Positions 1 to 64,000 of a stretch of DNA of 64,000 nucleotides are shown piece after piece. How positions within the stretch are numbered: the first letter of the stretch is position 1; every line of letters starts with the position of its first letter. The DNA is from Octopus sinensis (taxonomy: Eukaryota). The notes under the pieces are model-generated. The model was not told the DNA's origin. It saw nothing but the letters and a program-made list of their open reading frames with translations, and made no database searches. The stretch lies in NCBI RefSeq assembly GCF_006345805.1, contig NC_043006.1, positions 23,560,001 to 23,624,000 of the forward strand, written 5' to 3'. The translations under genes and the position numbers were made by a program.

Positions 1-2100
1 CTTCTATTTCATCCACCCCTCCCACTTTTATTCCATCCACCCCCTCTCCACTTCAGTCTGTTGTTACCATTGCCCCAGATCTTCCCCTCTCTGTGACGTA
101 GCGCTCCATCCTCAGTAGGGGTCAGTGTTTCATCCCCTTCACTCCATCCTGTAAGGAATTTCAGACTCGTACTGATATCCACAGCTTTGTGTGCCGCATT
201 AGATTGTGTGCGCTTTTCCGCGACACTCCACCCGCATCAAACGAGGAGGGCTGCTTCACTGACCTGGGCCGCCGTCCACCCCAGTGGACGCCTGCTCCTG
301 GCCAGTTCCAAGCAGTGGATCTTTTTGCGGGCGCCTGCCAGCGCGCTGTGGACCGGTTCAACTTCTTCAGGCGTCCCTGTCGTCTCAACATCTCCCCAGC
401 CGAACTCTCGGCTCTTCGTTCCCTCCAACGGCGCACTGACATCGTTATTAAACCGGTCGACAAGGGTGGAGCAGTAGTGGTATGGCGTGCAGACCTCTAC
501 AAGGCCGAAGCTCTCCGCCAACTCCATGACACCTCCTTCTACTGCCCTCTGACCTCACGCCCAGTTACCAACAGACGGTCTCTTCTACCATCCATGACCT
601 CACCTCGTCCTCCCGTCTCCTCCACACCGCATCCAACCTCATTGTCCGAACCCCCACCATTTACTTCCTCCCCAAAATCCACAAACCCAACAACCCTGGC
701 CGCCCCATCGTCTCCGCCTGTAACTGCCCCACCAAGCTTATCTCCAAATATCCCGACCGTGTCCTCGCCCTCCCCTAGTGGCTTCTCTTCCTTCTTACAT
801 CCATGACACCAACCATGCTCTTCGTTTATTCAACTCTTTCTCCTTCCCTCCTACCTCCTCCAAACTTCTCTTTACACTGGACATCCAGAGCCTCTACACT
901 GAGATCCGTCACCACGAGGGGATGCGTGCACTGAAACACTTCCTGGACCTCCGACAAAACCCCAACCCGATACCTCCACACTCGTTCGTCTGGCCGAACT
1001 TGTCCTCTCACTCAACTGCTTCTCGTTCTACCGGCTGGTCTCGGGAGTGGCCATGGGAACGAGAATGGGCCCCAACTATGTGAACCTGTTCGTTGGCTAT
1101 GTTGAGGCCCAAATATTCTCCAGTTTCACTGGTCCCACTCACGAACTATATGGCCGTTATATTGACGACTGTATCGGTGCCACCTCACTCTCCCGCGAAC
1201 ATCTAGACTCCTTCCTCTCTTTCGTCAAATTTTTCCATCCTGCCCTCCACTTCTGCACTATTTCTGACACCTGTCTCCTTTCTTGACATTGTGGTTAGCA
1301 TTCATCACTCCACTCTTACCATCTCCATCCACTACAAACACAGACTCACACTTCAACTTCTCCTCCTCCCACCCTAAACACACCAAGCTTTCCATCCCCT
1401 ATTCCTCCGTCTACACAGGCTCTGTAGTGACGACCATGATTTTGAGACTCTGCTCTCTCCCCCTGAACCCACCCTGCAGTCCCCCACCTCCCTTTTCCTC
1501 TCACTTACCACCCCACCACCCTACATCTTCAACACATCATTTTCCGAGCTTTCCGGCATCTCCAGTCCGACCCGTCCACTTCACACATCTTCCCTAACCG
1601 ACCCCTCCCCTCCTTCAAACGAGCCCACAACCTACGAGACCTCTTGGTCCACAGCTTCTTTTCCAACCTGGCTCGTTCCCCTGCTCCAGCCCATGCTTCC
1701 GCACTTGCCCTTACCTCTCCAACACCACCCTCCTCACCGACACCCATCATCGACCCTATCGCATCACCGACTCCTTCACCTGTACCTCCAGCAATATCAT
1801 CTATCGCATTTCCTGCTCTCTCTGTACATCGGACAAACAGGATGCCGCTTAGCTGACCGGATTGCGGAACACTTCCGAGACATCCGCCTCGGCAATGACA
1901 TCCCGGTCTCACGCCATTTCCACTCCACAGGTCACTCCTTGCAACACCTATCTGTGTTCAGATCGTCCTTGCACAGAGGCCATCTGGACTTCCGTTTGCA
2001 CCGTGAACAGGGATTAATCTTCTCTCTTTGCTCTTTTACGCCATGTGCTCAACTCTCCTCCCCTCATCTAACCTCGTCGCCTTGCCTCTTTCCCCCTCCC
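1..2100 (+). mobile_element. Decayed Penelope-like retroelement (RT plus GIY-YIG endonuclease; Neptune-type Cys linker), frameshifted, 5' end possibly outside the window
   Basis: Motifs across shifted frames: IVIKPVDKGGAVVVW, YFLPKIHKPNNPGRPIVSACNCPT, LFTLDIQSLYT, GVAMGTRMGPNYVNLFVG, YGRYIDD, Cys linker CSSPCFRTCPY...FTCTSSNIIYRISC and LYIGQTGCRLADRIAEHFRDI...VSRHFHSTGHS. Confidence 0.92.
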
Positions 2101-2329
2101 TCCTACTTCCTCCCACCCAACTGTACTCTCTTGCCCTGACTCCTACTTCTCTTCACTCCTTTATCTTTTCACCCCTACTCTCCGCTCTCCTTCTCTCCTA
2201 TCCAACTCTCCTCTCTTGCCCCAACTTCTACTTCTCTTCACCCCTACTCTCTTTCCCTCTTACTCTCTTTTTCTCTTTCTCTCTTCTCTTTTAATCTTTC
2301 AACCTCTCTCTCTTCTCTCTCTCCTCACA

Positions 2330-2456
2330 TACTCACAAGGCTTTGGCCAGCTCGAGACTATAGTAGACACTTGCCCAAGGTGCCATGCAGTGGGACTAAA
2401 CCTGGAACAATGTGGATTAGAAGCAAGCTTCTTAGCACACAGCCACACCAATGCCT
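2330..2456 (-). mobile_element. tRNA-derived SINE head fragment (long family with CORE-like CCTTGGGCAAGTG)
   Basis: Minus strand GGTGTGGCTGTGTGCTAAG...GGTTTAGTCCC A/B-box-like head; same family as 6930-7322. Confidence 0.75.
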
Positions 2457-3189
2457 ATTTATATTATATATATATATATATATATATATCTAATATATAT
2501 AATAAACCTTGATGATCAACTGGCCCAACAATCATATAAAAGTGGAAAATAAAGCAAAGAAACAAAGACAACCAGAAAAATTTAAAAAACAAAAACAATT
2601 TGAAATATTCTTAGATTTTATTTGATTTTTATATATTTTTCAATAAGTTTGTTCAAAGTCTTTGATTTTGTTTTGTTTTTACCTTTTTTATTAAAGATTT
2701 CCGATAAAGCAAACATATATACATATATATATATATATGTATATATATGTATATATATATATGCACATTCACCCATGCATCCAAACCTCATGTACAGACA
2801 CACAGGCATACACACCCCACACATAGCTTTCTTTATTTGTGTAATCTTTTGTCCTTCTGTAATCAATTTGTGTACCTGTGTGTGTATGTGTGTTCGTTTT
2901 TACTCTATTCAAAAATATGAAAAAATATTCAATAATTATACATATATATATATAATTTGTAATTTAAGGAGCGTACATTTATAAGGCAAATTGTCTTGAA
3001 AACCTGTTCATATATACATACATACAACACACAAAACTACCTACTTAAAAATATCTAAACCATTTAAAAATTTTATGTGTGTGTGCATATATATAATATA
3101 TATACATATATTTATATATCAAGCACACTTTGAAGTACATTCATAGACAGATCTACTGATATGCATATACACACACGTAAACATGTGTA

Positions 3190-3225
<36 letters not shown>

Positions 3226-3911
3226 CATACAGCTACTGATACAGTGACACATGTTTACCCAAAAATATATACATATATGTGTATGTGTTTATTATATTTA
3301 TATATGTATGCATGTGTGTATATATATTATATACACACACTGATAAACATATAAACACCCAGTTGCACCCTCAGATACTTGTATGTTAGTACGTGTGTAT
3401 GCATGCACATACATACATACATACATACACACCCACACACACATATATATATATATATGTATGTATGTGTATATGTCGAAGTAGGTTTCCAGCAAAGAAT
3501 TACATCATTGAGCGAGATACCAAAGGATTTTTTAAAAGAAACTTCTAACAAGACAGTACAGCAGAACTAAAAAGATAGGGGGAAGGGAGAGGAAGAAAGA
3601 GAGAGAGACAGAGAGAGCAAGGAGGGATATGGAAAGAGGGATAGGCATGCTGACATAAATCCCTGACTCTGTATACATCTGTGTGTGTGCATATGTATGT
3701 GTGTATGTATGCATGTATGTATATATATATATATATATACCACACACACGCACACACACATACACATTATTATGTGTGTTCTTTGTACTAGCTCACACGC
3801 ATATATGAGAGTCGAAGCTCTATTGGTTCGGCCAGGGTTCACATCTGATGGTGATGATGATGATAACCATGTTCATGATCGTAATTACTATTACAAAAAA
3901 ATAATTTGAAG

Positions 3912-3942
<31 letters not shown>

Positions 3943-4004
3943 GCAGTTGCTGTTGTTGTTATTATATTATCATTACTATTTGCCACTGATGTTAGCAGCC
4001 ACAC

Positions 4005-4260
4005 CTTTCCATCTCGATTGGTGCGCTCTTTCCTGCAGAAAATAATACGTCTGGAATCCAGGCAGACTGAAAAAAGCCACCAAGGAACTATGTATGGCAG
4101 CTGAAAATAGTTTCAGATAGCTTTGGTTGGCAACACACCACTTGTGGAAACCTTCCTTAACTGGAGACTAATTCAGTTCTCGCTACCCCACTATGGTGAA
4201 GCATACGGGCCAAGTGGCAAAAAAACTTGTGACCCTAGGATACTGGCTGATGATACAGAC
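4005..4260 (+). mobile_element. Possible 3' fragment of an RLE-type LINE (Hero-like)
   Basis: Degenerate translation FPSRLVRSFLQK...TKELCMAAENSFR*LWL resembles the C-terminus of RLE-LINE ORFs; weak. Confidence 0.3.
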
Positions 4261-4884
4261 AGGTTTCCAGTATTGCAACAGATTTAGAAAAGCTTGGAAA
4301 ATCTCTGAGAAGTTTCTGCCGTTTCTGCATGAAGCAAAGCATTTCTGATCTTTTCTTCAGCTTGAATGATATTTCATCTTTTGAGGCCAATAAAATAAAG
4401 TACCAGTTCTATTTTCACATCAACAGGATCAATGACGCACAACCCCCTCAAAAGTGCTGCCTCTGAGTCTAAATTAAAAACCTATTTTACGATTATTATT
4501 ATTATTATCATCATCATCATCATCATCATCATATTATTATTATTAATACAGAGCAAATAATTCACAAGAAAAAAATAACTTACAAAGATATCAGTGACTC
4601 TATTATTATCTAGTGTAACAATTTAAAAATGATAATAACAGAATCAGTAATATAGGCAATTGCAGGCCCAAAACAAGCATTAAATAGCTGAAGGATTAAA
4701 ATTAACCAAAGAACATACTACGTATGTGTACCTGCTGGAAATAACAGTCAAAACTATTATTATTATTATCATTTTCACTCATAATAAACCTACAGCCAAT
4801 TGTTTTTTGCAGGAGTGAAAAGTGTAGGTGAGAAAATCAACCTCAGTATATTACTGGTAGTGTCTAATCTACTCTGGAAATAAT

Positions 4885-5195
4885 AATGGTTTCAAATTTT
4901 GACACAAGGCCAGCAATTTCAATGAGGGGAACAAGTCAATTACATTGCCCTCCCCCCGCACCCTGGTACTTAATTTATCAACCCCTGAAAGTATGAAAGG
5001 CAAAGTCAACCTCAGCAGCATTTGAACTCAGAACACGAAGACGGATGAAATGATGCCAAGCATTTTGTTCAGCATGCTAACAATTCTGCCAGCTCACCAC
5101 CTTAATAATAATAATAATAATAATAATAATGAAAATAATAATAATAATAATAATAATAATCATAATAATAATAATAATAATAATGAAAATAATAA
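4885..5195 (-). mobile_element. Meta-domain-like SINE next to a (TAA)n tract
   Basis: Contains the reverse complement of GACTTTGCCTTTCAT...GGGGTTGATAAATTAAGTACCAG, shared by more than 15 copies in the window. Confidence 0.8.
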
Positions 5196-5484
5196 TTAGA
5201 CTAATAAAACTCATTGGTTTACGGAGATTTATGTTAAACTAATATCACAGTGAGAAATGCAGGGATATCAAATGATATAAGGACTGAGAAGCCAATGAAC
5301 ATAGAGTACTCGTTTGGAAATAAGTCACCTGACATCCCTTACAAGGGTCAAAGCTGGACAAAGGTCACTGGGAGTGAAACATCAAATTTTAAAATGGATT
5401 GAAACAGTCCTTTTTGTTTCCTTTACGAAGCTGACCGCTCCACAGAGTTTATATTAAGCAATCACAGCTATGTGTGTGGGAGTG

Positions 5485-5524
5485 TATATATTTAGAAAGC
5501 CACTTGTTATATTAAACATTCAGT

Positions 5525-5566
<42 letters not shown>

Positions 5567-5795
5567 CATGTATGCATGTATTTAGAAAGCCACTTGTTAT
5601 ATTAAACACTCGCATATGTGTGTGTGTGTGTGTGTATACTTAAGAAGACACTTCTTATAATAAAAACCGACAGCTATATACATCTGTTAATCTGTGTGTG
5701 TGTGTATACATATATATTTAGGAAGCCACTTCTTACATCAAACACCTATAGATATATGTGCTCTTATGTGTGAATACATGTGTGTGTGTGTGTGT

Positions 5796-5829
<34 letters not shown>

Positions 5830-5945
5830 CACACAGGAAGTCACTTCTTATATGAAACACTCACAGGTATATACATTTGTCTGTGTGAGTGTATAAATAT
5901 AAATATTTAGGAAGCCACTTCTTATATTAAACACCCACAGGTATG
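5485..5945. repeat. Degenerate minisatellite: about 27-bp motif TTAG(G/A)AAGCCACTT(C/G)TTATATTAAACAC x6, separated by (TG)n
   Basis: Motif at about 5491, 5581, 5640, 5718, 5835 and 5907. Confidence 0.8.
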
Positions 5946-6225
5946 TGTGTGCATCTATATACATATATATATATATACATATATATATACATATATATAT
6001 ATACATATATATACATACATATATATACATACTATATATACATACATATATATACATATATAATATACATATATATATATACATATATATATATACATAA
6101 TATATACATATATATATATACATATATATATATACATATAGATATACATATCTATATATACATATATATATATATATATAATATATATATATATTATATG
6201 TATGTATTATATATATATAACCTAT
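5945..6225. repeat. (TA)n/(TACA)n microsatellite
   Basis: Direct reading. Confidence 0.95.
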
Positions 6226-6504
6226 ATAGTACCTTTTTTTTAATAAACAGGACTAATATAGCTGTTTTCCATAAATGGGAAAATGATGAACAACGTAAAT
6301 TGATTTCGGAGTCTTAAAGGACTCACATCACAGGTGTCTACATCGGTTTGACCAATTCCAGAGAAATAAGCAGTCAAGCTGTTTATATACTCAACGATTA
6401 CAGTAGCCAGAAGAAAAAAGTGGGGCTACTAATTTGCACACCTTAAGTGTTAACACTTTATTTTAAATATCAGGGGCCTATACACACATGCACGCACACA
6501 TACA

Positions 6505-6569
<65 letters not shown>

Positions 6570-6852
6570 TCAGTAAAAGCAAAAGCATCTTGAATCCTGA
6601 ATGTAAGTCTGTCGTTTCGAATGTCTGATTCTTGAAATGAGATTCTTTCGACAACCATGAATATATGCAACTCAAGATTTACCAATTATTCAAAATGCTT
6701 TGCTTCTAATACCACTGAACGCACAATCAAGGTATTCCACGGTTAATAAACCGAAATGTTCCCTAGTTTGTGTGAAAAGTTTTTCTTTTCATTATGACAT
6801 ATACATATATATACAAATTCATACACACAAATATATATGTACACTTACATAA

Positions 6853-6895
<43 letters not shown>

Positions 6896-6904
6896 ATACA
6901 CACA

Positions 6905-9149
6905 CACACAACACAAATACATACAAATATATACTCTTTACACTTCTACTTGTTTCAGTCATTTGACTGTGGCCATGCTGGAGAGCATCACCTTTAGTCG
7001 AGTAAATCGACTCCAGGACTTATTCTTTTTAAGCCTAGTACTTATTCTATCGGTCTCTTTAGCCGAACCACTAAGTTACAGGGACGTAAACACACCAGCA
7101 TCAGTTGTCAAGTGATGTTGGGGGAACAACCACAGACAAACAAACATATACACACACATACATATATATAGATATACATGTATACGATGGGCTTCTTTCA
7201 GTTCCCGTCTACCAAATCCACTATTGCAGAAGACACTTGCCTGAGGTGCCACGCAGTGGGACTGAAACCAGAACCATGTGGTTCATAAGCAATCTACTTA
7301 CCACACAGCCACTCCTACGCCTATATATGTACACTTTCATATATTTATTTATATACATACACACACACACACACGCACAGATATTTGTGCCTGTGTGTAT
7401 ATGGACACACAGACACACTTTCTGCAATCCTTATCATACAGCCCTGTTATTTTTTACTTTTCTAAGAAGGTGTGACAGGCATTTAGACACCAGAAGGTTC
7501 GTAGGGTCAATCCTACCTAGCTCCAATGGATATGTGGGGTCAAGGAGCAGCATACAGTTTAAGCGTTTACTTTGTGTGTGTGTGTGTGTGTATGGTGCAT
7601 AGATATTCCTCTACCTGCCTTCAGAAAAATTTAAAAAAAAAAAAAAAACACCAATAAAATGCATTGGCACTGCAATATAAAAGGGAGGAGGAGGAGCAGG
7701 AAGAGAGAGAGAGAGTGGGGGGAAGGATGTTACACACCATATTAGGAAACACACCACTGCATGCCATGAAGTATGTCTCCCACCCACCTCCCTCTTCACC
7801 GTCACCAGTATTTTTTCTTTGTGTACAAATAAACACACACACACACATATTCACACAAATGCATACACACACATACACACGTGGTGTGTGCGCCATGCAC
7901 ACTGCATTAATGCACATTTATATATTTACATATATACATACATGCACACACACACTCACACACACATATACACACACATACACACACACACATATATATA
8001 TATTATATATACACAAATATATATATATATATATAATATTATATATATATATACCCACACAAACACACACAAATACATACAAATATATACTCTTTACACT
8101 TCTACTTGTTTCAGTCATTTGACTGTGGCCATGCTGGAGAGCATCACCTTTAGTCGAGTAAATCGACTCCAGGACTTATTCTTTTTAAGCCTAGTACTTA
8201 TTCTAATCGTCTCTTTAGCCGAACCACTAAGTTACAGGGACGTAAACACACACCAGCATCATTTGTCAAGTGATGTTGGGGGAACACCACAGCGACAAAC
8301 AACATATACACAACACATACATATATATAGATATACATGTATACGATGGGCTTCTTTCTTTCAGTTCCCGTCTACCAAATCCACTATTGCAGAAGACACT
8401 TGCCTGAGGTGCCACGCAGTGGGACTGAAACCGAACCATGAATGTGTTTCATAAGCAATCTACTTACCACACACGCCACTCCTACGCCTATATATGTACA
8501 CATTCATATTTATTTATATACATACACACACACACACACGCACAGATATTTGTTCCCTGTGTGTATATGGACACACAGACAACACTTTCTGCAATCCTTA
8601 TCATACAGCCCTGTTTTTTTTACTTTCTAAGAAGGTGTGACAGGCTTTAGACACCAGAAGGTTCGTAGTGGTCAATCCTACCTAGCTCCAATGGATATGT
8701 GGGTGTCAAGGAGCATATCAGTTTAAGCGTTTACTTTGTGTGTGTGTGTGTGTGTATGGTGCATAGATTATTCCTCTCCTGCCTTCAGAAAAATTTAAAA
8801 AAAAAAAAACACCCAATAAAATGCATTGGCACTGCAATATAAAGGTAGGAGGAGGAGGCAGGAAGAGAGAGGAGAGAGTGGGGGGAAGGATGTTACACAC
8901 CATATTAGGAAACACACACACTGCATGCCATGAAGTATGTCTCCCACCCACCTCCCTCTTCACGTCTTCACCGTCACCAGTATTTTTTCTTGTGTACAAA
9001 TAAACACACACACAACATATTCACACAATGCATACACACACATACACACGTGTTGTGTGCGCCATGCACACTGCATTAATGCACATTTATATATTTACAT
9101 ATATACATACATGCACACACACACTCCACACACACATATACACACACAT

Positions 9150-9184
<35 letters not shown>

Positions 9185-9225
9185 CACAAATATATATATA
9201 TATATATATATAAAAACACACATGC
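6905..9225. repeat. Tandem duplication of about 1.16 kb (two copies, each containing a SINE)
   Basis: TTTCAGTCATTTGACTGTGGCC at 6953 and 8110; colinear throughout; the second copy has many 1-bp indels. Confidence 0.92.
6930..7322 (-). mobile_element. Long (about 400 bp) tRNA-derived SINE, possibly the Octopus OK/OR type; other copies at about 8088-8488, 14095-14505, 21333-21665(+), 26765-27165, 48820-49000(+), 50860-51020, 56480-56880, 62615-62975, 63410-63565
   Basis: Head GGCGTAGGAGTGGCTGTGTGGTAAG...GGTTTCAGTCCC, internal (TG)n, tail GCCACAGTCAAATGACTGAAACAAGTA. Confidence 0.85.
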
Positions 9226-9301
9226 ACACAGGTAAATTTGCTTGTGCCTTCTGTTTTATACAAAAAAAAAAAATGAATTAAAAAAAATGCCAGGCCAAGG
9301 G

Positions 9302-9369
9302 TCAGAGGTCAATGTTTTTATGAAAGCCATCATATTTCCGCCTGTGTCGTTGTCGCTCGATTTGCGGAG
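9302..9369 (-). CDS. PACT-gene terminal coding exon ([22 protein letters not shown])
   Basis: Strong pyrimidine tract plus tttcag acceptor at 9370; TGA at 9304-9302 in phase 1. Confidence 0.68.
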
Positions 9370-9646
9370 CTGAAAATAGAGAGAAAGAAAAAGAAAATGT
9401 AGAAACAGAAACAAGTGAAAAGAGGGTTGATGTGGTTACTGTTTAACCTAAGTCATCCCACATTGAGCAGACATATGATCAAAGACACTCCAGCTGTGCC
9501 CAACCCAGCTCCAATGACCAATGTGTGTGTGTGTGTGTGTGTGTGTGATTGTGTTAAAGGTAGAAAAGCATAATCTGAAGAAGATTTGGCTGCTACTTCT
9601 AGCAGGTTCAATAGTAGTTCTTTTCTTGGCCCATCAGAAGTGAAAA

Positions 9647-9678
<32 letters not shown>

Positions 9679-9801
9679 GTGCGCGTGTGTGTTAAAGGTA
9701 GAAAGCATAATCTGAAGAAGATTTGGCTGCTACTTCTAGCAGGTTCAATAGTGGTTCTTTTCTTGGCCCATCAGAAGTGAAAATTTCTCTGTGTGTGTGT
9801 T

Positions 9802-9842
<41 letters not shown>

Positions 9843-10280
9843 ATGTGATTGTCATCATTTTAGCATGTATATTTTCCAGGCTTGCATCGATCTGACTAAA
9901 CTACTTTAGCCTCTGAGCATTTAGATTTCTCTGTCAAATGTAAAGCCTGTTTATCAACATTGCTTTGAATTAATCGTGCATCATCTCATAGCTTTGGGAT
10001 TTCGTTGATGTGATTATTTATTTTTAGAATGACATTGTAGGGCAGGTGTGAGAGGCTGGATCTGCCCTGTGTGAATATAAAAGTAGTAGGATATTTAGGC
10101 CAGATATGGCCGGCTTAAATGCTAAGGGCTTAAAGCTGGATACTTTCTTGATGGTAACCATAACTTATTTGCAAGCCAGGACGATAGGAAAATATAAACT
10201 TACTCATACATACATGCAAATAAATACACATGCGTGCACACGCACATATATATGTATATATACACACATACATATATATA

Positions 10281-10316
<36 letters not shown>

Positions 10317-12973
10317 TAGGGAGAGTTTACGAAAAAAACAAAAGAGGAAGACAGGTGGTGTACAAAACAAACAGATGTATTAGTATAACGCTCAGGAATA
10401 GAAAAAGTCTTTTACGTTTCGAGCCTATGCTCTTCTACAGAAAGCAACACAGAAAAAAACAAGGAGAGAAACAAGGAGAGAAAAAAAATGTGTGTAGTGG
10501 CTAACGATCAAAAGTATTGGACAACCGACAGCTATAAAAGAGGACACTGGTTAACAATGTCCCTGCTGGGGAACTGAACTCAGAAATATGTGGTTGGGAA
10601 ACTAGCTTCTCACCACATGACCATGTCCGCACCTGTAAACATTTTCAATCTTAAGTCACAATTCAACCGCATATACAAACAAATCTATAGAAAGCACACA
10701 GCAGATACTAAAGCTACTACTACTACTACTACACACACACAGACTCAAATTCGTAAATCAGCCAACCGGATCCAGCTTCCGTTCTAAAAAAAAAAATTGA
10801 AAAAGAGGAAAAAAAAAATCAGATAAAATAAGGGAGGTAACTCACAATGTCTCACTTGGTCGACGTTGCTTTGGACTTGTTCAAAACGTTGAGAGAGATC
10901 GTCACAATGTTGTATAGTACAGGGGGATTGGCGTTCACAGTTCGAACTCTGTGGAATGTCTCCGTTGTTAGTGGAAGAAGGCAGCCCCAGCAATTGTTGG
11001 TGATTAGGCAAACCGAGATTTCTGATCACGGATGGTGTGAGAGAGAGAGAGAGAGAGAGAGAGAAATTAGTAAAGAAACAAAGAGAGAAATAATATTGTA
11101 AAGGGAGATAACTCAGTAATGGAGACTTAGTTTCACGGTTACCAGTTACTATGTCTGCCATACAAACTTCTCGATGGTGGCTCAATCTTGCTAGAAATAT
11201 CAGCCAAATCTCCCACAGAATTATATCCTGAGTAGAAAAACTGAAATGTTGTGTCCCAGGTTACTCTTAACTAAGCAGATACATTCAAATTGGACGATTC
11301 AGTCTTTTCCTTCTTCAACAGTTTATTCTGGGCTATGTTTTCCTTTTCTAAATCTTGAGTACATACTATTGTCTGAGTGAGGTGGTAAGGGGGCTACTGG
11401 TAAGCTGGCACAATCGTTAGCACGCCGGGCGAAATGCATAACAGCATTTCGTCAGCCATTACGTTCTGAGTTCAAATTCCACCGAGGTCGACTTTACCTT
11501 TCATCCTTTCGGGGTCGATAAATTAAGTACCAGTTACACACTGGGGTCAATGTAATCGACTTAATCCCTTTGTCTGTCCTTGTTTGTCCTCTCTATGTTT
11601 AGCCCCTTGTGGGTAGTAAAGAAATAGGTAAGGGGGCTTCTGTCACTATTATCGTTTAACATCCACTATTCCATGCTTGCATAGGATGGATAGAATTTGT
11701 TGAGGCAGGTTTTCTATAACTAGATGTTCTTTTTGTTGCCAAACCATCAACTGTTCCCAAGATACACAGCACAAAAAAAATTTTTAAATTCAAGTACACA
11801 ATACAAAAAGCCTGTTGGAAGAGGATAAAAGATGAGATGAAGCAAAAAATAAAGGAGGAATTTTGGAGAAGCTGAGAAGAGCATCAGTAAGTTCTTTGGA
11901 ACAAAATAAACAGGAAAAAATCAATTCATGAAAGGGATTGAAACCAGAGAAAACCCCAATATTGAGATATTCTGGAGACATTCTTCAGTGGAAGAAATTG
12001 AAACTTGAAAGAATGGCTAAAGAGACCAGAAAGTTGTATTTAATAAAGTGGTGCTGCACGATTGTATGTACAAATGGGAGGGGAAGTAGAGAATGGTTTA
12101 CGTAACAGATACAGAATGTTTGATAGATTGAGGACTAGAGAAGTGTGTGGCAGGAGAGAAAATAGAAGCCTTTGCACACACACACCACAGCCTGAAAAGT
12201 TGGTAAATGGTGAATAAAATAGGGGAAAAGTGAGACAAGAAAAAGAAATACCAAGACTGAAATATCAAAAAAAACAATGGAAATAAAATGATTGGAACCA
12301 ACCAGGCTCCAATTTGATCTTGCAGTGTTTCTATAGCTGGATGACCTTCCTAACATCAATCACTTCGAGAGTGTAGTGGGTGCTATTTACGTGCCACTGG
12401 CACAGGTGCCAGTTGCAGCGAGGGGGCAGGCATCGACGACATTCAGCTGGTGCCTTTTATGTCCCACTGGCACAGGAGCCAGTCGCTGCAAGGGGACTGG
12501 CATCAACCACATTCAAATGGTACCTTTTACGTGCCACCGGGACAGGGATGTTGTTGTTTGTTTCTTCTTCAGCCATGCTTGGCTCATAAGGGCCGATTTA
12601 CCAGTTTCATTGGTGTATAGGTTCCCCACCTGGACGGGATGCCAGTCAGTCACAGGTGAGCAGCTAGATGCAAGAGGAAAGAGTGAGAGAAGGTTATGGC
12701 AAAAGAGTCAGCAGAAGTTTGCCATTAACTTCTGCCAGAGACGTGTGGAGCTTAGGTCTTTCATTCATAAACACAAACATTGCCCGGTCTGAGATTCAAA
12801 CCTGCTATCCCTCAATCACGAATCCGCAGCTCTAACCACTAGGCCACGTGCCTCTACATATGTATGTGTGTGTGTGTATACATATAGTTAAACTCCTGCT
12901 GCTACACAAAGTGATAGAGGAACATGCATCATACAGTATAGCATTATTACACACATATGTATATGTATATATA

Positions 12974-13005
<32 letters not shown>

Positions 13006-13269
13006 CATACACATATATACATGTGTATATATATATATGTGTGTCTGTGTGTGTATGTATGTATCACGTGATCACGTGACCAACCAGACCATCAGATGTT
13101 GTTACACATCGCTGGTCACAATGCGCTTCGCATTGTTTTAGCCTTCGAATATCACCACCCTGCTGGCTAAGCGAGCAGGCCAACAGAAGAAAAAGTGGGA
13201 GAAAGAGTGGTGAAAGAGTACAGCAGGGATCACCACCCCCCGCTGGAGCATTGTGGAGCTTTATGTATG

Positions 13270-13323
<54 letters not shown>

Positions 13324-16300
13324 GCATGAGAGAATAAGGGGAAGGAAGTAGGTGGTATTTCTGCAATTGATAACAGACAACAAATAATTATAAATTCAAT
13401 TATGATTTATAATTATTCATCATCATCAACATCATCGTTTAACATCTGCTTTCCATGCTGGCATGGGTGGGACGGTTTCCCTGAGGACTGGCAAGCCGGG
13501 AGGCTGCACCAGGCTCCAATCTGATCTGGCCATGTTTCTACAGCTGGATGCTCTTCCTAACGCCAACCATTCTGAGCGTGTAGTGAAGTGCATTTTACGT
13601 GACACTGGCACGGGGGCCATTCAAGCGGCACTGCAACCGCCACGCTTGAATGATGCTTTTTGCGTGTGATTACTGGTTGCTGGAAAGATCTAAAATAAAA
13701 AAAGACCAATAACTTGCTTCTCTCTCTCAATGTTGTCGTTGTAATGGATGGAATGCACATGCAATAAGATGAGACCAGGAAAAGTAAAAAAAACATAGCC
13801 ACTGTCCGATAGGGTGAGGCAGAGAAATAGACACACTAAGAGATTGCTTGGAAATTTGAAATGGATGAGAAATGGTTTGGTACCATCACCAGCAGGGAAC
13901 AACTAGTGAAAATAATTACTTTAATATCCTGCGAGATTTTTCAGTAAAAAGTGACCATGTAAAAGCATCAATAGATCTAATTAGGATAGAAAAAGAAACA
14001 CAAAAAACAATGTTGATAAGATTTAATTAATTAATTGATTAATGACTAAGATTGCAATGCTAGTTAGGTTACATGGTAACTTTTGCCTTTTATTTTTAAC
14101 TTGTTTCAGTCATAGGACTGTGACAATGCTAGGACACCACCTTGACAGGTGCAATCAAAGAAATCAAAGAAATCAACCCCAGGACTTAGATTTTTAAGTC
14201 TGGCATTTATTTTATCAGTCTCTTTTGTCAAACTGCTAAGTAACGGGGGTGTAAGCAAACCAGCACCAGCTGCCAAGTAGGGGAAACAAACACAAATACA
14301 AGCGGACACATGCATACACACGCATACATAAACACGTGCACCAGATATGCTTCCACACAAGTCTCATCTACCAAATTCTCTAGCAAAGCTTTGGTCAGCT
14401 CAGGGCAACAGTAAAAGACATTTGCCCAAGGTGTTATGCAGCAGGACTGAACTGGAGACCACACGGTTGAGAAGCAGGCTTCTCAACAACATAGCCATGC
14501 CTGCACCATGATCAACAAACACAACCACCACCACTTCTATACAAAGAACAACAAGAGAAAGGGACATCATCATCATCATCATCATCAACAGCAACAACAA
14601 TAATAATTGAAAGAGCAACTTACTGCTGTAGAAAATGATCTGAATGGTCCTCCGTGAGCTGATAGACGGACGGAACCGTCACCAAAGTCCCTCTTAGGTG
14701 GTTCCCTTCCTTTGTTGGTGGGGTCATAAATCGTGATTGTGACGATGTAAGGTTCGTTTTGATTGGTGGCGTTGCTAAACTGCTGGGACTGAACCCCTGG
14801 ATGTTGTTGGAACTGGTGTTGGCCGTGTGCCTCACTGACGATGCATACCCAGGTGGACTGTGACCAAAACTCGGTCTTGGCCGTACTGAACTGACACTAG
14901 AGCGCAGCTTCAGGCTGCAATACGGTGCTGACATGAACGGGTTGCTGTGCGGACTGGTTGCAGCTGTGGCACCTTCGAGTGGGGCAGAATAGGTACTGGA
15001 CGTCGTGGTCGATGCAGAGCTGGAACATGGCACTGTGTGACCTGTGGCGGAGGAGAGAGAGAGAAGGGAGAGATGGTGAGAGAGTGTGTGAGAGACAATG
15101 GCAAGAGTGATGATGATCGACTAAGTGAGAGAGAGATAGTGTGAGAGAGAGAGAGATAGTGTGAGAGAGAGAGATAATGTGAGAGAGAGAGAGAGAGATA
15201 GTGTGAGAGAGAGAGAGAGTGTGAGAGAGAGATAGTGTGAGAGAGAGAGATAGTGTGAGAGAGAGAGAGATAGTGTGAGAGAGAGAGAGATAGTGAGAGA
15301 GAGAGAGATAGTGAGAGAGAGAGAGATAGTGTGAGAGAGAGATAGTGTGAGAGAGATAGATAGTGTGAGAGAGAGAGAGACAATGTGAGAGAGAGAGATA
15401 GATAGTGTGAGAGAAAGAGAGAGAGATAGTGTGAGAGAAAGAGATAGTGTGAGAGAGAGAGAGATAATGTGAGAGAGATAGTGAGAGAGAGAGAGATATG
15501 TGTGAGAGAGAGAGAGAGAGAAAGTGTGTGTGTGTGTGTGTGTGTGAGTGTGTGAAACAGACAGACAATCAGATAGACAGAGAGGCACGACAATGTGTAA
15601 ATTAGAGTATGGAGGCAGACAGAGTGACTGAGTGATAAGAAATGAAGGCATTTTCTTGTGTATGTGTGTGTGTGTGTGTGCACCACCATCATCATCATTT
15701 GACGTCCATGCTGGCATGGGTTGGACAGTTCGACAGCTGTTGGCAAGCTAGAGAACTGCACCAGGTTTCAATTGTCTGTTTTGGCATGGTTGCTATGGCT
15801 GGGAGCCCTTCCTAACACCAACCACTTTACAGAATGTACTGGGTGATTTTAATGTAGCACCAGCACAGGTACTTTTTATATGGTGCTGGCACATGTATAT
15901 ATATGTGTGTGTCATTGGTGGTGGGACTGCATGCTCCACTGGATGTGTAAGAAGCTAGGATGCTCTGCTGGATGTGTAATGTCAGTGTGCATACGCGACA
16001 GAGTGTAAGCGCCCTGAGAGAAAAGTTGGACATAAGAAGCATCAGACGTGGTGTGCAAGAGAAAAGAATTGCACTGGTATGGTCATGTGTTGCATATGGA
16101 TGAGGACAGCTGTGTAAAGAAGTGTCACATCCTAAAGATGGAGGGAACCTGTGAAAGATGTAGACCCAGGGAGACCTGGCATAAGATGATGAAGCATGAC
16201 CTTCAAATGTTGGGCCTCACAGAGACAAGCAACCGAGACTTTTGGAGATATGTGGTGCTTGAGAAGACCCAGCAAGCCAAGTGAGATTGTAGCTGTGGTT

Positions 16301-19300
16301 GATGACAGTGTCACATAACCGGCCCGTTTAAAAGTACCCTTCAATCGTCAGGCAATATGCTGTGCCTAACACCAGTTGAGTTAAGTGAAATCATAGTTGT
16401 GACCGATGCCAGTGCCACCTGACTGGCACATAAAAAGCACCATTCAAGCGTGGCCGATGCCAGTGTCATGTAAAAAGGACCATTCAAGTGTGGTTGATGC
16501 TAGTGCCGCCTGACTGGCTACTGTGCCAGTGGCACATAAAAAGCACCCACTACACTCTCTGAGTGGTTGTGTTTGGAAGGGCATCCAGCTATAGAAACAT
16601 TGTCAGGTTAGATTAGAGCCAGGTGCAGCCGCCTCAGTCCCCCAATCAAACCATACAACCCATGCCAGCATGGAAAACGGACGTTAAATGATGATGATGA
16701 TGTGTGTCTGCATAAAAGTTTTAGATGTTCTAGCTATTCCAATGATGAACCAGTGATTAGCCAAGTGGAATCATGTGACCAATGATCAGGTGAGACAGTG
16801 GGAAGCAGCCCTGGTATAGGAACAAGGGGAGGGGGACACATTATTGGCAGAGAAATTGATAGGTCAAGTAACGAAACTAGTTAGAGTATGTGACACAAAT
16901 AATAAAGTTTAAAGCAGTCAGAGGCAAAACAACAACAGCAGCAATCTGTGTTAAACACTTCAAACCAGACTGACTGAGCAGCAAAAAGGAATGTATGAAG
17001 CAGATAATCATCATCGTTTAACGTCCGTTTTCCATGCTGGCATGGGTTGGACGGTTTGACTGAGGGCTGACAAGCCAGGAGGCTGCACTAGGCTCCAATC
17101 TGATCTGGCAATGTTTCTACAGCTGGATGCCCTTCCTTACGCCAACCACTCCGAGAGTGCAGTGGATTCCTTTTACATGCCACCAGCACAGGGGCCATTC
17201 AGGTGGCAACGACCATGCTCAAAAGGTGATTTTCATGTGCTACCTGCACGGGAGCCAGTCAGGTGGGCCTGGCATCAATCGCATTCGCATAGTGCTCTCC
17301 ATGTACCACCAGCACGGGAGCCAGTCAGGGGGCACTGGCCCCCTGACATATCACCAACATATCAGGAACTTCTCACATATCTGCAGTTAAGAATGCTTAA
17401 GAACATGGAAGCAAGGATGGGTGTGTGTACATGTGTGTATGTGTGTGTGTGTGTATTCATGTATCTACATTTACCACAAGGTCAAGTCTTTGATGCAATG
17501 TGACGTCTCAAGTGTCCCGAAAACACTGAGAGCTATGTCAGCAAAGCACAAGAACCCTAGTAGGGCCTTCCATGCTGGATAGGTCAAAGGATAGAAGCCA
17601 GACCTGATATAGACCACCTCTCCCCTAGGCTAAAAATGGATTTGTGTGGGACCAACACCACTGCATAGAAAAAGAAATTCTGAGTTACAGAAGCATTCCT
17701 TGACATTTCCAAACCAACCAGACGAAATCCTTCCCTTAAGGAAATATATGGTGCAGCAAAATCCAAAAGAAAGCAGATATCCAACTAGGTAGAAGAAGTT
17801 GGAATTTACAAAAAAATGAAACAAAAGACAAAGACAGGTGTGTAAACAACAAACAGGTGTATTAGTTTAACACTCAGGAAATGATAAAGTCTTTTACATT
17901 TCAAGCCTATGCTCTTCAACAGAAAAGAACACAAAATAACAAGGAGAGAAAATAAAAAAGGTTTAGTGGCTAGCAATCAATCATGGCGAAGGCCGGACAG
18001 AGGTGGTCAGACAGGAGAGCTAGAAAGAAGAGGAGATAAAAAAAAATAGTAGTGGTGATACCAAAACGAAGGTGCGCATGTGGATAGACAGAAGAAGTAA
18101 AGACAGTCCAGGGTCAAGAGCAGTCATAGATGGCCTACACTACAGAGCGAGTGAAGGGTTTAAGTACGTTAGTGTGCATGTACATAGAGAGACAATAGGA
18201 ACCAGGTGGTTGATTGTGTAAACGTACCTGAGGGCTTGAATTTTCCTCGGTGCTGTGGAGAGAGGTTAAGGACCCCACTCAAGGATAGAGCACATGCTTG
18301 TTGCAGTTTCCTCACCAAATACTTCATACTGGAACACAAAAGATGGAAATGAAGATAATAAATTACATAACACAGAAGCCATGAAGTTTCTTCCTTAGGA
18401 AATTTTTCAAAACATGAAAATATAATTGCACGAAATTAACACCATTAAAATACTGGTATTTCTTTTTTTTTAACATAAGATGACAATCAGAAGGTGACCA
18501 TCCCAACAACAAGATTAGGATTCAAAATCTTAAAAGGTGAAAGCAGCCAGTCTTAATCTCCTGGTCAAGCCAAAAAACTATTACAAACAGGAAAGGAATA
18601 AGAACTGAACCCTGGTGGACACCTCTCTGCATACTACACTATATTCCTCACTGAGCTCACCATTGCTAACTTTCACCAAGCTGATGGCATCTCTGTACAT
18701 GGTTCATATGACTAACACATGCTATTCATGTACAGTAACCCCTCAACTATCACGGATGTTACTTGCCCAATCCCCCTGTGATAGGTAAAGATCCACAAAG
18801 TAGAAACAGTACTGTATATTTTTTAATTGTTTTGTTTTTATAATTCATATATATTTATTTTATTACCGTAAAACCTCGAGTATGGTCCAGGGGATTTTTA
18901 GGGGGCTGTACCTCTGAAAAACCTAAACCTTGTGTATAATACGCACCCCTTCTCAAACATGAGTCAAGGAGGTCTATATAACATCCTTGGTTTGTAAAAA
19001 TGTTTACGGTAACGTCTTTTATTATTATTATATATATAACATAATGCAAACGTGTAGCTTTTTTGTGCATTTTGTTTGCAGAAAATAAAGAAATAACAGT
19101 AATAATGTTTAATAAATGTTGCTTACTGCAAGTTATGGATGATTCTTTTATAACTTCATTGCTTTCAGGCTTACCTTAAGGTATTTTTGCACCTGACATC
19201 ACAAAATGCAACTGAATAAACATTGCCAGACAGCAAATAGCGATTTGGACATTGCTTAGAAAATATTTTTCCTTTTTAACCTCGTATATAGTACGCACTA

Positions 19301-22300
19301 GGGATTTTGACCTTTAAATTCGGAGGAAAAAATGTGGATTATACTCGAGGATTTACGGTATAAATACAAAACAACACCACGGAGGAATCAGCGTAAGCTT
19401 AAATAATAAATCGCGATAGGTGAACCGCGATATGGCGAAGGATTACTCTGTGTGTGTGTGTGTGTGTATGTGCATATATATATATATATATATATACACA
19501 TCATCATTGTTTAATGTCCGTTTTCCATGCTGGCATGGGTTGGACGGTTCGACTGGGGTCTGGGGAGCCAGGAGGCTGCACCAGGCTCCAATCTGATCTC
19601 TCAGTGTTTCTACAGTTGGATGCCTTCCTAACACCAACCACTCCAAGAGTGTAGTGAGTGCTTTTTACATGCCACCGGTACAGGATCCAGAGGGGGGCTG
19701 GCAACAACCACGATTGGTTGGTGCTTTCCATGCTGGCATGGGTTGGACAGTTTAACTGGAGCTGATAAACCAGAAGCCTGCACCAAGCTCAACTGTCAAT
19801 TTTAACATGGTTTCTACAGATGGGTGCCCTTCTTAACACAAATCACTTTACAGGGTGTACTGGGTGCTTTTTAGATGACACCAGCACCAGAGAGGCCACC
19901 AAGTACCTCATAAGACAAGACCCCCTCGACTGATGGGGCAGAGTAATGAAGAAAAGGGCTTTGTGCCAGGTGATGAGAGGGACAGAAACAATTTGCAATA
20001 TTTTATGTCCTAATTGCTGTTCTAACGTACATGTAGCACAACTCTCAGGTAGTATTGTTCGCAGCACACACAACTCTTGCTTTCCATTGTACTAAGCACT
20101 CTTGTTAGCTCTCATTTTATGCTTGAACAGACTTTAGTGTGATTTTTTAACCCTAAGAAGACATCTCCTCTAGCTGGTTAACATTGCATAGCTGTATCCG
20201 ATATATTGTGGGCCGAGGAATCGAACCCCTATCACATTCTAGCAAAGGGACCAACACACAGTAATTCAAACAACTATCATTACAACAACGTAAGGTTTGG
20301 TGTAAGTTCAACATGGAACTAACACATTGACTCTTACCGACCTCTCAACGACTCCTACTAACCTCTTATCTCAACCAATATGTGGCTACTCTTTATAAGA
20401 GTTTGGCTAGTCCAGTCTTCCAATCCCTCAAGGCTGTCGATGGCTCTTGCCACAACACAATAAATAAGGGAAACAAAATAAAAAAAAAAACACATTGAAG
20501 AGGAAAAAGGAGCATTGTAGGGAACAGCTGGAATGAAGGTGGTGTGTAATGGGGGCCACCTACCGTGAGATTGCTACGATGACCCTTGCTGCACTTCGGA
20601 ACCTGGCCAAAGGATGACATCGGTTGTGTTGGCCCTGGTTGTATGAATCCCCTAACAACCTATTGTCATGACCCCTAGCATTCATCCGTGACAGAAGAGC
20701 AAGGACAGTCTGCTCACTGTCCTGGAAACCACCCAGCAGCACCAACAGATAGTTCTTTTGGTAAATCAGTGCCTTACGGAAGCTCTCGGCTCTAAAGTAC
20801 TTCCTGAACAAAGTCTGGATCTGAAAGCAGAAACAAAAAGTAGACTTAAGAAGTGGGGGAAAATACTGACAGATGCGGATAACAACAGGAGTAATAATAA
20901 TAATAATATTAATAATAATAATAATAATAATAATAATTTCTACTCTAGGCACAAGGCCTTGAATATTTGGGGGGAAGGGGACTAGTCGATTACATCGACC
21001 CCAATGTGTATCTGGTACTTATTTAATTGATCCTGAAAGGATGAATGGCAAAGTCAACCTCAGCTGAATTTGAACTCAGGACGTAGCGGCAGACGAAATA
21101 CTGCTAAGCATTTCGCTCGGCGTGCTAACGATTCTGCCAAATAATAATAGGGATAATATATTGCGTGGTTGGGGTAAAATACTAAGTGATAGAAAAAATA
21201 AGGAAAACCGTTGGAAGAAAGAATATTGGCAAATTAACCGTTTAGCATTTAAACCAACCATGTCCAGCTCAAATATTCCTGTTTTATGTTTAAACTGACC
21301 AGATCCAGTCACTCACACCTACAAGAGTGGCTAGGCAGAGGTGTAGCTGTGTGCTGGGAAGTTTGCTTCCCAACTATATGGTTCCAGGTTCAATCCCACT
21401 GGATGACACCTTGGACGGGTTTCTTCTACTATAGACTTAAGCTGACCAAAATCTTTTGGGTGGATTTGGCAGACAGAAACTGAAAGAAGCCTATTGGTGT
21501 GTGTGTGCTTGTTCTTCACCATCACCTAGCAACCAGTGTTGGTACGTTTACATTCTTATAACTTAGCAGTTCAGCAAAAGGACTGATGGGGATCGAGTCA
21601 TTCAACTAAAATTCTTCAAAGCGGTGCCCCAGCTTGGCCACAGTCTACTCATTGAAACAAGTAAAAGATAAAAAACAATTACCAAATCTGATTCCATCAA
21701 CATTGGGTTGTTGTTGTTGGTGGTGGTGTTGATATTTGGACTTGTGGTGGTGGTGGAGGTGGTGTTGTTATTGGAGAGGGCGAAACCTTGGGTTCGTTCA
21801 ATTCTCAAGTTCCGTTGGAGTTGTTCGATCCGCTTCTCACAGTTTTGCAGGGCTAGTTCATAGGTAGCCCTCTCCTGGTCCCATCGGATCCGCTCCATGG
21901 TGAATGAGGTCTCTAGCAACGAGTCGCCATCACCATCAGAATTTTGGGTCTTTAAGGAAGACACGGAAGAGAAGAGATGAGTCACTGACACACACACACT
22001 GACACATACATAATACATATACAAAACCCAACACATATGTAACACACACAAAATTTAGAACGTGTGTGTATAATAATAGAGGCTAAAACTTTTTTTTTAA
22101 TTCTATCAGTGGCCAGCATATAAAAGGGAACCTATTAAAGTAAAATTATATGTATAATTATAATAAGGGCTTAGAAGAGAAATTTTCTAGCCTATATGCT
22201 GAGAAATAGACACTAAATCATGGTGAGACAATTTAGCATCTATTTCTCAGAATAAAAACTAGAAAATTTCTTTTCTAAGCTCTTATTATAATTATATATA

Positions 22301-22368
22301 TGTATATATTTTGTTGTCCACACATATAGAGATACACATCCATACATACAAACAGGGTACATAGTAGC

Positions 22369-22405
<37 letters not shown>

Positions 22406-22719
22406 GGAGAGAGAAGTACACATACACACACACACATACATAAAAACACACAAACACGGACACGCAAACACATGAATATGTAGAATACATACAAATATAC
22501 ACCCACACAAATGCACACAAACAAACAAAAAGGAACGCAGTGTGAATAATGGACAGAGTCAAAACTACTGAAAAGGTTGCAAGACGCAACGAAAATTTTA
22601 GGAAAATAAAAATAAGAAAACAGTGGAAGTTTTACTGGTGAGTGTGTTAAGGCACAAAAAGAAAATTACTCTCCCCAGACACAATGGTATATTTGTGTGT
22701 GTGTATGTATGTGTGTGTG

Positions 22720-22751
<32 letters not shown>

Positions 22752-23012
22752 GAGGCGCAATGGCTCAATGGTTAGGGCAGCGGACTCGCGGTCGTAGGAT
22801 CGCAGTGTTTCAATTCCCAGACCGGGCGTTGTGAGTGTTTATTGAGCAAAAACACCTAAAAGCTCCACGAGGCTCCGGCAGGGAGTGATGATCCCTACTG
22901 TACTCTTTCACCACTCTTTCTCTCACCCTCTCTTCTACTGGCCTAAAACAATGCGAACGCATTGTGACCAGCGATGTGTAACAACATCTGATGGTCAGGT
23001 CAGTCACGTGAT

Positions 23013-23055
<43 letters not shown>

Positions 23056-23996
23056 TATATACATATGCAACCATACACATGTATCAACACACAACACAAT
23101 GAAGTACATTTGTATACACACACACAAACAAGCACATTGTGTGTATGTGCATATGTATACACACATACACAAAATGAAGCACATGAGAGCATATGTGTGT
23201 GTATATATATATATACATACACACATAAAAACATCGAGTAGAGAACAAACATCAAATTTGAGTCAACGATTTTATATAACACCATGCTTCCATACATTTG
23301 ATAACATATAAATATTACCATGGCTTTTCACATACAAAGAATACACATATAAAAAAACACAGAAGGTAAAAAATATATGTAAGCAAATAAAAATACTAAT
23401 ATATAGACCAGCCTATCAAGAAGGTATATACAATCAACTAAAAATCCTAAAGCATGTCCTGTGACTAAAAATCTAAATAAAATAAAATATCAATTGTCTA
23501 AAAAAATTTTCTTACTCCCCTCAATTAAGAATATGTTGATGGCCATGGTAATATTTATATATGATCAAATGTATGAAAGATTGTGTTGTATAAAGTCATT
23601 GACCTGAATTTGATGTTTGTTCTCTGATCCATGATTTTAATCTCTGTCTCAATTTCATTTGAGCACTTCTTATTTTTGCAGTCTTATAAACCCTTTTGTC
23701 TCCTTAAAGACAGGCAAATATTATCTCTTGTTGTATGTATATACACATATATATAAACATAAACATATATATATTTACATATACATATATAAATACATAT
23801 ATAGATATACACATATAAATACATATATAGATATACACATATAAATACATATATAGATATACATATATAAATACACATATAGATATACATATATAAATAC
23901 CTATATAGATATACATATATAAATAGCTATATAGATATACATATATATATACACACATATATATATATATATACATATATAAATACATATATATAT

Positions 23997-24031
<35 letters not shown>

Positions 24032-24054
24032 AATACATATATATATATACATAT

Positions 24055-24120
<66 letters not shown>

Positions 24121-24133
24121 CACAAACACACAC

Positions 24134-24170
<37 letters not shown>

Positions 24171-24425
24171 GATACATATATATACATATATAAATAAATA
24201 TATTTCTTTACTACTCACAAGTGGCTAAACACAGAGGGGACAAACAAGGACAGACAAACGGATTAAGTCGATTATATCGACGCCAGTGCATAACTGGTAC
24301 TTAATTTATCAACCCCAAAAGGATGAAAGGCAAAGTCGACCTCGGCGGAATTTGAACTCAGAATGTAACGGCAGACGAAATATGGCTACGCATTTCGCCC
24401 GGCACGCTAACGTTTCTGCCAGCTC

Positions 24426-24456
<31 letters not shown>

Positions 24457-24757
24457 TATACACATATATATATACACACATATATACATAATAACAAATT
24501 AATTCAGAAGTAATCAATAATTTCACCAAGTAGAATTCGGCATGAAAAAGGACCATTTCACGGTAAGCTTAAGTAATACTTTATAATTAGGGTTCAGCAA
24601 AAATTTGCTTTACCACATACCAAAGTTTAGAAATAGCAGTCAAAAAACCTTAGCTATTTCTTCTACTTTAAAAAGGGACTCCCAGAAAAACCAAAATACT
24701 TGAAAACAATCTACACACATATATACTTATATATATATATATATATACATATACACA

Positions 24758-24798
<41 letters not shown>

Positions 24799-24802
24799 CA
24801 CA

Positions 24803-24852
<50 letters not shown>

Positions 24853-24859
24853 GCATACA

Positions 24860-24900
<41 letters not shown>

Positions 24901-26980
24901 GCACATACGTACCCGTATACAGCACAGTGAGTAAAAAAAGGGACATCCATATGAACAAGATGTCAATAAGTTAAACAAGAAACTGGGTGAACAATAAAGA
25001 GCATTTAAGTAAGTAGTGGGCCATTTGTTGACCCTGTTGCATCAGTGCGGGGACACACTGCCACTTCCTCACCTGTTGAATGTAATCCCGAGTCTTGTAG
25101 TTTTGAATACATTCCTCACATTCAAGTAGCTGTGCCCTCAGGGCTAACTTTTCTTCACTCAGCTTGAAGATGCTGCTGAGTAAGTCCCGATTGTGCTGTA
25201 GGGTTCGCTGGTTGATAATGGCAGCTAGATGGGGGTAGCCAGGACCTTCCTGTTGTAACAGAGACAGATGTAGAGGGTTAGCTTATGAGCATGGGAAATA
25301 CACCATGTGTGTGTGTGTGTGTGTGTGAAATGTAGATGTGCATGTGAGAGAGAGAGAGAGAAACAGACAGAGAGGACGAAGGAGTTTTGATGATACTATG
25401 AAGTAACAGAGAGGGGTAGAGGGGGAAAGGAAGGTAGAGAGAGAGAGAGCAAAATGCAATGAAGTATCTATCAATGTGATGTACAGAGAGTTCCAAGTTG
25501 CATGGAAAATTGGATGTAAAAACTAACAAAAGAAATGAATATTACTGAGGTTTTTTTTTTACTTCAGCCTCTGCAAATCAAGCCCCACCCACTTCCCAAC
25601 AGATATGAATAAAAAACCCTTGGTACCGAGGCCCAGAAATGAAAGGAATCTTGCAAAGTGACAGTGAGTAGAGGTTTGAGGAATTACCTGAGCTTCTACT
25701 CATCTAACCCAAGCTAGCATGGAAAATTGGATGTAAAAACAAACAAAAGAAATGAATATTACTGAGGGTTTTTTTTTACTTCAGCCTCTGCAAATCAAGC
25801 CCCAGCCTCTTCCCAACAGAGACCCAGAAATGAAAGGAATCTTGCAAAGTGACAGTGAGTTTGAGGAATTACCTGAGCTTCTAAAGTTAGGGACATCTGA
25901 AGCTCTCGCAGGTCAGAGAGCATGTCATCAACGGAAGCGGTCATTGAACACAGTATACCGAAGCTGTCTTGGGATGCTGGAGCTGTTGTCTGATTGGCTT
26001 TCAGGAAACTGTAGAAGCACAAGAAAAAAAAAAAAAAAGAAAAAATATAAGGACTTAAATAGTCATTGAATTTTATGAACAGTAGAGACACAGGTACAGC
26101 ATAATAGATCATCAATTGAGTTGATACACACTGATACATCACAATTTCTTATTGGTTTCTGTAAAGGACACAGATACATCATAAATTACAGATCAATCCT
26201 AAATAATTATTGATTTTTACAAAGGATCATCATTATCATCATCATTTAACATTTATTTCCATGCTGGCATGGGTTGGATGGTTTGACAAGAGCTAGTAAC
26301 ACCAGACAGCTGCACAAGGGTCCGTTGACTGTTTCTACAGCTGGACACCCCTCCTAATGCCATCCATTTTGCAAAGGGTTCTGGGTCCTTTTTACATGGC
26401 ACCAGTACATGTGCTCTTTACACAGCACTGACTCAAGTACTTTCCATGTGGCACCAGCACAGGTGCTTTTTTAACATGGCACCAGCATTGCATTTCTTCA
26501 TATTCTATTTATATGAGAAGGATGAAGAGTAAACCTGACCTTGGCAGGATTTAAACTCAGAACATAAAGAACATTTTGTTCACCACACAATGGATTCTGT
26601 CAATCCATTGACCAGGATATCTATGTGCACAGGATCCACACCATTTTAGATGTGAGAGCATTGTGGGCTTTGTTTGAGTCCCTGCTCTCCCTAAAATATT
26701 GGTTTCAAATTCTGGCAGCAATTTTTTTTAGGGGGGTAAGTCAACTACATTCTCCCCCAATACTTATTCTTTTACTTGTTTCAGTCATTTGACTGCAGCC
26801 ATGCTGGAGCACTGCCTTCAATCAAACAAACTGATCCCAGGACTTATTCTTTGTAAGCCTAGTACTTATTCTATCAGTCCCTTTTGCCAAAACACTGCTA
26901 CAGGGACGTAAATACACCAACATTGGTTGTCAACTGATGGTGGGGGAACAAACACAGACCCACATATATACATACATATA

Positions 26981-27023
<43 letters not shown>

Positions 27024-30000
27024 GCGACAAGCTTCTTCCAGTTTCCGTCTATCAAATCCATTTACAAGGCTTTGGTCAGCCCAAGGCTATAGTAGAAGAC
27101 ACTTGCCCAAGGTGCCATGCAGTGGGACTGAACTCTGAACCATGTGGTTGGGAAGCAAGCTTCTTAACGCTAAGAAGCTTGCTTCCCTTATTTTATAGAC
27201 TCTGAAAGGATGACAAGCAAAGCTGACCTCAGTAGAATTTTAACTCACAATGTGAAAACAGACGAAATGCCACAAAGCATTTTGTCCAACATGTTAACAA
27301 CTCTACCAGCTCAAATTCTCCCTAAAAATAACGGTTTCTAACTTTGACACCCATCTTCCTCCATCAACTACAACTTCCACCACAACATCAGGCACAATGA
27401 AAAATGTGTTAGGTACCCCTGTTTATTATCACAAGCTGTGGTACTACTGAGTGGGCAATTTCAGTTTTAAAAAACCCCAGTGCCCAGAGGCTATTTAGCT
27501 TAATGATTGGTGTATAATGTATAATGCTGTAGCACATGAGTGACAAGGCACAGATGAGCTGAGAGGAAAATTGGGGCTGAGAAGAATTAGTTATGGTGAG
27601 TAAGAGAGAGATGACTGTGCTAGTATAGACATGTAATGGATATGGAGGGATATGAGTGGGTAAATAAGTAGCGGGAGATTAGGAGGCGGGGGATCCAATG
27701 CAAGAGGAAGACCAAGGAAGACATGGGAAGAAGTGATGAAGGACAATCTGAGGAAGCTGAATGTCATAGAAAAAGAGATGACAAAAGAAGGCAATGTGTG
27801 ATGGAATGAGATGTAGGAGAGGATCCAGGCAACCTATGCTAGTCATGGAAAAAACAAACATAAAAATGATGGTGTTACTGTTGATGATGATGATAGTGGT
27901 GATGGTAATAGTGATGGTGATGGTGGTGGTAGTGATGAAGACTGGAACTTAACCTCAAAAAAAAAATGAAAGCCCTTATAAGTCATCACCCCTAAGAAAG
28001 TTTAAACTTGGAAGGTAAAGGTAAATCTCTTTATGTAGCCCTCCACCCACTCCACTACCCACTACATCTCCATAATTACTACCAACTGTATTACTAACTC
28101 AAAACAAACAACAATGGGTAGCCATACTGATCATAACCTGTCTCTAAAATTGTCCAATTCACAATATTACAAAATATAAACTGGTACCAACAAACAAGAA
28201 CAATTAAGACTAACAAGCCAGACAATATCACTGAAGACTGGTTGAATCTGGTCTCAAAGAAAGCCTTACCCGGTGATTTTATTTAGACAATCCTGGAAGG
28301 TCATTCCGGCAGACTCCAGGCACTGGCGAATATTTTCCAGCTGACTTTTAAAGGCAGATAACAGCTTCTCTTTCTCCTTAGTATCTGGCTTCATGTGGTT
28401 TGTCGAGGTGGTGGTCTGTAAAAGAAGAGAGATTACAGGTTCAGTCCCACTGACTAAATCATCATTATTATCAGCATCATTGTTTAATGTCCGCCTTCTA
28501 TGCTGGCATGGGTGGAACGGTTTCACAAAAACCAGCCAAGCAAAAGCCTGCATCAGGCTTCTGTGACTGTTTTGGCAGGATTTTTACAGCTGGATGCCCT
28601 TCTTAACACAAACCACTCAGCAGAGTGGACTAATGGCTTTTTACGTGGCACAAGTACAGGCAAGGTCAGTTTTGGCAAGGTTTTTACAGCTGGATGCCCT
28701 TCCAAACACCAACCACTTTACAGTGAGGACCGGGTGTTTTTAAGTGTCACCTGCACTAAAAAGGCCATCAAGTACTTGCAAGACAAAAAAGAAAGTCTTG
28801 ACCCATAGTCAAGCAGTTCTTTATGAGTCATTTTGATAGACTGAAACTGTGTGCATGTCCATTGTGTGTGTCTGTGCCACAACCATCCCACTTACCAATT
28901 GGTGTTGGGTTTGTATACACCACCATAACATAGTGGCTTAGCAAAAAGAGACTGACAAATATGTACCAGACTTAAAAGATAAGTCCCTGGGGTTGGTTTA
29001 TTCAACTAAAACCCCTCAAGACAGAGCACCAATATGGCCACAGTCCAATGACTGAAACAAGTAGAAGATAAAAAGATAACAATAGATGTGTAAAATTACT
29101 GGATGGCCATGCCTGGAATGTATCTGATCATAAATATCCTTGATTAGGGTTCCCTTGGGAACACAAATACGAACATACACTACCATAACTCTACATATAT
29201 AAGTCACTCACCATCACATCTGGCCTGAGGTGTGCAGTAAAGGATTCCAAGTTATGAGGACTGCGCAACTTGGTGTACTCAATTTCATGCACCAGCTGCC
29301 TCTCACGCAGCCTTGAGTTCTGCAGATCAGCCTCCAATCCTTGCACCTTCTCCTGCAGTCGCTCCACCTCCAGTTCATTCTGATGCTACAAGACAAGAGA
29401 CAGACAGATTGTGAATGAGTGACACAGAGATAGAAAGAAAAGAATAAAAAGACGAGAGGAAGGCTGTTAACATTGTATTATGCGTTGGCATATCATCATT
29501 ATCATCATTTAATATCAGCTTTCCATGCTGGCATGGGTTGGACGGTTTAACAGAGGCTGGCAAGATCAGGAACCACACCAGGTCCCATTGTTTCTTTTGG
29601 CTTGGTTTCTACAGCTGGATACCCTTCCTAATGCCAACCACTTTACAGAATGTACTGGGTACTGGCGGCGAGCTGGTAGAAACGTTAGCACGCCGGGCGA
29701 AATGCTTAGTGGTATTTCGTCTGCCGCTACGTTCTGAGTTCAAATTCCGCCGAGGTCAACTTTGCCTTTCATCCTTTCGGGGTCGATTAAATAAGTACCA
29801 GTTACGCACTGGGGTCGATGTAATCAACTTAATCCCTTTGTCTGTCCTTGTTTGTCCCCTCTATGTTTAGCCCCTTGTGGGCAATAAAGAAATAAGAATG
29901 TACTGGGTACTTTTTATGTGACACAATCACTTTTAGTACTACTGGTAGAAGTTAAAATGAGTAATCCTGCACTAACCACTTACTTTACAGAGAGCACTAT

Positions 30001-33000
30001 ATGATGATGACGATGTATATAACAAAAACTGAGAAATATACTTTGAATGACTCACCATGACAACTTTCTGGTTTTCTAGCTGACGTGACATCTCTTTCAC
30101 CTTCCTGTTGTTGGCCAATTTCTCATTCTCAGCAGTGATGTATCGTTCCTTCTCACGCTGGCGCAAGTTCTGCAGTTCCAGCGTCAGGCTGTGCTTCTCT
30201 GCTTGCAGACGAATGGTGCGCTCCTTCTCGTAGTCGAGCTGTCGTTGCAGATCACTTTGCTGGTTCTAGACAACAACAACAACAACACTGGCATTAGTAT
30301 CAACAATTATACACATGAGCAAACAAGGAAATTGCAATGTAGTCCCTCGTCCTGCTAGAAATAACAGCAAAGTCTCCCTCAAATTACACTATCATCTCAA
30401 GAAAAAAAGCACACTGGCTAATGTAATCCTAGATACACTGTGTATGAAAAACATGACAGGATGGTCATGACTGGAATGTCTTTGAACATAGGTCTACTGA
30501 ATTACAATTGACACTAGGCCACACTTTAAACACAAGTTCTTAAAAAAGACTACACAGAGAGGACACTGTAGTTTTAGATACACTATGTCTGACAATAAAG
30601 GTAGGATAGTCATGGATGGAAGATACTTTGATCATAGATCTCCTTGATCAGGACTAATAGGGAGGGAAGGAGGAGTCTAAGATTAACAACAACCAATAAC
30701 GCATTCCTTTGTTTGCAAGGATGAGCTGAAATCCCACCATGGGATAAAACTGACAAGCCATGACCACCACCACCACCACAACAACAACAACAGCAGGAGG
30801 AACATTAAGAACATCTATGACTGTTGGATTTGAATGTTGGGAGGTGATGACTAGTGACCAAGACCTTTGGTGATAAGCTGTGCTTGAGAAGACTCATCAA
30901 AGTGAGTGAAACCACAGTGATGGCCAATGCTGGCACCTGTGAAATCATAATTGTGGCCCTTGCCAGTAGCATGATCTTTGAATGTTGGGCCTTACGGGGA
31001 TGAGGGATGAGGTGGTGAAGCATGACTTTCAAATGTTGGGCCACGAAGAGGCAATGACAAGTAACCAGGACCATGGTGATATGCTACGCTTGAGATGGAC
31101 TAGTCAAGCCAAGTGAAACCATAGTCATGGCCATTACTGGTGTCCTGTAAATGGCACATGTGCCAGTGACACAGAAAAAGCAGCCATTACACTCAGGGAG
31201 TGATTGGCATTAGGAAGTGCATCCAGCCATAGAAACAATGCCACAACAGATTGGAACCTGGTGTAGTTCTCTGGTTTACCAGTTCCAATCAAACCATCCA
31301 ACCCATGCCAGCATGGAAAGTAGACATTAAATGATGATGATCATGATCATGATCACGACCACTGCCACATCAACATAACAAGAATACCTCCACCCCCCAC
31401 TACAATCACTACTATCGCCATCACCACCACCATATCCATTAAACATCTTACCTCAAAGATGTCCGACTTCACTTTGAGTTTGTGGAACTTGGCTGTCTCC
31501 TTCTCCAGGGATTCTTTGACTGATTGCTGCTGAGCTGTGAGGGATGAGATCCTTGTCTGGTGCTCTGCCCGTGCAGAGTCCAACTGACGTTGGAGGTCTG
31601 ACACACAGCTGCGCTCAGTCTCCAGCATTCCCTGCAGATCGGTGATGGTCGCTCGATCTCGTTCGCATGTGTCCTGCCGGATGCTGCACACTTTGTCCAA
31701 TGACTGCTTCAGTTGAATGTTGAGATTCTTCTCCTTGGTCAAGTTGCTAAAAGAAAATAAAACAGAAAACATCAATGGAATAAAGAACAGTGTAAAGCAA
31801 GGTCAAATGGTCAGTTGTTACTTAGCCCCAAGTCAACCTTGACAGAACAGACACATGACCAAAGGCAATCCAGTCATGGCCACCAACTTAGTTTTTTTTT
31901 TCTTTTTTTCAGCTATTTATTATATCTTGGATTACATTATCTTATTTGCCTTCATAATATTTTAAAATGGTGAATCATGATTTAAAGGAGATTTGGCTGC
32001 TATTTTTAGCAGGTCAAGAGCTTGTAGAAGCTCCCACTATCCCATGGATCCATCAGTTGATCATGGAAAATATAACACCACCAATTTGTGCCTGGGTAGA
32101 TGCCACATTCCATCAACTCCACACATCTGCGCAAATCAGACCTAAGATCTTTATCCAATTTTTTCTCTTGATAAGGGCATTTAAAACCAAAATATTAATT
32201 CATAAAGTGAAAAAAAAAAAACCAAACTGTGTTTTGTTTGCTTTTGCTTCCACTTCCTTATTTGTAACTTGAATTCCCTTATCGTTATTGTAGCATGAAT
32301 TTTGAGGGAGGAGCAATAGTTGGTGCTAACAGAAGTCTTTTGCTTCCTATGGAATATAGGCCATCAGTGATATTCCTCCACAGTTCTTGACTCCAAACTG
32401 TCTCTACTTCCCTCTCCCAAAACTTGTTGGTTTTATGACTTCGCTTCAGTGACTTTGCCTTTTTCTAAGTAAGGGTGCTGGACCAACATAGACCCATTTT
32501 TACCTCTGAAAAGAGGGAGTTCATATTAGACTGATCTCAGTCCTTTGATCTGTCAAGCATAGGAGCCTTCCAAGGCATTAGCACCCCACTAGCTAAACTC
32601 TCAGGGTCACTGAAGCATACAAGCCATAACTCCACAACAAGGACTGGTGGCAACAATTGATACAGCTAACCCAGAGACTCAACTGATATTGTATTCTATC
32701 AAAATTAAGAAAACATTTCTCAATTCTCGACAGAAAAAGACATGCATGTCACAATATTTTGTCTGATTCTGCAATGTTCTGTCTAACAAAAATACAACCA
32801 TGAAAACATAAAGGTTAGCAACAAAAACAAGTTGTTGAAGGCCTCACCTGGTGATTTGCTCATTCAAGGACTGTTCATCAGCTAATCGGGAATTTAATTG
32901 GGCCACAGTGACATCATATTTGGCAGTGATAGATTGGCACCGTAGTTTCTCAGCTTCTAATTCCTGTTGTAGAGAGAGGTTTTCGGCTTGCTTCTCTTGA

Positions 33001-34729
33001 GTCACAGCACTTGACTCCTTCAGCTTCTCCTTTTCATTTTCCAGGGCCAAATACAAATGCTGCACGGAATATACATCACATACACATAAAAGCGGGTGTG
33101 TAAATATACACACACAAACATGTTGTCCTTTAGTGGACAGGCATTACAGGGGAGATAATCATTTCATAATATTTGGCAGGATTAAAAATTTGAATTTAAA
33201 ATTAAAAAATAAGGAAAAAGATGCATAAAACAAACATACTAAATATTTATTTTCTCTTTTAGTTTACGTATTACAAAGTTCTTGAAATTTCTAATCAATA
33301 ATAATCATATACGGCTCTAATTCATCCTTTATATACACACACATGGACACACACACACACACACACACACATATATTCTTCATAAAATTTGTTATACCCT
33401 AGTAGCAGAGGGAACCTGTGGAAAAGGTAGACCCAGGATTCCTGATAAGAGGCTTGGTACATGTATTACTCCCACTACACAATATGGTTCCCACCATTTT
33501 CATCACTACTACTACTACTACTACTACTGCATAGGCTGCTTCTACCAGTGAGGCTGAGATAGCCACTACTATGTCCACTACCACTGCTATCACCATCATA
33601 GGACTTCTCCCATGATTAAAAAAAAAAACACTCCTTAATACCAACATTGCCAATAAGGAACAACAGACCACAAGTAACAATGCACAAATTTACGACTCAC
33701 CTGGTATTCAAGGTCACGTTCTTTACCCAGTTGACCGGTGATGTTTTCAAGGTCATCTTGAAGATGGTGAACATTTTGCTTCTCACACTCAAGCCGTTCG
33801 GTTAACTCTGTCGTACGGACTTTCTCTTCTTCCAAGGCGGCACTAACAATGGTTAAGTTACGCTTAGAATTATTATGCAATCTTACAACAATAATTACAA
33901 TCATCAAAGTCATAATTACAACAACAACAATAATAAAAATTTTGACACAAGGCCATGTATGCAGGGAGAGGTGGCAGTTAATTAAAGAAACTTCACAATC
34001 TGACTGGTACTTATTTAATTAAATCTGGAAAGCTAAAAGTGAAGTTAGCATCACCATTATTTGAAATCAGAACTTTAGGAGACACAACTACATACTGTAA
34101 AGCTACTTGAATAATAATCATAATAAAAATCTAGGTACAAGGCACAAGGCTTAAAATTTTGGGGGAGTGGGGGGCAGTCGATTATATCAACTCTAGTACG
34201 CAACTGGTACTTAATTTATCGACTCCAAAAGGATGAACAGCAAAGTTGACCTTGGCAGAATTTGAACACAGAACGTAAAGACAAACGAAATACTGCTAAG
34301 CATTTCGCCTGACATGCTAACGTTTCTGCCAGCTTGTCACCTTACTTCAATAACAACAACAGTAATAATAATGATCCTTTCTACTAAAGGTCCAAGGACT
34401 GGAATTTTGGTGGGAAGGTGGGAGGCTAGTCATTTGCATTGACCCAGTGCGTAACTGGTACTGGTTTTATCAACCCCAAAAGGATGAAAGGTAAAGTCAA
34501 CCTCAGTGGAATTTGAACTCAGAACATACAAAATATTGCTAAGCATTTTGTCCAACACGCTAACAATCCTGGCAGTCCACTACCAATTATTATTATTATT
34601 ATTATCATTATTTCTACTAAAGGCACAAGGCTCTGAATATTTGGGGATAATAATGATAATAGACAAGACAAAGAATGCTCTTTGTCTTGTCTGTTTACCT
34701 TTGTGAAGAGTTACATCAATCCTTTTAAA

Positions 34730-34783
<54 letters not shown>

Positions 34784-35637
34784 CAACAACATTTAAAATT
34801 ACAATTCATGGCATTAACTCATTTCGAAACTGGTATTTATTTTATTGACCTTTGACTGGATTTAAGCACATCATCAAGGGATTTGAGCAAAAGTATTTAA
34901 ATACACGCGATTAAATACCTTTAAGGATCTTGTCTGGTTTCTAAGTTGTTTTTGCTTGGTTTTCTATAATTTAGAGGAAGAAGGGTAGCAACCATGACCA
35001 CAGAGTCTCAAATTGGTGGGAGAAAGGATTAGGATAATAACCTTAGCAGGGTCTCAGAGTCTGATGGGAAAAAGAGCAATGACCACAACCATTGCAAGAT
35101 CCCAGACTAGTAAGAGAGAGAGAAAAGACAATGTCCATGTCATTAGAAGGTGTCACAGACTGGTTGAGATGTGGTAGGGTTTATGATCTTAAGCAGAGCT
35201 CAGACTAATAGGAGACAAAAAGCAGCACCCATGACTATAGTAAGGTGTCTGAGATTGGTAGAGAAAATAAGGGTAGTTATCTTTAGATGAGAGATCTGGT
35301 CAAAATATCACCAATGATACACACTATACTGCAAGTAACCAAGAGCCCAATGGTGAAACTTCACTGCCAAGTAACAGTAAGAGTAGAATCTATAGATTTG
35401 GTGTACACAATTTCATTCATATACACAAGTGAGATATCTTGCACTTTGTATTTCATATCTTAAAAGGAAGAGAAAGTACCAGACAAACTATTAGAGGCCA
35501 ATGCAATCCAAAAAGACCCTTGGTGGTGGGGGTGGGGCTACAATACAGCTGATGTTCTATGACTGAAACCAATGAGAAAATACATGTACATGTATATATA
35601 TATATACACACAAGCACACATACCAATACATACACAT

Positions 35638-35680
<43 letters not shown>

Positions 35681-38600
35681 TTGTGTGTGTGCATGTACAC
35701 TTGTTTACGTAGTATTAATAAGCATTAATTGTAGGTGATACATACATATACATACACACACAAACATACATTACTCTAATAGATATTAATTCTTGATGAG
35801 ATGTGTGTGCACATGCATGCGTGTGTTTATATATATATATATATAATACAAATAAGAAAACTGAGAAACAATTTAGTTTGCTCATCAACTTTCAGATATT
35901 AGAATGTTGAATTATTTATTCATTAACAAAATGAGAACCTCAATAGCATACATATATACCTTATAATTCAATACATACAAGATAAGAATACAAATTATAA
36001 AAATCATAATATAAATTATTGAAATCATTAAACTCACTTCTTACAGCTGTTTCAGCCTATGGTTTTAAGTAGTTTTTAAAAATTTTTATTGCCTATAGGT
36101 GTCAACATACTTAGGTTGTAGGCATTTAAAAATAGGGTACTTATATATATAACCATAGGCCTATGGTTATATATATAAGTACTCTATTTTTAAATGCCTA
36201 CAACTTCAATATAATTGACAACTATAGGCAATAAAAATTTTTTTTAAATACTTTCAACCATAGGCTGAAACAGCTGTAAGAAGTGAGTTTAATGATTTCA
36301 ATAATTTATATTATGATTTTTATAATTTGTATTCCTATCTTATATGTATTGAATTATAAGGTATATATGTATGCTATTGAGGTTCTCATTTTGTTAAATG
36401 AATAAATATTTCAACATTCTAATATCTGAAAGTTGATGAGCAAACTAAATTGTTTCTCAGTTTTCTTATTTGTATTATAAATTAACGGTAAAATATTTCT
36501 TTACCGTAACCCGTTTAATACAATAAATAAGTTAATTGCATTGCAATTAAAAACATTTATGTATTAAGAATTTGGGTACTTTACCAACAGTATATTGGAT
36601 AAATACTATCCCTTAGTGGGTTGGATCCATACCCCTAACTTACTTTGTGTCATATATATATATGCACGCGCACACACACACATTGCAAAAAAAGAAACAG
36701 CATCAATGTCACATATTCACAGAAAGCAACACTGTCAATGACAATGCTAGCAACAACAAAAACAATAGCAACTATATCAAGTGCAACAATGTGCAAGATC
36801 TCCATTGCAGTGTGCAAATAACTGGGTTAATGTTTGCATCACAACCATTGCAGAGATGGATGCAGTCTATGTGAATAATGATGTGCGCACATACATACCC
36901 AAATACACACTTATATACACACACACACACTTACATATACACATTGTGCGTGCGCACACACACACACACACACACACATACATGTGTGTAGATGGGTTCA
37001 GGACTAGATGCTTTCCAAACTTAAAACCAGTTTGACTCTGCTCCACATAAAGTTTCAGATTTGAGGACAACTTCAAGACAGGTTGTAGGTGCTAAGCCTC
37101 TATGGGTCAGCTCAGGTCATATATTAAAGCTGTGAAAGCAACCCCAGCTATTTTCTTTACTTTCAGGCCCACATGTTCAGATTGAAAGTTGGCATCATTT
37201 CTGGTACCTGCTTGAGGCATACTGTGTTCAGTGATGTCAGTTCATTGTGGCGGGTACCACACATGGAAGGGTAGGATGTTGGAACAAGTTAGTAACCCAG
37301 TCACTGCTCAGTATAACATTAATCCTTTCAATACCAACTTAGCAGAAACTACCTCTGGCTCTGTATAACAAATGTCTTGTTTTCTGAAGTTTTGAATTAA
37401 AATCTTCCACGAAACTTAAGTCACAATTTATGTCCCAAACACTAGCTTAATAATAACTAAGTTATTTGAGTAAATTCTTTGTTATATTTGAAATTAATTG
37501 AAAGAAATATGGGGTATTTCAACAGAAATACGGTAACGAAAGGGTCAATACATTAATATCATCAGTCTTTATGTAGGAGCAACCAAATTTGATGGTGTCA
37601 GGTAAAAATGAAGTTTGATGACCAATATGAGGGGTCTGCAGTCTATATATATCTAGCCCAAATATTCTGCCTGTTTTATATTCAAATTGGCCAAATTCAG
37701 CCTCTCACACCTACCCTACAATGTTATTCAAAAACTAAACAATCACTTGATCAAAATCCCAAAGCTACAAGATAATCCATAATTAATTCAAAACAATGTG
37801 AAAAAATTAGCATTACATTTGACAGAATAATCTGAATGCTAAAGGGTTAAACACCCTGTCCTTGTGTAAGGGACAGCTAGGCCTAGGGTAGTATATTTGG
37901 ATTATCAGCTGTCAGTGGCATGAAGTTCATTAACAGAGAATTCCTTTGATGGTAACAATAAGACAGGTCACTTTTCAATTTGGCTATTCTCACAAAGTCA
38001 GTGGCCACTGCTAATATATTTATGTTCCAATAAACACCACCTGAGTTTTTGTCACATACCAACATCCAACCTGAAGATGATTGATACCCAATAAAACAAC
38101 CTAATTAGTGAATACATTATACCACAGTCTCTACCATCAAAGTGACCCCCAACATCCTAATTCAACCCTATCCAAGCATGTGGGCCTAAAAATAAAGAAA
38201 ATAGCTGGCATTGCCCTCACAGGCCTAACACCTACAAGCCATCTTGAATTTGTCTCAAATCTGTCACTCTTTTCCTGGCATCTGATGAGACGGACTTGTC
38301 CTATGCACCTAAGCAACTTTACACCATCTGGAGCTAAGTCAAAATGTTATTAATATTTACATGTAATACCTAGCAAATATGTTCAATAAAATATGAAAAA
38401 ACAGCATAAAAAAGCTCTAGTGGCAATGAGGACAACAACCGTAGCAACAGCAACATCAGCAGTGTTGTTTACGCTACAGCTGGGAATGAGGTGAGTGCTG
38501 GTGAAGTGAATTCTGATTGCAATAATAGCAGCAGTAGCAGCAATGTATTCAAACTCTGGTAAAATGCTATAAAGAAGTGCGATTCGATCAACCTCAGTGT

Positions 38601-38897
38601 ATTACTGTTAAAGAGTAGGATTTGAACCTTAAAGATGGAGAGATGGAACCAAATACTGGAAAATAACTAGTCCCAAATTCATTTCTGCTATTCACCTACT
38701 TTAATAATAGTAATAATAATAATAATTCTAGTATAGGCACAAGGCCTGATATTTGGGGGAGGGGACGAGTCGATTACATTGACCCCAGTACTCAACTGGT
38801 ACTTATTCCATCAAACTTGAAAGAATAAAAAGCAACGTTGACCTCGGCAGAATTTGAACTCAGAACATAAAAGACAGGTGAATACCACTATGCATGT

Positions 38898-38929
<32 letters not shown>

Positions 38930-39154
38930 TCTTTCTAATATAGGCACAAGGCCTGAAATTTGTGAGGGGGGACTAAGTTGATTCCATCAACCCCAGTACA
39001 TAACTGGTAATTGTTTTATTGCCCCTCGAAAGGATGAAAGGCAAAGTCAACCGAGGCCAAATTTGATCTCAAAATGTAAAGACGGAAGAAATTCCGCTAA
39101 GCATCTTGTCCAGCATAATAAAGAGTCTGCCAGCTTACCAACACCGCCACCACC

Positions 39155-39214
<60 letters not shown>

Positions 39215-42200
39215 TTCAAATTTTGACACAAGGCCAGCAATTTCTGGAGGCATTTGAACTCAAAACGTAAAGACAGACAAAATGCAGCTAATCATTTTGC
39301 CCAGCATGTTAACGACTCTGCCAGCTTGCTGTCTTATATAACAAAAATAATCATCATCATCATCATTTAACGTCCGCTTTCCATGCTAGCATGGGTTGGA
39401 CGGTTCAACTGGGGTCTGGGGAGCCCGAAAGCTGCACCAGTCCAGTCAGATCTGGCAGTGTTTCTACAGCTGGATGCCCTTCCTAACGCCAACCACTCCG
39501 AGAGTGTAGTGGGTGATTTTATGTGCCACCGACACAGGTGCCAGACGAGGCTGGCAAACGGCCACACTCGGATGGTGTTTTTTATGTGCCACCGACACAG
39601 GTGCCAGACGAGGCTGGCAGACGGCCACGCTCGGATGGTGTTTTTATGTGCCACCGACACAGGTGCCAGATGAGGCTGGCAAACGGCCACAATCGGATGG
39701 TGTTTGTTACGTGCCCACAGCACGGAGGCCAGTCGATGCGGTACTGGCTACGGCCACGTTCGGATGGTTTTCTTGTGTGCCACGTGCCACCGGCACTGGT
39801 ACCACAAAGATACAAATTCCATTGATGTTCATCTATTTTGATTTGTTTTGATTTTCACTTGCCTCAACAGGTCTTCGGTCTTCACAAGTGTCACAAGAAG
39901 GAAGGTATGCACAGGTGGACTGACTACGTCCCAGGTAGGGGCCACAGGTTATGGCCTGACTAGTCTTGCCGGGTCTTCGGATGGTGTTTTTATGTGCCAC
40001 CGACACAGGTGCTGGATGAGGCTGGCGAACGGCCACGATCGGATGGTGTTTGTTACGTGCCCACAGCACGGAGGCCAGTCGGTGCGGTACTGGCTACGGC
40101 CACGTTCGGATGGTTTTCTTGTGTGCCACCGGCACTGGTACCACAAAGATACAATTCCATTAATGTTCATCTATTTTGATTTGTTTTGATTTGATTTGAT
40201 TTGATTTGTTTTGATTTCATTTTGATTTTCACTTGCCTCAACAGGCCTTCACAAGTATCACAAGGAGGAAGGTATGCACAGGTGGACTGACTACGTCCCA
40301 GGTAGGGGCCATGGGATATGGCCTGACTAGTCTTGCGGGTCTTCGGATGGTGTTTTTATGTGCCACCGACACAGGTGCTGGATGAGGCTGGCGAACGGCC
40401 ACGATCGGATGGTGTTTGTTACGTGCCCACAGCACGGAGGCCAGTCGGTGCGGTACTGGCTACGGCCACGTTCGGATGGTTTTCTTGTGTGCCACCGGCA
40501 CTGGTACCACAAAGATACAATTCCATTAATGTTCATCTATTTTGATTTGTTTTGATTTGATTTGATTTGATTTGTTTTGATTTCATTTTGATTTTCACTT
40601 GCCTCAACAGGCCTTCACAAGTATCACAAGGAGGAAGGTATGCACAGGTGGACTGACTACGTCCCAGGTAGGGGCCATGGGATATGGCCTGACTAGTCTT
40701 GCCGGGTCTTCGGATGGTGTTTTTATGTGCCACCGACACAGGTGCTAGATGAGGCTGGCGAACGGCCACAATCGGATGGTGTTTGTTATGTGCCCACAGC
40801 ACGATGGCCAGTCGATGCGGTACTGACTACGGCCACGTTCGGATGGATTTCTTGTGTGCCACAGGCACTGGTACCACAAAGATACAAATTCCATTGATGT
40901 TCATCTATTTTGATTTGATTTGATTTTCACTTGCCTCAACAGGTCTTCACAAGTGTCACAAGAAGGAAGGTATGCACAGGTGGACTGACTAGTCTTGCCG
41001 GGTCTTCGGAAGGTGTTTTTATGTGCCACCAACACAGGTGCCAGATGAGGCTGGCGAACGGCCATGATCGGATGGTGTTTGTTACGTGCCCACAGCATGG
41101 AGGCCGGTCGATGCGGAACTGGCTACGGCCACGTTCGGATGGTTCTCTTGTGTGCCACCGGCACTGGTACCACAAAGATACAGATTCCATTGATGTTCAT
41201 CTATTTTGATTTGTTTTGATTTTGATTTTGATTTTGATTTATAATAATAATAATAATAATAATAATCATAATAATAATAATCCTTTCTGCTATAGGCACA
41301 GGGCCTGAAATATTAAGGGCAGGAACTAATTGATTACATCGACCCCCAGTGTTTCACTGGTACTTAATTTATCGACCCCGAAAGGATGAAAGGCAAAGTT
41401 GACCCTGACGAAATTTGAACTCAGAACATAGCGACAGGTGAAATACCGCTAAGCATTTTGTCCAGAGTACTAACGATTCTGCCAGCTCGCTGCCTTAATA
41501 ATAACAACAACAATAGTAGTTTCAAATTTTGGCACAGGGCCAGCAGTTTTTGAGGGGAAGGGCCAAGTCAATGACTTGAACACCAGGTGCTTAACTTCAT
41601 TGTCCCAAAGAGGATGAAAGGCAAAGCTGGTCAAGATAGGAGTTGAACTCAGAACATAAACTGTTGGAGGAAACGGTACTAAGCATTTTTTTCTCAACAT
41701 GTTAAAGTTTACCAATTCTGCTACCTCACTGCTTTGATAATAATAATTATTTCTACTGCAAGTGCAAAGCCAGAAATTTGGGAGGGTAGTCAATTATATC
41801 AACCCCAGTGCATAACTGGTACTTCTTTCATCAACCCTGAACGGATGAATGGAAAAGTCTGATATCAGAATGTAATATTTGGAATGGTGTCATCTTGATT
41901 GTTCTTTTCTACTCTAGACACAAGGCTCGAAAATTTTGGGGGAGGGGGCCAGTCGATTAGATCGACCCCAGTATGCAACTGGTACTTAATTTATCGACCC
42001 CAAAAGGATGAAAGGCAAAGTCAACCTCAGCGGAATTTGAACTCAGAAGATAAAGACAGATGAAATAGCGCAAAGTATTTCACCCAGCATTCTAACGTTT
42101 CTGCCAGCTCGCTGCCTTGCCATCTTGATTGTTGCTTGCAGTACTTTTCAACAGGGTTCATTCCCGCCTTCTTCAGGTGTCTTGAGATTCACCACTCTAA

Positions 42201-44207
42201 CTAATACAGGAAATACTAAAATGGGGAAATTCTTCATCTCAGAAATATAGAATTGTATCAGAGTGTAAAGCCAGAAGGAATGCAGCTAAGCCTTTTGTCT
42301 GCTGTGCTAACGATTCTGCCAACTTGCCGCCTTTCTAATTTCTAATGCTGCTGCATGAAGAAATTGCCAAAGCCACAGACACACAAGAGAGGGAGGAGAA
42401 TGGAAGTCAATCACACAAGACAGAGAGATAGAGAGGGAGGTAGGAGAACAAGGAGAAAGGAGAGCAGGGAGAAGGGAGAACAGGGAAGAGGGAGAGAGGC
42501 AGTGGCAGCAGGGAGGAGAGCAAGAAGGGAGAGCATGGAGGGGAGAGTAGGGAGGAAAGGGAGCAAGGAGGAAAGAAAGTAGGAAGGAAAGAGAGCAGGG
42601 AGTGGGGAGCAAGGAGGGGAGCAGGGAGTGGGCAGCAAGGAGGGGAGAGCAGTGAGAGGGAGGGAGAAAAAGGTGAGGGAGAATTAGAGAGAGAAGGGGA
42701 GAGATAATAAGGTGAGAGAATATAAGATTAAAGAAAGAGGATTAAAGAAAAAAAATAAAGGCAGTGAAGGAGAAAGAATAGAGAGGGAGAAAGACCAAGT
42801 GAAAGAGAGGGGGAGAGAGACCAAGGGAGAGAGAGGGAATGATAGACCAAGTGAAAGAGGGGGAGAGAGAGAGAGACATAAGGAGAGAGGTCCTTTCAAA
42901 TATAAAACAGCAACAAAAAAACTAATAAAAAAAAAGTGACTGAGGCTAGTGTGGATTTGAACTTACAGCATTTCCTCCCACAAACACCTGCAGAAAGATA
43001 AGTCAGACACAAACATAGTGACAGTAGAATTTACAATAAACATACCACTCCACTGAGTGTATTGCACACAAACAATTCGTTTTGTTAATTATGAGTGATG
43101 GAAGCAGTATTAGTACCAAAAGAGAATCTCTTTATATCCAACTTAACAGAGCACCAAATACTGTGTTATTAGCCTTGAGAGATCCTCTCATGTAGGAGTT
43201 CATACTGTCTGGCATGCACTGATGATTTGTAGTAGAATGAAATCAGGAGATACAGGAATTCCTGTGCCCATAGTAGGCAATTCTCTTCAGCTATGATCTA
43301 CGAGGGTAAGTCAAAAGGTAATGCCATTTTGTTTAGGACAGGTATAATTACCAATACAGGAACATGTATCATACATCAAAATGAAACTGGTCCTCTGTGG
43401 ATCACATCCCTACTTCTCAACATAGTCACCGTTTCTCTCAATAGCAATGTTCCACCTTCGAATGAGAGCATGTATCCCTGCCCCGAAAAAATTCTTTGAG
43501 TCACTTCTTCACTACAAAGTCAAAGACACAACACCTTCTTTCGAAGGCTCGTAACAGGTGATGAAACATGGGTTCATCATTATGAACTGGAATCAAAGAG
43601 GCAGTCAACAGAATGACGCCACTCTACATCACCACCACCGAAAATGTTCAAGACACAAAAGTCAGCTGGAAAAATCATGGCGACTGTCTTTGGGATGCTC
43701 AAGGTGTTATTCTCGTTGATTTCTTGCCAAATGGAAAAACAATAAACTCATAATAAGCTTCATTTTGATGTATGATACATATTCCTGTGTTGGTAATTAT
43801 ATCTGTCCTAAACAAAATGGTATTACGTTTTGACTCACCCTCATATGTGTGTGCTTTTATGCATCAAGTGTCAATATGAGATGGTCTCCCAAGGCTAATT
43901 ACGCAATTTCATAATGGGGTTTTTTTTTTGCTTGTTTGTTCATTTTTTAATAATTAGATGAAGAAAGTCAATGCCCCAAGATTATTCTGTGCCTTTTTTC
44001 TCAGAGACTTTCCAAGACTGGTAGAAGGAATTTATTCTCAGACTGGACACCTGGGCAAAAATGCTTGCTGCAAAGTAGAATCTGCTGACAGCATCCAAGG
44101 ACCTGATGAAAGATGCTGTCTGCCACAACCTTATGTAACTTAATGTAGGGGTATAATACATACTACAGGCATTATATACAGGTGTGTGTGTGTGTGTGTG
44201 GACAGAC

Positions 44208-44238
<31 letters not shown>

Positions 44239-47200
44239 TATATTACAGGCCTCACATATAAATGCATGTATTTTATATATGTTCATGAATTAAGGACAAA
44301 ATAAACAGGAATTATATAATCACTTTCATTAGCTTACAGCTGTTTCGGCTATTAGAAGTAAGAGAACTCAGAGGTGAGTACTTGTGCAATGTCTCATAGC
44401 TTTCTCGAAGCCTCTGAAATGAGTCCACAGACTGCACTACTCCTTATAGCAAAAACAGCTGTAAGCTAATGCAGTTGATTATGTAACTCCTATTCTTTTG
44501 TCATTCATTCATTGATATTGCACTCTGTACTCACCAAACACTTTTCTCTAAAGAATAAGTGTACAGAGTTTGACTAATTGCTCATTAGTATTGTTACATC
44601 TGTGCAAAATCATAATATATACACATGTATACATACATATATGTGTATACAAAATCATAAAGAGCAAATGATATTGTCATAAAAAGTTTCAGATCGGGTG
44701 TTTGTCTTGGTTCTGGGAAACGTACACCACATTCCTGCATGTTGCGACAGGATGGGCATCTAACTGTAAAATACTGCCATACAAGACCCATCAAACTCAT
44801 GCCAGCATGGAAAAATGGACGTAAAATAATCCTTTCTACTATAGGCACCAGGCCTGAAATTTGGGGGAGGGGGATAGCCGATTCAATTGACCCCAGTGTG
44901 CAACTGGTACGTAGTTTATGAACCCCAAAATGATGAAAGGCAAAATTGACCTTGGCGGAATTTGAACTCAGAATGTAGTGGCAGACAAAATACCACAAAG
45001 CATTTCACCTGGCGTGCTACTGATTCTGCCAGCTCCATGATGGAGTAAAATAATAATAATGGTTTCAAATTTTGAGGGGAGGAGCAAGGCGGTTACATCG
45101 ACTCCAGTGCCCAACTGGTTCTTATTTTATCAACCTGGATAGGATGAAAGGCCAAGTCAACCTTGGCGGCACTTGGATTTAGAACATAAAGTCAGAAGAA
45201 ATGCCACTAAGAAATTTGACCAGCATGCTACTGATTCTGACCGCTGTGGTTGAAATAGTGGTGGGAGGGAGTTGAGAAATACCAGGAGACTTAAAGAAAC
45301 CAACATCTTGTATTGTACATCAGATGTGGAAAACCTCAATAGAAGAGCAGAAGAGAAATTAAAAATAGTTGGAGGCAAGACATTAAGGCAGAGCTGAAAG
45401 AGTAAGGACCCAGCTGAAGAAAAGCAGAAAACACAGCTCTGGGTTGAAAAGAATCAAAAGAAAAATTATCAAGGGTAAATGATTAATTGGGAGAGAAGAG
45501 ATTCATTAAGTTATATATAGTCATCATCATGCTTCTGCGTTTTTCCCACGCTAGTGTCAAATTGCATCCATTCTTCACTTTCCCAAGGATAACATGGATG
45601 CATGTATAACTGCTGGTCTTCCATGAAATACCTTTTCAAAGCCTGTGCCTCAGAGAAGGCTTTTCAGGATGCAAACAGACCTCTAATCTTACAAGATAAT
45701 TCAACTGTATTTATGATACCAAAATTGCAATATAGAATCCATCCTGCTTGTGCAATTCAACTGAAAATGTCACTTGCATGGTGGCATTTGATACTTGGAA
45801 CTTTATCCTCCTGCTATCATCATCGTCACCATTTAATGTACATTTTTCCATGCTGGCATGGGTCGGATGGCCAAACAGCAACTACCAAGCCAGAGGACTG
45901 TGCCAAACTCTATTGTCTGCTTGGCACGTTTGTTACAGCCTTTCCAAATGCCAACCATTTTAGAGTGTGCTGGGGGTATTTTACACAGCACTGGCACCAG
46001 TGAGGTTACTAAGTAACTTGCATGAGAAGATCCCCGCAGCCAAAGAGGGAGTGGCTTCGATCCAGGTGATGAGAGATTAAAATACGACCGAGGGACAGAA
46101 ACAGGTGTCTTACTGTAGCCATTTAAAAAACTAAGAAACAAACAGGGGGCATGTTCTCATCCCGCCCCTCTACCACCACATAAGAAGTAGTTAAATTTTA
46201 ACATCAACCAATAACTACTGTTAACATTAGTAATTAGTAGTTCTAACTATGATGTAATGAGTGAGATGAGGGGACTGCTGAAGTATGGGATACTTACATG
46301 AGGGACAGATAGCGGCTGTGCTCCTGTTCAAAGGCATCTTTCACTTTGGCTATGTTCACCTGGAGGTTGGTCACCTCACCATTTAAGTCCATGGCATGGG
46401 CCTTCGATTTGGTCAGCTCACTGGCCAGCTCCGACGTGCGTTTCCGCTCCATTTCAATGGAAGAGTGCAAGTCATCCTGGATGACACGAGACTGCTCCAG
46501 GCGATATTCCAGTAATTTAACTGAAATGACAGAGAGGAAAAGGTTGAGAGAGTGAGAGAAAGATAGACAGACAGAGAGTGTGGGAGGATGTGTGAGAAAG
46601 AAAGAGAGATACAGAGTGTGTGTGTATGTATGAAAGAGTGTGAACATGTGTGAGAGAGAGGGGGGTGAGTCATAGAGATAAATGGATTGAAAGATAGAAA
46701 GATGGAGAGATAAAGCAAAGGAGAGAAAGACAGAGAGAGAAAACAACCACCACATCCACCACCACACTACCATCACTACAGCCACTACTACAATAACCAT
46801 CACTATCACAGCATTCATGATCACTACCATCACCATCACTACTAAACCACAAGCACCACCACCACCACCACCACTACTATGATGATCATCATTACAACAA
46901 CCACCACAAACCTAACGACCACTACTGCCACCATAAGCACCACCCCTACCATTACCACCGCAACCCCTGTAACTACAACCACTACAACAATCATAATCAA
47001 AACGGCCACCACTACCACCACCAAGGCCACAACCCCCATTGATGTCCCAAACAGAATATACACCAGTGGTTTTCAACTTTATTAATATCTGGGCCAGATC
47101 TAAAACCTGGATTTTTATTTTTAGGGATCTGCACCAAAGGAAGTAAAACACAAATCAATTGAAGAAAAATTTGTAATATTTATAGAGGGAAAACCATTGA

Positions 47201-50200
47201 GGACCACCACAAGGATGCTTGAGGGTTGTATGAGGCCCTGGGAGCCGCGGTTAAGAACCACTGGTGTACACTGTATAATTACTTACTGTGTCTTTGCAGC
47301 TGATCTTCCCGTTTGATTCGTTGTTTCTCCAGTTCCTGCAGTTTGTCGGTCAGTTGTTCTTTGTCGTCATGGTGCTGTAGTTGCATGATGGCCAGTTTAG
47401 CCTTCATGTCTCTCACTTCGGACACCAAAGACTGACGGTCAGCACATATCACTTGCTCCAGTGAAGCTTTCTGCTGGCATTCCTGCAGAGAATAAGGTAC
47501 ATGGTCAAATTAAAACTTTTGTTTGCGTAGCGTTGTGGACATGGGTATACATACATACACACTTGTTTATATGAATATGTACACACACACACACAGGTGT
47601 GTTTATGGATACATACATACACACACATACAAACACACAGTTCTGCAAACAGCAGACAAAATTTTCATATACCATCAAGTACAAAGCTAATGATCCATTC
47701 CTTTTCAAATACGGGTTCATTATAACAACATCACCACTGAACTCCCATTTTCTATGCTGGCATGGGTTGGATGGTTTGACAGGGGCTGGAAAGGCTAGGA
47801 ATGGTACCAGGTTCCACTGTCTGTTTTAGCATGGTTTCTACAGCTGGATGCCCTTCCTAATGCCAACCACTTCACAAAGTGCACTGGGTGCTCTTTACAT
47901 GGCACCAGCGCCAGTGAAGTCACCAAGTAACTTGTAAGTCAAAGATCCCACAACTGAAGGAGGCATTGTACTGATGGAAATGGCTCTGTGAAAAGCAATG
48001 AGAAGTTAAAGTACAATAGGGGGACGGGAACAGGTGTCTTGCTGAAGAGGAGATACATGGTGGCTACCAAAGTGGAGGAGAGAGAGAGAGAAAGATACCC
48101 TCAAGTTACATGGAGGTGCAAGGGTGAGTCAAAATGTAATGCCATCTTGTTTAGGACAGGTGTAATTACCAACATAGGAACATGTATCATCCATCAAAAT
48201 GAAGCCAGTCCTCCGTGGATCACATCCCTACTTCTCAATATTGTCACCGTTTTTCTCAATAGTAATGTTCCACTTTCAAATGAGAACATGTATCCCTGCC
48301 CCGAAAAAATTCTGTTGACTGTTCTTTGAGCCACTTCTTCACTACAGTTTTCACTTCCCCATCACTAGAATAATGTTTACCTCTCAAACCCTCTTTCATG
48401 GGGTTGAAGAGATGATAGTCTGAAGGTGCTAAATTATTTCAACGATGAGGAAGTGAAAACTGTAGTGAAGAAGTGGCTCAAAGAACAGTCAACAGAATTT
48501 TACGGGACAGAGAGACATGCTCTCATTCGAAGGTGGAACATTGCGAATGAGAGAAACGGTGACTATGTTGAGAAGTAGGGATATGATCCACAGAGGACCA
48601 GCTTCATTTTGATGTATGATACATGTTCCTGTGTTTGTAATTATACCTGTCCTAAACAAAATGGCATTACTTTTTGACTCACCCTCATATATATCCGTAC
48701 ACACACAGCTCTACATATTGTTTAAGCCCCAACATTAAGTCAACCCTGACAAAGGACACCAACGATCAAAGGCATTCTAGCTGACCACCCTGTATATTTA
48801 TGTATCATAATTATTGGGGGAAGCATGGCTGTGTAGTTGAGAAGCCTGCTTGCCTAATATGTGGTCTCAGATTCGGTCCCACCATGCACCACCTGGGGCA
48901 AATGTCTTCTGTCATAGTCCTGTGCCAACCAAACCCTTGGGAGTGGATGTCATGGCTAGAAACTGCGAAGACCTGTGTGTGTGTATGTGCGTGTGTATTT
49001 GAGATTAACTATGAAACCTGGGAAATGCAAGCATAAGACCATCCTGCCTAGCAAAGCTGCACCAACAGAGGTCCACTTCCAACAAATGGAACAGAATTGC
49101 AGGGGCACAAAAGAAACATAAACTCTGCAAGTTCAGGGTCAAATCCTTGCCTTCAGTCCCAACAGACCACCAGTGTCCAACCTGATGTAGAGACTTCCAA
49201 ACACACATCCGACTGATTGGACACACACAGACACACAAAGCCCTGTCTTTATCTCCCATGTGATGTCCTTGGTCAATGTTGACAACAATGGACAAACTAA
49301 TAAAAATTTGTGTGTACCCTTTTCTAGACATCACATGAAGATTGTGAATGAGTCTCATTGTCATACAGGCAGGGTTCATTGATTGACAACATTGATGTTG
49401 TTATTGATAAGGGCGATGGTAATGGTGGGGTGGAGTTTTTAACGACAATAGTTTATGGATTACCTGTTCAATGATCTTCTGTTCAAGTCTCTGCACGGCT
49501 GACAGATCAGTCCCATCGCTGTTGATAAGGACATAACTCCTCAGCTCAGACAGCAACACATCTCGCTCTCGCATGAACACATGGCTAAGGGTGTGCAACA
49601 ATTCCCTGCGCCAGTCAACGTTGGTCGAACTCAATTCCTGAAAGCAAACAGACAGAAAAAAAAAGAAAGAAAGAAACATGAGATGGAAATTGTAACAATA
49701 TTAGGAATTTGCAAAAAAGGAATTCTAGAGAATTGCATCATCATCATCATCATCACTATCATCATTTAACATCCACTCTTCCTTGCCTGCATGGATGAGA
49801 AGGAAGTTACAGGGGCAGACTTTCTATGGCTCAATGTCCTTCTTGTTATAAACCCTCATCTGCTTCCATAAAAGGTAATATTTCCCCCATGACCAAATAC
49901 ATTTTACAGAAGACTGGAAACAAGGAGCACGACTTGTATAACAGTGACACTTAATAACAACTATCATGTGGTGTCAAGGCAAGGAAACAGTAACACATAT
50001 ACAAACATGCCCACATACATATATATGTGTATGTATATATGTGTGTATATACATAGAAATATACATAAATATGAAAGTGGAACAAAAATGCAATAGAAGA
50101 GAATAAAACATTTGGACAGTCAGATGATACAAAGGCAGACAAGAGAAACAACAATTAGGACAGGCAAAAAAAGACGGGTCAATTGTGGCCTTTGTTCCTC

Positions 50201-53200
50201 AGTCAAGTACCATAAATCATGACTGTTTTGGGCAGTTACACTTGGGACGGTTTGATCTGGTCGCGCCCCTCAAAAAGTCTAAGCTAAGAGCATTAGACCC
50301 CTTAGTAAGAAAGCTAGCGAATGTGCATGGCAACAAAGACCAAAACTGGAGGACATGATACACAATTACGAATACAAACAACAAACAAATAACAACAAGT
50401 GTCTTTCGACTAAGAATGAATCCAATTGAGCTGGCATGTATGAAGTGAAAGCCTAAAGGCAGGAACATAGGAGGTATTGGCGGTCGGCAGTTGGACCAAG
50501 AAAGAAAGATCATGGCTGGCCAGGCACTGGTCATGTGGAACAGAATCGAGTGCTTTTGGCGCTAAATCATGATACCAAGTTAACTGGCATCCCTTCTTGC
50601 AATTTGGCATTCTTTCTTCGAGTCCTTATTCATTTAGTCTTTTTTCAACCATGTCTGTAAAAATTTAGTGTTAATTCTTGTGGCTTCGGAATGTTCATGA
50701 CCCCTATTTTTAGCTAAGCTGGGGCTTTTTAATACCCTGATTTTATATATATTTTTATATATATATCTATTAATTTTGCCAATATGGTTTTATACTTGTG
50801 GCCACCACTAATAATCTCTTCTGAGTAATAATGTTCTTTACACACACACACACACAAAAAACGGGGCTTCTTTCAATTTTCATCCACCAAATCCACTCAC
50901 AAGGCTTTGGTCAGCCTGGATCTGTAGCTGAAGACACTTGCCCAAGGTACCGTGCTGTGGGACTGAACCTGAAACCATGTGGCTGGAAAACAAACTTCTT
51001 ACCATACTGTCACCCCAGCCATTGCAGAAAAGAAGACTGAGTAGAGGGAGTTAATTAAATAGGCTGTTGTGGGGTAAGGCCTTATAGGAACAAGAAGAGA
51101 AGGCAGGACATGTGAAACAGGTGGTCAATCAATGACGGTAACAGCATCAGAATATGACAATATCAGGGCTATTATGTGGTCATATTATCCAATGAGATAC
51201 ATCCACCATGTGGGCATTGTGGTCAATGAGAGAACTTTTATGTGGTCATTCCAGCTAATAACAGGTCCTCTGGATGGTTATTCTAGCCAATGACAAAAGC
51301 TCTATGTAGGTCCCAGCCAGTAAGAGAACCACTACAGCCAAATATAAAGCTTCTGTGTCATCACACTAGCCTGAGAAAACCTGTATGTGGGTTCTAACCC
51401 AGGAGAAAACCACTAAGCTTACCCTAACATATGAAAGCATCAGTGAAGGAATGTCTACAAGATCACACAAGCTGCTAGAAATAGCAACCCCTAATGATCT
51501 ATAAACAGGAGGAACAGAATGAATAATGTAGTTCCAGATACACATGTCTGAAAGATTGCTGTAAAACTTTTGATCATAAGATCTGACCTAGGCCTAAACA
51601 AATGACAGGAAAAAAAACAAAAAAACTCACCCAATCAGGTGTTGCTAGTTGCTGTTCTTGGGCCAAAAGTTCTTTGAGGGCCTGAATAGCAGACAACAGT
51701 GTCTGTCGTTCTTTCTCCCAGGCTGTACGCAGAGCCTCAATGTCGATGTTTCTAGCAGTAGGTTTTGGTGTGGTGTGGTATCGAATGAACTGTAGTTCAG
51801 ACAGCGTCAGTGTTTGAATACCCTCTTTCTGAATACGGCTTAATAACACCTTCAAGAACACAAAGGAAAAAAAAAGAAAGAATTGGGCTTTAAAAGCAAT
51901 ATATGTATTAGAGTGGGTTTTATTGCAGAACAGCATAAATGGTGGAAAAATCACAGCAAAACAGCTTGCATATATAATATCACGTTATGTCTCTTTATAT
52001 TCCTCAAGTTCAAATCCTAACAAGCTAAACTAAGCATTTTGTCCTTGTGTAGGGATGTGAGGACCAATCAAAGAAATATAAGTCAAACATGAATAGAAAA
52101 CGGTTTTCTATAGCTGATGAGCTGCGCTTGAGAAGACCTGTTGAGTCAAGTAAAATCAAAACCAAAAGCAAATCAAGATCAAAATCAAAATGGAAATTGT
52201 GATCGATGCCAGTGCCGCCTGACTGGCACCCATGCTGGTGGCATGTAAAAAGCACCATTCAAGTGTGGGTTGGTGCCAGTGCCGCCTGACTGGCACCCAT
52301 GCTGGTGGCATGTAAAAAGCACCATTCAAGTGTGGGTTGGTGCCAGTGCCGCCTGACTGGCACCCATGCTGGTGGCATGTAAAAAGCACCATTCAAGTGT
52401 GGGTTGGTGCCAGTGCCGCCTGACTGGCACCCATGCTGGTGGCATGTAAAAAGCACCATTCAAGTGTGGGTTGGTGCCAGTGCCGCCTGACTGGCACCCA
52501 TGCTGGTGGCATGTAAAAAGCACCATTCAAGTGTGGGTTGGTGCCAGTGCCGCCTGACTGGCACCCATGCTGGTGGCATGTAAAAAGCACCATTCAAGTG
52601 TGGGTTGGTGCCAGTGCCGCCTGACTGGCACCCATGCTGGTGGCATGTAAAAAGCACCATTCAAGTGTGGGTTGGTGCCAGTGCCGCCTGACTGGCACCC
52701 ATGCTGGTGGCATGTAAAAAGCACCATTCAAGTGTGGGTTGGTGCCAGTGCCGCCTGACTGGCTCCCCATGCCGGTGGTACATAAAAAACATCATCCGAA
52801 TGTGGTTGATGCCGTGCCGCCTGACTAGCTCCCCATGCCGATGGCACGTAAATACCATTTTTGGAGTGGTTAGCTTTGGGAAGGGCATCCAACTGTAGAA
52901 ACCTTGCCAGATCAGACTAAAGCCTGGTGCGGCCTCCTGGCTTGCCAGCCCAAGGTCAAACCATCCAACCCATGCCAGCAAGGAAAATGGATGTTAAACA
53001 ATGATGATGATGATGATGATAGCTCTTCCTTCAAATTTATGCTCCTCAAAACAAAATCTATATCATGAAGATTATCTTTTGCTAGTTCAGTCATTGGACT
53101 AGCCATGCTGGAGCACCACCTCAAAGGGGTTTTAATTGAAAACCCTGTGTTTTTTTTTTTGGGGGGGGGGGTTGGCCAAGGGAATCATGTACTTATTCTA

Positions 53201-55880
53201 TTTTGCTCTCTTGCTGAAACACTAAGCTTTGGGAACATAAACAAACCAATACTGATTGGGAAGTGGTGGTGGGGAGGGGATAATAAAAATAGACACAATA
53301 GCATACAAACACACACACACATAATGGGCTTCCACCAAGTTTTTGTCTACAGAACCTACTCACATGGCATTGGTCAGCTGATCCTATGAAATTTCGCTCG
53401 AACCACACAATATCATTTTACAAGAAAGACTAGGACGAAAACCTTAGGGTAATGTAATCCTACATAATAACACTGTACTTGGATAAAATACAAGACAGTG
53501 ATGGCCAGAACAGCTTTGAGTATAGGGATGTTCGATCAAGGAAGAGCTGGGGCTAAACAATAACAACTGTTCTTAGATTCCCTAATTCAATTCCCCATAA
53601 TCATCATCATCATCATCATCATCAATTGCCATGCTGACATGGGTTGGATGGTTTGATAGAATCCGATGTGTCCAAGGACTGCACCATGCTCCAATTACTG
53701 CTTCAGCATGGTTTCTACCGATACCGACCACTCTACTGCATGGATTGAGTGCTTTTCACACAGCACTCACACCACTGAGGTCACAAAGATTGTTTGAAAA
53801 CCACAAGAGTGTGAAAAGGTCCCAATACCAATTTCAGTGATACTTCGCAGTATAAGCTTAATTCATCGCCTGACCAAGCTCATCTTACGATTTACTCGTT
53901 TTACAAATCAATTTTCCCTATTGAAATTAACTAAAATATAATTAATCTGTTCCAGCTCCACAAAAAAAAACACTCAAAATTATTTTTTGTGGGTTTTAAA
54001 ACAGAAAAGGCATAGTTACAAGTAAAATGACAATTATAAAAATGAGAACGCAACAGAAATATGTAAACTGGTTTTATTAACTGAATTACCTTAACCCTTT
54101 TGATACCAGCCCGGCTAAAACCGCCTCTGGCTCTGTAGTACAGATGGCTTGTTTTCATAAGTATTGAATTAAAATCTTCCACCAAACCTTAGTCACAATC
54201 TATGTTCCCAATACTAGCTTAATGATAACTAAGTTCTTTTACTAAATTCTTTGCTATATTTAAATTAATTGAATGAAACACAGAGCATCTCAAAATAAAT
54301 ACAGTAATGAAAGGGTTAAAGATGGAACGCTTTGTGTGCTCGTACTGCCGATTTCCTTCCGCTTGTATTTCAAGACAAAAATTTGCACAAGTCTCGGCTC
54401 GTACAGCAAATTATTCGTACATTGGGACACTCGTACTATGAGGTTCTACTGTGTTTCGATTGCTTTATTACAAAGCAATAATGTTATGACATATATACCA
54501 GAGAGAGTAACTCCCTCAAAAACAAAGATATGAAGATCAAAAGACTTCTCCTTTGCAAAAAAAAAGCCATAAATTGTTACCTTTAGGTGTTCTTGAATCT
54601 GTACATCATTGGTTCCATAGAGAGTCGCTTCAATGTTTGTCTGTTTCGTTGTTGTTTCTGGCTTCTGAACATGTTCATTTGGCACAACTGGACGAAATTC
54701 AGGAGATTCTACAGAGGTAGCACCCCAAGCCACATTAGTGGAACTAAATCCAGAGGCTGTAACACAAGTGAACATGTAAAGATTATATATCTATTTGTCA
54801 CTGGCGGGTGTGTGTGTGTGTGTATGCATGCAGAGAGAGAGAGTTAATGGTAGATACGAATGTATACAGTAGCACGGAAATGATTATGAAAGTGTGTGAT
54901 ATATATGGGACTATAGGAATAAATACATAACATTTTCTGTATGTCTCTGTGTAAATGTGTATATATGAATGCACACACACATACACACGCATACATACAT
55001 CTATCTACTGTGTGATGGGTAAATTGTTGCCATTATATATTTTTAATCTGATGCATGCACATTGTTTGCTTTTGATTTTGTAGACTACAGAGTATAGTAG
55101 GGTCAGTTGGGCACCATCTGTGAGAAAAAACAGCACCATGATGTAATTCAGTTTGCTAGAAATTTGGAAACGACTTGCTGTTCTGCTTGGCATTTGCACT
55201 GGAAACTCTAATACAAATTTTTCAAAACGTCTGTGTGTCAATCTGAGGACAGTGCAGAAGATTTGGAAAGAGTTGGATAAGTCCAATGGTGGTTACGAAG
55301 GTACTGCATGGTGTTTGGAGTGATCACTATTGATGGCGACATTATGCTTCCATTCATCTTCCCACATGGCCTCAACATGTAGGCCTACACCAAGGGCCAG
55401 GGGAGGTAGTGCTGCCGTGGGTCAAGAGGGTGACTGCTGGAAGACCCCATGTCTGGCAACAGGACTTTGCACGATGTCACACAAGCAGGAGAACCCAGTC
55501 ATGGCCGTCAGACAATTTCTGTGACCACATCACCCCTAATGTCTGGCCACCTAACTCCTTAGACCGCAACCCCCTTAATTATTATGTGCGGGCTCAGTTG
55601 AGTGAGAGACCAACAAAACTCCTTGTAACACTAAAGATGAAATGAAGGCAAGGATTGTGGCAGCATTCACCAACTTAAACAAGGAAACCGTCTAGAAGAG
55701 TTGCAGGAGATTCTAAGGTCATCTGGAGACCGTGGTTGAAGCCAATGGTGATTTTATTGAATAAATTTTCTCTTCGGTATTTCAAGATATTTTTATGTAA
55801 TTTTGGTAAATATATCTGTTAAAATGTCAGTGTTATTTTCATTTTTGCATAATTTAGACAACAATTTATTCACTGCACCC

Positions 55881-55960
<80 letters not shown>

Positions 55961-56267
55961 AATTTATATAAATAAGGATAAGATCGATATTTAAATACTG
56001 ATCTTATCAGGTGGCCAGCATGGGAATAAAAACCTTTCAAAGGTAATAATTATTTAAAATTATAATTTAGGGTGTCTAAGAGATACCACCATGCTGAAAA
56101 TAGCAAAGCCAGAAATCCGGAATCTGGAATTATCCAGTAATTTTTTTTGTTAGTTTATTTTGTCTCTTTGTCTTCTCTCCTAGTGCTATATGAACATTTA
56201 ATATGGTTTTAGAGTCAAGTTTTGACTGCTATTTCCAGTGTGGTGGTATCTCTTAGATACCCTAAAT

Positions 56268-56320
<53 letters not shown>

Positions 56321-59300
56321 ACATACAAAGAAGGTGAGTTGGGTGACACCATTGAGTGCTGGATAGAATACCTTGTGGTGTTTGTTCTCACTGTCAGTGC
56401 CCTAAGTTCAACTTAGCTTTCCATCCTTGAAGGGTTCAATAAAAAGTATCACATGAGGAAGGTAGGGCCACAGCAGCAGCTTACTTGTTTTAGTCATTAG
56501 ACTGTGGCCATACTGGAGCACTGCCTTGAAGAAGTTTCAGTTAAATGAATCAACTCCAGTACTTATTGTGTCAGTTTCTTTTGCCTAACTGCTAAGTTAT
56601 GGGGGTATAAACACACCAGCATTGGTTGTCAAGCGGTGGTGAGGAACAAACACAGACACATTATTACACACATACACATGCGCACACATATGTGTACACA
56701 CACACACACACATATATGACATGCTTCATTTCAGTTTCCATCAACCAAATCCACTAACAAGGCTTTGGTCGGTCCAAGGCCATAATATAAGTCACTTGCC
56801 CAAGGTGATATGCAGTGGCATTGAACCCAGAATCATGTGGTTGGGGAGCAAACTTCTTACCATGTCCTCCTGCACCTGTGAGGACCATTTCTCACCAACA
56901 TTTTTTTTGCTTTTAAATAATATTAGCAAAACATGGATTTTCATATAATAACAAATAATGGAAAAAAACTGGAAATTCCACCAACCCATGATAGGGAAAA
57001 AATGCAGGGTTGGGGAAATAAGCCAAAATATGGATAAATATGATGGTTAGTAAATAAATAAAATAAAATAAAATAAAATAAAAACAAGAAACAAAGACAA
57101 TCCTCACATTTTCTGTCTGTTTGGCTCATGGGTGATGATCTCGACAGTTCTTGTAGCATTTCATCAGATCGTACTCTTGTCTGTTGGTTATCAGACATCT
57201 TTTCCAGTATTCCAGTCTGCTGAGTTGCTTTATCTTGACACAGTTGCTCCAGAATGGTACGCATCGATAGCAGCTCATTGTATACCTGTTTGATGTGACC
57301 GATGACCCTCTCTTGTGAGATGGTGCTACTTTCGTCTGCCGATGTACCACTCGTGTCCAAATTCTTTTCCTCCAGCTGCCCTATGCGTAGCTGAAGCAAG
57401 GATCTTGTTTTCTCAAGTTCTGACTCAAGACGGTGGACAAGAGTTTCTGGTAGCTGCAAGAATTTAGTGAAAAAGAAAAAAAAATGGGAGATTTTTTAAT
57501 GGCAAACCTGAGATAATGAACGAATGTTGGTGAAGATGCTGTACTTTAAATGCCAAAGCCTACACTCAATTGCATGACCTACACTCAGTATAAGTCCCTC
57601 TTCAGTAGCATAGATCACCTTTAGTGACTAGTTCAATATCACAACCTACACTCAATGTCAATCTATACTCGATGTCATACCATCAATGACAGAACTCTCA
57701 ATGTCACACCGTCAATGACAGAACACTCTCAATGTCTTGCCATCAATGACAGAACACTCTCAATGTCACATAACTCAATGTCACAGCCTACAAGCTATGG
57801 CATTAGGTTGTGCCAAGGTTAAGTGGAAGACAGCTACCCAAAATACCATTCAATGGAACTGAACTTAAAACCAAGAGGTAGCAAAGCTAGTTCCTTAACC
57901 ACACAGCCTCAGTACTCTAAATGCAGAGGTTCACTATCAAGGTCACTTCCTGATTCCCACTTTCACAACATTAAACACCACAGATGGTTATTCTCTTGAT
58001 ATTTGATGTATCAGAACACCAGTTTCTCTCCCCCAATCTACAACAATAGCATAACAGAAAATATAAGCAAATGAGTCTCTTACCTGAGGTTTCATATTGG
58101 CTGTCTCAGCACTTTTGATTGTGTCCTCAGACAGAGATTTCTCTTGATGCACAGCTTTACTACTTGAACTGTCTGTCAGATCCTCATCAAAAGAATTGTG
58201 ATGTTGGCATATACGAGTCATCTCCTGAGCCCTATTAACCAGCTGAACTTGCGTGTCCATCAGGTGATCTCGGACGGTCTGCAGTTCCGTCTCTTTACTG
58301 ACCAGCTGTTTCTGTAAGTCGTCCACCTCACTGCGAAGCACCACAATTCGGCCCTCGGCCTTTGTGGCTTCGATCTGCTCTTCACCAAGCAATGTGTGGT
58401 ACTCCAGTTTTGAGCTGTGATATGACGATGCGGACTTCTCAAGCTGCTGCTGCAGCTGTTGTAGCATGCTGTCCTTTATCTGCAGCTCATTCTCGTAGCT
58501 CACAATCTTTGCCTCCTTCGACTCAATGTCAACTTGTGATGCTTCCAGCTTTCCGAGCAGTATGTTGATTTGCTCGGAAAGCTGGCCACCATCCTCTGCA
58601 GTCTGCAAGCTCGAGACCTGAATCTCAGCTTCCTGGGAGTGCACCTTTTGATTAGCCTCAACCAGCTCCATCTCCAGACGCTCCACATCGCTCTCTCTCT
58701 TCTGGATTTCCTGCCACAGGTCCGTGAACTTTGATTGGATTACCTGCGTGTCTTCCAGAGACTGAAGGTTGCTAGGTTTCAGCTCTTCAGACTCCAATTT
58801 AAACAGCTTCTTCTTCAAATCGTCAATGTGATTATCATTCACCAGCTTCATCTCCCACGCCTCTTGCAATTCCGTTTGCAGCTGCTCGCATTTGCTCTGC
58901 AACTGATCGGATTTCTTCTTTTCTATGTCAACAGACAGGCGTAATTGACTAAGCTGCGTGTTTCGTTCCTGCAGTTCTGTCCGTAGGTTCTCAATTTCTT
59001 TAGACTTTTCTTCAGCCACACGCTGGGAAGTTTCTAGATCTGACTGCAACTGGTTAAGAAGAAGGAAAAGAAAAGATTTTTAAATAAAAAAATTTAAAAG
59101 ACAGCAAAAAATAACTCCAATACATTATCAATTAACTGCTGAGACTTAAATGTAATCAATATCAATCATGAGCTGCATCAGGTTCCATTGTCTGTAGAAA
59201 ACAAACCAAAAGAGGAAATGAACCCTGGTGCAGCTCCCCAGCCTTGCCAGCCCCTCTCAAACCATTCAACCCATGCCAGCATGAAAAACAGACATTAAAT

Positions 59301-62144
59301 GATGATGATATGCATTAATAGGGCAGCGAGCTGGCAGAATCGTTAGTACCCTGGGTGAAATGCCAAACGGTATTTCGTCTGTCTTAACATTTCGAGTTCA
59401 AATTCTGCCGAGGTCGACTTTACCTTTCATCCTTTCAGGGTCGATAAATTAAGTACCAGTTGTGTACTGGGGTTGATCTAACTGACTGGCCTCCTCTCCC
59501 AAACTTTTGGGCCTTGTGCGTAGAGTAGAAAAGGATGATATGCATTAATTAGCAACAGAAAAGGAGTAATGAGAGATACACAGACAGGATTTGAACCATG
59601 TACTTATAGCTTCACCAACTCCACTAGGCACAGGTATGGCTGCATGATTAACAAATTTGCTCCGCAGCAGCTTCAGATTCAGTATCTTCTGTAGCTCTTG
59701 GCCAACCAAAGCCTTGTAAGTAAATTTTCAGATAGAAACTAAAAGAAGCCCACTGTGTATATCTTTCATACACAACATATCTCTCAGCGCAATTGTTTCT
59801 CGGCCTTTAATGTAGGCTGACTTTACACAACCAATTCATTTCACACTATATCTATCTTCGAAACTCATGTCTCCATTACCAGAACACATCACAGCTTAAT
59901 CCTTTCAATACAAAATCCAGCTGAAACCAATTCTGGCTCTGTAATACAAATGTCTTGTTTTCATAAGATCTGGATTAAAAATCTTCCACCAAATCTTAGT
60001 CACAATTTATGTTCCTAACAATTCTTTGTTATATTTTAAATTAACTGAAAAAAAAGACACAGTGCATCGCAACAGAAATATGGTAACGAAAGGGTTAAAC
60101 ACACCAGAGAGAGAGAGAGAAAGAGAGAGAGAGCGAGACAGGCAGAGAGAGAAAGAGACAGTTAGAGATAGACAGAGAGACAGGCAGAGAGAGAAAGACA
60201 GAGACAGGCAGAGAGAGAAAGAGAGACAGACAGACAGTCAGAGACAGGAGAGAAAGAGAGAGAGACAGACAGTCAGAGACAGGAGAGAAAGAGACAGAGA
60301 CAGACAGTTAGAGAAAGACAGAGACAGGCAGAGAAAGAAAGAGACAGACAGACAGTCAGAGACAGGCGAGAGAGAGAGAGACAGACAGACAGAGAGAATC
60401 TATTTGTACTATAACAAAGCTGTGATGAGTTGACCTGCAAGAAATCGCAGCCAAAACCCTACTACTGTCCCTAAGTGGCACTCAGTTATGAAGACAGGTG
60501 TTCCAGTTGATCCAATCAATGGAACAGTTTGTTCACAAAATTAAAGTGCAAGTGGCTGAGTGCTCCACAGATACAGCTACCCTTAATGTAGTTCTCAGGG
60601 AGATTCAGCATGACAAAGAATGAGACCAGGCTGGTCCTTTGAATTACAGGTACTCCTCGTTTTTCCAGCTAAGTGGACTGGAGAGATGTGAAATAAATTG
60701 TCTTGCTCAAGGACACATGATGCTGTCAGGTATTGAACTGACAACCTTACAATCATGAGCTGAATAGAATACCACTAAGACACACACCTTCACACTACTA
60801 TCACTGCTATTACTACCAACACCACTACTACTGTTGGGTCAACCACGGTCCCTCAACATGGTCTCTCAATGTGTTAAGTCACATCCAACCATCTGAAAAA
60901 TGGAAAGAGACAGATCTTGTCTCAGACAAATAATAGCTGAGATGGCCACAGTTGGAATCTCTTTGATCATAAGTCAGCACCACCACAACCGTCGACAACA
61001 ATAATTTAACTGAAGCAATGTCTAAGTCCGTGGAGGCGCGTGGCTTAGTGGTTAGGGCGTCAGTATCATGATCGTAAGATTGTGGTTTCGATTCCTGGAC
61101 CGGGCGATGCGTTGTGTTCTTGAGCAAAACACTTCATTTCACGTTGCTCCAGTCCACTCAGCCGGCAAAAATGAGTAACGCTGCAATGGATTGGTGTCCT
61201 GTCCAGCTGGGAAACACATATGCCATTGAAACCGGGAAACCAGGCCCATGAACCTGGCTAGGCTTTAAAAAAAGGGTGCATTTATTTATTTTTTATTTTA
61301 TGTCTAAGTCCACCTTAGAATCTGAAAATAGAAAGGCACATGACTTACCTTGGATACTGTGGCTTTATCGTCCTCTTCTTCACATTCCGACGATGACCGT
61401 CTGGGGCTGCTGCTGGCTTCTACAGAATTGCTAGCGGTCACTTCGTTGTCCACTACAGACTTGTTGAGATTGTCCAGACGAATTTTGCACTCGTCCAGTT
61501 CAGCTTGGACCTTGCTCTGTTCTTCTTCCCTCAGAAGGAGCTGCGAAATTAGAGACAGAGAGAGAGATTTGGATTCCAATTAATATTTTGGAGCAATTTC
61601 AAGAACATTTTTGTGACTTCTACCCATCAGCACAGAAGCCAGGTGGATATCTCTTTAGACTCCATCCTCAGCATATGACTGGTACCATTATACATCTGTT
61701 TTCCATGCTGGCATGGGTTGGACAGTTTTATAAAGGAGCTGGCAAGCCAGAGAACCGCACCCGGTTGCAATTGATTGTTTTGGTATAGTTTCTATATCTG
61801 GTTGCTCTTCTTAACGCCAACCACTTCACAGAGAGTACTGGGTGCCTTTTATTATGTGACACTGGCAATTGACAGGGTCACCAAATGCCTTGCAAAACCA
61901 AAACAAATAATAATAATCACCCTCGACTGAGAGGGGTGAGAGTTGTATTGAGTGGGTGTGGTTTTTTATGTCAACCCCAGTGCTCAACAGGTACTTATGT
62001 TATCGAGTCCTAAAGGATGAAAAGCAAAGTCGACCGTGACAGAATTTGAACCCAGAACATAAAGAAGGATGAAATCCCGTTGAGCATTTTTGCCCAGCAT
62101 GCTAACGATTCTGCACCTTAATGGCAGAAGTAATAATGGCAATG

Positions 62145-62179
<35 letters not shown>

Positions 62180-62473
62180 CATGGAGATGGTTGTGGTGGT
62201 GGTAGTGAGGTTGATAGAAAAGATGATGGCGATGATGATGAATGGTAGTGTGATGATGATGATGGCTGTGTGGTGAAGATGTAAAGTACATACCTCATTC
62301 TGCAAGTCATCCACCTCAGCCCGAAGTACAAGGGTGCGTCCCTCCTCAATACTGATGAGTTCATCTTTCTCCTGATGCATCTTCACCAGGGTCATGTAGC
62401 TCTTTTCACGCTGGCTGATCTCCACAGCTTGGTCGTGGGACTTCTTCTCCAGATGATGAAGTTGTTCCTGAAG
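9302..62473 (-). CDS. Pericentrin/AKAP9(AKAP450)-like centrosomal coiled-coil protein with C-terminal PACT domain; 3' part of a multi-exon gene (23 exons in window, 5' end outside)
   Basis: The PACT exon ([41 protein letters not shown]...[14 protein letters not shown]|MKYLVRK) matches the AKAP9/pericentrin PACT motif from memory. Upstream exons are E/Q/L/K-rich heptad coiled coil. All 23 exons have GT-AG boundaries and consistent phases, summing to 5451 nt (1817 codons including the stop). Confidence 0.93.
9905..10133. mobile_element. piggyBac-like MITE family 2 (ends AATGCTAAAGGGTTAA); related copies at about 21236-21325 and 37650-37850
   Basis: Shared internal sequence (GTAGGGTAGGTGTGAGAGGCTG) and CCCTTTAGCATT-type termini. 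Confidence 0.6.
10321..10512 (-). mobile_element. Putative Penelope-like pLTR/3' fragment carrying a minimal hammerhead-like motif; second copy at about 17815-18095
   Basis: Two homologous copies; minus strand CTTT-CTGTAGA-A-GAGC-ATAG-GCTC-GAAAC-GTA-AAAG. Confidence 0.6.
10846..11021 (-). CDS. PACT-gene exon 22 (NLGLPNHQQ...[19 protein letters not shown]), phase 2-1
   Basis: gatcag acceptor, T|GTGAGT donor (alternative GTGAGA donor 10 nt upstream), 176 nt. Confidence 0.78.
11399..11626 (+). mobile_element. Full-length Meta-domain-like SINE with about 15-bp TSD
   Basis: B-box GAGTTCAAATTCC, Meta-like core CCTTTCATCCTTTCGGGGTCGATAAATTAAGTACCAG; TSD GGTAAGGGGGCT(A/T)CT at 11384 and 11627. Confidence 0.9.
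12570..13262 (-). mobile_element. tRNA-derived SINE fragments (OR-like family); related copies at 22750-23020(+), 60480-60790(-), 61032-61290(+)
   Basis: Head GGCACGTGGCCTAGTGGTTAG...GGTTTGAATCTC; tail shared with 22930-23020 (GTCACGTGATCACGTG). Confidence 0.7.
14624..15041 (-). CDS. PACT-gene exon 21 (Ser/Thr/Pro-rich tail HTVPCSSS...DHFLQ), phase 1-2
   Basis: ccacag acceptor after a (CT)n tract, CA|GTAAGT donor, 418 nt. Confidence 0.85.
15050..15560. repeat. (GA)n/GAGATAGTGT compound minisatellite forming the pyrimidine tract of the exon 21 acceptor
   Basis: Direct reading; source of the spurious Ser/Leu/His ORFs. Confidence 0.95.
15915..16701 (+). mobile_element. 5'-truncated RTE-clade LINE: ORF C-terminus, structured 3' UTR and (GAT)n tail
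   Basis: [19 protein letters not shown]...[13 protein letters not shown]...DLQMLGL matches the RTE RLRWxGHV/GRPRxxW motifs; ends GAAGGGCATCCAGCT...CCATGCCAGCATGGAAAACGGACGTTAAATGATGATG. Confidence 0.88.
17008..17345 (-). mobile_element. RTE LINE 3' UTR fragment; similar copies at about 13420-13670, 15690-15895, 19500-19990, 26230-26490, 28460-28790, 29490-29663, 30960-31350(+), 45815-46130, 47730-48060, 59220-59310(+), 61700-61890, 63124-63330
   Basis: (CAT)n followed by TTTAACGTCCGTTTTCCATGCTGGCATGGGTTGG...CTACAGCTGGATGCCCTTCC, the reverse complement of the 16560-16700 tail. Confidence 0.85.
18228..18328 (-). CDS. PACT-gene exon 20 (R|[10 protein letters not shown]...FKPS), phase 2-1; completes the PACT calmodulin-binding helix
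   Basis: ttccag acceptor, G|GTACGT donor, 101 nt; not in the ORF track; matches AKAP9 ISRMKFLVRRW. Confidence 0.9.
18733..19448. mobile_element. Pogo/Tigger-like MITE interrupted by a nested second MITE
   Basis: Left TIR ta|CAGTAACCCCTCAACTATCACGG pairs with right CCGCGATATGGCGAAGGATTACT. Confidence 0.7.
18866..19358. mobile_element. Nested Tc2/pogo-like MITE with TA TSD
   Basis: ta|CCGTAAAACCTCGAGTATGGTCC ... GGATTATACTCGAGGATTTACGG|ta. Confidence 0.8.
20564..20820 (-). CDS. PACT-gene exon 19: PACT domain core, phase 0-2
   Basis: [37 protein letters not shown]...[13 protein letters not shown]; tttcag acceptor, CG|GTAGGT donor, 257 nt. Confidence 0.96.
21683..21949 (-). CDS. PACT-gene exon 18 (TQNSDGDG...ERIRWDQER...MESDL), phase 0-0
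   Basis: ttaaag acceptor, TTG|GTAATT donor, 267 nt. Confidence 0.86.
23730..24200. repeat. (TA)n/(TACA)n compound microsatellite
   Basis: Direct reading; also 24720-24900. Confidence 0.95.
25073..25249 (-). CDS. PACT-gene exon 17 ([38 protein letters not shown]...IQQ), phase 0-0
   Basis: caacag acceptor, CAG|GTGAGG donor, 177 nt; not in the ORF track; resembles the pre-PACT LLxQNxEL...LTEEK segment. Confidence 0.88.
25873..26008 (-). CDS. PACT-gene exon 16 (FLKANQTT...LTLEAQ), phase 2-0
   Basis: ctacag acceptor after a long T tract, CAG|GTAATT donor, 136 nt; required to reconcile the phases of its neighbours. Confidence 0.85.
27500..27880 (+). mobile_element. Older RTE LINE 3' fragment
   Basis: Degenerate RLC*YRHVM...[19 protein letters not shown] followed by CATGGAAAA...(GAT)n. 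Confidence 0.7.
28270..28415 (-). CDS. PACT-gene exon 15 (TTTSTNHMK...LNKIT), phase 0-2
   Basis: ttacag acceptor, GG|GTAAGG donor, 146 nt. Confidence 0.85.
29212..29385 (-). CDS. PACT-gene exon 14 ([14 protein letters not shown]...PDVM), phase 0-0
   Basis: ttgtag acceptor, ATG|GTGAGT donor, 174 nt; coding frame differs from the listed ORF. Confidence 0.88.
29664..29894 (+). mobile_element. Young full-length Meta-domain-like SINE inserted into an RTE 3' UTR, perfect 17-bp TSD
   Basis: AGAATGTACTGGGTACT at 29647-29663 and 29895-29911. Confidence 0.92.
30056..30265 (-). CDS. PACT-gene exon 13 ([16 protein letters not shown]...QKVVM), phase 0-0
   Basis: gtctag acceptor, ATG|GTGAGT donor, 210 nt. 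Confidence 0.88.
31452..31746 (-). CDS. PACT-gene exon 12 (NLTKEKNLN...SDIFE), phase 2-0
   Basis: ttttag acceptor, GAG|GTAAGA donor, 295 nt. Confidence 0.9.
32848..33059 (-). CDS. PACT-gene exon 11 ([10 protein letters not shown]...NEQIT), phase 0-2
   Basis: gtgcag acceptor, AG|GTGAGG donor, 212 nt. Confidence 0.87.
33701..33842 (-). CDS. PACT-gene exon 10 (AALEEEKVR...DLEYQ), phase 2-0
   Basis: tgttag acceptor, CAG|GTGAGT donor, 142 nt. Confidence 0.88.
35843..36479. repeat. About 640-bp near-perfect palindrome (fold-back element) with no spacer
   Basis: Centre AACCATAGG|CCTATGGTT at 36159/36160; arms complementary out to ACAAATAAGAAAACTGAGAAAC / GTTTCTCAGTTTTCTTATTTGT. Confidence 0.95.
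39350..41240 (-). repeat. RTE LINE 3' end with nested tandem expansions: about 62-bp unit x3 plus a 330-375-bp higher-order unit x4
   Basis: (CAT)n tail at 39350; GGTGTTTTTATGTGCCACCGACACAGGTGCCAG units; ACTTGCCTCAACAGG at about 39856, 40231, 40597 and 40929; (GATTT)n between units. Confidence 0.9.
41260..42120 (-). mobile_element. Head-to-tail chain of about 4 Meta-domain-like SINEs; similar chains at 33930-34650, 38720-39335, 44828-45245
   Basis: Repeated GGCACAAGG...CTGGTACTTAATTTATCGACCCC...AAGGATGAAAGGCAAAGTC...GAATTTGAACTCAG units joined by (TAA)n; the last copy has TSD CATCTTGATTGTT. Confidence 0.85.
42967..42987 (-). CDS. Candidate 21-nt frame-preserving microexon (adds about CLWEEML), phase 2-2
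   Basis: Minus strand reads ctgacttatctttctgcag|GTGTTTGTGGGAGGAAATGCT|gtaagt: branch-like CTGAC, pyrimidine tract, consensus donor, no stop in phase 2. Confidence 0.5.
43301..43843 (+). mobile_element. Internally deleted mariner transposon with TA TSD
   Basis: TIR CGAGGGTAAGTCAAAAGGTAATGCCATTTTGTTTAGGACAG / reverse at 43755-43843; transposase fragment [22 protein letters not shown]...[33 protein letters not shown]. Confidence 0.92.
46298..46520 (-). CDS. PACT-gene exon 9 ([11 protein letters not shown]...RYLSL), phase 1-2
   Basis: tttcag acceptor, AT|GTAAGT donor, 223 nt. Confidence 0.9.
47064..47263. mobile_element. hAT/Charlie-like MITE
   Basis: TIRs CAGTGGTTTTCAAC / GTTAAGAACCACTG; degenerate 8-bp flanks ATATACAC / GTGTACAC. 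Confidence 0.65.
47287..47482 (-). CDS. PACT-gene exon 8 ([23 protein letters not shown]...QLQRH), phase 0-1
   Basis: ctgcag acceptor, CA|GTAAGT donor, 196 nt; not in the ORF track; ADRxSLxSE motif. Confidence 0.9.
48119..48687. mobile_element. Palindromic mariner derivative (same family as 43301), arms about 240 bp
   Basis: Right arm encodes the transposase C-terminus [22 protein letters not shown]...[20 protein letters not shown]; the left arm is its reverse complement. Confidence 0.9.
49464..49637 (-). CDS. PACT-gene exon 7 ([14 protein letters not shown]...KIIEQ), phase 0-0
   Basis: tttcag acceptor, CAG|GTAATC donor, 174 nt; DWRxELL motif resembles AKAP9/pericentrin. Confidence 0.9.
51165..51420. 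repeat. Old degenerate minisatellite of about 31 bp (TATGTGGTCAT...AGCCAATGAGAGAAC)
   Basis: About 7 diverged units. Confidence 0.55.
51631..51849 (-). CDS. PACT-gene exon 6 ([18 protein letters not shown]...ATPDW), phase 0-0
   Basis: ttgaag acceptor, TGG|GTGAGT donor, 219 nt; [19 protein letters not shown] resembles a conserved pericentrin/AKAP9 segment. Confidence 0.9.
52120..53020 (+). mobile_element. RTE LINE 3' UTR containing a perfect 67-bp tandem array (about 8.3 copies, about 52206-52762)
   Basis: Unit TGCCAGTGCCGCCTGACTGGCACCCATGCTGGTGGCATGTAAAAAGCACCATTCAAGTGTGGGTTGG; downstream GGAAGGGCATCC...CCATGCCAGC...(GAT)n tail. Confidence 0.92.
54095..54315. mobile_element. piggyBac-like MITE family 1 with TTAA TSD; copies at about 37322-37546 and 59900-60094
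   Basis: TTAA|CCCTTTTGATACC...GTAATGAAAGGG|TTAA; same internal sequence (CTCTGGCTCTGTA...AAATCTTCCACCAAACCTTAGTCACAAT) in all three copies. Confidence 0.85.
54581..54756 (-). CDS. PACT-gene exon 5 ([10 protein letters not shown]...QEHLK), phase 1-0
   Basis: ttacag acceptor, AAG|GTAACA donor, 176 nt; restores phase. Confidence 0.82.
55006..55881 (+). mobile_element. Decayed maT (DD37D) Tc1/mariner-superfamily transposon
   Basis: [12 protein letters not shown]...[15 protein letters not shown] with exactly 37 residues between the second D and the third catalytic position (here D to N); C-terminus [12 protein letters not shown]; right end AATTTATTCACTGCACCCT. Confidence 0.85.
57108..57453 (-). 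CDS. PACT-gene exon 4 ([10 protein letters not shown]...QTDRK), phase 0-1
   Basis: ttgcag acceptor, T|GTGAGG donor, 346 nt. Confidence 0.88.
58084..59049 (-). CDS. PACT-gene exon 3 ([10 protein letters not shown]...NMKPQ), phase 0-0
   Basis: 966-nt open coiled-coil frame; polypyrimidine tract plus ccag acceptor; CAG|GTAAGA donor. Confidence 0.93.
59320..59533 (+). mobile_element. Meta-domain-like SINE with 16-bp TSD
   Basis: GATGATATGCATTAAT on both flanks; inserted in an RTE (GAT)n tail. Confidence 0.85.
60106..60397. repeat. (GA)n/(GACA)n microsatellite
   Basis: Direct reading. Confidence 0.95.
61349..61540 (-). CDS. PACT-gene exon 2 ([10 protein letters not shown]...ATVSK), phase 0-0
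   Basis: ttcgcag acceptor, AAG|GTAAGT donor, 192 nt. Confidence 0.88.
62294..62473 (-). CDS. PACT-gene exon 1 in window ([10 protein letters not shown]...DDLQNE), phase 0-0
   Basis: tttccag acceptor, GAG|GTATGT donor, 180 nt of coiled coil; an alternative AG lies 6 nt downstream. Confidence 0.85.
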
Positions 62474-63584
62474 CTGGAAATCAAAACAGAGATTAGAGAC
62501 TAAACAGAGAAATACCGAAAGGACAGCTACGGATTGGATGTAAGTAAACGATGTTATGTGCGGTGGGCATGGTTGGCAGGAGAGGAATCCAAAATATAAC
62601 ACAACTAGAAACAAATACTCTTTTACTTGTTTCAGTTATGCTGGAGCACCGCCTCTAGTCGAGCAAATCAACCCCAGGATTTATTCTTTGTAAGCCTAGT
62701 ACTTATTCTATCAGTCTCTTATGCCAAACTGCTAAGTTACAGGGATGTAAATACATCACCATCGGTTGTCAAGCGATGTTGGGGGGGGACAAACACAGAC
62801 ACACACACACATATGATGGGCTTCTTTCAGTTACCGCCTAGCAAATCCACTCACAAGGCTTTGGTCAGCCTGAGGCTATAGTAGGAAACACTTGCCCAAT
62901 GTGCCACAGTGGGAATGAACCCGGAACCATGTGACTGGTAAGCAAGCTACTTACCACACAGCCACTCCAGCACCTATACTGTCACCATTTATTTGTTTTA
63001 GCCATTGGATTGTGACCATGCTGGAGCACTGTCTTGAAAGGGCTTAGCTGAACAAATCAACCCTAGGGTTTATTTTTTCCTAAGGCTGATGCCCTATTTT
63101 ACTGAAACCACTAAGATACAGGGATCATCGTCATCATCATTTAGCGTCTGCTTTCCATGCTAGCATGGGTTGGACGGTTCAACTGGGGTCTGGGAAGCCA
63201 GAAGACTGCACCAGGCCCAGTCTGATCTGGCAGTGTTTCTATGGCTGGATGCCCTTCCTAACGCCAACCATTCCGTGAGTGTAGTGGGTGCTTTTTACGT
63301 GCCACCGAGAACAGGTGCCAGACGGGGCTGGGATGTTAAGAAAAAAATGTTAAGAGAAAAATCAACACAGGTCGCCAAGTGGGGGTGAGGGATGAAAAGA
63401 CAAATACACACAGCAGGCTTCTATACAGTTTCCATTTACCAAATCCATCTACAAGGCATTGATCAGCCCAAAGCTATTTTAGAAGACACTTGCCCAAGGT
63501 GCTATGCAGTAGGACTGAACCCAAAACCACATGGCTGCAAACAGCTTTGTAATCACACAGCCATGTCACTGAGATATAGAGAGG

Positions 63585-63855
63585 CTATGGAAAGTGTGGG
63601 TAAAATGTATCCCTGGAGTTATAGGTGCATTAAGAACTATCCCTAAAGATTTGAACAGATGGATAGAGGGAATAAGCATAAAACTTAGTTAAGTGCAGCC
63701 TCAGCAAACAGTATTATTAGGGGACAATTAGGATACTTAAGAAGGTCCTTGGCATCTAAGGTTACTCATTGTACCCTGATGTTAGGAATTTTTTTCCAAC
63801 AATCTAATCTGTTGTACATATATGAAATAATAATAATGATAACGATAATAATAAA
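63585..63855 (+). mobile_element. R4/Dong-like LINE 3' end with (TAA)n tail
   Basis: QQTVLLG-TIRILKKVLGI* resembles the R4/Dong C-terminal QKxxLLGTARILRKVL; followed by AATAATAATAATGAT. Confidence 0.6.
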
Positions 63856-64000
63856 AGAAGTGAAATAGAATCAGTGTGTGTGTGTGTGTGTTAATTATTG
63901 GTATTATGACCCTCCTCAGATACAAAATAAATTCATTTCATTTAAAATCCCTGACGCCCTACAAAACACTTGCCCATCCTCTCTCCCTCAAACACACACA

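What the first reader, a model, noticed from the sequence alone, without database searches (positions are those of the whole stretch)
35843..36479. 640-bp palindrome-of-hairpins built from the 3' half of a hammerhead-like motif: possible PLE-derived fold-back element class
Seen: a spacer-less palindrome next to (TA)n. Each arm is itself a hairpin closed by GCCTATGGTT/AACCATAGGC and followed directly by TGAAAC-AGCT-GTA. Known: PLE minimal hammerheads end in helix II-GAAAC-palindromic loop-GUH, and PLE insertions often carry inverted pLTR copies. Inference: the symmetry axis lies exactly where CUGANGA would be. This suggests the element arose by cDNA fold-back at ribozyme helix II, giving a non-autonomous, dsRNA-forming retro-derived palindrome rather than a DNA MITE. 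It would form about 300 bp of dsRNA in the pre-mRNA. This is the best candidate for an undescribed system in the window.
Basis: partly seen in the sequence, partly recalled or inferred. Interest (0 to 1): 0.72.

Follow-up and report, generated by a model that had tools for sequence, protein, structure and literature searches.

The report
Mirror-image stump of a Penelope retrotransposon
The palindrome is real, but it is one copy of the cut-short, back-to-back end that Penelope-type jumping genes are known to leave; it was likely made when two DNA copies of the element's RNA end were joined inside a ribozyme-shaped motif, so it is ordinary in kind and not a new class of element.

Summary
The palindrome is real (302 of 319 columns pair; axis 36159|36160 in AGG|CCT). 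The insertion is larger than reported: about 35846-36652, with a ~176-bp tail on the right arm and (TA)n on both sides. The 'new element class' reading fails. The junction occurs once in the genome, junctions of other copies are scattered, and inverted copy plus tail with a palindromic junction is published PLE architecture. In two families, 72 of 76 head-to-head pairs join one arm ending at a fixed site E1 to one ending at a second site E2; none is E1/E1 or E2/E2. Fourteen of the 72 have arms that do not overlap, so they cannot be self-copies. This favours two priming events over fold-back at helix II, though fold-back at AGGCCT is not excluded for this copy. A pile-up of 5' ends at the predicted ribozyme cut did not replicate. 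The scan reported this layout before on other DNA, including the two-primer reading.

The parts
35828..35845 (.). (TA)n target tract, left flank
   Evidence: sequence; (TA)n follows the 3' ends of nearly all family arms
35846..36162 (-). Left arm: 5'-truncated PLE terminal repeat copy ending at the family's inner fixed 3' end E1 (TTTGTAT then TA), no tail
   Evidence: 72 of 156 arms end at E1
36157..36162 (.). Head-to-head junction in the 6-bp self-complementary AGGCCT (A9 of the hammerhead core plus the start of helix II); axis 36159|36160; junction 24-mer unique in the genome
   Evidence: contig across the axis in 2 of 4 runs
36157..36475 (+). Right arm, part mirrored by the left arm
36158..36266 (+). 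Long helix II of the hammerhead motif (GGCCTATGGTT ... AACCATAGGCT; G10.1 pairs with U instead of C); mirror copy at about 36054-36161 on the minus strand
36267..36278 (+). GAAAC-AGCT-GTA: 3' core, palindromic loop III and predicted cleavage triplet; non-functional here by inference because C3-G8 are missing; mirror 36042-36053
36476..36652 (+). Tail of about 176 bp on the right arm only, ending at the outer fixed 3' end E2; 74% like the tail of the intact sister element L090
   Evidence: (71 of 156 arms end at E2)
36652..36663 (.). (TA)n target tract, right flank; no target-site duplication can be told apart from it

Best explanation
This is a single ~810-bp insertion of two 5'-truncated ends of a Hydra-type Penelope-like retrotransposon joined head to head in a (TA)n tract, likely made when both cut ends of the target primed reverse transcription at two fixed RNA sites and the two cDNAs were joined through AGGCCT at the base of hammerhead helix II. 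Shown: family membership, the intact motif and ORF linkage in relatives, two fixed 3' ends ~176 nt apart, one of each in every fully classed pair, and the uniqueness of this junction. Inferred: nicking of (TA)n by the element's endonuclease, priming from both strands, both cDNAs stopping at one point (a template end or a stall), and joining by the 6-bp microhomology. The copy encodes nothing and has lost the CUGANG core on both arms, so it would not self-cleave. It likely lies in an intron of a PACT-domain gene, where the transcript would fold into ~300 bp of dsRNA (untested). Identity about 0.95; two-primer route for this copy about 0.55.
For: Arm is a dispersed repeat: 1394 candidates, 40 scored. 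CTGANGA upstream in 21 of 27 loci; 97 exact matches. L040: endonuclease-type ORF end, 3' UTR and arm (92% to the window) on one strand. L094: RT, endonuclease, sense arm and inverted copy in one locus. L076 (95% to the L040 endonuclease DNA) has RWK, DKT, CxCX5C, CxxC and CxH in broken frames, the Hydra features of PMC8557442 section 11. Sister element L090 has an intact 960-codon open frame between direct repeats, an inverted copy and a 179-bp tail, and resembles the Hydra alignment in the paper's supplement by eye. Of 35 adjacent head-to-head pairs in 127 loci plus the window, 31 are E1/E2, 4 have one arm ending elsewhere, none is E1/E1 or E2/E2; 41 of 41 in the sister family are E1/E2. In 10 of 31 (counted from the list; one, L077, may be a nested insertion) and 4 of 41 the tail arm starts at or beyond E1, so neither arm can be a copy of the other. 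In vitro a PLE cuts and extends both strands and starts at two RNA sites that bound the tail (PMC11167929).
Against: Symmetric junctions are in excess: 10 of 31 within 15 nt (3.5 expected, p=4e-4) and 7 of 41 within 2 nt (0.49 expected; 4 of 36 outside one hot zone, p=1e-4). Fold-back predicts this directly; the two-primer model needs both cDNAs to stop at the same place. The window's arms share variants rare in the family (one in 0 of 53 others, one in 1 of 126), so they come from one source or were homogenised later. Pfam gave no RT or GIY-YIG hit, PDB none, and no hammerhead family was among the 150 listed of 191 Rfam matches, so the assignments rest on motifs and linkage. No intact ORF of this exact family was found among the loci fetched. 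No tree was built.
Confidence: 0.85

Rival explanations
1. Same element, but this copy arose by self-priming: one cDNA started at E2, folded back at AGGCCT, copied itself and was resolved at E1.
For: Exactly symmetric axis in a short palindrome. Excess of exact symmetric junctions, some at TA, TTAA or GGCC; two of the seven in the sister family lie inside its helix II. Arms share private variants. The tail arm contains everything in the short arm, so the geometry allows it.
Against: It cannot explain the pairs whose arms do not overlap (10 of 31, 4 of 41) or whose E1 arm is more than 15 nt longer than the tail arm (14 of 31 counted; 16 of 41). A loop-less 6-bp snap-back is sterically poor (established knowledge). 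Pairing of helix II itself would give one central hairpin; none was seen.
Confidence: 0.35
2. A new class of non-autonomous, ribozyme-derived palindromic element that moves as a unit.
For: A third, unrelated hammerhead family also has a spacer-less palindrome centred on GGCC early in its helix II (L176).
Against: Junction 24-mer found once; a looser 16-mer finds only the window and L176, which has no similarity to this family's reference copy. Of 31 E1/E2 junctions only the window has both arms ending in helix II.
Confidence: 0.03
3. DNA transposon MITE or foldback element with long terminal inverted repeats.
For: Long inverted arms in TA context.
Against: The outer ends differ by a 176-bp tail, inner ends are variably truncated, many copies are single arms, and they link to RT ORFs.
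Confidence: 0.01
4. Assembly artefact from a fold-back read.
For: No listed contig spans the whole stretch; the crossing piece has only 15 letters on one side; 2 of 4 runs lack it.
Against: 17 differences between arms, different outer ends, junction-specific contig at depth 71-80 in two runs, and the same layout at dozens of loci.
Confidence: 0.02

Closest known systems
Insertion units of EN+ Penelope-like elements: 5'-truncated copy, adjacent inverted copy, tail at one end (PMC8557442 passages and section 11; PMC3846280 passages and Discussion)
   Same: Head-to-head inverted copies, overlap or palindrome at the junction, tail on one arm, (TA)n target with no clear duplication.
   Different: The tail is 176-179 bp against the 30-40 bp stated in these papers. 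This copy is so short that no ORF and only part of the hammerhead remain.
Hydra clade of C-terminal EN+ PLEs, e.g. Hydra-1_Obim (PMC8557442 section 11 and supplement rows and alignment passages)
   Same: RWK, DKT, CxCX5C linker, CxxC and CxH motifs, hammerhead, (TA)n insertion.
   Different: A different family from Hydra-1_Obim: other hammerhead sequence, N-rich stretch between RT and endonuclease, long microsatellite-rich 3' UTR, intact unit above 5 kb in the sister family against under 3 kb reported.
Minimal hammerheads in PLE terminal repeats (PMC4209133, parts 1-2 of 4 read)
   Same: CUGANGA, long helix II, GAAA, small palindromic helix III, short helix I; pairs on opposite strands 100-700 bp apart are mentioned there.
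   Different: Helix II is ~108 nt long and closes with G-U at 10.1/11.1 in the aligned copies. In the window both cores are destroyed.
Non-LTR retrozymes (bioRxiv 10.64898/2026.07.22.740005, part 1 of 5 read)
   Same: Non-coding, hammerhead-bearing derivatives of PLE terminal repeats.
   Different: Retrozymes are head-to-tail repeats with intact ribozymes that spread as units; this is a single head-to-head stump.

Membership tests
EN+ Penelope-like elements | One ORF with RT and C-terminal GIY-YIG endonuclease linked to the terminal repeat | tested here: met
   Not in the window (no tblastn hit). In family copies L040, L094, L076 (broken) and intact in sister L090. By motif and paper alignment; Pfam and PDB gave no hit.
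EN+ Penelope-like elements | Hammerhead motif in the pseudo-LTR | tested here: met
   21 of 27 loci; 97 exact matches; fold z=-3.3 for one intact copy. No Rfam hammerhead among 150 listed of 191 matches; little covariation, 3 of 37 pairs.
EN+ Penelope-like elements | Variable 5' truncation with an adjacent inverted copy | tested here: met
   35 head-to-head pairs with scattered junctions
EN+ Penelope-like elements | [quoted passage not shown] | tested here: met
   E1 +197 and E2 +373 from the predicted cut; 176 nt, longer than the published 30-40
EN+ Penelope-like elements | Direct repeat - ORF - direct repeat tandem | tested here: inconclusive
   Seen in sister L090; not found for this exact family among fetched loci; the 3.1-kb tandem L032 held no such ORF.
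Hydra clade | RWK and DKT motifs in RT | tested here: met
   RWK and DKT in L076, DKT in L094, RWR and DKT in L090
Hydra clade | CxCX5C linker, CxxC and CxH around the endonuclease end | tested here: met
   L040, L076, L090
Hydra clade | Insertion into (TA)n | tested here: met
   Window flanks and most 3' flanks
Hydra clade | Grouping in an RT phylogeny | not tested
   Only a by-eye comparison with supplement passages
Active hammerhead ribozyme | Self-cleavage after GUA | not testable with these tools
   Core C3-G8 absent in the window; cleavage of intact copies untested
MITE / foldback DNA transposon | Equal fixed termini, transposon-type duplication, multiple identical units | tested here: not met
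Non-LTR retrozyme | Head-to-tail units with complete hammerheads | tested here: not met

The most novel reading that the evidence does not exclude
Hydra-type PLEs insert by priming both target strands at two fixed RNA sites ~176 nt apart, so every inverted copy is a second cDNA and not a fold-back. The excess of exactly symmetric junctions would then mark places where both cDNAs stop on one RNA, including the long hammerhead helix II. The genome would hold a countable record that decides between self-priming and two-primer insertion.
Probability: 0.5. Interest if true: 0.45.

Novelty: new member of a known kind. Interest (0 to 1): 0.2.

Why it matters
The locus itself is a dead stump of a known layout. 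Its value is as one data point on an open question: how PLEs make inverted copies and tails. The strict E1/E2 pairing and the non-overlapping arms fit the in vitro result of two start sites and both-strand extension better than self-priming alone. Five paper searches found no genomic count of this kind, but the library lacks most subscription papers and earlier notes of this scan reached the same reading. If intronic, such stumps are a source of long dsRNA in host transcripts.

Tried and rejected
5' ends piling up at the predicted ribozyme cut: 18 of 47 arms at risk ended in -19..+20 (9.4 expected), but this was seen post hoc, scan p=0.054, arms are not independent, and the pre-set test in the sister family gave 2 of 86; not claimed. 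L032, with two motifs 3.1 kb apart, was a local duplication and not a full-length element. Long ORFs near L036, L039 and L078 looked like other retroelements and were not used. My first recalled label, Nematis, was dropped after reading the Hydra features. Pfam, PDB and Rfam added nothing. No RNA holder was listed, so expression, editing and siRNAs are untested. The first read-laying was swamped by family copies; no empty-site allele could be told. A twin of the hairpin just past E1 was not seen past the E2-equivalent of L090 (one element only). Rows dropped before counts: duplicate loci, loci L046-L075 and four sister-family loci; hits under 45 nt or ending before arm position 200; three duplicate loci. 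Pattern searches list only the first 100 of 263 and 244 matches, so samples come mostly from contigs C1-C10; family-1 pairs also include loci picked for long arms or ORFs. 5' ends at -360 are censored by the reference. Sequence and place look-ups of earlier findings were blank.

Full report
Observation. The palindrome is in the sequence: 302 of 319 columns pair, with no spacer, and the axis is 36159|36160. Each arm has the helix-closing decamers followed by T-GAAAC-AGCT-GTA, and no CTGANGA lies in 35701-36600. The true insertion is about 35846-36652: the right arm continues ~176 bp as family sequence to a second (TA)n. A 53-nt contig identical to 36145-36197 crosses the axis in 2 of 4 runs, at depth 71-80 against 42-52 for unique flanks. 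It falls short of the tool's bridging bar and the runs may not be independent, but together with 17 arm differences it makes a chimeric read unlikely.

Family. One arm finds 1394 candidates in the 2.7-Gb genome (earlier notes call the animal an octopus, which I did not check). In 21 of 27 distinct loci CTGANGA stands directly before the arm, and CTGANGAGGCCTATGGTTA occurs 97 times with 0 for the control. The intact motif is CUGANGA, a ~108-nt helix II closed by G-U, GAAAC, palindromic AGCU and GUA, with a short helix I. That matches the minimal PLE hammerheads of PMC4209133 (parts 1-2 of 4 read). Covariation is slight (3 of 37 pairs), and no hammerhead family was among the listed Rfam matches. 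In the window both arms start at A9, so the core is lost.

Coding link. L040 carries the end of an endonuclease-type ORF, a microsatellite-rich UTR and the arm on one strand. L094 holds RT, endonuclease, sense arm and inverted copy. L076, 95% like the L040 endonuclease DNA, shows RWK, DKT, CxCX5C, CxxC and CxH in broken frames. A sister element, L090, has an intact 960-codon open frame between direct repeats, an inverted copy and a tail 74% like the window's. These are the Hydra-clade features listed in PMC8557442 (section 11; supplement rows and alignment passages, compared by eye). Pfam and PDB gave no hit and no tree was built, so the clade call rests on motifs.

Is it a class of its own? 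No. The junction 24-mer occurs once. A looser 16-mer adds one locus from an unrelated hammerhead family. Among 127 loci plus the window, arms end at two fixed sites (72 at E1, 71 at E2, 13 elsewhere) and 35 adjacent head-to-head pairs have scattered junctions; only the window has both arms ending in helix II. Inverted truncated copies, a one-sided tail and palindromes at the junction are described in PMC8557442 (passages) and PMC3846280 (passages and Discussion).

Mechanism. 31 of 35 pairs here and 41 of 41 in the sister family join an E1 arm to an E2 arm, never like to like. In 10 of 31 and 4 of 41 the arms do not overlap, so they are not copies of each other. PMC11167929 (parts 1-2 of 4 read) shows a PLE cutting and extending both strands and starting at two RNA sites that bound the tail. 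I infer two priming events and joining by microhomology, here AGGCCT. Against this, symmetric junctions are in excess (10 of 31 within 15 nt, p=4e-4; 7 of 41 within 2 nt, 0.49 expected), which fold-back predicts, and the window's arms share rare variants. For this copy I put two primers at about 0.55 and fold-back at AGGCCT at about 0.35. Fold-back by helix II pairing would leave one central hairpin; the window has two, and no fetched locus has one. A pile-up of 5' ends at the predicted cut site (18 of 47) had scan p=0.054 and failed in the sister family (2 of 86). Alignment ends in this AT-rich DNA are uncertain by a few bases.

Host context. A PACT-domain frame (20563-21018) and a coiled-coil frame (57991-59079) lie on the minus strand on either side (148 of 307 candidate frames scanned), so an intronic position is likely but no gene model was built. 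The palindrome folds into 299 pairs as RNA. No RNA holder was listed.

Verdict. A new member of a known kind, interest 0.2. The family-level counts are the only part with some value. Five paper searches found no such count; the last two and the octopus search were judged from listings only. The retrozyme preprint was read in part 1 of 5 and its supplements are closed; supplements of the other papers, except PMC8557442, were not opened and may hold tail lengths or junction data. Earlier notes of this scan describe the same layout and the two-primer idea; they are leads, not support.

Noticed in passing
L176:710-2794 (G000:C5:85568303): A different hammerhead-bearing repeat forms a 1.6-kb spacer-less palindrome centred on GGCC early in its helix II, with ~486-bp head-to-tail units in each arm.
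   Followed up: partly
L090 family, about 575 nt upstream of the predicted cut (L227, L229, L243, L245, L251, L267): Many 5' ends fall at -570 to -576, two of them exactly symmetric junctions; could be an RNA start, a short derivative or a subfamily boundary.
   Followed up: no
window 35846-36475: Arm differences cluster near the axis (12 of ~105 against 5 of ~214), while rare variants shared by both arms lie in the outer part; this fits later arm-to-arm conversion of the outer arms.
   Followed up: partly
window 36486-36508: Small hairpin about 10 nt past E1, also present past the E1-equivalent of L090; no clear twin past E2 in L090.
   Followed up: partly
window 20563-21018 and 57991-59079, minus strand: PACT-domain and coiled-coil frames, likely exons of a pericentrin/AKAP9-like gene spanning the finding (gene name is recalled from the Pfam description).
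   Followed up: no
L090, L091 and other places: Young sister PLE family with intact 960-codon frames at two or more loci and copies 95-100% alike; a candidate for in vitro work.
   Followed up: partly
L038:5437-6339 and L042:4743-5657: Intron-less caspase-like open frames of ~300 codons within a few kb of family copies in duplicated segments; label by eye from the translation.
   Followed up: no
window 39510-41223 and 52207-52852: Tandem arrays with periods 63, 296-366 and 67 bp.
   Followed up: no
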